NCBI RefSeq assembly: GCF_963921235.1
Contig: NC_086097.1
Coordinates: 113,958,001 to 114,022,000 of the forward strand
Length of the DNA: 64,000 nt
Direction of reading: 5' to 3'
DNA from: Mobula hypostoma
Lineage: Eukaryota
Positions 1-64,000 of this stretch are shown here, one piece after another. Every line of letters begins with the position of its first letter. Positions within the stretch are counted from its first letter, which is position 1. Both the position numbers and the translations under genes were made by a program. A model generated the notes under the pieces. It made no database searches. It was given only the letters and a program-made list of their open reading frames with translations, and had not been told where the DNA came from.

Positions 1-319
1 ACAGACTACAAGACCCTCATCACCAATGCCTCCAGAACCTATGTAACTAGGGAGAGCTCCCTTAATGCTGCAAGAGTACGAGCATCAGTGGTGAAGCAAC
101 TTACGTACGACCAATCATCAAAAGCTCATTGCATCCGGGAAAGGGCACCACCAGGTAGAGACGAGCACCCATCTACCTGGTAAACTCCCCCGGCAAACTC
201 CCCCGGCCCCTCATTCCAGCTCCATAGCCCGAGTCATTCTCTCTGTCCTCCTCCATACCCTGATGGCTCTATGCACACATGAGGCTCTGGCAGATTACAG
301 GGCTGCAGGCAACTTTCTG

Positions 320-757
320 GACTGGACAGTGTGTGTTCAGCTTGGTCTCCCTACCAAGCTTTTGTCTTGTCCACGTTGAGACTCAGATTGTTGTTATCAC
401 ACTATTTGACAAGACCCTCTACCTCCTCTCTGTATGCCAACCCATCATTGTGGCTGATGAGGCCAGTCACTGCCGTACCATCAGTGGACTTGATGATGAG
501 GTTTGAAGTGAATCTGGCAGTGGTCGTGGGTCAGCTCTGTGAACAGCAGCAGACTCAACCGCTAATCCTGGGGGGCACCAGTGCTCAGCGTGACCGAGCC
601 TGAGGTGTTGCTGCCAGCTCGGAATAACTGCGGTCCTTCCATCAAGAAGACAAAGATCCAGTTACAGAGAGCGTAGCTGAGTCCCAGCAAGGACCAGTGT
701 ACTCACCAGCTGCTGATGGATGATCATTTTAAATGCTGAGCTGAAGTTGATGAATAA
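320..757 (-). mobile_element. Rex1/Babar-type LINE, RT fragment (3' part of an element split by two CR1 insertions)
   Basis: Minus strand reads LFINFSSAF...TLSTGAPQ..LSLLLFT.LTHD, typical of Rex-Babar RT; continues at 3542 across the CR1 insert. Confidence 0.8.
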
Positions 758-3541
758 TATAAGAGCATAAAGTATCGGAGCAGAATTAGGCCATCTGGCC
801 CATCGAGTCTGCTCCACCACTCAATCATGGTTGATAGTTTTTTTTCTCCCCCTCAACCGAGGTTTCCAACCTTCTCCCCGTTACCTTTGATGCCATGTCC
901 AGACAAGAACTTATCAATCTCTGCTTTAAATACACACAATGACCTGCCTCCACAACTGCATGTGGCAATGAATTCCACAAATTCACAACCCTTTGGTAAA
1001 GAGATGTCTCCATATCTCTGTTTTGAAAGGGTGCCCCTCTATCCTGAGGCTGTGCCTAGACTCCCTACCATGGGAAACATCCTTTCCACATCTACTTTGT
1101 CTAGGCCTTTCAACATTCGAAAGGTTTCAACGAGATCCTCCCTCATCCTTCTGAATTCCAGTGAGTACAGACCCAGAGCCTTCAAACGTTCCTCATATGA
1201 TAACCTTTTCTCTCCTGGAATCAGCCTTGTGAACCTCCTCTGGACCCTCTCCAATGCCAGCACATCTTTTCTAAGATGAGGGGCCCAAAACTGTTCACAA
1301 TACTCAAGGTGAGGCCTCACCAGTGCCTTATAAAGCCTCAGCATCACATCCTTGTTCCTGTATTCTCGACCTCTTGAAATGCTAAGTATTGCATTTACCT
1401 TCCTCACCACCAACTCAACCTGCAAGTTAACTTTTAGGGTGTTCTGCATATGGACTCTCAAGTCCCTCTGCATCTCAGATTTTTGGATTTTTTCTATTTA
1501 GAAAATAGTCCGCACATTTACTTCTACTGCCAAAGTGCATGACTATGCATTTACCAACACTGTATTTCATTTGCCATTTTCTTGCCCATTCTCCAAATCT
1601 GTCTCAGTCCTTCTGCATCCTAACTATTTCCTCAACACTACCTACCCCTCCACCAATCTTCGTATCATCTGCAAACTTGGCAGCAAAGTCATCTATTCCA
1701 TCAACTAAATTGTTTGTATACAGCATAAAAAGAAGTGGTCCCAACACCCTCCGTGCAGAACACCACTAGTCACTGGCAGCCAACCTGTAAAGGATCCTTT
1801 TATTCCCGTTCACTACCTCCTACCAATCATCTAATATTCTAACCATGTCAGTAACTTTCCTGTAATACCATGGGCTCTTAACTTGGTAAGCAGACTCATA
1901 TGCGGCACCTGTTCAAGGGCCTTCTGAAAGTCCAAATATACAACATCCAATGCATCCCCTTTATCTATCCTACTTGTAATTTCCTCAAAGAATTCCAACA
2001 GGTTAATCAGGCAGGATTTTCCCTGAAGGAAATCATGCTGACTTCGTACTATCTTGTCCTGTGTCACCAAGTACTCCATCACCTCACCCTTAACAATTGA
2101 CTCTAACATCCAACCACTGAGGTCAGACTAATTGGTCTATAATTTCCTTTCTGCTACCTTCCTTCCTTCTTAAAGAATGGAGTGACATTCGCAATTTTCC
2201 AGTCCTCTAGCACCATGCCAGAATCCAATAATTTTTGTAAGATCATTTCTCATGCCACCACAATCTCTAAAGCTACCTCTTTCAGAACCCTAGGGTACAG
2301 TTCATCTGGTCCGAGTGACTTGTGTACCTTTAGGTCTTTCAGCTTTTTGAGCATCTTCTCTCTTGGAAGAGTAACTGCACCCACTTCTCTTCCTTCACAC
2401 ACTACAACATCAGACATACTGCTAGCGTCTTCCACAGTGAAAACTGATGCAAAATACTCATTTAGTTCATCAGCCATCTCCTTGTCCCCGTTATTATTTC
2501 TCCTGCCTCATTTTCTAGTGGTCCTATATCCACTCTCATTCCTTTTATTTTTAACATACTGGAAAAAACTTTTACTATCCACTTTGATATTATTTGCTAG
2601 CTTGCTTTCATATTTCATCTTTTCCTTTCTAATGATTTGTTAGTTGCTCTCCGTAGGTTTTTAAAAACTTCCTAATCCTCTGTCTTCCCACTAATTTTTG
2701 CTTTGTTATATGGCCTTCCTTTTGCTTTTACAATAGCTTTGACTTCCCTTATCAGCCACGGTTGTACTATTATACCATTTGAGTCTTTCTTCATTTCTGG
2801 AATACACATGTCCTGCACCTTCCTCATTTTTCCCAGAAACACACACCATTGCTGCTCTGCTGACATCCCTGCCACCAGCTCCTTCCAATTTACTTTGGCC
2901 AACTCCTCTCTCATACCACTGTAATTTCCTTTACTCCACTGAAATACTGCTACATCAGACTTCACTTTCTCCCTTTCAGATTTCAAGTTGAACTCAATCA
3001 TATTGTGATCATTGGTTCCTAAGGGTTCTTTTACTTGAAGCTCTCTAATCGCCTCCAGTTCATTACATAACACCCAATCCAGTATAGCTGATCCCCTAGC
3101 AGGCTTAACAAGAAACTGCTCTAAAAAGCCATCTCTTAGGCATTCAACAAACTCACTCTCTTGAGATTCATTACCAACCTGATTTTCCCAATTGACCTGC
3201 ATGTTAAAATCTCCCATGACGACCATAATATTTCCCTTTTGACACGCCTTTTCTATTTCCTGTTGTAATCAGTGGCCCACCTCCCAGCCACTGTTTGGAG
3301 GCCTGTATATAACTGCCATCAGGGTCTTTTCACCCTTGCAGTTTCTTAACTCAACCCACAAGGATTCAACATCCTCTGATCCTAAGTCACATATTTCTAC
3401 TGATTTGATGCCATTCTTTACCAGTAGAGCCATGCCACCCCCTCTGCCTACCTTCCTATCCCTCCGATATAACATGCAACTTTGGACATTCAGCTCCCAG
3501 CTACAATCACGATTCAGTGATGGCCACAACATCATACCTGA
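758..3541 (-). mobile_element. CR1 LINE, ORF2 (APE endonuclease + RT), 5'-truncated, decayed
   Basis: YDVVAITES, VIYRPPNS, VMGDFN, NDHNMIEF, VYLDFQKA, LVRPHLEYC in broken ORFs (3269-3598, 2672-3226, 1831-2109, 1039-1473); CR1 3' tail near 760-830. Confidence 0.93.
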
Positions 3542-4722
3542 ACATTCTGGCATACAAGGCATCATTTTCTCGGAGGGACAGGATGGAGTGGAGGGCAAAG
3601 GCTATGGCATCATCAGTGGACTGGTTTGACTGGTAGGTGAACTGGAGAGGATCCAATGTAGCTGGAAGGTGGGATTTTATACAGTCCATTAGCAACTGCT
3701 CAAACCGTTCCATAATTTTTTAAGTCAGTGCACTGGGCAGTAATCATTTAGGCCAGTTACCATTGTTCTCTTGGGTACTGGAATGATGATGGCTGCCTTG
3801 AAACCTGCAAGGACAGTGGTCTGTTTCAGAGAGATATTAACGATGCTTGTTAGCACCTCCGTTATCTGGATCATGCAGCCCTCAGCACCTGTGCAGGTAT
3901 GTTGTTCGGCCCTGCAGCGTTGTGTGGGTTAACCCTGGCTGGGGTCCTCCTCACCTCAGCTGTGGCCAGACAGGGTGCCTGTTCCTCTGGAAGTCAAGGG
4001 GGCTTTCCTCAACGTTACATCCTTCAGGCGGTCAAATCGTACATAGAAATCATTCAGCCTATCAGGAAGGGAGGCTTCACTGTTGTCGATGCACAAGTTG
4101 GACTTATAAATAGCTATGATTTGTATCTCTTGCCACACACTCCATAAGTCCCTGGTGTCTGTGGACTTTGTGTGCATCCACGCTTTGCCTTCCTGATGGC
4201 ACGGGAGAGAGCAGCTCTTGCTGACCTTCGCATCACCTTGCCCCCCGATCTGAGGGTAATGTCCTGATGCCTAAGCAGTGCACGAACCTCTGCAGTCAGC
4301 CACGGTGTCTGGTTTGCCCTGGAAGTGTAGAGTTTAATCACGGTAACATCATCAGTGCGCTTTCCTCTGTAGCCATTTACCGGTCCCACATATTTATCGA
4401 TGGTGACGTGATGATCATAGGTAGCCAGCTCCCTGAATACGCTCCAGTCTGTAGGTTGTCACCTCCTTGAATATATTCCAGTCTGTGCTTTCAAAGCAAT
4501 CCTATAGAGCTGAGGTGGCAGCTTTTGGCCATTTCCCAATCTCCCTGTAAACTAGTTTGACCCATTTAACCAGTGGTCTGTATGCAGGGATTAGCAAAAT
4601 AAGTATGTGGTCTGAGTACTGTATCTGAGGTGAGGGCAGGAGATGGCCTTAAGGGCTCCATGAATGTTGGTATAAACAAGTCTAATATATTCTCCCCTCT
4701 GGTTGCAAAGTTGACATAGTTG
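3542..4722 (-). mobile_element. Rex1/Babar-type LINE, middle part (EN C-terminus to RT N-terminus)
   Basis: VNFATRGENILDL, NQTPWLTAEVRALL, LDPLQFTYQSNQSTDDAI..ALHS..YARM. Confidence 0.85.
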
Positions 4723-4724
4723 AT

Positions 4725-7700
4725 ATATGGCACCAAGATGGGACCCTCAACTCAGAAGGGAAGGAGGGGAAAAGGGGAGAGCAGTAGTGATAGGGGATTC
4801 AATAGTTAGGGGGACAGATAAGAGGTTCTGCGGAAGAGATTGAGAATCCCGGATGGTCTGTTGCCTCCCTGGTGCCAAGGTTCGCGATATCTCGGATCGA
4901 GTCCTCGGTATTCTCAAGAGGGAGGGTGAGCAGCCAGATGTTGTGGTCCATGTAGGGACCAATGACATGGGCAGGAAGAGTGAGGAGGTCCTGAAAGGAG
5001 AGTTTAGGGAGTTAGGCGCCAAGTTAAAGGACAGGACCTCCAGGATAGCATTCTCAGGATTGCTACCAGTGCCACATGCAGGTGGGTTTAGAAATAGTAA
5101 GATAGCACAAATCAACACATGGCTGAAGACATGGTGCAGGAGGGAGGGCTTCAGATTTAAGAATAATTGGGCAGTTTTCCGGGGAAGGTGGGACCTGTTC
5201 GGACAGGACGGTCTACATCTGAACTGGAGGGGGACAAATATTCTAGAGAGGCTCCGGTGAATTTAAACTAGATACGAGGGGGGAGGGGAACCGCAGTATA
5301 GGAACAGATGTAGGGAAGAATGAAGAAAAAGAAAATAGTAAAGTTGTTTGCACCGTTAGAGATAAACAGAGAGTAAGAGGTGGAAAATTTCTTAAATGCA
5401 TTTATTTTAATGCTAGGAGCATTATAAGAAAGGTGGCGGAGCTTAAAGCATGGATTGATACCTGGAAGTATGATATGGTAGCTATTAGTGAAACGTGGTT
5501 ACAAGAGGGGTGTGATTGGCAACTAAATGTTCCTGGATTTAATTGCTTCAGGTGTGATAGAATGAGAGGGGCTAGAGGGGAAGGTGTTGCTTTGCTTGTC
5601 AGAGAAAATATTACAGCGGTGCTCTGGCAGGATAGATTAGAGGGCTCGTCTAGGGAAGCTATTTGGGTGGAATTGAGGAATGGGAAAGGTGCAGTAACTA
5701 TTATGGGGGTGTATTATAGACCACCAAATAGGAAGCGAGAATAGGAAGAGCAAATTTGTAAGGAGATAGCAGAAACTTGTAGTAAGCACAAGGTTGTGAT
5801 TGTGGATTTTCCACACATAGACTGGGAAGCCCATACTGTAAAAGGGCTGGATGGTTTGGAGTTTGTAAAATGTGTGCAGGATAGTTTTTTGCAGCAATAC
5901 ATAGAGGTACCAACTAGAGAAGGGGCAGTGTTGGATCTCCTGTTAGAGAATGAGATAGGTCATGTGACAGAGGTTTGTTTTGGGGAGCACTTCGGGTCCA
6001 GTGATCACAATGCTATTAGTTTCAATATAATTATGGAGAAGGGTAGGTCTGGACCCAGGGTTGAGATTTTTGATTGGAGAAAGGCTAACTTTAAGGAGAT
6101 GTGAAAGGATTTAGAAGGAGTGGATTGGAACAATTTGTTTTATGGGAAGAATATAATAGAGAAATGGCGGTCATTTAAAGGTGAAATTTTGAGGGTACAG
6201 GATTTTTATGTTCCTGTTAGGATGAAAGGAAAGGTTAAAAGTTTGAGTGAGCCATGGTTTTCAAGGGATATTGGAAACATGGTTCGTAAAAAGAGAGATA
6301 TCTACAATAAATATAGGCAGCATGGAGAATATGAAATGCTGAGGAATATAAAGAATGTAAAAAGAATCTTAAGAAAGAAATTAGAAAAGCTAAAAGATGA
6401 TATGAGGTTGCTTTGGCAAGTAAGATGAAAATAAATCCCAAGGGTTTCTACCATTATATTAACAGCAAAAGGATAGTGAGGGATAAAATTAGTCCCTTAG
6501 AGAATCAGAGTGGACAGCTATGTGTGGAGCCAAAAGAGATGGGGGAGATTCTGAACAATTTCTTTTCTTCGGTATTCACTAAGGAGAAGGAGATTGAATT
6601 GGGTAAGATAAGAGAAACAGGTAGGGAAGTTATGGAAACTATGATGATTAAAGAAGAGGAAATACTGGAGCTTTTACGGAATACAAAAGTGGATAAGTCT
6701 CTGGGTCCTGACAGGATATTCCCTAGGACATTGAGGGAAGTTAATGTGGAAATAGCAGAGGCTCTGACAGAAATATTTCAGATGTCATTAGAAACGTGAA
6801 TGGTGTTGGAGGATTGGCGTATTGCTTATGTTGTTCTATTGTTTAAAAAAGGTTCTAAGAGTAAACCTAGCAATAATGGCCTGTGAGTTTGACGTCAGTG
6901 GTGGGTAAATTGATGGAAAGTATTCTTAGGGATGGTATATATAATTATCTGCATAGACAGGGTCTGATTAGGAACAGTCAACATGGATTTGTGCGTGGAA
7001 GGTCATGTTTGACAAATCTTCTTGAATTTTTTGAAGAGGTTACTAGGAAAGTTGACAAGAGTAAAGCGGTGGATGTTGTCTACATGGACTTCAGTAAGGC
7101 CTTTGACAAGGTCCCACACAGAAGGTTGGTTAGGAAGGTTCAATCGTTAGGTATTAATATTGAAGTAGTAAAATGGATTTAGCAGTAGCTGGATGGGAGA
7201 CACCAGAGAGTGGTGGTGGATAACTGTTTGCAAGATTGGAGGTCAATGACTAGTGGTGTGCCTCAGGGGTCTGTACTGGGTCCAATGTTATTTGTCATAT
7301 ACATTAATGATCTGGATGATGGGGTGGTAAATTGGATGAGTAAGTATGCAGATAGGTGGAGTTGTGGATAATGAAATAGGTTTTCAAAGCTTGCAGAGAG
7401 ATTTAGGCCAGTTAGAAGAGTGGGCTGAAAAATGGCAGATGGAGTTTAATGCTGATAACTGTGAGGTGTTACATTTTGGTAGGACTAATACCAAAATAGG
7501 ACATACATGGTAAATAGTAGGGCATTGAAGAATGCAGTAGAGCAGAGGGATCTAGGAATAATGGTGCATAGTTCCCTGAAGGTGGAATCTCATGTGGATA
7601 GGATGGTGAAGAAAGCTTTTGGTCTTCTGGCCTTTATAAATCAGAGCATTGAGTATAGGAGTTGGGATGTAATGTTGAAATTGTACAAGGCATTGGTGAG

Positions 7701-8210
7701 GCCAAATTTGGAGTATTGTGTACAGTTTTGGTCACCAAATTATAGGAAAGATGTCAATCACCTAAGTTACAGAGAAAGGTTGAACAGGTTGGGTCGTTAT
7801 TCTTTGGAACGTAGAAGGTTGAGGGGGGATTTGCTAGAGGTGTTTAAAATTATGAGGGGGATTGATAGAGTTGATGTGGATAGGCTTTTTCCATTGAAAG
7901 TGGGGGAGATTCAAACAAGAGGACATGAGTTGAGAGTTAGGGGACAAAAGTTTAGGGGTAACATGAGGGGGAACTTCTTTACTCAGAGGGTGGTAGCTGT
8001 GTGGAACGAGCTTGCAGCAGAAGTGGTTGAGGCAGGTTCGATGTTGTTATTTAAAGTTAAATTGGACAGCTATATGGACAGGAAAGGAATGGAGGGTTAT
8101 GGGCTGAGTGCAAGTCGGTGGGACTAGGTGAGAGTAAGAGTTCGGCATGGACTAGAAGGGCTGAGATGGCCTGTTTCTGTGCTGTAATTGTTATATGGTT
8201 ATATGGTAAT
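4725..8210 (+). mobile_element. CR1 LINE with ORF1 SGNH-esterase domain and decayed ORF2
   Basis: VIGDSIVRG, VHVGTND, DGLHLN (ORF1); FNARS, SETW, YYRPP, SDHN, YMDFSKAFDKVPH, GVPQGS, LVRPNLEYC (ORF2); (TTATATGG)n tail near 8190-8207. Confidence 0.95.
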
Positions 8211-8450
8211 ATAGAGGTAGAACTTTGTCAGGACTGTTTTTAAGTTGGCGTGGTTGACGTGATCAGCAGCAATGAGGACACCATCAGGGTGAGTGGCCTT
8301 GAGGATGCAGGTTGCACCTTAGAGCTCCTGCAGCGCCTCTCCAGCACCAGCACAGGGAACAGCGTTAACAGCAATAATCACAACTGCAGTCAGCTCCCTC
8401 AATAAGTAGAAGAGCCTGCAATTCATTAAAAACTGCTGAGTACCATAATT
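8211..8450 (-). mobile_element. Rex1/Babar-type LINE, endonuclease fragment (5' part of the split element)
   Basis: Minus strand NHANLKTVLTKFY joins the VNFATRG stretch left of the CR1. Confidence 0.7.
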
Positions 8451-10014
8451 TAACCATTGCCTTCAGTACCCTGCCACCTAACAAACCACACATCTGCATG
8501 ATCGATCTGCTGGGCACCACCCTTCCCCGAGTTTATCTGTTCTCCCTCTCCCCTTCTGAGACCCAAGCAATCGATGACTACATTACTGAACGACTACAGC
8601 ACAATTTCATTTGACCACCCCATTCCCCAGCTGGGGCAACATGCTTCTTTATCAAAAAGAAAAATTTTTCTTTTTTTTACCCTGCATTGACTACTGCGGA
8701 CTTAACAAAACCACCATTAAGAAACACTACCCTCTCCACTGGATGGGTAATGCCTGCAAAACTCTCCATGGTGCCCAGATCTCCATCAAACTGGATCTAT
8801 AGAACACATACAACTTGATCCACATCCACCAGGGGGATGAGTAGAAGACAGTGTTCGTAACACACACTGGCCAGTACAAATACTTGGTGATGCCTTTGAG
8901 ACTTTCTAACAGTCCAGCCATTTTCCAAACCTTCATTAATGAGATCCTGCAAGACATTCTACACAAGTATGTGTTTGTCTATCTCCCCTCATCTTCTCCA
9001 AGGACCATCTCTATCATGTCCATTCAGTCCTTCAACTTCTCCTCAGAAACCAACTGTACTGCAATTTAGAGAAATGCCAGTTCCACATCCCAGTCAATTC
9101 CTTCCTGGGTGATATCCTTTCACCCACAGCATAACCATAGTCCCAGATAAAGTGCATGCCATTAGCCCTGGCTGTACTCCCTCAAAAAGTTAGAGTGCTT
9201 CTTGGGCTTCTCCAACTTCTACCACCGTTTCATCAGAAACTGCAACCAAATTGATGCTCCTTTCACTCCCCTCACCAATTAACATATGTACTTTATGAAC
9301 AATCTGTTCTGCTGCCACAGAACACACTTTCAAGGAGCTCAAAAGGTGCTTTACCACTGCCCCATTCTCTTCCATCTGAACCCCTCCAGACCTTTTGTGG
9401 CAGAGGTAGACACATCTGACCTGCACACTGGGATCATCCTTTCCTAGCGAGGACCAAACAGACACAAGCTTGTGTCTTCTTCTTGTGCAAGTTTATCGTA
9501 CACAGCACCATTATGGAGTAGGAGACAGGGAGCTACTCACCATTAAATGGGCCTTGGAGGAATGGCGACACTGGTGATGGGAAACATTGAGCCCTTTCTA
9601 ATCTGGGCTAACCATCAGAGCCCAATATCCATTCGACAGACTCACCAACTCAACCCATGTCAGGCTCACTGGATCCTATTCTTCCAGCAATGTAACTTCA
9701 CCATCTCTTAATAACCCAGTTCCAAGGACAAGGTGGACACCCTGCCACAACTGTTCAACACAACTGAAATAGAGATTGACCCTCAGTCCAAGATCCTTAG
9801 ATCCTCACCCTGCTCATCTGGGACCTTGAGAACCAGATCCACCAGCTCTCCAGTACTAGTCCATCATTCCTGACAACCACATGAACATGCCAGCAGCCGT
9901 GTGGGCTCAAGTGGGCTCACTCCTCACCTCCTCCAGCAGAGATACATCAGTTCATCTCACCCTGCCCTCAATATGCCTAGTACATTTCCTCCAACCAGCA
10001 GCCCTCTGGGCTCA

Positions 10015-10222
10015 TGATTTTGCACCTTTCTGCTCCTAGTGGCACATCAGACGGCAATCTTGCTGTTTCTTTAGCACTTGTCTGTTTTCTAATGAGACCA
10101 GGCTGCTAGCTCGAGGATCAACCCAACACGGGTGGAAAGCGTGCAGGAGCCAGCTGGATTTGAAGGTGGGACCACTCACCCTGAAGGATGGTGTAGATAC
10201 AACTACACCACCAGCCAGCTTC
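10015..10222 (-). mobile_element. tRNA-derived SINE inserted in the Gypsy integrase
   Basis: Minus strand starts gctggtggtgtagttg (A-box-like) followed by ttcaaatcc (B-box-like); interrupts the integrase reading. Confidence 0.55.
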
Positions 10223-10289
10223 TAAGCTCCAGTGGCTCCTACCAATCGCTCAACACTGATGGTCCCACATCACCATGGATTTCATCACA

Positions 10290-12086
10290 GTTTTTTTCAG
10301 TTATATAAAGAGTAAAAGGGAGGTGAATTAATATTGGAGAACTGGAAAATTATGTTTGTGAGGTAGTAATGGGGGACAAAGAAATGGCAGATGAACTTAG
10401 TGGGTACTTTGCATCAGTCTTCTCTGTGGAAGACACTAGCAGTGTTCCAGAGTTCCGTGAGTGTCAGGGAGCAGGAATGAGTGCCATTGCTATTTCAAAG
10501 AAAAAGTGCTTAGCAAAGGTCTTAAGGTGGACCAAATGAACTACATCCCAAAGCCTTGAGAGAGGTTGCTGAAGAGATAACAGATACATTGATCATGATC
10601 TTTCAAGAATCACTTAATTCTGGCGTGGTCACGGAGGACAGGAAGATTGCAAATGTCACTCCACTCTTTAAGAAGGGAGGAAGGCAAAAGAGTGGAAATT
10701 GTAGGCCAGTAGCCTAAACTCAGTGGTTGGGAAAGTGTTGGAATCTATTACTAAGGATGAGGTTTTGGAGTAATTGGAGACTAACGATAAAATAGGTCAA
10801 AGTCAGCATAGTTTCTGTAAAGAGAATCCTTGCCTGACAAATCTGTTAAGAGTTCTTCGAGGATGTAACAGGCAGGGTGGACAAAGGAGAGGTAGTGGAT
10901 GTCATTTACTTGGATTTTCAGAAGACATTTGATCAGGTGCCAAACATGAGGCTGCTTAACAAGATCAAATCCTGAGGTGTTACAGGAAACATACTGACAT
11001 ATATAGCTGAATGGCTGACCGGCAGGATGCAGCAAGTGGGAATAAAAGGGGCCTTTTCTGTTTGGCTGCCGGTGACTGGTGGTGTTTCTCAGAGGTCAGT
11101 ATTGGGACTGCTACTTTTCACATTGTTTGTCAATAATTTGAATAATGGAATTGATGGCTTTGTGGCAAAGTTTGCAAATGATACGAAGATAGGTGGAGGG
11201 GTAGGTTGTCCTGAGGAAGCAATGTGATTGCAGCAGAACTTAGACAAGTTGGAAGAATGGGCAAAAAAGTGGCAGGTGGAATAGTGTTGGGAAATGTACG
11301 ATAATATATTTTGGTAAAAGGAACAATAATGCAGATATTTTCTAGGTGAGGAGAAGGTTCAAACAACAGAGGTGCAGTGGGACTTAGGAGTCCTTGTGCA
11401 TGTCTCCCAGGTTAATTTGCAGGTTGAGTCTGTGATAAAGAAGGCAAATGCAATGTTGGGATTTATTTCAAGGGGAATAGAATCAAGGAGATAATTCTGA
11501 GGCTTTATAAGACACTAGTCAGACTGCACTTGGAATATTGTCAACAGTTTTGGGCCCCATATCTCAGAAAGGATGTGTTGTCATTGGAAACGGTTCAGAG
11601 GAGGCGCATGAGGATGATTCCAAGAATGAAGGAGTTCAGATGAGCAATATTTGGCAGCTTTGGGCCTGTACTCACTAGAATTTAGAAGAATGCATGGGGG
11701 ATCTTCTTGAAACCTACCGAATGTTGAAAGGACTAGATAGGGTGGATGTGGAGAGGATGTTTCCTATGGTGGGGGTGTCCAGAAGTAGATGGCACTGACT
11801 CAAAATTAAGTAGCAACCTTTTGGAACAGAGGTAAAGAAGATTTATTTTAGCTAGAGAGCAATGAATCTGTGGAATTCTCTGCCACAGACTACAATGGGG
11901 AACAAGTCTGTGGATATACTTAAGGTGGAAGTTGATAGTTTCCTGATAGGTCAGGGCATCAAAGGATATGGTGCGAAGGCAGGTGTATGGGGTTGAGTGG
12001 GATCTGGGATCAACTGTGATGGAATGGCAGAGCGCTCGATGGGCTGAATGGTCAAATTCTGTTCCTTGATTTTATGGTCTCTTATG
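10290..12086 (+). mobile_element. CR1 LINE RT, 5'-truncated, inserted in the Gypsy integrase
   Basis: MADEL..YFASVF, YLDFQK, VAKFANDTK, CR1 3' tail; Gypsy reads DFIT before and GVLLSIGATMIMTVVDQFS after the insert. Confidence 0.9.
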
Positions 12087-13999
12087 GGTGTGTTGCTCTC
12101 TATTGGGGCCACTATGATCATGACAGTGGTGGACCAGTTCTCCATGGTGGCCCTCATCATTTTCCTCCCCAAACTTCCATCAGCCACTGAAATGGTGGAC
12201 TTGTATCTCCAATATGTAATCAGCTTTTAGGACTTGGCATAGGACATTATGTCAGACTGGCGCCCACAATTCATCTCCCGCTTCTATTGAGCCTTCTCTT
12301 TCCTTCTCCGCACCTCGGTGAGTTTGTCCTTTGGCTATCATCCGCAGACCAATAGCCAGTCAGAAAGAGCCAATCATCAAGTGGAGAAGTCTCTGCGATG
12401 CTTCGCCTCCTCTAACCCTTCAGTATAGAAGAAATATCTGCTCTGGGCACAATCCGCACACCTCTGCCACAGGTATGTCACACTTTGAAGTGCTTCATGT
12501 CTTCCTCCCCGCCCCACCACATTAATCACCAGGGAGGAGCCAATGTTCGAGGACCTGTCTGCCAGGGCCCTTGTTAACTGCTGCTGGAATGTTTGGAAGA
12601 TGGCATGCAGGGTCATCTCAACTACCAACTATATCTACTGCCTCTAAGCCTACCACTATCACACACAGCTAGACTATTTCAGCCTGGGGACCATGTCTGG
12701 CTGTCCACATGAGATCTGCCCCTGCACAATGACTCCCGCAACCTCTCTTCCCAGTTCATTGGTCCCTTCAAGATTACCCATCGCATCATTCCAGTTACTT
12801 ACCACCTACAGCTACCAAATCCCTCAGGATCACCCCTTCTTTCCACATGTCCTGCCTCAAGCCTGTTGTCCATGGCCCATTCAACCCAGCTGAATTTGCA
12901 CCTCAGGAACCCCGTATGGTGGAAGGTGCTCCAGTGTACACGGTTCACGAGCCGTTGATGGATTCACATCATTGTAGATGGGGCGTGCAGTACCTGGTTA
13001 AATAGTAAGGGTATGGCCCAGACAAGAGGTTTAGGGTGCCGTCCAGTAACATGTTGGATTTAGTGCTCTACCAGACCCATCAGATTATCCTGGGCTTTTG
13101 AGGACCTGCACTGTTGGTGGTGGTGATGGTGGGGGTGGGGAAGAATCCTTTCAGACACAGGCAAGAACCCCTCAGACTCCACCCACATAACAGGGGTGAC
13201 TTCCCATCTGTTTCTAACTCATTGTCGGATGATTACAGTAATAGTTCATCATTGATTGTCTCTGCTGCTCTGCTTTTGGGCCAAGCCTCCTCTACGTTTT
13301 CTGACAGCAAGCTCCACCGATACAAATAATTTATCTGCTGCTCTTAGGGGCTGCTTAGTGATTAGCATTACACTATTATAGTGCCAGCAACCTCACTTCA
13401 CTTCCTGCATGCTATGAGGCCACTGGAAGTGTGGTGACTCTTGTTCAGCACAATCCCTGATTCGATTTGACACAAATGATGCATTTCACTGTACATTCCA
13501 ATGCACATGTGACAAATAAGGCTGATCATGGAATTTCTAATTTTTTCTTACTCCTGATCCTCAAATTTCCTGGTGCTTCATCAAAGAATGTCACTGAAAA
13601 GCTGAACAGCGACTGCCTGTCTCAAATACACACTGAACCTTTTGCCTTTTCTTCCCAACTCCCAGCTTCTCCAATTGCTATCTTCCATTCGGCCTCTTCA
13701 TCAAGTTTAAATCATACCACGTATAACTGACTCAAAACCTGGATGTAAATGATTAACCATTAAAGTCAGATTTTTAAAATGTGTGTCAATAGACCCCAAC
13801 TGGTTCTCCACAAGCTTTGGGTAAACGCTGGGACCATTGCTATATTCAGAGATATTTTGCCACCACATACTTCAACTCCAAGCTGATTCCACAACCTATG
13901 GACTCACTTTCAAGGAGTCTGCAACTCTGGTTCTCAGTTCTATGTATTGTGTCTGCTGCTCGCAAGAAGAGCTCCTCAACACTGGTGAGCCCCCTCATT

Positions 14000-14570
14000 A
14001 ATTGAGGGACCTCCGCTCCATCCACCACAACGGGGACTTCCCGGTGGCTAGGGATTTTAATTCCCATTCCGCCGTGTCAGCCCATGGTCTCCTCTTGTGC
14101 CTAGATGAGGCCACTCTCAGGGAGGAGCAACACCTTATATTCTGTCTGGGTAGCCTCAAACCAGGTGGCATGAAAATCAATTTCTCCTTCCAGTAAACAA
14201 ATTCAACTCCCCCTTCCTCTATTCCCTACTCTGACCTTTTACCTCTTTTCACCTGCCAATTACTTCTCCCAAGGTCACCTCCTCCTTTCCTCCTATGGTC
14301 CACTCTCCTTTCCTATCAGATTCCTTCTCGTCCTGCCCTTGATCTTTCCCACTCACCTGGCTACACCTTTCACCTTCCAGCTAGCCTCCTTTCCCTCCCC
14401 GCACCTTTTTATTCTGATATCTTCCCACTTCCTTCTCAGTCCTGAAGAAAGGCCTCGACCCGAAACATCAATTGTCTACTCTTTTCCATACTCTGCCTGA
14501 CCCATTGAGTTCCTCCAGCGTTTTGTTTGTGTTGCTTTGGATTTCTAGCATCTGCAGATTTACTCACATT
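14000..14570 (+). mobile_element. Penelope-like element 3' end (GIY-YIG C-terminus + pLTR) inside a Rex-type 3' UTR
   Basis: PVARDFNSHS...EEQHLIFCLGSLKPGGMKINF, pyrimidine-rich tract, then ctgaagaaaggcctcgacccgaaac; flanks 13880-13950 and 14580-14800 resemble the Rex tails elsewhere in the window. Confidence 0.85.
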
Positions 14571-15579
14571 TATGGATATATCTATTTATTTATTTACTTA
14601 TTCCTTTATTATTTGCAGTTTCTGTTCCTTTGCACATTGGTTTGTTTGCAAGTTGTTGTTTGCCAATCTTTGTGTGTGTGTAGTTTTTCATTGATTCTAT
14701 TTGTATTCCACTGTTGTGCTGTGAATGCCTGCAAGAAAATGAATCTCAAGGTAGTATATGATGATTATATGCTTACTTTGATAATAGATTTACTTTGTAT
14801 TTCAAACGTATTAATAAGAAGGTATAAGGATAAGTTTAAAGAACAGAAAAAAAGCTGAGGAAATATAGAGAAATATTTGAATATGAAATGTATTATAAAA
14901 AGCTACTGTGACAGTAGTGTAAAATAACATAAAAAGGACTTAAGCAATGAGCTATTAATGCAATGCCCCCCCCCACCGTTTCCTCTAATTTCAAGGATTC
15001 GTTAAAACAAAAAACCCACTAATGTCTACCTTTCTAGTGACTGCTTTACTAAGTGTCATGAGAAAGGATATGAATTCTTACTGAATAATGCTCCAGGATA
15101 GGAATTTAATTATTAATTTCAAACAAATATGCCTATATTTTCCAGAGCGGCTGAAATCACAGGACTGGTGCTTTGACTTAACATTTTCACCCTAAAAGCA
15201 GCTGTTTTTCACATGTGCTGATTACCCTTTTCACCTCCGGACCTGAGCAACATTTCTCTCCTGGAAAAAAACCTGAAGCCCTCTTTTCTTTTCCTAATTG
15301 TTCATTTCATATGGGAAAGCAGAAGATTATCGTTTTAACAAAGTAGATCAAATGCTCCTCTCACCTTAGAAAGAAAATCCCAAAGGTACTCCGGCAGGAT
15401 GGAAATGTTGGGTGAATAAATATTGAAGTAAAAATTTTTGACCAGCAGCATAAAACTGTAGCTTGAAAATCAAGTGTAAAACAGAAGGGAAATCGGAATG
15501 TTGGAAATTAAATTTTAACCAAGTAGATAAAAATCTGTGGCAGCAATATCATTAACTTCCAACAAATAGAACAAGAAGG

Positions 15580-15975
15580 TACATAAGCACAAGAGATTCT
15601 TGCAGGTGCTGGAAATCCAGAGTAACATACCCAAAATGCTGGAGGAACTCAGCAGGTCAGGCAGCATCCCTGGAAATGAAAAAAACAAGTGGGGTTTCCA
15701 GTCAAGACCCTTCTTCGGGGTTGGAAAGGAAGGAGAAAGAAGCTGGAGTAAGAGGGTGGGGGGAGGGGAAGGGAAGGAGTACAAGCTGGAAGGTGATGAG
15801 TGAAAGCAGGTAGGTCTGGGAAGGGGGATAGAGTGAAGCTGGGAGGTGATAGGTGGAAAATGTAAAGAGCTGAAAAAGAAGGAATCTGATAGGAGAGGAG
15901 AGTGGACCATGAGAGAAAGAGAAGGGGGAGGGACATCAGGCAGAATGATAGACAGGCAAGGAGAAGAAATGGTGC
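15580..15975 (-). mobile_element. Penelope-like pLTR fragment
   Basis: aaaatgctggaggaactcagcaggtcaggcagcat plus purine-rich tract, shared with the other PLE copies. Confidence 0.8.
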
Positions 15976-16744
15976 CAATAACCCAGATTTGCCTCTTTTC
16001 CTGTCAGTGGAAATGGTTCTGCCGGGCTTAGTTGCTAAACCACATGTAGCATAACAGGCAGTAAGTAAGAAAGATTGGGATTAGAGGAATGTTTTAGATA
16101 AATGGAGCACCATTACCTGGTTCTTAAAACATCTATTGTTAACCTACTCTTGTCTGATTCTGCTGAAAGGTGATTGATGTTAAACATTACTATCTGACCT
16201 GCTGAATACTTCCAGCATTTTCTCCATTTATTTCACATTTTCTGAGGAGATTGCTTTGTTCAATGTGAGCAAATCTGTAAGGATTTGGCATTTTTGTCTG
16301 ATCCTGCAACAAAGTGGAACTGGTGCAGTTTATCACAGCCTCCTAGATCTTTGGATTGCTTCCAAAATTCACTGCAACACAGTGCAGAAGTGGCTGGGTA
16401 GGTCTTTACAGAATATGATATCTAAAGAGGTGCCCTGAAAACATGGCTCTCTGTGAGAGGCCAATGAAACTTCCAGAGCAGAACACATGATCTAATTTCT
16501 GCTTCAAATGGTGCATATGAGTGTTGTATGACAGATGATGCAACTTGAAAATTGTCTCATGATTAGGCTTGGGGAATTGTTGGTCAGCACGGCTCAAAGG
16601 GCCAAAAGAGCCTATTCTGCTCTATGTCTCAATAATTAAAACTTTGCACGTGTTCTCTGTGCCATATACGTGGTATATGCTAGAGTGCATGCTTCGCAGG
16701 GATAGACGACCAAATTAGAAGTTCATTTTGTTCAATTTTTTAAA

Positions 16745-17027
16745 AATTTTATTCAGATACAGCACAGAGTCGGCCCTTCTGGCCCTTTGTGTCATGCCAC
16801 AAAGCAATCCTGACTTAACCCGAGCCTAACTACGGGACAATTTACAATGACCAATTAGCCTACCAACCAATGTGTCTTTGGACTGCGGGAAGAAAGCTGA
16901 GCACCCAGAGCAACCCTATGCGATCACAGGGAGAATGTACAACCTCCTTACAGGTAGTTCAATGTGAGCAAATTGAACCTGGGTCACCAGTACCATAAAG
17001 CATTGTGCTAACCACTACATCACCTTG
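16745..17027 (-). mobile_element. tRNA-derived SINE with CR1-like 3' tail
   Basis: Minus-strand head ggtgatgtagtggttagcac...caggttcaatt; tail gaagggccgactctgtgctgtat. Confidence 0.65.
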
Positions 17028-17211
17028 TCGCTTGATATTTCTTATCACATTTCTGAGATGTACATGTAAAAGCAACAAAAAAATAATCATTTCAATGGTT
17101 GAGGAACACAGCTCTGTAAAACATCTTCATGCCATACAGAGAAACCTGAGATTTTAGATATCCTGTCCGAAACTCCACATCACATTGACGTAATCCAGCC
17201 CTTGATTATTT

Positions 17212-18030
17212 AAGACCACAAGACAATAAGACAAAGGAGCAGAAGTCGGCCATTCGACCCATCGAGTCTGCTCCGCCATTTTATCATGAGCTGATCCATT
17301 CTCCCATTTAGTCTCACTCCCACACCTTCTCACCATAACCTTTAATGCCCTGGCTACTCAGATACCTATCAATCTCTGCCTTAAATACACCCAATGACTT
17401 GTCCTCCACTACTGCCCGTGGCAACAAATTCCATAGATTCACCACCCTCTGACTAAAAAAATTTCTTCGCATTTCTGTTCTGAATGGGTGCCCTTCAATC
17501 CTTAAGTCATGCCCTCTCATACTAGACTCCCACATCATGGGAAACAACTTTGCCACATCCACCCTGTCCATGCCTTTCAACATTCGAAATGTTTCTATGA
17601 GGTCTCCCCTCATTCTTCTAAACTCCAAGGAATACAGTCCAAGAACGGACAAACGTTCCTCATATGTTAACCCTCTCATTTCCAGAATCATTCTAGTGAA
17701 TCTTCTCTGTAGCCTCTCCAACGTCAACACATCCTTTCTTAAATAAGGAGACCAAAACTGCCCACAGTACTCCAAGTGAGGTCTCACCAGTGCCTTATAG
17801 AGCCTTAACATCACATCCCTGCTCCTATACTCTGTTCCTCTAGAAATGAATGCTAACATTGTATTCGCCTTCTTCACTACTGACTCAACCTGGAGGTTAA
17901 CTTTAAGGGTATCCTGAACGAGGACTCCCAAGTCCCGTTGCATCTCTGAACTTTGAATTCGTTCCCCATTTAAATAATAGTCTGTCCGTTTATTTTTTCT
18001 GCCAAAGTGCATAACCATACACTTTCCAAC
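17212..18030 (-). mobile_element. CR1 LINE 3' end (RT C-terminus, 239-codon open stretch)
   Basis: ORF 17314-18033 GKCMVMHFG...LVRPHLEYC...FFSQRVVNLWN; microsatellite-like tail. Confidence 0.95.
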
Positions 18031-19121
18031 CATTGTACTTTAAGACTCTGTATCAATGTTCCTGAGATTATTCTATTCCACCAATTTAACTTTGCCTGAT
18101 GTTTAGCAAAGCTTTTATTGAACTCAAAAATAAATGTTATCCTTAAAGGGCTGCTACAGCTCTTCAAGTATAGTTCTAGTGTTTGAGTTCTCTTTGTTCC
18201 TGTCAACCTGTCACCACAAGGAAAAGATAATGAGACCCAAATATATATTTGAATTAGGATCTGTCATGTTGATCAAAGGATGTGGTACCTTATATAAAGG
18301 GAAATATCATTTATGAACTAAAATTCTGGTTTGATAATTTCTGACATAATTTCCTTAATCAGACATTCAATGCACTGTATTTAATTAATGATGTTATCCT
18401 AATTGGTTTTTGGTTGTGAAACCCATTATTTTCCTCTGATCCCCTTCTATGTGGAGATCTGCGAAATTGTTGAAGACCTTTGCTCTTTTAATCCCTCAGG
18501 GGTAAAAGTAATTTGAAGCTTTGTTGGATCGAAAGACGGGTAGTTAGGATGAATTGCATATGAGAATTTTGTCCTGAGGTGAATTAGTTCTTTTGTGAAG
18601 TAACTTACACTCAAACTGAATCACCAATCAACTGTGTCAATTGCCATTCCATGGCCACATGCAGTGGTTGGCTTAACAAGCATTTTCATGTGTCTGAACT
18701 GTGAAAATGAACAGAAATTAGAGGTTCATTTTTCTCTAATTAACACTTAAGAACAACAACTTTTTGTGAAAGCTTTTTTTTTAATGTGTATGGTGGAGGT
18801 AAGAAGCATGAACTCCTGCCAAAATGTTGAAAAAAATTCCAGAGTTCTGCAAAATATTTGGACAATGAATGGTTCCTGATAGGACACTTGATAAGTTAGT
18901 CAACAAATTATCAACTGTTTATTAATCGAATATCCCAGACTCTTTCACTTATGAGTAAAGTTACTTGTAAGGTAACATATATAACATTACATTGTGCAAA
19001 TGCCAAACTCATGTTATGTTGCCAGATGTACAATACGTTGCACTGTGTTTTGAAACAATAGAGCAGTGTGCACATACTTACCAGCCTGTTAAACTTCACT
19101 ATGAAGGCAGCATGGTGTTGA

Positions 19122-19297
19122 TCAAAAATTCTTAACCATTTTTAAGCCATGGACTGGTGAACCCGATTGATGCCTTCTCAGAATAATGTATTTAAATATA
19201 TAAAATAAAATACATAGGATTAGAAAAGAAACCAACTATATTGAAATAGTTAGCAAAATATTTTTTAACAATTTGTTATATAGTAATATACGTGCTT
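19122..19297 (+). mobile_element. Non-autonomous hAT/Charlie-like DNA transposon fragment
   Basis: ttcttaacc.ttttt..gccatggac...ttctcagaataatg...taaaataaaatacataggatta resembles hAT-Charlie termini (from memory, unverified). Confidence 0.5.
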
Positions 19298-19781
19298 CTA
19301 GCAACACACACAAAATGATGGAGAAGCTCAGCAGACTAGGCAGTATCTATGGAAAAGAATAAACAATCAACGTTTGGGACCAAGACCCTTCATCAGGACT
19401 GGAGAAAAATGATGGGAAGTCAGAGTAAGAAGGTGGGGGAAGAGGAGGAAGTACAAGGTAGTAGATGATAGGTGAAGCCAGGAAAGGGGGAGGGGTGAAG
19501 TAAAGAGCTTGGAAGTCAATTGATGAAAGAGATAAAGGGCTGTAGAAGGGGGAATCTGGATGGAGAGGGTAGATGACCATGAAAGAAAGGGAAGGAGGTG
19601 ATGGGCAGGTAAGGAGATAAGGTGAGAGAGGGAAATAGGAATGGAGAATGCTGAAGGGGGGTGGTGGGTGTTATTACCAGAAGCTTGGGAAATCAATGTT
19701 CATGCTATCAGGTTGGAGGCTACCTAGACAGAATATAAGGTGTTGCTCCTCCAACCTGAGTCTGGCTTCATCGTGGCAGTA
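19298..19781 (-). mobile_element. Penelope-like element 3' end (GIY-YIG C-terminus + pLTR)
   Basis: Minus strand CHDEARLRLEEQHLIFCLGSLQPDSMNIDF, then pLTR with cctgatgaagggtcttggtcccaaacg. Confidence 0.9.
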
Positions 19782-19784
19782 AAT

Positions 19785-20005
19785 CTTGCAGCTTTCCTGA
19801 ATCTCGTTGAATTCTCTTCCAGCTAAATACCAAATCACTTTTCACAAGTAACTGCCTGATTAAGAGATCAGAAGCTTTCTCAGGTATGTTGCCTACAAAA
19901 ACTGTTGTAGTCAGACCCCTGCTTTCACCACTTTCATACTTCCTCTGAGCCACATGATCCTTTCTTGGTCCAAGATACTTTCCAACCAGAGGCACAGAGG
20001 TTGGG
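19785..20005 (-). pseudogene. RBM25: RBM25 retro-fragment (N-terminal part of the RRM)
   Basis: PTSVPLVGKYLGPRKDH...TTTVFVGNIPEKASDLLIRQLLVKSDLVFSWKRIQRDSGKLQ matches vertebrate RBM25 as I recall it (VGKHLGARKDH...TTTVFVGNISEKASDMLIRQLLAKCGLVLSWKRVQGASGKLQ); no splice signals at its ends; embedded between TE sequences. Confidence 0.88.
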
Positions 20006-20034
20006 CAATAGTTCATGGTGCCCAGCATGGAGAC

Positions 20035-20636
20035 AATCATGGCATCCTTCAGTGCCTTTCTTAATTTGCTTTCAGTTGGTTTCATTGCAGGAGGTGTAGC
20101 ATTCTAATTGTGGATGGACCTCCAATCAAATTGTAGTTATCGCAGCCAATCATGTCCTCACAATGCTGGTCCTTCTATTTTTGCTACATACAGGCTCAGT
20201 GTAGCTTGTTAGTTGTATTTCCCAGCTATGGATGTCATTCCCACAAGAGTTTCCTTTTCTCCAGTATAAGTTCTGAGTTGGATATCTGCAGGCTTCAGTT
20301 CAGCATCTTTGAAATGCCAAACTCATTTTGTGGAACGACTGAAACAGCTGAACCACTTTCTAATCCCATCCTCGTTGCCATTGTTATATTTTTTAACTTC
20401 AAAACATTAAATTAATGCAAAGAAGACATGGTAGTCTGAAATGCAGGTGTAACTTTACCTTTACTTAAAGCAAGGCGCGGACGTATCACTTGGTAGTGTG
20501 ATGGTATATGCAAATAACATATTTATACAGGTAGCCCAAAATTAATTATTTAAATAAACAAGAATGCTTAATTAAATATTATTTTTATATACACACACAA
20601 GATCACTCATATTATTTTAATATTAAATGCACAGCA
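20035..20636 (-). mobile_element. Gypsy remnant: LTR (~20382-20636), PBS, gag deleted, protease fragment
   Basis: LTR end ...ataaca followed by PBS-like tggcaacgaggat (20368-20380); then LESGSAVSVVPQNE..LKPADIQLRTYTGEK...GPAL*GHDWLR*LQFDWRSIH. Confidence 0.75.
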
Positions 20637-21627
20637 CCTTTGTCATACTCTCTCAACATTATATATAATGTGAACAAAATTATTCTAGTAGATGATGACG
20701 TGCAGAATGTAAGCTCTGGTGTTGTCAGAACTTACATTTATGCAAAAAGGTAGATTAAATAAAGAGTTGTGGAAAGAACTTATGGATTTATTATCTACAG
20801 GCAGTGTCAATCTGAATTTTCCTACTCTAAAGTAGAAGTATGTATCTTGAGCTCGGGTTTTTTCTCCCCCAAGACCAAACTGTAAACTAGTCAACTCAAA
20901 ATTAAGTCTAAAGTGAGAATGAATAAGGGCAGAAATGACAGAGAAACTAAGTTTTGCCTGAACTTTGACTGAAAGCATGTAGAGAGCCGCCAGTCATGGA
21001 CACATTGTTGTAAAGAAAGCAAACGCAGAAGCCTTGAGGTATACGGGTGCTTTCATATAGTGGAACTGATTAGTCGAACGTGATAAAAAGTGTGCCTGAG
21101 GAGATTTAGATTCATTGGGAATATTGGTATATCACCAAGTCTGGGACGAATTCCAAGTCAGTCAATTATCTGCAACAAGATACATTTGGTCTTGAAGATT
21201 AGCAGCAAGTTTAATACCAATGGAAACATCCCGAGGAAGGACTCTTGATTAATTACTTTACGCTGTCCTACTCCATTAAACAAGCATTTGTTTCCTTGTA
21301 TTTCACACAGCTTGTTGAAGTATGCACAACCCAGCCGGAACCAGTAGTGGACCTGAAACATCAGCAAAGAAAGCAGACCCACGGTGATATCATTACTGAG
21401 ATCTGCAAGTGTTACTGGTTTGTTCATGAATTATTTGTTCATGTGGAATTTGGGTAAAGAACACACTTTTTTTGTTAGAGCCCTCCTTCCAAATCATCTC
21501 CACCTCCTGCTCCCACCCCACCCCCCAACATCACACTCCACATCCTTTGCTATCCTTACTTTCCTTCTTCCGCTCAGCGTCCTGCTTCACAAATGTCAGC
21601 AATAGACCATACTAGTCGGGATGTGCA

Positions 21628-22270
21628 GCAAAGTTCAAGTACATTAATTATCAAAATATGTATGTACTATATAACCTTTGAAATTCGTCTCCTTACAGGC
21701 AGCACAAAACAAAGGAATCCCAAAAGGACCCATTAAAACAAAGACCGCCACCATCCAGTGCGCAGAGAGAAAAGCATTGTGTAAACAATAAAAGTAAGCA
21801 AATAGCACTCAGAACGGAAGTTTCACAGAAGACACAAAACCAGCCGTTACTGCAGACAGAGCAGACCACAGCATCAGTTCAGCACAGAGCTGAGTAAACA
21901 TCATGGAGCAGCGAGCAGAACCAGGCAGAAACAGCCCGTCCTTCACCTCTGGTACCGACACCCTGACTTTTTCGGTCTGGCTCGGTGCTCAAGTCAACCA
22001 AACATCAGATCGTTCCTTGCTTTCGGTCCACAGTGGTCCTGGACCTTTCTGCCATGATTCAGCCTGTACCTGACCTTTGCAATGCGGCCTGGCCTTAAAT
22101 CGATCAGACATCGGGACTTTCCTCACTCTCGCCTCTGCTTGCCTCCGCCTCCTCTCACCTCGCCTCTCCATTGTTAGTGGTGATGGTTATTAACGAAGTG
22201 TTATTCATAAGGTATTTAGTAGTTTTCTTTGTTTTGTAATTCTTTCGCTCTAGCGCCATCGTAAACCGGT
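21628..22270 (-). mobile_element. Non-autonomous retroposon with Rex-like 3' tail
   Basis: Tail (aaagttcaag...ttatcaaa...ttacaggcag on +) resembles Rex tails at 25810 and 63865; GC-rich head gatggcgc on minus; no ORF. Confidence 0.5.
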
Positions 22271-22374
22271 AATGTCATGCATAATGAATAATCTGCAGAC
22301 CTGCTAAGGTAGCACAACACCAATAGAGTTATAAAGTCTCACATTGAAAACTTTGGCCCAGCTCTTCCAGAGAG

Positions 22375-22660
22375 TTAGTCTCATCCACCTGTATAGCCCT
22401 TGAAACCGCTGCTATTCATGTACTTACTGAGATAGCTTTTAAACACTGCTAATGTGCCTGCCTCAACCACTATTTCTGGCAGCTCATTCCAAATACTCAC
22501 CAGCTTTTGAGTGGAGAAGCTGCTCCTGATGCATCCTTTCAACCTCTCATCCCGGATCTTCAATTTATGCCCTCTTGTTTTCAAAACTTGGGGGAAAGAT
22601 TACATGCTTTTGCCTTGTCTCCGCTCCTTATGATCTTATATACATCTATCAGGATTACAC
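22375..22660 (-). mobile_element. CR1 3' fragment
   Basis: KTRGHKLKI...FSTQKLVSIWNELP. Confidence 0.8.
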
Positions 22661-22904
22661 CACAAGTGATCCAGGTAGCAGAATTTGCATTTGCATTGGG
22701 GACGCTCTCTCATTCTCGTGTCAACAAAACTCTGGCTATTGTACGTATATGCATGGATCCTGGATAAACATTATCACTCAGTATTCCCCCTGGAAACCCA
22801 CCTCCATCCTTTTGTTTTAAAGATTTAAAGCTTTAACTTTATTTGTCACATGTACATTAAAACTTACAGTGGAATGTGTCAATTGAGTCAACGACCAACA
22901 CAAT

Positions 22905-23188
22905 CCAAAATCATGGGTTAAGGATGAAAGGTGAGAAGTTTAAGGGGAACATGTGGAGAAACTGGTTCACTCAGAGGGTCATGAGGGTGTGGAATGAGCT
23001 GCCGGCGCAAGTGGTGTATGCAGGCTCAATTTTAATGTTTCAGCGAAGTTTGGATATATACATGGATAGTAAGGGTATGCAAGGCTATGCTTGTGGTGCA
23101 GGTCGATGGGAGTAGGCAGATCAAAAAGTTTCAGCATGGACTAGATGGGCTGAAGGACCATTTTCTGTGCTGTACTTTTCTATGACTC
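22905..23188 (+). mobile_element. CR1 3' fragment inserted in another retroposon tail
   Basis: HGLRMKGEKFKGNM..WFTQRVMRVWNELP; CR1 tail. Confidence 0.8.
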
Positions 23189-24277
23189 CGTGTGCTGGGG
23201 GCAGTCCACAAATGTCACCATGCTTCCCCTGCCAATGTTGCAATTTACTAATTCTTACCCTTTAATATGTCCTTGGAACATGGGAGGAAATCAGAGTGTC
23301 TGGAGGGAACCCACAACATCACGTACGAACTCCTTACAGTCGGCGGCAGAATTGAACCCGAGTCACTGTGTGTCATTTTTGTGTGTTGGAGTTTGATGTT
23401 TTCCTTTGAACAGGTTCCATGGTTTCCTTTGTTTTGTGTCTCAATGTGGGAAGACAAATCTCAGGGCAGTTTACTGCATACGTATTTTAAATCTTTAAAA
23501 GCTGATAATATGAGCAGCTTTTTGTGAAATACGTAACATTGACAAAACCCTTAACTGAGCCACAGAGCTAGGCCAATATTGAACTGTGCCACTGAGTGAT
23601 TTGGTTGTGGGTAGGTCCTTATGTAGTTTACATAATTAGTTTTGTCTCGTACATCAAAACATAGTAAAATGCATTATTTGCATCAAATCAAGATGGTGCT
23701 GGTGAGATGTGACGACACTTTGTAGGCAGCTTCATTCAACACAACAATGAGCTGATCACTGAACACAACCAATGGTCTCACTTTCAACTTGTTCACAGTA
23801 CTATTTATTAATTTCTTATTTTTTTTGAATTTTCACAGTTTGGCTTTCGCATGTTGATTGACAGTGTGTGTAGATTTTTTCGTCGATTTTATTGTATTTC
23901 TTTGTTCTACTATGAATGCCCGCAAGAAAATGAATGTCAGGGCAGTATTTAGTGGCATACAAGCACTTTGATAATAAATTTACTTTGAACTTTCAAATCA
24001 AATCAGCGAGGTTTGTGTTGGGCAGCCCACTACCTATGCTGTGCTTCTTCAGTCGGCATAACATGCCCACAATGTAATAACTGCATAGCTCTACTCAGGT
24101 TAGAGTTATACCTTCTTTGGAATATGGGAGGAAACCAGAACAGCTGGAGAAAACCCACGCAGTTATGGGGAAATTGTACAAACTCCTTACAACAGGGATC
24201 AAACCCCAAACCACTACACTACCTTGCTTTAAATTTCAGTAGTACTCAATACTGTATGTACTGCTGAATACTTAACA

Positions 24278-24678
24278 ATGTAAGGATGTAATGTTGAGTC
24301 TTTATAAGGTACTGGTGAGGCCTTGGAGTACTGAGCAGTTTTGGGCACCTTATCTAAGAAAGGATGTGCTTATATTGTAGAGGGTTCAGAGGAGGTTCAT
24401 GAAAATGATTCTGGGATTGAAAAGATTGTCAGTGAGGATTGTTTGATGGTTCTGGGCTTCGACTCACAGGAGTTCAGAAGAATGAGGGGTGACCTTATTG
24501 AAAACTATCGAATGTTGAAAGGCCTTGACAGAGTGGATACGGAAAGGGTATTTCCTATGGTGTGGGAGTCTAAGACCAGAGGACACTGCCTCAGAATAGA
24601 GGAGTGTCTGTTTAGAACAGAGAGGAGGAGGAATTTCTTTAGTCAGAGAGTGGTGAATCTGTGCAATTCATTTCCCAC
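24278..24678 (+). mobile_element. CR1 RT C-terminal fragment
   Basis: EFRRMRGDLIE.YRMLKGLDRVD...FFSQRVVNL. Confidence 0.85.
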
Positions 24679-24990
24679 AGAAGTGCCACTCAATGGATGC
24701 TGTTTGTTTTTCACACCATTTTCTGTAAACTTTTGTGCATGAAAATCCCAGGAGATCAGCAGCTTCTGAGATACTCAAACCATCCCGTCTGGCACCAACA
24801 ATCATTCCACAGTCAAAGTCACTTAGATCCCATTTTTCCCCCATTCTGATGTTTAGTCTGAACAATAACTGAATCTCTTGACCATCTCTGCATGCTTTTA
24901 TGCATTGAGTTGCTGTCATATGATTGGCTGGTTATATATTTGCATTAAAGAGCAGGTATTGGGTGTACCTAATAAAGTGGTCACTGAGTG
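24679..24990 (-). mobile_element. Tc1-family transposon, partial (one TIR + transposase HTH N-terminus)
   Basis: TIR cactcagtgaccactttattaggtacacc on minus; MGEKWDLSDFDCGMIVGARRDGLSISEAADLLGFS. Confidence 0.85.
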
Positions 24991-25809
24991 CACATGGAAC
25001 ACATTGTTAAATGTACTCACACAAATCTATTCACAGATAGACAAAAAAGTGTGTGAGCTGTAAACAATGAGGCAAATGCCTAAGAATGCATATATAAACT
25101 GTAAAGTGACATTGTCTAGAAAGCAGATGATGAATCATTCTCAAGAAGTATATTTTATTTGAATATATGTATATTATATAATTATCAAGTGCAATTTTGA
25201 CAGTAAGGAGTTAACTTCCTACCAGCATGTAGGATGTTCCTCAGAAAATCCTTCGCCTTAGATTGATTGCGAGAGGCTGCAATGGAAGGAAATCTTAGCA
25301 GAAAGCACACTGGGACAATCAGGTGTTAATTACTTCTGTGGCTGGAGCTCCCAGCTTCAATCAGTACAATGAAATATTGCTCTGTCCATACATCAGTGAA
25401 CAGTCATCATGATTTAATGTAATGCTGAATGAAATGGTCATTTGTTTCTGTACATGACTTCAAAGTGTTTTAGATCGTATTTCAATGGGCAAGTTCGCCT
25501 GAGGAAGGAGTCAAGCATCAGTTATGTGTTAGACAACCAACAGGCAGAACCAATTGGAGAGCAGGATTAGAAATAATCCTGTAGCACAAACCATGAACTT
25601 TTAAAAAAAAGAATGTGATATGCATAATTCAAAGTTTATTGCCCTTTCAATTGTTTTAGGCAAAATTAAACAGGTTAGTTTGAATCCTTCTTTTGACATT
25701 GTTCTGATTCCAGGGTATTCAATTTTGTATTGTGGTAGTAGCTGAGGCTGCTGAACATAAACATGCTTCCAGCGTAATAATCTAACCCACCTGCAGCACC
25801 TTTATAGAA

Positions 25810-26290
25810 TAAAGTTCAAAGATCAAAGTAAACTTATTATCAAAGTACGTATATGTCACCATATACTACCCCGAGATTGATTTTCTTGCAGATGCTCAGA
25901 GCAAAACAAAGAAATACAATATCATCAATGAAAAACTACAAAGACTGACAAACAGAAGACAACTGTGTAAGTGTAATAAATAAAAAAAATGAAAACAGTT
26001 GATGTAGAGTCCTTGAAAGTGAGTCCATAGGTTGTGAAATCAGTTCAGAGTTGAGGTGAGTGAAGTTATCCACTCTGGTTCAGGAGCCTGATAACCGAAG
26101 GGTGTTAACTATTCTTTAACCTGATGGCGTGTGACCCAAGGCTCCTGTACTTCCCTCACAGTGGCAGCAACGATAAGAGAGCATGGCCTGGATGGTGGGG
26201 GTCTTTGATGATGGATGCTGTTTTCTTGTAGGTGTGCTCAAAGCCTGTGATGGACTGGGCTGTATCCACTACTTTTTGTAGGTTTTTCCC
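25810..26290 (-). mobile_element. Rex-type LINE 3' end
   Basis: Minus strand ASIIKDPHHPGHAL; same 3' UTR as other Rex copies in the window. Confidence 0.75.
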
Positions 26291-26639
26291 AGAAAGAATC
26301 CAGTTTGACCATTTAGTTGCATCAAGGGTTTTGAAATCAAATTGGCTACAAAGGGAACTATAAAAAGAGTTTTAAAAAAACCTATAACTCAGACTTTGAC
26401 ACAATACACCATTAAGTTTCTTGAAGAATATATTAAGAAACAAAGTAACATTAGAAATCCAGAGGCTAAAATTAAAACTGATATTCTAAAGCTTAAGTAA
26501 GTAAAAGCTGCTGTGACTGGAGCAGACAGTTTAAATCACTTCCTCGGGCAGTATTGCTGTACATACAACTCTCAGTAACTCAGTTTTTTTTCCCAGTTTC
26601 ATCATTCACCTGGAATAGATTAAAACTACAGATGAAATT

Positions 26640-29600
26640 CCGGCGGTCCAATCAGCGTCGGGAGCAGAGCAGAGCATTCGAAGAGGTTACTCGCGAAGCT
26701 AGTGTAAAAGGAGAGCTTCGCGGGTGTTCCGACATTCAGCAGCGGGAGCAGAGCACTGCGAAGTAAATAGAAGTACAAAAGGGGGCAAGCGCAGTGGCCG
26801 TCGTTGGGAGTGGGCCAGTGGTGAGAGAAGGAGCGTCAGGCTTTGACTCAACAGGTTTGGAGGAGTAGAGGCCGAGGCCGAGGCCAAAGAAACAGGTTAG
26901 AAGATTTGGTCTTGGTTTCCCATTGCACAGTGCAGGCAGGATGGCAGATAGGGCAGTGGAATGCTCCTCCTGTAGGATGTGGGAATTCATGGACCCTGAG
27001 AATCTCCGTGATGACTAAATCTGTGGGGAGTGCAGCCAACTCCAGCTCATGAAGGACCACATTAAGGAGCTGGAGCTGGAGTTGAATGAACTAGTATCAT
27101 CCGGGAGGTAGAGCAATTGATAGATATGACTTTTGAGCAGATGATTACACCCAGAGTGCAGAATTTGGGGAGTAGATGGGTGAACACCGAGAGAGGTAAA
27201 GAGAGATGGTGTGGCCATTCCCCTCAGCAACAGGTATACCCCTTTGGATACTGCTGAGGGGGATGACCTATCTGGGCAAGGCAGCAGCAGCCAGACCAAC
27301 AGCACTGCGGTCAGCTCCGAGTCCCAGAAGGGAAGGGTGAAGTCAGGCGGAGCAATAGTCATAGGGGACTCGATAGTTAGGGAGACAGATAGGAGATTCT
27401 GCAGCAGCAAAGGAGACACCAGAAGAGTGTGTTGCCTCCCGGGTGCTAGGGTCCAGAATGTCTCTGAGTGGTTGTAGAATATTCTTGAAGGGGAGGGTGA
27501 GCAGCCGGAGGTCGTGATACGTGTTGGTACCAAAGACAGGCAGGAGAGGGGTAGAGGTCCTATGCAGTAAGTTTAAGGAGTTAGGAAGGAGGCTGCAAGG
27601 AGTTTATAAGGAAGCATAGCCAGATGACAGAGTAAGAAGCACTCAGCCAGATGGGTGAGATGTGTCTATTTTAATGCAAAGTGTATCATAAGCAAGGCGG
27701 ATGAACTTAGAACATGGATGAAAATGCGGACCTATGATGTGACCATCACAGAGACTAGGGTGACTCTGGGGCAGGAATGACTGCTGAGTGTGCTGGGCTA
27801 TAGATGTTTCAGAAAGGACAGGGAGGGAGGCAAAAGAGGTGGGAGCATGGCATTGCTAATCAGCGAGAGTGCTATGGCTGCAGAAAAAGAGGAAGTCATG
27901 GAGGGATTGTCTCCTGAGTCAATGTGGGTGGAAGTCAGAAACAGGAAGGGGACAATAACTCTACTGGGTGTTTTTTATAGACCCCCAACAGCAACAGACT
28001 TATCAAGGAAAAGATAGGGAGGCCATGAGAAGGCTTTGGCAAGCAGGATTAAGGAAAACCCCAAGGCATTCTACAAGTATGTGAAGACCAAGAGGATGAG
28101 CTGTGTGAGAATAGGACCGATCAGGAGTGAAAGTGGAAACATGCATGGAGATGGAGGAGTTAGCGAAGGTACTTACTGAATACTTTGCTTCAGTTTTCAG
28201 CAGTGAAAAGAACCTTGACAATTGTGGGGATGAGTTACAACAGACTGAAATGCTTGAGTCTATAGACATTAAGAAAGAGGATGTGCTGGAGCTTTTGAAA
28301 GGTATTAAATTAGATAGGTCACCGGGACCTGATGAGATATACCCAGGCTACTGTGGGAAGTGAAGGAGGAGATTGCTGACCCTCTGGCAATGATCTTTGC
28401 ATCATCAGTTGGGACGGGAGAATTACCAGAGGATTAGAAAGTTGCAAACATTGTTCCCTAGTTCAAGAAAGGAAGAAGAGATAACCGAGGAAATTATAGA
28501 GCTGTGAGTTTCACTTCAGTGGTGGGTAAGTTTTTGGAGAAGATCCTGATAGGCAGGATTTATGAGCAATTGGAGAGACAAAACCTCTTTCATGATAGTC
28601 GGCTTGGCTTTGTTAAGGGCAGGCCATGCCTTACGAACCTAATGAGGATGTAACCAAACACATTAATGAAGGTAAAGCTGTAGATTAGTACATATGGGTT
28701 TCAGCAAGGCCTACATTAAGGTCCCTGTGTGAGGCTCATTCAGAAAGACATGGGATCCAAGGAGACCTTGCTTTGTGGATCCAGAATTAGCTTGCTCACA
28801 GACAGCAATGGTGGTTGTGAATGGTTCGTATTCTGCATGGAGGACAGTGACCAGCGGTGTTCCACAGAAATTTGTCCTGGGACCCCTCCCCTTTGTGATC
28901 TTTATAAGTTATTTGGATGAGGAAGTAGAAGGGTGAGTTAGTAAGTTTGCTGATGACACAAAAGTTCTGGGCATTGTGAGTAGTCTGGAGGATCGTCAGA
29001 GGTTACAGCGTGACATCGATAGGATGCAGAAGTGGGCTGAGAAGTGGCAGATGGAGTTCAACCCAGATAAGTGTGAGGTGGATCATTTTGGTAGGTCAAA
29101 TTTGAAGACAGTATATAATATTAATGGCAATACTCTCAGCAGTGTGGTGGATCAGAGAAATCTTGGGGTCCATGTCCATCGGACATTCAAAGCTGCTGCC
29201 TAGGTTGACTTTGTTGTTAAGAAGGCATATGGTGTGTTGGCCATCATCAGCTGTGGGACTGAGTTCAAAAGCCGTGAGGTAATGTGACAACTATACAAGA
29301 CCTTGGTCGGTCCCCACATGGAGTACTGTGCTGAGTTCTGGTCACCTCACTACAGGAAGGATGTGGATACTCTAGAAAGAGTGCAGAGGAGATTTACAAG
29401 GATGTTGCCTGGATTGGAGAGTGCGCCTATGAAAATAGGTTGAGTGAACTTGGCTTTTTCTTCTTGGAGCCACAGAGGATGAGAGGTGACCTGATGGAGG
29501 TGTACAAGATGATGAGGGGCATTGATCATGTGGATAGCCAGAGGCTTTTTCCCAGGGCTGAAATGGCTATCACAAGAGGGCACGGTTTAAAGGTGCTTTG

Positions 29601-29855
29601 AAGTAGGTACAAGGGAGATGTCAGAGTTAAGTTTTTCCACACAAAGAATGGTGGGAGCATGGAGTGCACTGCCATTGAAGGCAGTAGAGGCGGATACAAT
29701 AGGCTCTTTTAAGAGATTTTTAGATAGGTACATGGAGCTTACAAAAATAGAGGGCTATGTGGTAGGGGAATTCTAGGCAATTTCTAGAGTAGGTTACAAG
29801 GTAAGCATAACATTGTGGGCTGAATGGCCTGTAATGTGCTGTAGATTTCTATGTA
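26640..29855 (+). mobile_element. Near full-length CR1 (5' UTR, ORF1 Zn-finger + esterase, internally deleted ORF2)
   Basis: MADRAVECSSCRMWEF at 26941, IPLSNRY, IVIGDSIVR, FYRPP, then a jump at ~28020 to ALASRIKENPKAFYKY, KFADDTK, CR1 tail. Confidence 0.92.
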
Positions 29856-29959
29856 ATAGGTCTGTAAAAATAAAATATGTTGATTATATATTTATAATAT
29901 TAAATACTCATTATTAAATATATGAATATATAATATTTCGATTTAATATTAAAATACGA

Positions 29960-31070
29960 CAAAGACTCAAACTGTAAATTAACGTTCTGGGAGTCTTGCA
30001 CGAGGACCCTCAAGTTCCTTTGCACCTCTGATGTATGAACCTTTTCCCCATTTAGATAATAGTTCACACTATTGTTCCTTTTACCAAAATGCATTATCAT
30101 ACATTTCCCAACTCTGTTTTCCATCTGCCACTTTTTTGCCCATTTTTTCAATTTGCTGAGTCTTGCTTCCTCAACACTACCTACCCCTCCACCTATCTTC
30201 ATATCATCTGCAAACTTTGCCACAAATTATCCAAATCACTGACAAACAATGTGAAAAGTAGCAGTCCCAATAGTGACCCTGAGGAACACCACTAGTCACT
30301 GGCAGCCAATCAGAAAAGGCCATTTTTATTCCCACTCACTGTCTCCTGCCTGTCTATCTATGCCAGTGTCTTTCCTTTAAAGCCATACGATTTTTATCCT
30401 TTTAAGCAACCTCATGTGTGACATCTTATCAAAGGCCTTCTGAAAATCCAAGTAAATGACATCCACTGCCTCTCCTTTGTCCACCCTGCTTGTTAATTCC
30501 TCGAAGATCTCTAACAGATTTGTCTGGCAAGATTTCCCTTTACAGAAATCATGCTGACTTTGACCTTTGACTTATTTTATCATTAGTCTCCAAGTACTCT
30601 GAAACCTCATCCTTAATAATAGACTTCAACTTTTTCCCAACCACTGAGGTTAACCTAACTGGCATATAATTTCCTTTCTTTTGCCTTCCTCCCTTCTTAA
30701 AGAGTGGAGTGACATTTGCAATCTTCCAGTTCTCCAGGACCATACCAGAATCAAGTGATTCTTGAAGGATCATGACCAATGCATCCATTATCTCTTCAGC
30801 AACCTCTCTCAGGACTTTGGGATGCAGTCCATCTCGTCCAGGTGACTTATCCACCTTTAGACCTCTGAGTTTGCCTAGCACTTTCTCCTTTGTAATGGCA
30901 ATGGCACGCACTCCTGCTCCCTGATACCCACTGACCACTGGTACACTGCTTGTGTCTTCCACAGTGAAGACAGATGCAAAGTACTCATTAAGTTCATCTG
31001 CCATTTCCTTTTCCCCCATTACTACATCACCAGAATCATTTTCCAGTGGTCCAATATAAACTCCCACCTC
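29960..31070 (-). mobile_element. CR1 RT fragment
   Basis: MADELNEYFASVF, WKIANVTPLFKKG, AKFADD. Confidence 0.9.
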
Positions 31071-31784
31071 TCTTTATATTCTGCTTTATATTATTACTAT
31101 AGTATGGTGCAAAAGTCTTCGGCACCTTATGTAAGTGCCTGAGACTTTTAAACAGCATGTAACTCCTGAGTGAAATTTAAATTGGTCCTTGCTGGTTCCC
31201 ATAAAATCACATAATTGTAAAAGTTGAATAGATAGTTTTTACTGTCTCAGTTGTCATTGTGGTTCGCCAAGGGTAAAACTATTTGTTTAAATCAGCCATG
31301 TTTCCCTTTATTGACTGCCAATAGGCTTACTGCTCACCAGGCCACTTCCCCAGAAACTAAAATCCTTCCATAATGATGGAAACATATGGGAATAAGTTTG
31401 TACTTTGGATGCAAGCCAAATTTCAAAATAAGCGGCACCCAAAATTTCACAGAATTTGGAAAATGTTTTCTCTTAAAATTATGGCAATCTTAAACAGTGG
31501 AGCTAATGTTTTCTAAAGCAGTTGGCATTCATTAAATCATATCTTCACCTCTTGATGGCAACTTTGATTGACTACAAATGAGTGTGCATTTTGAACATTC
31601 AGTGCTACATTCCAGTTTGAAACATGAAGTTTCAAATAATGTCTTCTTCAAACCACACAACTGCATTTGTTGAACACTTGGGCTTCAGCCTTCCCAGATC
31701 ATTCATCTCCTAAGCATTGCTGGACGTGAGATGTAAAAGCAGAAAATGTTGGAAATACTCAATAGGTCAGGCATTATCAGTAGA

Positions 31785-32130
31785 AATCAGAATCAGAATC
31801 ATGTTTAATATCATCGGCAAATGTGGTGAAATTTGTCTTTGCAGCAGCAGTACAATGCAATACATAATAGAAAAAAAACATGAATTACAGTAAGTATATA
31901 TACTCTATATTAAATAGTTTAATTAAATATGTGTGCAAAACTTGAAATAAAAAGTAGTGAGATAGCATTCATGAGTCCATTTAGAAATTTGATGACAGAG
32001 GAGAAGAAGCCATTCCTGAATTGATGAGTGTGTGCCTTCAGGCTTCTGTACCTCCTTCCTGATGGTAGCAAAGAGAACAAGGCATGATCTGGGTGATGGG
32101 GGTCCTTAATTATGGATGCCGCCTTTGAGG
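31785..32130 (-). mobile_element. Rex-type LINE 3' end with (GATTCT)n tail
   Basis: KAASIIKDPHHPDHALFSLLPSGRRYRSL; aatcagaatcagaatc on +. Confidence 0.85.
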
Positions 32131-32864
32131 CAAACACTTTGAAAAGGGCAGAGGTAGGTCAAATGTTTGATAATAGAAAGTGCCTGATTGAATTTGCCAT
32201 GTAATTCAAAACAACCTGCAAATACTAGTTATTGCAACTCCGCTCCATGTTAAATCAATTTTCGATCACATTGCCCTGAAATTAATGGAGAATATGGCCA
32301 AATTTCTAGGCTGATCAATTCCTCATAATTTTGCTTTACTCTATCGCCAGACATGGAATATTTTACTCATGAATTAGTAAAGCAAAGAATGAGAAAAACA
32401 AGGTTTCTGCAAACCCAGGGTCCAGACCACTGTGTCATGTAAGAACTACAATTTGAAAGGCAAATAAGACTAAGTCTTTATTTTTTATGCTATGGACCAC
32501 TACCATTAACTGCGACTGCGGACACCAGGTTGGGAACCCCTGGTCTAAGTGTAAAGGTCAGATGAGGTTTCATCTCAGAATCTACACATTCAGGGAGAAA
32601 ATACCGCTTGCGACTTATGTAGACACTTGGGCACAAGCTATGGGTTGACGTTTCATTTGTGCAATCTCTCATTCTCTCTGCCTCTGAGAAGATACTTTTG
32701 CTTAGGTGGAGAGCATTAGTGAACTCAAAAATGCAGTATTGTGATGCAAGTATGACATTAATCTGTTGCTGTTGCCTGGACTGATCTGGACGTACCAATT
32801 TAAGAATATTTCACTGAACTAACAGCCAGATTTAAAGCATTGTTATGCTTTCAAGCCCATAATT

Positions 32865-35577
32865 TCAGGATTCAAGATCTAATGACATTTCCTGTACACC
32901 AGTGTAAAGGGGAACAAAATAATTGTTCCTTCAAATATGATGCATCATAAAAAAAACACAAGAGATAAATAACACAATAATAAAAAGCAAAATTTTTGTA
33001 GCTTGAGAAAAATACGCATGCAGGAAACAAATACTTTTTTGGGTCTTTCGTTCCTTTGTCTATTTTAGATGTTTTAAATGCAGAAAGAGGGTATCAAAAT
33101 AAAAAGGACGAAATGAATTTTAAAAAACAGTTCCTCTTACAGTTTCGGACCACACCCTTGTTATTTATGCATTATGAAAATAACTAAAACAAAATATACA
33201 AAACCAATACAGTGGTGGCAGTTCTAAAACAAACCAATACAAACAATGCTACAATACTACCAACCCTGTACCTTATATATGAGTAAGCACATCTCATCTT
33301 AACTAAGAGATATTTCCACTCACGTGCTTTATTTCCAAACACATATAGGCTAGACCTTGAAATGAGTTCTCCTCACTCACACTACATGAACAGAGATTAA
33401 CACATTCACATTACTCCTTTATATTCACATTCGGTCATGAAACAATAAAGAAAGAGAAAAATAAACTTTTACAATATATTGCATTGTAGTTGAATTACTA
33501 AGATGACTAACCTAGTAGGCCGATAAGGGAATTTGCACAACCATGCTATTCCAAAGCTGACACCTACCTAGCGAAAATCTAAATTTCCATGTCAAATTAC
33601 CGATATCCTAGATTTACAAACAAGTATAAACAAATTTACACAGATATTATTCACCATTCCTCACCAAACCTGGGAAAAGCACTCGAACGTCATTCTCTAT
33701 AGAACAATGCAACTCTTCGCTCTACTCCACCCGCGTAAAATGACATCACCGTTTTCTCTTAAAGGCACAGGCAGCTATTTTAGCATTGTCAAGGTGAATA
33801 TGTAAGTGCACTTTAAAACTGATATTCAGCAGTCACCTGGTTACATAATAAATATAAATACATAAGATAGCTAGTGTACATAGATTGGTTGTATGTCCAC
33901 AATAATGTACATAATGACAGGAAATAATTAAGTAGTGATGGAGTTAGTGGATGGAGGTGTTTGATCAGCCTTATTGCTTGGGGAAAGTAACTGATTTTGA
34001 GTCTGGTGTCCCTGGCGTGGGTGCTACATAGCCTCCTCCCTGATGGAAGTGGGACAAACAATCCATGAGCAGTGTGGGTGAGATTCCTCATGATATTACT
34101 GGCCCCTTTCTGGCAACTTTCTGTGTATATGTCCTTGATGACGGGTAGGGTGGTGCCACTGATGCATTGGGCAGTTTTGACTACCCGTTGTCTGCCACAG
34201 TGCAGTTTCCGTACCAAGCAATGATGCAGCTTGTCAGGGTGCTCTCTACTGAGCAATGTAGAATGATGTAAGTGTGGCTGTGCAAAGTCCAGTTCTCTTC
34301 GGCCTCCTCAGAAAATAAAGTCATTGGTGAGGTTTCTTGACTGTGTAGGATGGGCTCTGGGGACCATGAACGTTCGTGTGTAATGTGCACTGCCAGGAGT
34401 TTGAAACTGCTTGCGGTGTCCACTGCTGTGCTGCCAATGTAAAGGGAGGGGGGTGTTGGTGGTATGAGTTCTCCTGAAGTCGATAACCATCTCCTTTGTC
34501 TTGTCGACATTAAAGAAGAGGTTATTTGCCTGACATCAGGCCTCAGGCTCTTCCACCTCCTCACTGTTGGTGGTGATCCCCGTCACTATTGCGTCATACT
34601 TGCCGATGTGATTACTCAGGTGTGTGGCGGTGAGTCACGCAGCAGCGGAGTGTACAGCAATGGGCTCTGCACACAGTCGTGGGCAGAATCCGTGCTGAAG
34701 ATGATGGGTAGGGAGAAGCGCTTGTGCATCCTGAATATCCAAGGTCTGCTCATTAGGAAGTCGAACATTTTGTTGCACAGTGGTGTACTTAGGCCGAGGA
34801 ATAGGGGTTTGTTTACCATGGTCTGTGGTACAATAGTGTTGAATACCAAACTGAAATCCAAAAGCAGCATTCTGACATCATGAGTGTCCTTACTTTCTAG
34901 GTGTAATAGGGCCAGGTGTATGGCAGATGTAATGGCATCTGTCGTAGAGTGGTTCTGTCAGTAGGTATATTGGTGAGTGTCCAGTGTGGCAGGAATAGAG
35001 TTTTTGATGTGTACCATAATTACCAGCCATTCAAAGTACCTTATGGTGTTCGGCGTCAGTGCCATCGGGCTGTAGTCCTTTAGTTCTGAAGGTGTACAGG
35101 GATGATGGTGGCTTATTTGAAATGTGTGGGGACAGTAGTCTGGATGAGTGAGGTGTTGAGGATGTCCGTGAAGACATCAGTGAGCTGGTGTACACACTCG
35201 GCCTGGAATATTTTGCCCAGCTGCCTTATAGGGGTTGACTCTCTGCAGAGTCCTTTTCACATCTGTTGTTGTTACAGATAATGGCTGCTCACCTGGGAGG
35301 GGGGTAGCTTTCATTGCTGGCATTGTGTTGCATACCTCTAAACATGCATGGAAGTTTTTTAGAGTGCCGGCAAAGCATCACTGTCACGGCTGACGCTGCT
35401 TTTCCTTGCGTAGTCAGTAACACCTTTAACGCCCAGCCACATACATCAGAGATCATGACCAGAACTGTGTTCCTGAATGTTTTTGTGTGTGTAGGTGGCC
35501 TTTGCCCTGTTGATGCCTAAGGTAAAGTTCCTCCTGGCTGCTCTGAGGGCTATCCTATCAACAGACTTGAAGGCAAC
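32865..35577 (-). mobile_element. Rex1/Babar LINE, RT and 3' end (host of the nest)
   Basis: LLLDFSLVFNTI, SVESTLTSCIIAWYGNCT, HGLFVPLPSGRRL; continues at 44066. Confidence 0.88.
32997..33845. mobile_element. Candidate solo LTR inside the Rex 3' UTR
   Basis: TGTA...TACA ends; Rex UTR resumes on both sides; no clean TSD. Confidence 0.4.
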
Positions 35578-35766
35578 TGTAGTGATATGATGTGTCAGAA
35601 CGTGATTGGAGGGAGTTCTGAGCATGCGCAGAAATGATAGAATGATCAAGAACATGGTACTGTAGGAAACATGGTTTGGTTGTTGCTGTAAATAAAAGTT
35701 CTATGTCCACAGAATATGTTTCTTTATTAGTAAGTCATGGTACATATAAATATAAAGAACACAACA
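35578..35766 (+). repeat. 5' LTR
   Basis: Direct repeat of 43867-44060; contains AATAAA; followed by the PBS. Confidence 0.95.
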
Positions 35767-36561
35767 TGGTGTCAGAAGTCGGTCTGGAAGAATAATATGT
35801 TTCCTAACACGGGACAATCGAAGATAAAAAAGAGTTTGAACTGTTTTGGTATTTGCTAACAGTTTACAAATGGAAGGTTTGCAGCCTCCACCGACACTTC
35901 AATTGTTTGGGAACATTGCTGAGAACCGGAAGAAGTTTAAACAATGTTTTGAATTGTTTTTATTGGTGATCAAAGTGGATAGAAAATCGGAAAAAACGAA
36001 AGCTGCGCTTCTACTCCATGTAATAGGTGACGATGCAATTAAGGTATATAATCATTTTATTTTTGAAAATGGAGATAATTTAAAGTTGGAATCAATAATG
36101 AACAAATTTAAAGCATTTTGTATACCGAAGCGTAATGTGACATATGAAAGGCACAAATTTTTTACATGTACGCAGAGAGCTGGTAAAACAATTGATCAAT
36201 ATGTTACTGAGTTGAGACACCAGAGTAAAACGTGCGAGTTTGGAGAACTGACAGGCTCTCTTATTAAAGACAGAATTGTTTGTGGTATTCGGGATAATGG
36301 TCTGAGAGAAAAACTGTGAAGAGAACAAGACTTAGACTTGGAAAAAGCTTTGATGCTCTGCAAAGCTTTGGAAACTGTGACATCACAGGCTAATGACCTT
36401 TTCATTGAGAGCTGCAACATAGACACTGTAAAAAAGCGCAAACATATTAGAAAAATAATAAAACGACAACAAAACCGACAGAGAGCAAAATGTCATCTGA
36501 GAGAAAAAAGCTATGTGATCGCTGTGAGCGGCAGCAGCGGCCAAAACAGTGTCCAGCATAT

Positions 36562-37246
36562 TAGATTAAATTATAAGAACACTCAGTACTCTTTTATTGT
36601 CATTTAGAAATGCATACATGCATTAAGAATGATACGTTTCTCTGGAGTGATATCACAGAAAACAGGACAAACCAAAGATTAACACTGACAGAACCACATA
36701 ATTATAACATATAGTTACAGCAGTGCAAAGCCATACCATAATTTGATGAAGAACAAACCATGAGCACGGTAAATAAAGTCTCAAATGTCCCTGAGTTGAT
36801 CGACTCCCGAGTCCCCGATAACAGGCAGCAAAAGGGAGAAACTTCCTGCCATAAACCTCCAGGCACCGTCAACTTGTTGATGCCTTGGAAACAGCTGATC
36901 ACAGCCGACACTGAGTCTATCGTCTGAAAACTTCGAGCTTCCGATCAGCCTCTCCGATACAGCCTCCCGAGTACCATTCTCTGCTGAGCGCCTTCGACCT
37001 CGCCCCGGCCGCTGAAACACGCAAAGCCGAGGATTTCAGGGCCTTCTGCTCCAGAGATTCCAGTTACCACACAGTAGCAGCGGCAGTGAAACGGGCAGTT
37101 CAGAAGTTTTCCAGATGTTCCTCCGTACTCTCACGTCCGTCTCCATCAAATCAGAATTGTGCACGGTCCCCTGCTTGACAGATAACAGACATCACAATCG
37201 AAGTGACTGCTGTTACGCCACCATCTTCTCCTCCTCCACGTTCTAT
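36562..37246 (-). mobile_element. Non-coding SINE-like retroposon inserted in the gag zinc-knuckle region
   Basis: GCATAT at 36556-36561 and 37247-37252; removing the insert restores KQCPAYGIMCNDCSKSNHF. Confidence 0.75.
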
Positions 37247-38700
37247 GCATATGGGATAATGTGCAATGACTGCAGTAAGAGTAATCATTTTTCATACTGT
37301 TGCATAAGTAGAAAGAAAATGAAACAAGTAAGTGCAGTGCTTGAAAATGAACTGGAGGAGTTTTATATAGATGTGCTTTGTGAAAACAAACAAAGTAAGA
37401 ATGACTGGACTATTCCATTGCAAGTGAACCAAAGCAATACTCTGTTTAAACTTGATACTGGAGCACAAGTAAATGTTCTTGCAGAATCTGAGTTTAATGC
37501 ATTAAAACCAAGACCAAAGTTACATAAAACAAATATAAAAGTGACTGGGTATTCAGGTGCAGACATTCCATTTAAAGGAACATGTGTGGCAAAAGTATCA
37601 CAAAAAATATTGTGCACATGGTTTCATTTGTGGTGGTGCCAAAGAAAGTACAGTCAATACTGGGTTTATCTGTCTGTGAGAGACTGAATTTGGTGAAAAG
37701 AGTATTAGTCCTGGACAGTGAAACAGAGTCAGAATACAGTGACTTGATGAAAGAGTACAAGGACTCGTTCAAAGCGCTTGGTTGTCTTCCAGGAGAGCAC
37801 ACGATTAAAATTGACAATACAGTGCAACCCATAGTACATCCATGAAGAAAAGTACCTTTTGCATTACATCATCAACTGAAAACAGAGCTTGACAGAATGG
37901 GATGGCTAGGAGTCATAAAAAAAATTGATGAACCAACTGAATGGGTCAATTTGCTTGTTATAGTTGATAAGAAAAATGGAAAACTGAGAATTTGCTTAGA
38001 TCCAAGAGACTTGAATCAAGCCATTAAAAGAGAGCATTTCAAATTGCCTACTTGTGAAGAAATTACGTCACAGTTTGCTAATACAAAGTACTTTAGTGAA
38101 TTAGATGCATCCTCTGGATTCTGGCAACTGAAACTAGATGAACCGAGTTTGAAGTTGTGTACCTTTAACACTCCTTTTGCTAGACACTGTTTTCTTTGGC
38201 TTCCATTTGGAATTGCATCAGCTCCTGAAGTGTACCGTAAAACCATTCACACGCTATATGAGCACATCCATGGACCATATTATTGTTTGGGGATCATCTA
38301 AACAAGAGCATGAAGCCAGACTCAGACAAGTCTTTGAGGCAACACGCAAGGCAAACCTGAAGTTGAATAAAGACAACTGTCAGCTAGGAGTGACTGAACT
38401 TACCTTTGTGGGTGATATCATCAGCAAGGAGGGTGTGCGTCCTGATCCATTGAAGCTTTCTGCTATTGAGAACATGCCAAGACTGCAATGTAGAAAGGAT
38501 GTTCAAAGGTTTATGGGAATGGTCAACTACATGGGAAAATTCATACCCAATCTTTCAGAACAGCTTGCTCCATTGAGACAGGTAACAGAAAAGAGAAACG
38601 AATGGAGCTGGAATTATGAACAGGAGAAGGCATGGCAAAATCTCAAGAAAGGGCTCACTAAAGAACCTGTGTTGAAATTCTATAATGCGGAGAGACCCAT

Positions 38701-41700
38701 CCGGGTGCCTGGGTCCAGGATGTCTCTGACCGGGTGCACGACATCCTGGTACGAGAGGGAAAGCAATGTGAAGTCATGATACATGTTGGTACCAATGACA
38801 TAGGCAGGAAGAGGGATGAGGTCCTGAAGTGTGAGTTTCAGGAACTAGGCAGAAGGCTGAAGAACAGGACCTCAAGGGTGGTGTTCTCAGGATTGCTGCC
38901 AGTGCTACGTGACAGTGATGGTAAGAATTAGAGGAGATGGCAGTTGAATGCATGGCTGAGGAGTTGGTGCAGGGGGCAGGGTTTTAGATTTTTAGATTTT
39001 TGGATCATTGGGATCTCTCCTGGAGAAGATGGGACCTGTACAGATTGGATGGGTTGCACCTGAACTTGAGGGGGAGCAATATCCTTGCAGGTAGGTTTGC
39101 TAGCATGGTTCGGGAAGGTTTAAACCAATTTGCAAGGGGGATGGGACCTGAAGCGATAGAGCAGTGAAAGAAGTGCATGGAGTAAAGCCAGATCTAACAT
39201 ATAGAGAGGCTTTGAGGAAGGAGAAGCAGAATAAAGGGTGTAAAGGTAGGAAGGTAGAAGGGCTAAAGTGCATGTACTTCAATGCAAGAAGCATCAGGAA
39301 CAAAGGTGATGAATTGAGAGCTTAAATACATACATGGAATTATGATGTAGTGGCCATTACAGAGACTTGGCTGGCACCAGGGCAGAAATGGATTCTCAAT
39401 ATTCCTGGATTTCAGTACTTTAAAAGGGATAGAGAGCGGGGGAAGGGGAGGAGGGGTGGCATTACTGGTCAGGGATACTATTACAGCTACAGAAAGGGTG
39501 GGTAATGTAGCAGGATCCTCTTTTGAGTCAGTATAGGTGGAAGTCAGAAACAGGAAGGGAGCAGTTACTCTATTGGGAGGATTCTATAGGCCCCCTGGTA
39601 GCAGCAGAGATACTGAGGAGTAGATTAGGAGGCAGATTTTGGAAAGGTGCAAAAGTAACAGGTATGTTACCATGGGTGACTTCAACTTCTCTAATATTAA
39701 TTGGCACCTGATTAGTTCCAAGGGTTTGGACGGGTAAGAATTTGTTAAGTATGTCCAGGATGTATTCCTGTCACAGTATGTTGACAGGCCGACTAGGGGG
39801 AATACCATACTAGATCTAGTATTAGGTAACGAACTGGGTCAGGTCACAGATCTCTCAGTGAGTGAGCATCTGGGGGACAGTGACCAGGACTCCCTGGCCT
39901 TTAGCATTATCATGGAAAAGGATAGAATCAGAGAGGACAGGAAAATTTTTAACTGGAGAAGGGCAAATTATGAGGCTATAAGGCTAGAACTTGCAGGTGT
40001 GAATGACGTTTTTGCAGGGAAATATACTACGGGCGTGTGGTCGATGTTTAGAGATCTCTTGCAAGATGTTAAGGATAAATTTGTCCTGGTGAGGAAGATA
40101 AAGAATGGCAGGGTGAAGGAACCATGGGTGACAAGTAAGGTGGAAAATCTAGTCAGGTGGAAGAAGGCAGCATACATGAGGTTTAGGAAGCAAGGATCAG
40201 ATGGGTCTATTGGGGAATATAGGATAGCAAGAAAGGAGCTTAAGAAGGGGCTGAGGAGAGCAAGAAGGGGGTATGAGAAGGCCTTGGTGGGTAGGGTAAA
40301 GGAAAACCCCAAGGCATTCTTCAATTATGTGAAGAACAAAAGGATGACAGGAGTGAAGGTAGGACCGATTAGAGATAAAGGTGGGAAGATGCACCTGGAG
40401 GCTGTGGAAGTAAGCGAGGTCCTCAATGAATACTTCTCTTCTGTATTCACCCATGAGAGGGAACTTGATGATGGTGAGGACAATATGAGTGAGGTTGATG
40501 TTCTGGAGCATGTTGATATTAAGGCAGAGGAGGTGTTGGAGTTATTAAAATACATTAGGACGGATATGCCCCCCGGGGCCTGATGGAATATTCCCCAGGC
40601 TGCTCCACGAGGCGAGGGAAGAGATTGCTGAGCCTCTGGCTAGGATCTTTATATCCTCGTTGTCCACGGGAATGGTACCGGAGGATTGGAGGGAGGCGAA
40701 TGTTGTCCCCTTGTTCAAAAAAGGTAGTAGGGATAGTCCGGGTAATTATAGACCAGTGAGCCTTATGTCTGTGGTGAGAAAGCTGTTGGAAAAGATTCTT
40801 AGAGATAGGATCTATGGGCATTTAGAGAATCATGGTCTGATGAGGGACAGTCAGCATGGCTTTGTGAAAGGCAGATCGTGTCTAACAAGCCTGGTAGAGT
40901 TCTTTGAGGAGGTGACCAGGCATATAGATGAAGGTAGTGCAGTGGATGTGGTCTATATCGATTTTAATAAGGCATTTGACAAGGTTCCACATGGTAAGCT
41001 TTTTCAGAAAGTCAGAAGGCATGGGATCCAGGGAAGTTTGTCCAGGTGAATTCAGAATTGGCTTGCCTGCAGAAGGCAGAGGGTCGTGGTGGAGGGAGTA
41101 CATTCAGATTGGAGGATTATGACTAGTGGTGTCCCACAAGGATCAGTTCAGGGACCTCTACTTTTCGTGATTTTTATTAACGACCTGGATGTCGGGGTAG
41201 AAGGCTGGGTTGGCAAGTTTGCAGATGACACAAAGGTTGGTGGTGTTGTGGATAGTGTAGAGGATTGTCAAAGATTGCAGAGAGATATTGATAGATTGCA
41301 GAAGTGGGCTGAGAAGTGGCAGATGGAGTTCAACCTGGAGAAGTGTGAGGTGGTACACTTTGGAAGGACAAACTCCAAGGCAGAGTACAAAGTAAATGGC
41401 AGGATACTTGGTAGTGTGAAGGAGCAGAGGGATCTGGGGGTACATGTCCACAGATCCCTGAAAGTTGCCTCACAGGTAGATAGGGTAGTTAAGAAAGCTT
41501 ATGGGGTGTTAGCTTTCATAAGCCGAGGGATAGAGTTTAAGAGTCGCGATGTAATGATGCAGCTCTATAAAGTTCTGGTTAGGCCACACTTGGAGTACTC
41601 TGTCCAGTTCTGGTCGCCTCACTAAAGGAAGGATGTGGAAGCATTGGAAAGGGTACAGAGGAGATTTACCAGGATGCTGCCTGGTTTAGAGAGTATTCAT

Positions 41701-42117
41701 TATGATCAGAGATTAAGGGAGCTAGGGCTTTATTCTTTGGAGAGAAGGAGGATTAGAGGAGACATGATAGAGGTATACAAAATATTAAGAGGAATAGATA
41801 CAGTGGATAGCCAGCACCTCTTCCCCAGGGCACCACTGCTCAATACAAGGGGACATGGCTTTAACGGAAGGGGTGGGAAGTTCAAGGGGGATATCAGAGG
41901 AAGGTTTTTTACTCAGAGAGTGGTTGGTGTGTGGAATACACTGCCTGAGTCAATGGTGGAGGCCAATACACTAGTGAAATTTAAGGGACTATTAGACAGG
42001 TATATGGTGGAATTTAAGGTGGGTGTTATATGGGAGGCAGGGTTTGAGGGTTGGCACAATAATGTGGGCCGAAAGGCCTGTACTGTGCTGTACTATTCTA
42101 TGTTCTATGTTCTATGT
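38701..42117 (+). mobile_element. CR1 LINE (partial ORF1 esterase + ORF2) inserted between Gypsy RT and RNase H
   Basis: IHVGTND, YFNARS, ITETW, FYRPP, GVPQGS, GKFADDTK; (TTCTATG)n tail; Gypsy reads FYNAERPI before and KISCDAS after. Confidence 0.95.
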
Positions 42118-43866
42118 AAAATCTCATGTGATGCATCTCAAGCAGGCTTAGGGGCAGTATTACTCCAGAACCATGATCGGGAATGGCTATCAGTGGCATA
42201 TGCATCTCGTTCATTATCTGATCCAGAAACAAGGTATGCCCAAATTGAAAAAGAATTGCTCAGCATTATGTTTGCTTGCGAGAGATTTCATCAGTTTGTG
42301 TCAGGGCAATCTGTTGATGTTGAAACTGATCATAAACCTCTGATTACATTATTTCACTAACCTTTAAATGACTGTCCTTTGCAAATTCAGCGAATGACGA
42401 TCGTATTGCAAAGATATGCATTGAATGTGTCATACACACCTGAAAAATTCATGTACATAGCTGACACACTTTCCAGAGCTGTGAATCTGACAACAGAAGA
42501 CATTCACAGGGATGCTGTTGGTGTTCAGGCATTTGTTGATATGATCATAGAGACTACCTGTTTCTGCTGAAAAGTTGAAACTGCTGCGTCTTGACGCAGA
42601 GAAGGACAAAATTCTCAGTCAGGTAATACAAGTGGTGATGGATGGATGGCCAGAGAATGACTGTACCTCAGAAGTACAAGAATATTGGAACCACAGATGT
42701 GAACTTTCTGTTGTGGATGGGATTTTGTACAAAGGTAGCAGAATTGTGATTCCTAAAAGTCTCCGAAAAGAAATGCTTGGGAAAATTCATGAAGGCCACC
42801 TAGGTATTGAAAAATGTAAGAGAAGGGGGCGGGAAGTGATATTTTGGCCCAGGATGAATCAAGAAATTGCAAATTTGGTGTCTTCTTGTCAAATATGCCT
42901 TAAATACCAACCTAACAACCCTAAGGAGCCACTGCATCCACATCCTAGTCCTCAGAGACCTTATCAGAAGGTAGGCGTTGATCTTTTTGTAACTGACAAC
43001 AAAGATTATCTATTATTAACAGATTGCTACTCATTGTATCCTGAAGTGTGTGGTCTGAGCAGAACAACTGCAGAGAATGTAATTACATGCATGAAATCAG
43101 GTTTTTCCAGACATGGTGTACCTGATGAAGTTTTCACAGACCATGGTCCACAATTCAATGGTGACTGCATGAGACATTTTGCTCATGAATGGGGCTTTTT
43201 TCATGCAACATCTAGTCTAATTTTCCCTCAGTCCAATGGATTAGTTGAGAAATTGGTATGAATTATCAAGAAACTGATGCACAAAGCAAAAGATAGTGGA
43301 GGTGATTTTTATAAAGCTTTGTTAGCCTATCGCAGTACTCCACTTAAATGTGGATTTTCACCTGCTCAGCTCTTGATGGGACGCTGTTTGAGATCCAATC
43401 TGCCAATAGATGAGAGCCTTCTGAGAACAGAGGGAGGTGAACAAGTGAAGAGATGGAAAGATGAAAAAAGCAAAGCAGAAAACATAGTTTGACAGATGTT
43501 CTCGTCCATTACCTGAACTGCACCAAGGAGATGAAGTAAGGATACAAGACAAAATGAACACATGGACACAAGAAGCTACAGTACTTGAAGAAGTACAACC
43601 CAGATCATACATGGTCCAAACAGAAGGAGAAACAGTGTTAAGAAGAAATTGCAAAGACCTTGAGAAAGAGCCAACTTCACAGTTTCAGTTAATTGATGCA
43701 GACCAGACAAAACATGGAAATAACAACGAAACACAAGAACTGTGTGAACCACTTAGAAGGTCTACTTGCGTTCGTAAACCCACAGAGAGATTGATATAGA
43801 CATGCTAAATTATGCATTTGCTTTGGTCAGTGTTGCTAATTGTTTTGCTTTTTAAGAAAAGGAAGA

Positions 43867-44060
43867 TGTGGTGATATGATGTGTCAGAATGTGACTGGAG
43901 AGAGGTCTGAGCATGCACAAAAATGATAGAATGATCAAGAACGTGGTACTGTAAGAAACGTGGTTTGTTTGTTGCGGTAAATAAAAGTTCTATGTCTTCC
44001 AGAATACGTATGTTTCTTTATTAGTAACCCACGGTATGTTTAAATATAAAGAACACAACA
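43867..44060 (+). repeat. 3' LTR
   Basis: Preceded by a polypurine tract; direct repeat of the 5' LTR. Confidence 0.95.
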
Positions 44061-44065
44061 GCAAC

Positions 44066-44535
44066 ATCCTAGCTTTTAGTAGGGAACACACCTCTGTGTT
44101 CAGCCAGGGCTTCTGGTTAGGCCTTGAGGTGGCTGTTCTTGAGGTACTGACATCGTCTACATACTTACAGATGTAGCTGGTGACAGATGAGGTGTATTCC
44201 TCAAAGTCTGTGTCTTCTCATTTGTTGCTGCCTCCTTGAATATCTGCCAATTAGTCCATTCGAAACAGTCATGAAGCGTAGAGATTGCCTTCGTAGGCCA
44301 TACAGTGTCGGTCCTCTTAAGTGGTTTCTCCGTTGTCAGCAGTGGTCGGTAGGCTGGGATACCAATATGAAGATGTGGTCAGAGGGGCCAGGGTGAGGAT
44401 GTGGGATGTCTTTATAAGTACTGTGACTGTTTGTATTAACATGGTCCAGTGAGTTTTTTTCCCCTCGTGGCCATAGTGACATATTGGTGAGAATTTGGGT
44501 AAAATGTCCTGCAAGTTAACATGATTGAATTTGCA
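44066..44535 (-). mobile_element. Rex1/Babar LINE, 5' continuation (EN C-terminus)
   Basis: [20 protein letters not shown]; joins 35577 across the Gypsy. Confidence 0.8.
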
Positions 44536-45317
44536 ATAGTTATCTTATATTTTTATTCTTTGCTCAAATAATTTCTTGTCTGCACACCAGGAATTTTTCC
44601 ATTGTGTGTTTCCGAGCCTGAAGGGAGAATGAATCTCTGGTAGAAAACAGGCATCCAACAGTAATTGACCTTGGGGAGGTCTGTGAACATTCCCCGCCAC
44701 TCCCACCCCCCACGCCCCCCCCCCCCGCCCGCCACACGCACTAGTTTCTGAACTTACTCTTTCTGAACCCGTGCAGAAACACAACATTTCTGTTCGGTGG
44801 TCTGCAAGAGCTTTCCGGGCATATTGCTTTAGGAACACGGACTGCAAAGGCCAATCAAATGTGATATGAACTTCATGTGGTTACCAGATTGCAGTACCAC
44901 AAGGCTTCCATTTCGCATCTGGATGGGATTAAGTTTAAAATAAATTTCCATTGCAATGTTTCTTTCATTCCAATTTTTAAATCTTATCCAGATATGCATT
45001 GCAACAATATTAAACTAAAAGAAAGAGCTCTTCTGAATCTCTTCAGCTTGAAAGAGGAGACAGGGAGAAATGTCTCCATTACTTCACCACTGCCTTCAGT
45101 TCTGAGTTGTAGAACAACGAGTGGCCTTAATCACCTGTTCCTTTTACTTGTGTAATGCTGCACCACATCATGGAAAATAGTTTCTGCTGGCAGAGCTTGC
45201 CTGGTGATCTTTCTTACTTCAGTGTCATCTTGAACAGGGGGCTCTAGTGCCTTCTTCACTCCTAGCACTGTGGTATGAGAACATGCACCAGCTAACAATT
45301 GGAATTATAGCTGTTTA

Positions 45318-46727
45318 TACTCTGTGGCCACTTTATTAGGTATACCTGTACACCTATTGTTAATACAAATATCTCATTGGCCAATCATGCAGCAGCAACT
45401 CAGTACATAAAAGCATGCAGACATGGTCAAGAGGTTCAGTTGTTGTTCAGACCAAATATCAGAATGGGGAAGAAATGTGATCTAAATGACTTTGACCACG
45501 GAATGATTGTTGGTGCCAGAAGGGGTGGTTTGAGTACTTACTTATACTTTATTGTCCCTAAACAATTCTTACTAGAACGTACAATCATCACAGCGATATT
45601 TGATTCTGTGCTTCACACTCCTTGGATTACAAATATTAAATATTAAAGATATTAGAAATAGTTAAAATTAGTAAATATTAAAAATTTAAATTATAAATCA
45701 TAAATAGAAAATAGAAAAATGGGAAGTAAGGTAGTGCAAAAAAACAAGAGGCAGGTCCGGATATTTGGAGGGTACGGCCCAGATCTGAGTCAGGATCCGT
45801 TCAGCAGTCTTATCACAGTTGGAAAGAAGCTTTTCCCAAATCTGGCCGTATGGGTCTTCAAGCTCCTGAGCCTTCTCCCAGAGGGAAGAGGGACGAAAAG
45901 TGTGTTGGCTGGGTGGGTCGTGTCCTTAATTATCCTGGCAGCACTGCTCTGACAGCGTGTGATGTAAAGTGAGTCCACGGACGGAAGATTGGCTTGTGTG
46001 ATGTGCTGCGCTGTGTTCATGATCTTCTGCAGCTTCTTTCGGTCTTGGACAGGACAACTTCCATACCAGGTTGTGATGCACCCAAGAAGAATGCTTTCTA
46101 TGGTACATCTATAAAAATTAGTGAGGGTTTTAGGGGACAGGCCAAATTTCTGTAGTTTTCTCAGGAAGTAAAGGCGCTGGTGGGCCTTCTTGGCAGTGAA
46201 CTCTGCTTGGTTGGACCAAGTCAGGTCATTTGTGATATTGACCCCGAGGAACTTAAAGCTTTTGACCTGTTCCACTTGCGCACCACCAATGTAAATTGGG
46301 TCGTGCAGTCCACTACTCCTTCTGACGTCAACAACCAATTCCTTCATCTTGCTGACGTTGAGGGATAGGTGAGTATCTCAGAAACTGCTGATCTCCTGGG
46401 ATTTTCATGCAAAGCAGTCTCTAGATTTTACAGAGAATGGTGCAAAAACAGAAAAAAAACATCTAGTGAGCAATGGTTCTGTAGGTGAAAATGCCTTTTT
46501 AATAAGAGAGGTCAGAGGAGAACAGCCAGACTGGTTCATGCTGAAAGGAAGGTGACAGTAACTCAAATAACAACGCATTACAACTGTGGTGTACAGAAAA
46601 GCATCTCTGAATGCACAACAGATTGAACCTTGAAGTGCATGGGCGACAGCAGCAGAAGACCACAAACATGCATGCAGTGGCCCCTTTATCAGTTACAGGA
46701 ACTACCTAATCAAGTGGCCACTGAGTG
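45318..46727 (+). mobile_element. Internally deleted Tc1 element with both TIRs and TA flanks
   Basis: ta-tactctgtggccactttattagg...cctaatcaagtggccactgagtg-ta; MGKKCDLNDFDHGMIVGARRGGLS|ISETADLLGF. Confidence 0.88.
45537..46369 (-). mobile_element. Rex-type LINE 3' end inserted in the Tc1 element
   Basis: 185-aa ORF (KKAHQRLYFLRKL...FYRCTIESIL...LFVPLPSGRRL); TGAGTA at 45531-45536 and 46370-46375. Confidence 0.92.
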
Positions 46728-46887
46728 TACTTGCAGGATACAGGAAATACGTGCTACAATGGTAACAGAACAGTGTTGGATCTTGGTGCTAATGTTTCTT
46801 CAGATAAATTACAGTGAGAATGTCAGCAGGGCATTGCTTTAATTCAGTGACAACAAATTTTAGTTTCCTGTTTAGCTTTCAGGTAGA

Positions 46888-47656
46888 TAGAAACATGGAA
46901 ACATAGAAGACATACAGCACAATACAGGCCCTTCGACCCACAAAGCTCTGCCAAACATATCCCTACCTTAGAACTCCTAGGCTTCACCCATAGCCTCTAT
47001 TTTTCTAAGCTCCATGAAGCCATCCAGGAGTCTCTTAAAGACCCTATCGTTTCCACCTCCACCACCACCGCCAGCAGCCCATTCCACGCACTCACCACTC
47101 TCTACGTAAAAAACTTACCCCTGACATCTCCTCTGTACCTACTTCCAAGCACCTTAAAACTATGCCCTCTCATGCTAACCATTTCAGCCCTGGGGAAAAG
47201 CCTTTGACTATCCACACGATCAATGCCTCTCATCATCCTGTACACCTCTATCAGGTCACCTCTCATCCTACATCACTCCAAGGAGAAAGGACTGAATTCA
47301 CTCAACCTATTCTCATAAGGCATGCTCCCCAATCCTGGCAACATTCTTGTAAATCTCCTCTGCACCCTTTCTATGGTTTCCACATCCTTCCTATAGTGAG
47401 GCAACCAGAATTGAGCACAGTACTCCAAGTGGGGTCTGACCAGGGTTCTATATAGCTGCAACATTATCTTTCGGTTCTTAAACTCAATTCCACGATTGAT
47501 TAAGGCCAATGCACCATATGCCTTCTTAACCACAGAGTCAACCTGCATAGCAGCTTTGAGTGTCCTATGGACTCGGATCCCAAGACCCCTCTGATCCTCC
47601 ACACTGCCAAGAGTCTTACCATTAATACTATATTCTGCCATCATATTTGACCTACC
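46888..47656 (-). mobile_element. CR1 3' end
   Basis: LYRTLVRPHLEYCAQFW; CR1 tail. Confidence 0.92.
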
Positions 47657-47734
47657 ATGATGTGCCCAATTAGATCATTCTCATGGTACTTTTCTGGTTT
47701 TGAATCCTGATGGTGCAGTGGAACATTTTCTGTT

Positions 47735-48048
47735 GGAGTGGCACGATGGAACAACTGGTAGAGTTATGCCATCATAGTTATGGTCACCCAGGTTTAATCC
47801 TGACTTCTGGTGCAATCAGTTTTCCCTGTGACTGCATGGTGCTCTGGCTTCTTCCTATATCCCAGACCACTGTGAGTTAGTTGGTCAATTGGACATTGTA
47901 CATTGCATGTAGGTGAATTTGAACTCTGGGAAGAACTTGTGGGGGTGGCAAGTGGAGAGAATAAAGAGAAACTGATGTAGGATTAATTAAAATTAGTGCT
48001 TGATGATTGCTGTGGGCTTGGAAGCTTGGATGACCTGTTTCCATATTA
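47735..48048 (+). mobile_element. Decayed tRNA-derived SINE
   Basis: gtggcacgatggaacaactggtagag...caggtttaatcc head, tttccctgtgactgcatgg core, CR1-like tail. Confidence 0.55.
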
Positions 48049-48049
48049 A

Positions 48050-48731
48050 ATGAGTTTGAGGCCTAGTTTTCAGGGTCCTGATATCAGCAAGATGGGAGTT
48101 TGAAGCCTAATTTTTGGGATCCCATCATCAGCAAGTCCAGCATTTAAGAGCCTGGAGTTCAGGCTCTCATTCGGCATCATCTGAGAGTCCTGGGTCGATA
48201 CCAAAGATCAAAGGCTGAGAGTTAATCAGAAGTCCAGATCAAAGCCCAGAGGCCAATCGGAGGTCCAGATTGAAGACCGAAGGCCGACTGGAGATCTGAA
48301 TTGAGGCCCGAAACTTGATTGGAGGTCCGGATTGAAGTCTGAAGACAGATCAGATGTCCAGTTGAGGCCTAATGGCTAGAGCCCCAAGTCTGTGAATCTG
48401 CTGAGGAAGTCGGGGCCCAGCATCTGCAAACACATGAGTCTGCTGGATGCCTAAGATGGTCTGTGCTGGGGTTTGAAGACTTTGTATGTGTGTACTTGGG
48501 TAGGTGGGAAGGAAGAATAGGACCTGTCTCACTGTTTTTGCTTGGCATGTTCTGTTTTGTTGTGTTCTGTGTTCTGTCATTGTGGGGATGTTATGTTGGT
48601 GTCGGAACATGTGGTGACATTTGTAGGCTGCCCCCAGCAAATCCTTGCGTGTGTTGGTTGTTAACATAAATGACACAGTTCACTATATGTTTCAATGTAC
48701 CGTACATGCGATAATGAATCTGAATCTGAAT
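48050..48731 (+). mobile_element. Composite retroposon: GC-rich tandem repeats + LINE-like tail ending (GAATCT)n
   Basis: Five ~31-bp units start at 48227, 48258, 48289, 48320 and 48351; tail ggctgcccccagca...tcactatatgtttcaatgtac...gaatctgaatctgaa. Confidence 0.6.
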
Positions 48732-49124
48732 TTAGAATGGCTCAGCAGTGAATTTAATGTATCAAGAGAGTAAAAGGGAAACAGCTGTAAAAGGAATGAA
48801 AAGAACAAACTTTTGTATTTATATAAAATCTTTCATAACTTTAGGGCATTTTGAGGTATTCATTTTGAATTACCCAAATAAATAGAGATCCAGTGTGATC
48901 ACCGCTACAATATAGAAATATAATGACTAATTTGCACAGAGCAAGACCCCGTAAACTGAAACGAGTTAATGATGAATTCATGCTATGTTACTGTTATTTG
49001 AAGCAGAAATGTTGGGGCAAGAACATCGAACAATGCAGCAAAAAAACAGGCGCTTTGGCTCACGATGTTGTGATGACATTTTAACCAACTCCAAGATCAA
49101 TCTAATCCTTCCCTCCTATATAAC

Positions 49125-49585
49125 CAGCAACATACATAAAAGTTTCTGGTGAATGCAGCAGGCCAGGCAGCATCTCTAGGAAGAGGTACATTCGACGTTT
49201 CGGGCCGAGACCCTTCGTCAGGACTAACTGAAAGAAGAGCTAGTAAGAGATTTGAAAGTGGGAGGGGGAGGGGGAGATCCAAAATGATAGGAGAAGACAG
49301 GAGGGGGAGGAATGGAGCCAAGAACTGGACAGGTGATTGGCAAAGGGGATATGAGAGGATCATGGGACTAGGGAGAAAGAAAGGGGGAGGGGGGAAGCCC
49401 AGAGGATGGGCAAGGAGTATAGTGAGAGGGACAGAAGGAGAAGAAGGAGAGAGAAAAGCTCCCCCTCGGCCTGAAATGTCGACTGTACCTCTTCCTATAG
49501 ATGCTGCCTGGCCTACTGCATTTACCAGCAACTTTCATGTGTGTTGCTTGAAATTCCAGCATCTGCAGATTTCCTCGTGTTTGCA
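49125..49585. mobile_element. Non-autonomous Penelope element made of two inverted pLTR pieces
   Basis: Inverted arms 49127-49209 and 49465-49547; perfect TSD CTCCTATATAAC at 49113-49124 and 49586-49597. Confidence 0.9.
49189..49225 (-). ncRNA. Minimal type I hammerhead ribozyme motif (Penelope pLTR)
   Basis: AGUC-CUGACGA-A-GGGU(CUCG)GCCC-GAAA-CGUC-GAAU: core boxes and helix II intact, one helix I mismatch. Confidence 0.7.
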
Positions 49586-50094
49586 CTCCTATATAACTCT
49601 CTATTTACTTATAATCCATGTGCCTATCCTAAGAGCTTCTTAAATGTCCTGAATGTTTCTGCCTCTACCACCACCCCTGGCAGTGCATTCCACGCCATCA
49701 CTGACATGCACCCTACACCTCCCTCCAAGCATCTTAAAATGATGTCCTCTAGTATTAGCCGTTACCACCCTGAAAAAGAAAGGCACTGGCTGTCCGCTCT
49801 GTCTTACTATCTTATACAGCTCAATCAATTTGCCACTCATTCTCCTTCGCTTAAAGCCCTAGTTCACTCAGTCTTTTCTTGTTAGACACATTAATCCAGG
49901 TGGCATCTTGGTAAATCTCCTCTGCACCTTATCTAAAGCTTCCACATCCTTTCTATAATGAGGTGACCAGAACTGAACTCAACATTCTAAGTATGATGTA
50001 ACCAGGGATTGAAAAAGCAGCAACATTACCTCACATCTCTTGAGCTCAGTCCTTGACTGATAAAAACAGGAAGGCAAGGCAATATTTTTCTGGC

Positions 50095-50235
50095 CTCTGC
50101 CCCCTTCCTTTCCAGTCCTGATGAAGGATCTCACCTGAAACTGCTTATTCCCCACCACTGTGCTGCATGACTTGCTCAGTTCCTTCAGTATTTTGTATCC
50201 ATTTCCAGCATTTACAGAATCGTTTCTGTTTATGA
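50095..50235 (+). mobile_element. Penelope pLTR fragment
   Basis: cagtcctgatgaaggatctcacctgaaac...tgctgcatgacttgctcagttcc. Confidence 0.7.
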
Positions 50236-50832
50236 TACTTGACAGTTCTGCACTCGACTCTAGGTTTTGTGCCAAGTTTCTGAAATGGTATTTAAACTTG
50301 CAACTGCATGACTTAAAAAAGAGAATATTGACATGGATAAAATCTTTTACACTACACTAAGTCAGGAAGATGCCATTTACGCCTTTCTTTGCTTAACTGA
50401 GCTGGGTTTGGCAATCCCAACACAGTACTTTGGGTGTGTGCCTTTTGTGTTCATTTGCACTCCGCATTCTCACTGACTCATAATGGCAGAGAATATTGCC
50501 TTTCAAATCGGGGTGGCATCTTTACACTACACGGAAAGCAGAGTTAACATGTAAAACCCAGCTATCTTTCTCACTGGATGCATCAAGTGTGGGCATCTGA
50601 ACTGTACCTCAAAAGCATGAGATGGTTCAGCTCTGGAACGAGTGACCTCCTCCAAAGGTGGAGTCATTGTTATTCTGACCCTTTTCTTTTGGAGCAGCTG
50701 AAGATGCTGCGAAAGATTAAGCACGTAAATTAGAACCAGCAAGGTAAAAAAAATAATAATTTAGTCATTATGCACCTGATAATTTTTCTCTTGCTGCTGA
50801 ATATGAGTATTGCAGGCAATATTGCTGGATTA

Positions 50833-51195
50833 GGACCATAAGACCATAAGCCAGTCAGTCCATCATATCTGCTCCAGCATTCCTTCATGACTGATTTACT
50901 ATCCCTCTCAACCCCATCCTCCTGCCTTCTCCCTGTAACCTTTGATGCCATTACTAATCAAGAACCTACCAGCCTCTGCTTTAAGTGCACACAATGACTT
51001 GGTCTCCATAGCTGTCTGTGGCAATGAATTCCACAGACTCACCACCCTCTGGCTAAAGAAATTCATCCTCATCTTTGTTGTAAAAGGATGTCCTTGTATC
51101 CCGAGGCTGTGCTCTCTGGTCTTAGAATCCCCCACTACAGGAAACATCCTCTCTACATCCACTCTATATATGCCTTTCAATATTCAATAGTTTAC
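50833..51195 (-). mobile_element. CR1 3' end
   Basis: MKGIYRVDVERMFP...FFSQRVVSLWNSLP; gaccataagaccataag tail. Confidence 0.88.
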
Positions 51196-52427
51196 AAAGC
51201 CTTCATTCCTATAAACCTCATTTGATCGAGAGCATAGGTAGGGTCTAGTCACCAAGTCCAAGGTAACAAGCTCCCCAGTTCATTCCTGTGCCATCCAAGG
51301 TTGCATCATCTCCTTAAGAATGGGATTTACGGAGGAGGATTCCTTCTGTTTCTTTCCATCTCTTTGCTATTCTATGCTCCCTTTTCTATGGGTGAGGTTT
51401 GAAAAGAATGCTGGTAGGGTCATGTCATACATTACTAGGTGGAAGAGAAGTTTAGGTTGACTATGCCATTGTTCCAAGGTTTAATCAACACGGTTTGTGG
51501 ACAGGACTCTGTAGTTCACATTATGATGTGTTTCTGGTTTCTGGTCACTCCTTTTTTTGTGATCCAATATGGGTGATTTTGAATCAGGGCAGCCTGCAGA
51601 TAATGAACACTACCTGACCTGAATATGCCTGGACACTTTTCAACTTTGTGTTTTAAATTCTGCATTTTTCACTCATTTTTTTGATACCGTTTGCACAATT
51701 TTTTTTCACATGGTGCAAGTGGGTATATTGTGTTTTTCTTTGAATGGGTTCCATGGTGTTCTTTGTTTTGTGTCCGACTGTGGGGAAGGTAAATCTCAGG
51801 ATTGTATATTGCATATATAATTTGATAATAAATTAACTTTGAACTTTGAACATCGCATTGTGATGAAGTTGATAGATGGTCAACTAGGAATGTGAGGAAA
51901 TAGGCAGACAGAGTGGGATGGAATATATCAACTAGACAAATTAATACAACAAGAGACATACTTAAAGGGGATTGAGGAAATAGGTGCAAAATGTGATAAA
52001 TAAATCTGGATCTTAAATTCAAAATCCTCTGTTCTACATGACACAGAAGCATGTAAAGCATGCAGACTGCACGCCAGTCAATTTACAATAAGTGGTTGAC
52101 AACTTTCTCTGAGTTTGAATCAAGTATATGAAATTAACACTCAGTGTGGGGTACTCATAAGAATTCTGTTTTGAACAGCAGCTGTAGACACCTGCACTAT
52201 ATAAAGGAAGCATTATTGTTACAGCTTTGGAGTCGAGCAGCATGGCATTAAAAAGAATTTGGATTTTACAGCCTTCTTAGAAATGAGGCAATGCAAATCT
52301 CTTAAATAAGATGGCTGCTTCTGCTCTTCCAGCAGAGGCAAGTGTGGAAGACAAGGGGACAAAGATAGAGTTGATGAGAAGAGTCTAGGTGTGCCGGTCA
52401 CGCAAGACACTTCTGAGCAGCAAAGCA

Positions 52428-52720
52428 CACCATGGTAGCATAGATGTTAGTGCAATGCGACTATTGCTCGGGGTGCTGGAGTTCTGAGTTCAATTGCAGT
52501 GCCGTCTATAAGGAGTTTGTACGATCTCCCTGTGTCTGCAAATGTTTCCTCCGGGTGTTCCAGTTTTCTCCCACAGTCCAAAGATGTACAGGCTAGTAGG
52601 TTAATGGGTCATTGCAAACTGTCCTGTGATTAGGCTAGTGTTAAATAGGTGGGTTGCTGGGTGGTGCAACACATCGTGCCAGAAGGGCCTGTTCCGTGCT
52701 GTATCACTAAATAAAATAAT
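52428..52720 (+). mobile_element. tRNA-derived SINE
   Basis: tggtagcatagatgttag (A-box-like), gagttcaattg (B-box-like), gtttcctccgggtg core, CR1-like tail ending aaataaaataa. Confidence 0.7.
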
Positions 52721-52961
52721 AACTCAGCAGATTTAGTTTCTGTTTATTTGTTTGAAGGGTAATTGAACTGGAGGCTAAGGTTTACAAAGCAATAAGGTAG
52801 ATGGCTGCTACCTTCAACACCAGAACTCAAGCCTCCTGTTTTTATCCAGATTGCCTGTAGAGGTGAAACTCGCCCCTATCCTGAACTTGCCAACTCTGCT
52901 TGATCTGGGTGCCGGCAGCTGTCACATCTCCTGCCTCCTAATTTCAGCACAGTACTGCACA

Positions 52962-53271
52962 TGAGCACGTGGCCAAGTGGTTAAGGCATTCGACTAGTGA
53001 CCTGAAGGTCATGAGCTCGAGCCCCAGCCGAGGCAGCGTTTTGCGTCCTTGAGCAAGGCACTTAACCACACAGTGCTCTGCAACGACACTGGTGCCAAGC
53101 TGTATCGGCCCTTGCCCCTCCCTCGGACAACAACAGTGTCGTGGAGAGGGGAGACTTGCAGCATGGGCAACTGCTGGTCTTCCATACAACCTTGCCCAGG
53201 CCTGTGCCCTGGAGAGTGAAGACTTTCCAGGCGCAGATCCATAGTCTCGCAAGACTAACGGATGCCTTTAA
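52962..53271 (+). mobile_element. tRNA-derived SINE (well-preserved head)
   Basis: gtggccaagtggttaaggc (A box), gagctcgagccc (B box), tgtccttgagcaaggcacttaacc-like core, tail gactaacggatgcc. Confidence 0.8.
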
Positions 53272-54957
53272 TTTACTGCACATAAGAGATTACAGATGTC
53301 TACGCAATGAAAATGAAATCCATCTTTTCTTGAAATAGAGTGGATTAGGATACAGTGTGGAGATCACCGGTTCAGAGAAGGGCCAGGTTAAACTGTGCCT
53401 TTGGCAGCCAGGATATCTCATCAACTTGTGTCTTTCTTGAAGGTAGGTATAGCCTGAACTCCTAGATAGACTCCTCTCCCTGAGATGGCCTACCTTTCTC
53501 ATTATACTGCAGAACAATCGGCAAGTGAGCAAGTAAACTTGTGATGAGAGGACTCGGCAAGGAGGATAAGGACCCAGGTGCTGGAGTATCGGAGACTAGA
53601 ACAGAGACACAATTTTGAAGCTGAGACAAGAACAAGGTTCTTGACTAGGTGCTAGATGATAACCTGACGAGACCAGACAAGAATCCAAATGCAAAAAAAA
53701 TCCTAAACGCAATTGCAGACTGAACCAAAGTTGGGCTGATGACTGAACACTGAACCTGAGTTCAGATGCTCTTGAAATATCCAAATCTTGGGCCTAAAAC
53801 ATGGCCACCAATTAGTGGAGCAGGCCGGAATCTCTAAAGGGACTGTGCCAGCTATCCGTACTCTGGAGAATCGGAGCATCTAAACTCCAGAGGCTGGCAC
53901 AGTTGGGTACAGACCATTACAGGGTAGCTCTTTGAAGACAAAGGCTATCCCCTCTATCTGCTGCTGATCTCTATCTTCCAAGCTTCTGGAAGAGCTGCTT
54001 TAAAAAAGCTTCCTTGAAGATATAACGAAGGGGTCTAAAATTATGAATACGTATATTGCAGAAGCATTCAGGAGAGAGAGAGAAAATCAAGAGGAAGGCG
54101 AGTCTATTTCACAGTATGTGGGGGTGCTGAAGCATTGTTTGAACACTGATTTTAGGCATTCAATGAATAACATGTTACATGATAGACTCATGTGTCATCT
54201 GTGTATTAGGGCAATTTGGAAACATATGTTTACAGAAGACGGATAAACATTACAGAAGGCATTTGAGATTAGAATGTCTATGGGAATAGCAGCTAAAGAA
54301 GCACAGCTATTAAGCATATCTTCCCAAGTTCATAAAATTTCTAATGAGTTAAGGTTAAGACACCCATTGACAATCAATGTTACTACTGTGGCAAAACTGA
54401 GCATTCAGTAAAAGAATGCTGATATAAGGATTTAGATTGCTGAAGCTGTGGCAAAACTGGACATATTGAACGTGCCTGTAAAATTAAGAAGACATATATT
54501 GACCAAAAACACTATAATAAAGAAGAATGACTTTTAGAAAAACAGAAAGAAACATGGGAACAAAATGGAGCATACTGAGGACAGAGTGAGTGACTCTCAT
54601 CCTGTGGTTGAAGAAGCTTTGCATGTTTTATCTGTTTCAGGGCACAAAGACGGCTATTGGGTAACCCTGTGGTTGGATGGGGCCTCAGTGAGGATGCAGG
54701 TGGACATGGGTGCTGCTGTATCGCTGGTGTAGGAGACAGTTTACCAGGAGAAACGGCAGCATCTCACCCCAGAAGGGACAAGGTTGAATTCAAAGACTTA
54801 CACTGGCCACTGTTCCAGTGAGGGGAGGAGTACATGTTTCAGTGGAGATTAACCAACAGAGAAAGAAGCTTCCACTCTACATTGCTAAAGGTTGTTATCC
54901 AGCACTTCTGGGATGCTCGTGGTTGGAGCAGCTCAAACTCAACTGGCACAAAGTGCA

Positions 54958-55059
54958 ACACACATCAAAGTTGCTGGTGAACGCAGCAGGCCAGGCAGCA
55001 TCTATAGGAAGAGGCGCAGTCGACGTTTCAGGCCGAGACCCTTCGTCAGGACTAGAAGT
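54958..55059 (-). mobile_element. ~100-bp Penelope pLTR mini-insertion
   Basis: GCACAAAGTGCA at 54946-54957 and 55060-55071; nearly identical to 49127-49225. Confidence 0.9.
55018..55053 (-). ncRNA. Minimal type I hammerhead ribozyme motif (Penelope pLTR)
   Basis: AGUC-CUGACGA-AGGGUCUCGGCCU-GAAA-CGUC-GACU: helix I AGUC/GACU intact, GUC cleavage triplet. Confidence 0.7.
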
Positions 55060-56298
55060 GCACAAAGTGCACTTGATTAGTGGCAGTGCTGGTCCGCAAG
55101 AGCTATTGAAGAAGCACATAGAAGTAGTCAATGGGGAACTGGGCAGTGTGAAAGGAATTGCTGATAACGTGGCTGTTAAGGCCAACACAACACCCAAATG
55201 CTCGAAGGTAAGACCTGTTTCATATGCCCTCAAACCAAAGGTAGAGGCTGATTTTAAAAGACTGATGCAGAGTAAAATATTGGAACCAATGTGTATAAGT
55301 AAATGGGCACACTCCAGTGGTTCCTGTCCTAAAAAGGGATGGATCTTTAAGGCTTTGTGGAGACTTCAGGGAACCCAGTTCTTACAGCTGAACAATATCC
55401 TCTTCCCCTCATTGATGTCCTTTTCGCAGGATAGACCGGAGGACAGACATTCAGCAAGGCTGACTTGTGTCAAGTGTCCTTGCGTGTGCAGGTGGAGCCA
55501 GAGTCACAGGAACTGTTGACCATACTGACGCACCAAGGAATCAGGAACTGAAGGCTTTCATTTGGTATCATATTGTCTCCTGCACTTTGGCAGCAAGCAA
55601 AGGACCTGATCCTGAGCGGGTTGACAGGGATGAAATGTTACTTGAATGTCTTACTCACTACTAGGAAAAATGAGTGTGAGCATCTGCACAACTTGGATGC
55701 TACATTACTAAGATTCAAGAAATATACACTAATTTCTTTCAACTTTCAGTTGAATACTTTGGCCATGTGGTTGACAACTCAAGGTTTCACAAGGCACCAT
55801 CAAAGATGAAGGTAATCGTGGAGACTCCATCACCACATAATTTAAATTAATTATGATCTTTCTTAGGACTACTAATATATTATGCAAAATTTGTTCCTAA
55901 CCTAGCTGGCATGCTGAAACCACTTCATCAGCTTTAAATAATTCAGCATACTGGCAGTGGACAGATCACTGCGAGGAGGCTTTTAAAAAGCCCAAAGCAG
56001 CTTCGTCACAATCTGAAGCACTCACACACTTCAACCCGTCATTGCCCATACAGTTGGCCTGTGATGCATCACCCTATGGTGTGAGGACAGTTATCTCACA
56101 CATCATGCAGTTGGGTGAAGCGTGTCCCATAGCTTTCACATCAAGGCACTAAGTCTTGATTGAGTGGGAAGCACTTGCAATTGTCTTTGGTGTTATGAAA
56201 TTCCATCAATTCCTGTTTGGTTGACAATTTGCACGACTTACAGATGTCAATTTTTGGTCCACGTGCGGCATGCCTTCCCTGGCTGCTAGTTAAATGCA

Positions 56299-57996
56299 AT
56301 CACAAACAAGGGAATGTCTAAGCAACACTCACAAAATGCTGCAGGAACTCAGCAGACCAGGCAGTGTTTATGGAAAAGAGTACAATTGACGTTTCGGGCC
56401 GAGACTCTTCAACGAGACAGGAGAAAAAAAGATGATGGGTAGAGTTAAAAGGTTGGGGGAGGTGATAGTTAAAACCAGGAGGGGGAGGGGTGAAGTAAAA
56501 AGCTGGGAAGATGATTGATGAAAGAGATACAGGGCTGGAGAAGGGGGAGTCTGATAGGAGAGGACTGGACATGGAAGAAAGAAGAAAACAAGTAAAAGGG
56601 GGAGGAGCATCAAAGGGAGGCGATAGGAAGGCAAGGAGATAAGGTGAGAGGGGGAAAAGGGATGTTTACCTGGTCCATTTCATACACCTCCCTCCCTTTC
56701 TCGATCTCTCTGTTCTCTTCTCTTGAGACAGCTTATCTACTGATGTCTATTACAAACCCATGGACTCTCACAGCTACCTGGACTATACCTCCTCCCACCT
56801 TGTTACTTGCAAAAATACCATCCTCTTCTTGCAATATCTCCATCTCTGCCACATCTGCTCTCAGGCTGAAGCTTTTCATTCCATAATGAAGAAGATGTCC
56901 TCTTTCTTCAAAGAGAGGGGCTTCCCTTCCTCCATCATCCATGCTGCCCTTTTCATGCTCTCACCCCATCCTCCTGCCACCCTACAGGGATAAGGTTCCT
57001 CTTGTTCTCACCTACCACCCCACCAGCCTCTGCATCCAGCACATAACTCTCTGCAAATTCAGCTATCTCCAATGGGATCCCACAACCAAGCACATCTTCC
57101 CCACCCTCTCCCCATTTTCTGCTTTCGGCAAGGGATTGCACACAGCACAATTCCCTTGTCCATTTGTCCCTTCCCACTGATCTCCCTCCTGGCACTTATT
57201 CTTGCAAGTGGAACAAGTGCTACACTTGCCCCTACATCTCCTCCCTCACTACCATTCAGGGCCCCAAACAGTCCTTCTAGGTGAGGCGACACATCACCTT
57301 TGAGTCTGCTGGGGTCATTTACTGTGTCTGGTGCTCCCGGTGTGGCCTCCTGTATATCGGTGAGACCCAGTGTAGCTTGAGGGACTGCTTGGCCAAGCAC
57401 CTACGCTCTGTCTGCCAGAAAAAGTGGGATCTCCCAGTGGCCACCCAATTTAATTCCACTTCCCATTCCCATTCCAATATGTCCATCCATGACTTCCTTC
57501 ACTGTCACAATGTGACCACACTCAGGTTGGAGGAACAACACCTTATGTTCTGTCTGGGTAGTCTTCAACCTGATGGCATGAACATCGATTCCTCGAACTT
57601 CTGGTAAAGGCTACCCCACCCACCCTTCACCATTCCCCATCCCCTTTTCCCTCTCTCATCTGATCTCCTTGCCTGCCCATCACCTCCCTCTGGTGCTTCT
57701 CTCCTTTTTCTTTTTTTCCTTCCATGGCCTTCTGTTCTCTCCTATCAGACTCCCTCTTCTCCAGCCCTGTTTCTCTTTCATCAATCAATTTCCCAGCTTT
57801 TTACTTCACCCCTCCCCCTCCCAGTTCCACCTACCACCTAGTGTTTCTCCCTTACCCCCACCCACACCATTTTTCTCTACTCCCTGTCTGTTTTTCTCCA
57901 GTTCTGTTGAAGGGTCTCGGCCCAAAACGTCGACTGTTAAATATTTTCCATAGATGCAGCCTGGCCTGCTGAGCTCCCCCAGCATTTTGTGTGTGT
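56299..57996 (+). mobile_element. Penelope-like element: inverted 5' pLTR (56299-~56660), RT C-terminus, GIY-YIG endonuclease, 3' pLTR
   Basis: DSHSYLDYTSSH, VPLVLTYHP, GVIYCVWCSRCGLLYIGET...RLEEQHL; degenerate TSD tagttaaatgca / tagttgaacgca. Confidence 0.93.
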
Positions 57997-59739
57997 TAGT
58001 TGAACGCAGTGTTGGGCTCTGTTACTATCTGCACATCAGTATGACATAAAGTACAGGAGGTCCAAGAACCATTCGAATGCTAATGGACTATCCAGACTTC
58101 CCTTATCTGTAACAGTTCCGAGCTATCCCCGAAAGAGATCAAGAAAGTACAGCTCTGATATCTGCAGAGCAAGTCCAGAAGCATACACGTGTACATACCC
58201 TATTCTATCTAAGGTGGTGGGTATTAGAACTCATGAATGGAAATGAGAGCCAGCCATCGAATTGGAACCTTACCAGGCTTGTTGGAAGGAGCTCGCAATC
58301 AAAGCAGGAAGTTTCAATCTCAAGATCTATACAATACATACACCACCAGGAGAGAAAATGACTTTGGTGTCATCGCACGGTCGTCAGTTCCCTCACAGGA
58401 ACAGGCGGCCTCCAAACAGATTGAATCTCTAATTAGTGACTAACTCTCAGCATATGGGGCAGAATAATCCCTAAGGTTACGTCTGGGAATAGAGGCGGTC
58501 TACCCTCTTTCCCTGGTTTAGAAAAGATGTTTTTTCACTGAATGTTAATAGTTCAGCAGCTGGTCTGCGTATGGAAAGGGGAAGAAATCTTTAAAATAAG
58601 AAGGAGGAGTTGCTGTTGAGCTTCCTTGTGACCGTAATGTGAGAGGGCATTCTGGGTAGGTAACTTACAAGGAAAATAAACAGCACCACATTTGTTCTTC
58701 ACTTCTCCATCTCTCGTGTGTGTTATTCATGGCCACCCAGCTTCCCGGTACCACAAACATAGCACTTTTCTACTAATGAACTCAGCTATTTGTACATTTT
58801 GAAGTTTTGAGCCTAACAAATCCGCATGAGCATCATTTTTATACATCCTATCAAGACCAATTAATACAATTGATCATTCCCTCAGTGTAAGCCTTCCCAT
58901 CACCTCACTCTGTCCTCATGTTTCTCTGCAGTCTTAGATTTACCACATAACGGATGCCATACAATTGCCAGTTGCTTTTGTAACAATTCTTCACAAAATT
59001 CATTGCCACTTTTTATATTTTAACAACAAATAATGCAACAAATTTAGTATCAATAGGCAGCCTTTCTCAGAATCCAAACTCAGCCTTTAATAATCTCTCC
59101 CCTGCAATGGCTCACAATTTCTACAGTGTCAAGATTATTTCTAACACCTGGGTTCTCAGAAAGTTGAAACGAATGCTCTTGCAATTTCCTGTTTTTAACG
59201 TTGCCCTTTCAAAGTATTAGCCTGTCTCCAGCCCATGGAAGCATTTTAAGACTGCTTAATGTGATGGATGTCTTGGCAAATTCCCTGGATGACAGTCAAT
59301 AGGAACAGCCTGTGTAATGGAAATATTCAATTTTTTTTACATTTCCTGCTGTTGTTGAAAGTTTTCCTTCTATTTTTCCACCTTTTGGAAACAAATTTGA
59401 AGTAGAAGAATAAGAACAGTTTTATTAATAGATAATCATTTATTCCAAAACAGTTCAGAGTGCCAGTTTGAAATCTTTTCTTGCTTTCTGCCAGAGACAG
59501 ATCAGCAAGCCTGTGAGTTCACACTTGAAAGGGCGAGAAGTCTGCCTGCAAAAGGAAGTGCAAACACAATGTTTAATCAGAGCTCTTTGGTTATTGTGGT
59601 TGCATAAGACTGTTGTTTATTATGTCAAAAACCTGCAATACTTACTAAGCGGAGAACAATTAATTAGTGGATGAATAATGAGTTCAAAATGTTGTTTTGT
59701 TGCCGTGAATGATTTTAAAGAATGTATTCACACACAGTG

Positions 59740-60152
59740 GAAATCCACCATCAGAGATCCCCGATACCCAGGTCATGCTGTCTTCTTGCTACTGTACCAT
59801 AAAAGGTACAAGTGCTTCAGGACTGGTACCACTAGGTTGAAAAACAGTTACTACCCCTCAACCATCAGGGTCTTGAACAAAAGGGATAACTACACTCACT
59901 TCCCCATCCATTGAGATGTTTCCACAACCAGTGATCTCACTTTCAAGGACTCTTTATCTCATTATCTCATGTCTCATTTATTGTAATTTATTTATATTTG
60001 TATTTGCACAGTTTGTTGTCTTCTGCACCCTGGTTGATCTTTCATTGATCCTGTTATAGTTACTGTTTTGTAGACGACAAGAAAATGAATCTCAGGCTTG
60101 CATATGGTGACATATATGCACTTTGATAATAAAATTTACTTTGAACTTTGAA
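59740..60152 (+). mobile_element. Rex-type LINE 3' end
   Basis: STIRDPRYPGHAVF...TTRLKNSYYPSTIR; tail tttactttgaactttgaac. Confidence 0.85.
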
Positions 60153-60535
60153 CATTGCAGCAATGAAATGTGGCCCATGCTGTAGTTTTTACTATAGGGG
60201 ATATATTTTCTCAGCATGTTGAGGTCTATGACCATCCCAATTGCAGATTGGTTTCAGACCCAAATATAATTGATCTCCACGCTTCCCCATTTATTCAAGA
60301 TCTTTCACTCCCTCTGAGATTCTAAGTAAGGATCTCCACTGATTTGATTCCTGTGCTTTCCTAGTATATCTAATAAAGTTCACTGCAAGTTAATCTTCAC
60401 TGGGAATTAATCTGAACAAGCACTCAGGATTCAGAATCAGATTTAATATCACCTGCATATGTCATGTAATCTGTTAAATCAATGGCAGCAGTACAATGAA
60501 GTACATGAGAAAGAACTGAGTTACATTAAGTATAG

Positions 60536-61725
60536 GACATAGAGCATAGAAATCTACAGCACATTACAGGCACTTCAGCCCACACTGTTGTGCTGACCAT
60601 GTAACTTACTCTAGAAACCGCCTAGACTTTTCCCTACTGCATAGCCCTCTATTTTTCTAAGCTCTATGTACCTAAGAGTCTCTTAAAAGACCCTATCGTA
60701 ACCCCCTCCACCATCATCACCGGCTATGCCTTTCACTCACCCACCACTCGCTGTGTGAAAAACTTACTCCTGACATCCCCCTTGTACCTCTTTCCAAACA
60801 CATTAATAACTGGGCCCCCTTATGTTAGCCATTTCAGCCCTGGGAAAAAGCTTCTGGCTATCCACAAGATCAATTCCTCTTATCATCTTGTACACCTCTA
60901 TCAGGTCACCTCTCATCCTCTGTCGCTAGAAGGAGAAAAGGCCAAGTTCACTCAACCTATTCTCATAAGACATGCTCTCCAGTCCAGGCAACATCCTTGT
61001 AAATCTCCTCTGCACTCTTTCTATAGTATCCATATCCTTCCTGTAGTGAGGTAACCAGAAATGAAGACAGTACTCCAACTGGGGTCTAACTAAGGTCTTA
61101 TATAGCTGTAACATTACCTCACGGCTCTTGAACTCAATTCCATGGTTAATAATAGCAACACACAATGTGCCTTCTTAACAACACTGTCAACTTGCGCATC
61201 AGCTTTGAGTGTCCTATGGACAAGGACCCCAATATCTCTCTGATCCTCCACACTGCCAAGAGTCTTGCCATTAATACTATATTCCATCTTCAATTTGACC
61301 TACCAAAATGAACCACTTCACACTTATCTGGGTTGAACCCCATCTGCCACTTCTCAGCCCAGTTCTGCACCCTATCAAAGTCCCGTTGCAATCTTTGACA
61401 ACCCTCCAGACTATCCACAACACCCTCAACATTTGTGTCATCAGCAAACTTACTACCCCACCCTTTACTTCTTCCTCTAGGACGTTTATAAAAACCACAA
61501 AGAGGAGGCATCCCAGAACAGATTCCTGCAGAACACCACTGGTCACCATGCAGAATACGAACCATCTACAACCACCCTTTGCCTTCTGAATGCACAGGGC
61601 AAGGTCTCCTTGAATCCCATGACTTCTTACTTTCTGAATGAGCCTGGCATGGGGAACCTTATCAAATGCCTTACTGAAAATCCATATATGCTCTATCCAC
61701 TGCTCTACCTTCATCCATGTGTTCA
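60536..61725 (-). mobile_element. CR1 RT/3' end
   Basis: FSKAFDKVPH, SKFADDT, LYKTLVRPQLEYC. Confidence 0.92.
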
Positions 61726-61955
61726 TTAATACATATATTTGTCTGGTTAAGTTAAAATAAGTAGTTTAAAAGATCAGAAATAAAGAGTAGTGAGGTAGTG
61801 ATCATGGGTTCAATCTCCATTTAGAAATCAGATGGCAGAGGGGAAGAAGTTGTTTCTGAATCACTGAGCATGTGCCGTCAGGCTCCTGTACCTCCTTCCT
61901 GATGGTGACAGTTTGAAGAGGGCATGTCCTGGATGATGGGGATGCCTAATTACAG

Positions 61956-63087
61956 TGTCACGTACCCCCTGACGGGTTAAAGAACCAGCAGGAACGGAAA
62001 ACAGCTAGAGTCTGGTATTGGTGTTAACATAAGCTATTTTTATTAGTAACTACATAATACAGTCATATATAACTGGATAAATCAAACAAGTTAGCAGTTT
62101 TACGTGTATATATGTGTGCAAATATAACTCCCAAACTACTGAGCTTGGGGGAAACAAGGCTTAGAGTCTTGAGATTGTAAAGTATGAAAGTTCAGTTCAT
62201 CCACTGAATAGGTGATGAGAGAGAGATATTTGTAATCCAGGGTAAATGTCGAGAGAAGGCAGTTACGTCGATATTCCACAGATTCCACGACAGCAATACA
62301 AAATAACAATAGTAGTAGGTTTTATCTCCAAAGTTGTTCCACTCCACACACAAAATATCACCGACAGTGATCTTCAACGAATATCCTTTCAACACAAGTG
62401 GTACCACACCCGAATTCAGCTATGGGTCATTCCAAAGTGGTGGCCACAGGATATTCAAAGAGAATCCACATATGGATTATCACCAACAGTAGATTATCAC
62501 TAAGGGGACCCTCTTCAAGGGAACCAACCCCAAACACACAACGTGATAGCCACTTATCCAGTTTCCCAACATATGAAATAATTCCTCTCCCTTCTTCTCT
62601 TCCTTTAAAGTCACCAAATGTAACCACAACAAAGGGGACCATTTTCTGTGATGAAGTTATCAATCCAGGTGAGGGTTGGACACACGAATAACTTCCCACC
62701 GGTCACACCTTTTCCACACTGCAAGAGCCACTGATCAATTCACCTGACCGATCCTCCAAACACCCATCTTTCTGTGGGCACAACAAAGCTCATCCACTGT
62801 CCAAAATCATGTGTCCGTCAGTCTATTAGCTGACCTTCTATTTATCTCACCATGCTGAACACCAGCTGTCCATCAAGTAGCTCCTTCCTTCTCTCTCTGT
62901 AGGAACACAGAAGCTGGCAGTGTCCTTGCAAAGTGTTAACATGCTGCAGAGAAAACATAACAGCATCCCAAAGCAGTCTTCGCCTCGCTCTCTCTTATTA
63001 ATAAGATGCTTATGTTGAATCACTCTCTCTCTCTCTCTTTTTAAAGGTATAGTCCATAAAAAATATGACCCCTAGGGATATATAACA
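61956..63087 (-). mobile_element. Solo LTR (~1.13 kb) of an ERV- or Gypsy-type element
   Basis: TG...CA ends with imperfect terminal inverted repeats; AATAAA on minus near 62040; flanks ACAG / ATGG; Rex sequence resumes on both sides. Confidence 0.7.
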
Positions 63088-63864
63088 ATGGACTCTGCCT
63101 TCCTAAGGCATCACTCCTTGAAGATGTCTTGAATATGACCTAGGCTAGTACCCATGATGGATCTGACTAATTTTACAAGTTTCTGCAACTTACTTTGATC
63201 TTGTGCTGAAGCCTGCACTATACCAGATTGTGATGCAAACAGTCAGAATACTCTACCATACATTTGTAGAAGTTCTCGAGTGCTTTAGTTGACAAACCAA
63301 ATCCTGTCAAACTCCTAATGAAATATAGCCGTTGTCTCATCTTCTTTATTGATAAGTTGCATCCAGGTTAGGTCCTCAGAGATATTAACATGCAGGAACT
63401 TGAAATTTCTTATTCTCTCTGCTTCTGATCCCTCTATGAGGATTTGTTTGTGTTCCCTCATCTTACCCTTCCTGAAGTCCACAACTAGTTCTTTAGTTTT
63501 GCTGACGTTGAGTGCAAGGCTGTTGCAGTGACACCACTCAACTAACTGATATATCTCGCACTTGTATGCCTTTATGCCCTTTCGTCACCATCTGAATTTG
63601 TTTCAATGGTTGTACCATCAGCAAATTTATAGATGGAATTTGAGCTATACGTAGCACACAGTCATGGGTATAGAGAGGGTAGAGCGGTGGGCTAAGCACA
63701 CATTCCTGTGGTGTGACAGTGTTCAATTGTCAGCGAGGTAGAGATATTATTTCCATAATCCACAGATTGTGGTCTTCTGGTTAGGAAGTCAAGGATCCAA
63801 TTGCAGAAAGAGGTATAGAGGCTTAGGCTCTGCAGTTTTTCAATCAGAGATGATGTGTCAAAGT

Positions 63865-64000
63865 CCAAAGTAGATTTTTTTTTATGAAAGTATATACTGT
63901 ACAAGCCATATACTACTCTCCGATTTATTTTCTTGCAGACATTCGGAGTAGTATAAAGGAATGCAATAGAATCAATGAAAAACTACACACAAGCAAAGAC
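63865..64000 (-). mobile_element. Rex-type 3' tail (cut by the window end)
   Basis: Same tail motif as 25810-25950 (aaagt.caaagta...ttttcttgcaga...aatcaatgaaaaactaca). Confidence 0.6.

Follow-up and report, generated by a model that had tools for sequence, protein, structure and literature searches.

The window, by which we mean the whole 64-kb stretch of DNA analyzed here, is repeat-rich vertebrate DNA whose repeat types suggest a cartilaginous fish. On its minus strand lie three co-oriented parts that had been predicted from the sequence and are present as claimed: a Gypsy LTR/PBS/protease portion, a piece of RBM25 and a Penelope-like 3' end. Read along that strand, the order is LTR, PBS-like stretch, protease remnant, spacer, RBM25 piece, three nucleotides and Penelope-like 3' end, with the following features:

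20382..20636, minus strand: 5' LTR of 255 nt, TG...CA, delimited by a drop in depth beyond 20636 and a contig end at 20382
20362..20380, minus strand: PBS-like stretch, beginning TGG at 20380, one base past the LTR, by sequence reading
20041..20361, minus strand: broken protease remnant and the linker behind it, from its stops and its match to a remnant at 54.8 kb
20005..20040, minus strand: spacer of ~36 nt with a fuzzy edge on the Gypsy side, its length varying between copies
19843..20004, minus strand: RBM25 exon piece of 162 nt (linker and RNP2), starting about three codons inside the exon, from its match to protein P0005
19785..19842, minus strand: whole 58-nt RBM25 exon, fused intron-less to the preceding exon, from 9 of 9 loci
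19782..19784, minus strand: 3-nt spacer between RBM25 and Penelope, from the window sequence
19298..19781, minus strand: 5'-truncated Penelope-like 3' end, 75% identical to the copy at 57498-57997
19768..20085, minus strand: 105-codon ORF through Gypsy linker, spacer and RBM25 piece, a real ORF

Beyond the outer edge of the LTR at 20636, depth drops from multi-copy to single-copy values (15.2 in run X1 and 9.9 in run X5), and 13 contigs of run X22 end at its inner edge at 20382. The U3 appears to be present because the LTR contains two TATA-like words, at 20589 and 20527, and at 20465 a word resembling a poly(A) signal, which gives a putative U3/R/U5 reading. The PBS-like stretch at 20362..20380 presumably matches the 3' end of tRNA-Ser; no tRNA gene for comparison was found within the window. 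Gag and the start of the protease are deleted, with the break right behind the PBS-like stretch, and this deletion is real, since an own-locus contig (20326-20564) spans it with 0 differences. What remains is the second half of the protease only, with 4 stops in 94 codons. It resembles the LTR-element remnant at 54.8 kb in a weak pairwise match (E 8e-7), and a Pfam search gave no match; the Gypsy label, which draws on that match for a copy with neither RT nor integrase, is tentative. Neither a second (3') LTR nor resumed pol was found within the 64-kb window, and the bases outside the LTR do not recur after the Penelope end, so that no target-site duplication was found at the locus.

Several other elements share the window. 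On the plus strand, an LTR element at 35570-44060 holds both LTRs (35570-35766 and 43859-44060, 86% identical), a PBS-like stretch at 35767 and remains of protease, RT/RNase H and integrase in Gypsy order; it is interrupted by LINE-like sequence at ~39.3-42.0 kb and belongs to a lineage other than that of the RBM25-carrying element. A decayed LTR-element remnant at 54000-56300 (plus strand), distantly like the protease remnant at 20041..20361, contains a Penelope-end-like insert of ~100 nt (54955-55056). The Penelope-like copy at 56321-57997 has a 108-codon GIY-YIG-like ORF (57281-57607) and a 3' repeat with an inverted partner upstream (56324-56661 vs 57642-57997, 77%). A relaxed pattern for minimal-hammerhead-like cores matches the Penelope-like end at 19396 (-) and four others in the window, at 14442 (+), 57904 (+), 55049 (-) and 49221 (-); an Rfam hammerhead search gave no match at E up to 5.

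Identity and splicing state of the RBM25 piece

The stretch predicted as a ~220-bp piece coding the start of the RBM25 RRM measures 220 nt (19785-20004, minus strand; 73 codons), and protein comparison supports its identity. A phmmer search of 1.84 billion representative proteins returned 150 matches at E <= 0.001, the best of which (E 2.5e-19 to 4.5e-18) are 62-68% identical across the greater part of the 73 residues. RRM_1 and PWI domains are present in the long matches, and two of the ten matches checked carry the source name RBM25, with further RBM25-named relatives in a wider look-up. The nearest relative, P0005, equals the 162-nt exon piece at 38 of 54 residues. The RBM25 piece codes the linker and RNP2 but stops short of RNP1 and is therefore unable to form an RRM. 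The window peptide matched 0 solved structures, the 105-codon ORF matched 0 Pfam families, and the Atlas match for the peptide is to a generic RRM only (0.90).

In nine genomic RBM25 loci on metagenome contigs (L001-L009), an intron lies at the point corresponding to 19843/19842, where the exons are fused in the window; in the two vertebrate-type loci it is 373 and 389 nt long. Because this intron parts the fused exons in 9 of 9 loci, the comparison confirms that the piece is spliced and intron-less, with intron positions taken from other animals' genes. The 58-nt exon is bounded by AG and GT in all nine loci, to which the corresponding window segment matches at 35-42 of 58 bases, and the RBM25 piece ends on the last base of this exon, where the genes have GT. 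By the same nine loci from other animals, the original prediction was right both in placing RBM25 introns between LLA and KCG and just after GKLQ, and in suggesting that the piece is spliced and ends at an exon end. The start of the exon to which the 162-nt piece belongs is visible in locus L002 and in 17 of the 150 matching proteins. The vertebrate-type motif occurs in 146 of 238 fetched proteins, and in these 146 ORFs LL[AS] is followed by Val in 123, KCG in 14 and other residues in 9; Val is expected here where a gene caller reads through the GT donor. The next RBM25 exon begins with C and then CTTT or TTTT in the six of nine loci that hold it. A fish-type RBM25 paralogue has no intron before the VLVP/VMVP exon (L001 is continuous at 418-633, as are ~40 matching proteins; L002 has the intron), apparently through intron loss in one RBM25 duplicate.

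The predicted gap ahead of the RBM25 piece exists, although at ~36 nt (20005-20040) rather than ~30 bp. Of the other copies that cross this region, one is 38 nt shorter and another ~25 nt longer, and since the length differs among copies the original 5' junction is unfixable and no microsimilarity is fixed there. A decayed upstream RBM25 exon was considered as the source of the spacer and found unsupported: equally high scores came up in 1241 of 5000 shuffles of the DNA and in 2430 of 5000 shuffles of the peptide.

The ORF at 19768-20085 runs, as predicted, from Gypsy sequence through the RBM25 piece for 105 codons. It codes half an RRM only, with RNP1 absent, and is most likely open by chance: counting substitutions only, the chance of no stop is 18-41% at 8-15% divergence, so that the ORF needs no explanation and selection on it is unnecessary.

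A high-copy family linked to Gypsy sequence

Copy-level evidence comes from contigs of 4 of 24 runs aligned to 19660-20800, with 31 contigs listed among ~79,000 pieces matched. Organisms C-J, which fall outside this alignment, have shares of 0.10-0.13. Summed binned depth over the RBM25 piece is 5,066-33,194 in X1, where the unique flank has 15.2; depths in X5 are in proportion. Contigs with another letter number at least 79-123 in X1 and at least 73-120 in X5 at 12 listed sites, and in X1 they account for 78-97% of the depth. The ratio of depth to the unique flank, ~130-2,200 at 7 of the 12 sites, is no copy number, so the claim is held to at least about a hundred copies of the RBM25 family; probably there are several hundred to over a thousand.

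The exon junction is crossed by at least 31 letters in five listed DNA contigs with 32-43 differences, and these intron-less contigs are 16-20% diverged from the window copy. Joints between RBM25 and Gypsy sequence occur in other contigs at 20004-20050, 20004-20056, 19997-20056 and 20004-20320, and one contig of run X20 (record 12) contains both the RBM25 piece and the Gypsy part. In both organisms whose DNA runs were aligned, the RBM25 piece is a high-copy repeat with links to the Gypsy part. Occurrence at multiple loci had been proposed as the mark of an amplified chimeric family; this was found for the Gypsy-RBM25 half only and does not extend to the Penelope join. Many pieces of runs X20 and X22 end at 19836-19848, near the exon junction, which we read as alignment loss over a cluster of window-specific changes and not as intron retention. 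Both runs are taken as RNA only by guess and have no bearing on expression.

The same locus is represented in organism B by contigs at 19888-20173 and 20547-20800, with 6 differences each and at single-copy depth, the first of which bridges the Gypsy/spacer/RBM25 junction. Since paralogues are 16-20% diverged and the ortholog at the same locus in organism B only 2.1-2.4%, the family is far older than the split between organisms A and B, and the window copy was inserted before that split. These contigs also bear on whether the locus could have arisen when a genomic RBM25 exon was duplicated at the DNA level, or through misassembly. Such an origin would sit well with an RBM25/Penelope junction that is unbridged among the contigs listed, but two exons are joined without their intron and the organism B contig spans the Gypsy/spacer/RBM25 junction; for the RBM25 half this explanation is already largely ruled out, and its overall probability is next to nil.

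Searches elsewhere returned no further members. In metagenome contigs no family copies were found, all nine loci there being intron-bearing genes; viral contigs gave 0 of 7 candidates, and no Gypsy-RBM25 fusion ORF from other copies was among the proteins listed. Literature searches, which covered publications and left the repeat databases Repbase and Dfam outside, found no description of an RBM25-carrying LTR family. The main text of a preprint on vertebrate retrocopies (bioRxiv 10.64898/2026.06.26.734816) has 0 occurrences of RBM25, which its supplements may list.

The join to the Penelope-like end

The Penelope-like end holds the last 35 codons of a putative GIY-YIG ORF, a pyrimidine-rich tail and, from 19396, a degenerate core like that of a minimal hammerhead. 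The 35 residues coded there match the end of the GIY-YIG-like ORF at 57281-57607 with 71% identity; on that 57-kb copy the GIY-YIG profile gives E 0.049, below the curated cut-off, and only the last 35 codons fall in 19298..19781. As in the Penelope-like elements described by Cervera and de la Pena (2014, PMC4209133), what appears to be the end of a GIY-YIG ORF precedes a terminal repeat, here with a candidate hammerhead-like core. According to their description, most genomic copies with minimal hammerheads are solitary and probably truncated; set beside these elements, 19298..19781 is a truncated copy of the usual kind, its core degenerate, and it bears no sign of a Penelope-made RBM25 capture.

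The 3-nt spacer predicted at the join is present at 19784-19782. It may have arisen as filler, or it may be what decay has left of Penelope bases or of the first bases of the next RBM25 exon. At 19781 the window loses its match to other Penelope copies, in 852 contigs of X1 and 845 of X5. From the RBM25 side, four listed contigs of other copies end at 19785 with 12, 12, 23 and 105 further letters that did not align to the Penelope part; the 105-letter overhang depends on a minus-strand reading of coordinates and belongs to a contig with a depth of 2.84. None of the 31 contigs listed of ~79,000 bridges the RBM25/Penelope junction, so the window itself is the source of this junction. Because the listed RBM25 copies that reach 19785 do not enter Penelope sequence, the join looks like later, secondary damage at a single site, and with 31 pieces listed a Penelope-joined RBM25 subfamily may exist. 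A single event uniting all three parts, as first envisaged, does not agree with an RBM25 piece that belongs to a large Gypsy-linked family whose listed copies have no Penelope continuation.

The same evidence weighs on the suggestion that a Penelope RT made the capture. While copying its own RNA, the enzyme would have jumped to RBM25 mRNA or to a transcript of the family, and the product would have gone into or beside a Gypsy element in one insertion. Such a switch would accommodate the shared orientation of all three parts, a 3-nt spacer that could have been added without a template, and a break that falls at an exon end. A chimera made in this way would hold the host piece within one insertion, with matching flanks, and in no other family; here, however, the piece is high-copy and Gypsy-linked elsewhere, in listed copies lacking a Penelope continuation. 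Gypsy sequence does not resume past the Penelope end within the window, a target-site duplication was not found, and the LTR seems to hold a U3, which is absent from LTR-initiated RNA. Capture by the Penelope RT is therefore highly improbable.

Beyond the Penelope end lies an AT-rich flank (19110-19297), which may resemble the 3' part of a hAT-type miniature transposon with the 5' part missing. A transposon so truncated would fit a deletion at the locus. No inverted-repeat partner of this flank with fewer than 3 mismatches was found within the 64-kb window.

Origin and spread of the family

The window copy probably belongs, as a decayed and 3'-truncated member, to a non-autonomous LTR family of Gypsy type in which spliced RBM25 exons follow the protease. 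The history of the family would begin, in a single capture, with spliced RBM25 mRNA co-packaged in a particle of the element, where RT would have switched template onto the mRNA and back, replacing part of pol. The resulting hybrid, with LTR and PBS, spread long before the A/B split, an outline visible in the contigs, and was presumably copied in trans. The window copy inserted before that split, as its ortholog in organism B shows, and then decayed. Gag would have been lost by deletion, and the 3' half and 3' LTR either through a Penelope insertion with target deletion or through a later deletion joining a neighboring Penelope. The missing 3' half and the unmatched flanks point to a deletion at the locus, and an LTR that appears complete, including U3, argues against copying from LTR-initiated RNA. 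The window copy does nothing today.

Capture inside the LTR element, the other route offered by the original prediction, is the best mechanism for a piece that is spliced, Gypsy-linked and high-copy. We infer template switching from the truncation at both ends, the lack of poly(A) and target-site duplication, the replacement of internal ORFs and a secondary spread as in Tan et al. (2016, PMC5131818). With capture of this kind, the fall of a secondary break within 0-3 nt of the exon end is a coincidence. The exon end would instead be set by splicing if an LTR element had lain in the RBM25 intron after the 58-nt exon and trapped the transcript by supplying an acceptor for that exon's donor; one template switch would then have made the 5' junction. 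A piece that ends on the exon's last base, and whose 5' end lies inside an exon, is what this would produce. No acceptor is visible in the window copy, however, what follows 19785 may be a decayed beginning of the next exon, and copies ending at 19785 show the limit of the window copy and not that of the family's cargo. We consider such an origin unlikely.

LINE remains, presumably of CR1 type, fill the window, and the RBM25 sequence could have entered the Gypsy element as a LINE-made processed pseudogene, with deletions trimming it and the hybrid amplifying as an LTR family with no template switch at all. Cartilaginous fishes hold 14,081 retrocopies according to the preprint cited above (bioRxiv 10.64898/2026.06.26.734816), and the family is old enough to have lost the hallmarks of such an insertion. 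Against this, no poly(A) or duplication was found around the piece. Derived from the 5' portion of a long coding sequence and truncated on both sides, the piece has a form that fits LTR-mediated over L1-type copying as these are described in PMC5131818. A pseudogene origin is decidedly unlikely.

Template-switch capture inside an LTR element, which we favor, has close counterparts. Tan et al. (PMC5131818) describe LTR-mediated retrocopies that can be re-copied as non-autonomous elements; some in fish and birds have no element on one side, and two in flies had more than one insertion site. Like these, the window copy holds part of a host mRNA that has no intron, is truncated on both sides and lies in sense where internal ORFs would be, with no poly(A) or target-site duplication, a weak point of the likeness here given the age of the copy and its lost 3' side. 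An intron-less mRNA-derived piece is present with LTR, PBS-like stretch and protease on its 5' side, and secondary spread is seen in the high copy number and the Gypsy-linked joints in two organisms. Element sequence and a 3' LTR on the 3' side are absent in the window copy, which thus has element sequence on one side only and is classed as a truncated derivative with the workings of an LTR-mediated retrocopy. Unlike those described in PMC5131818, the RBM25 family is high-copy, with copies 16-20% diverged, and the 3' element half of the window copy is replaced by Penelope. Maize Bs1, as presented in the same paper, is likewise an LTR element that carries captured exonic sequence and is re-copied; it has shared switch points, 1-5 copies and three parental genes. 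For the RBM25 family a single parental gene is identified, and its copies outnumber those of Bs1 by about two orders of magnitude.

The cargo may itself have driven the amplification, a reading we regard as quite improbable. With exons of an essential splicing factor standing where pol had been, silencing small RNAs aimed at the hybrid would also hit RBM25 mRNA, so the hybrid would have been tolerated and would have out-copied its autonomous parent, after a capture via exon-end splicing. The data that bear on this reading are the copy number and the exon-end break only; if it is true, hybrid transcripts may still feed small RNAs that match RBM25.

The mechanism is already known (Tan et al. 2016, PMC5131818) and its scale here is unusual, since most documented cases in which LTR elements captured host mRNA have one copy or a few. 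It is the family that is of interest, not the three-part join, and the window copy is among the family's least informative members because its 3' half is gone. Family copies are liable to be annotated wrongly as paralogues of RBM25, or to be taken for retrocopies that arose independently. A vertebrate family that carries a piece of a core splicing factor at hundreds of copies or more is a large natural sample for how capture junctions form, whether its cargo favors or slows the spread of an element and whether small RNAs derived from repeats affect the parent gene.
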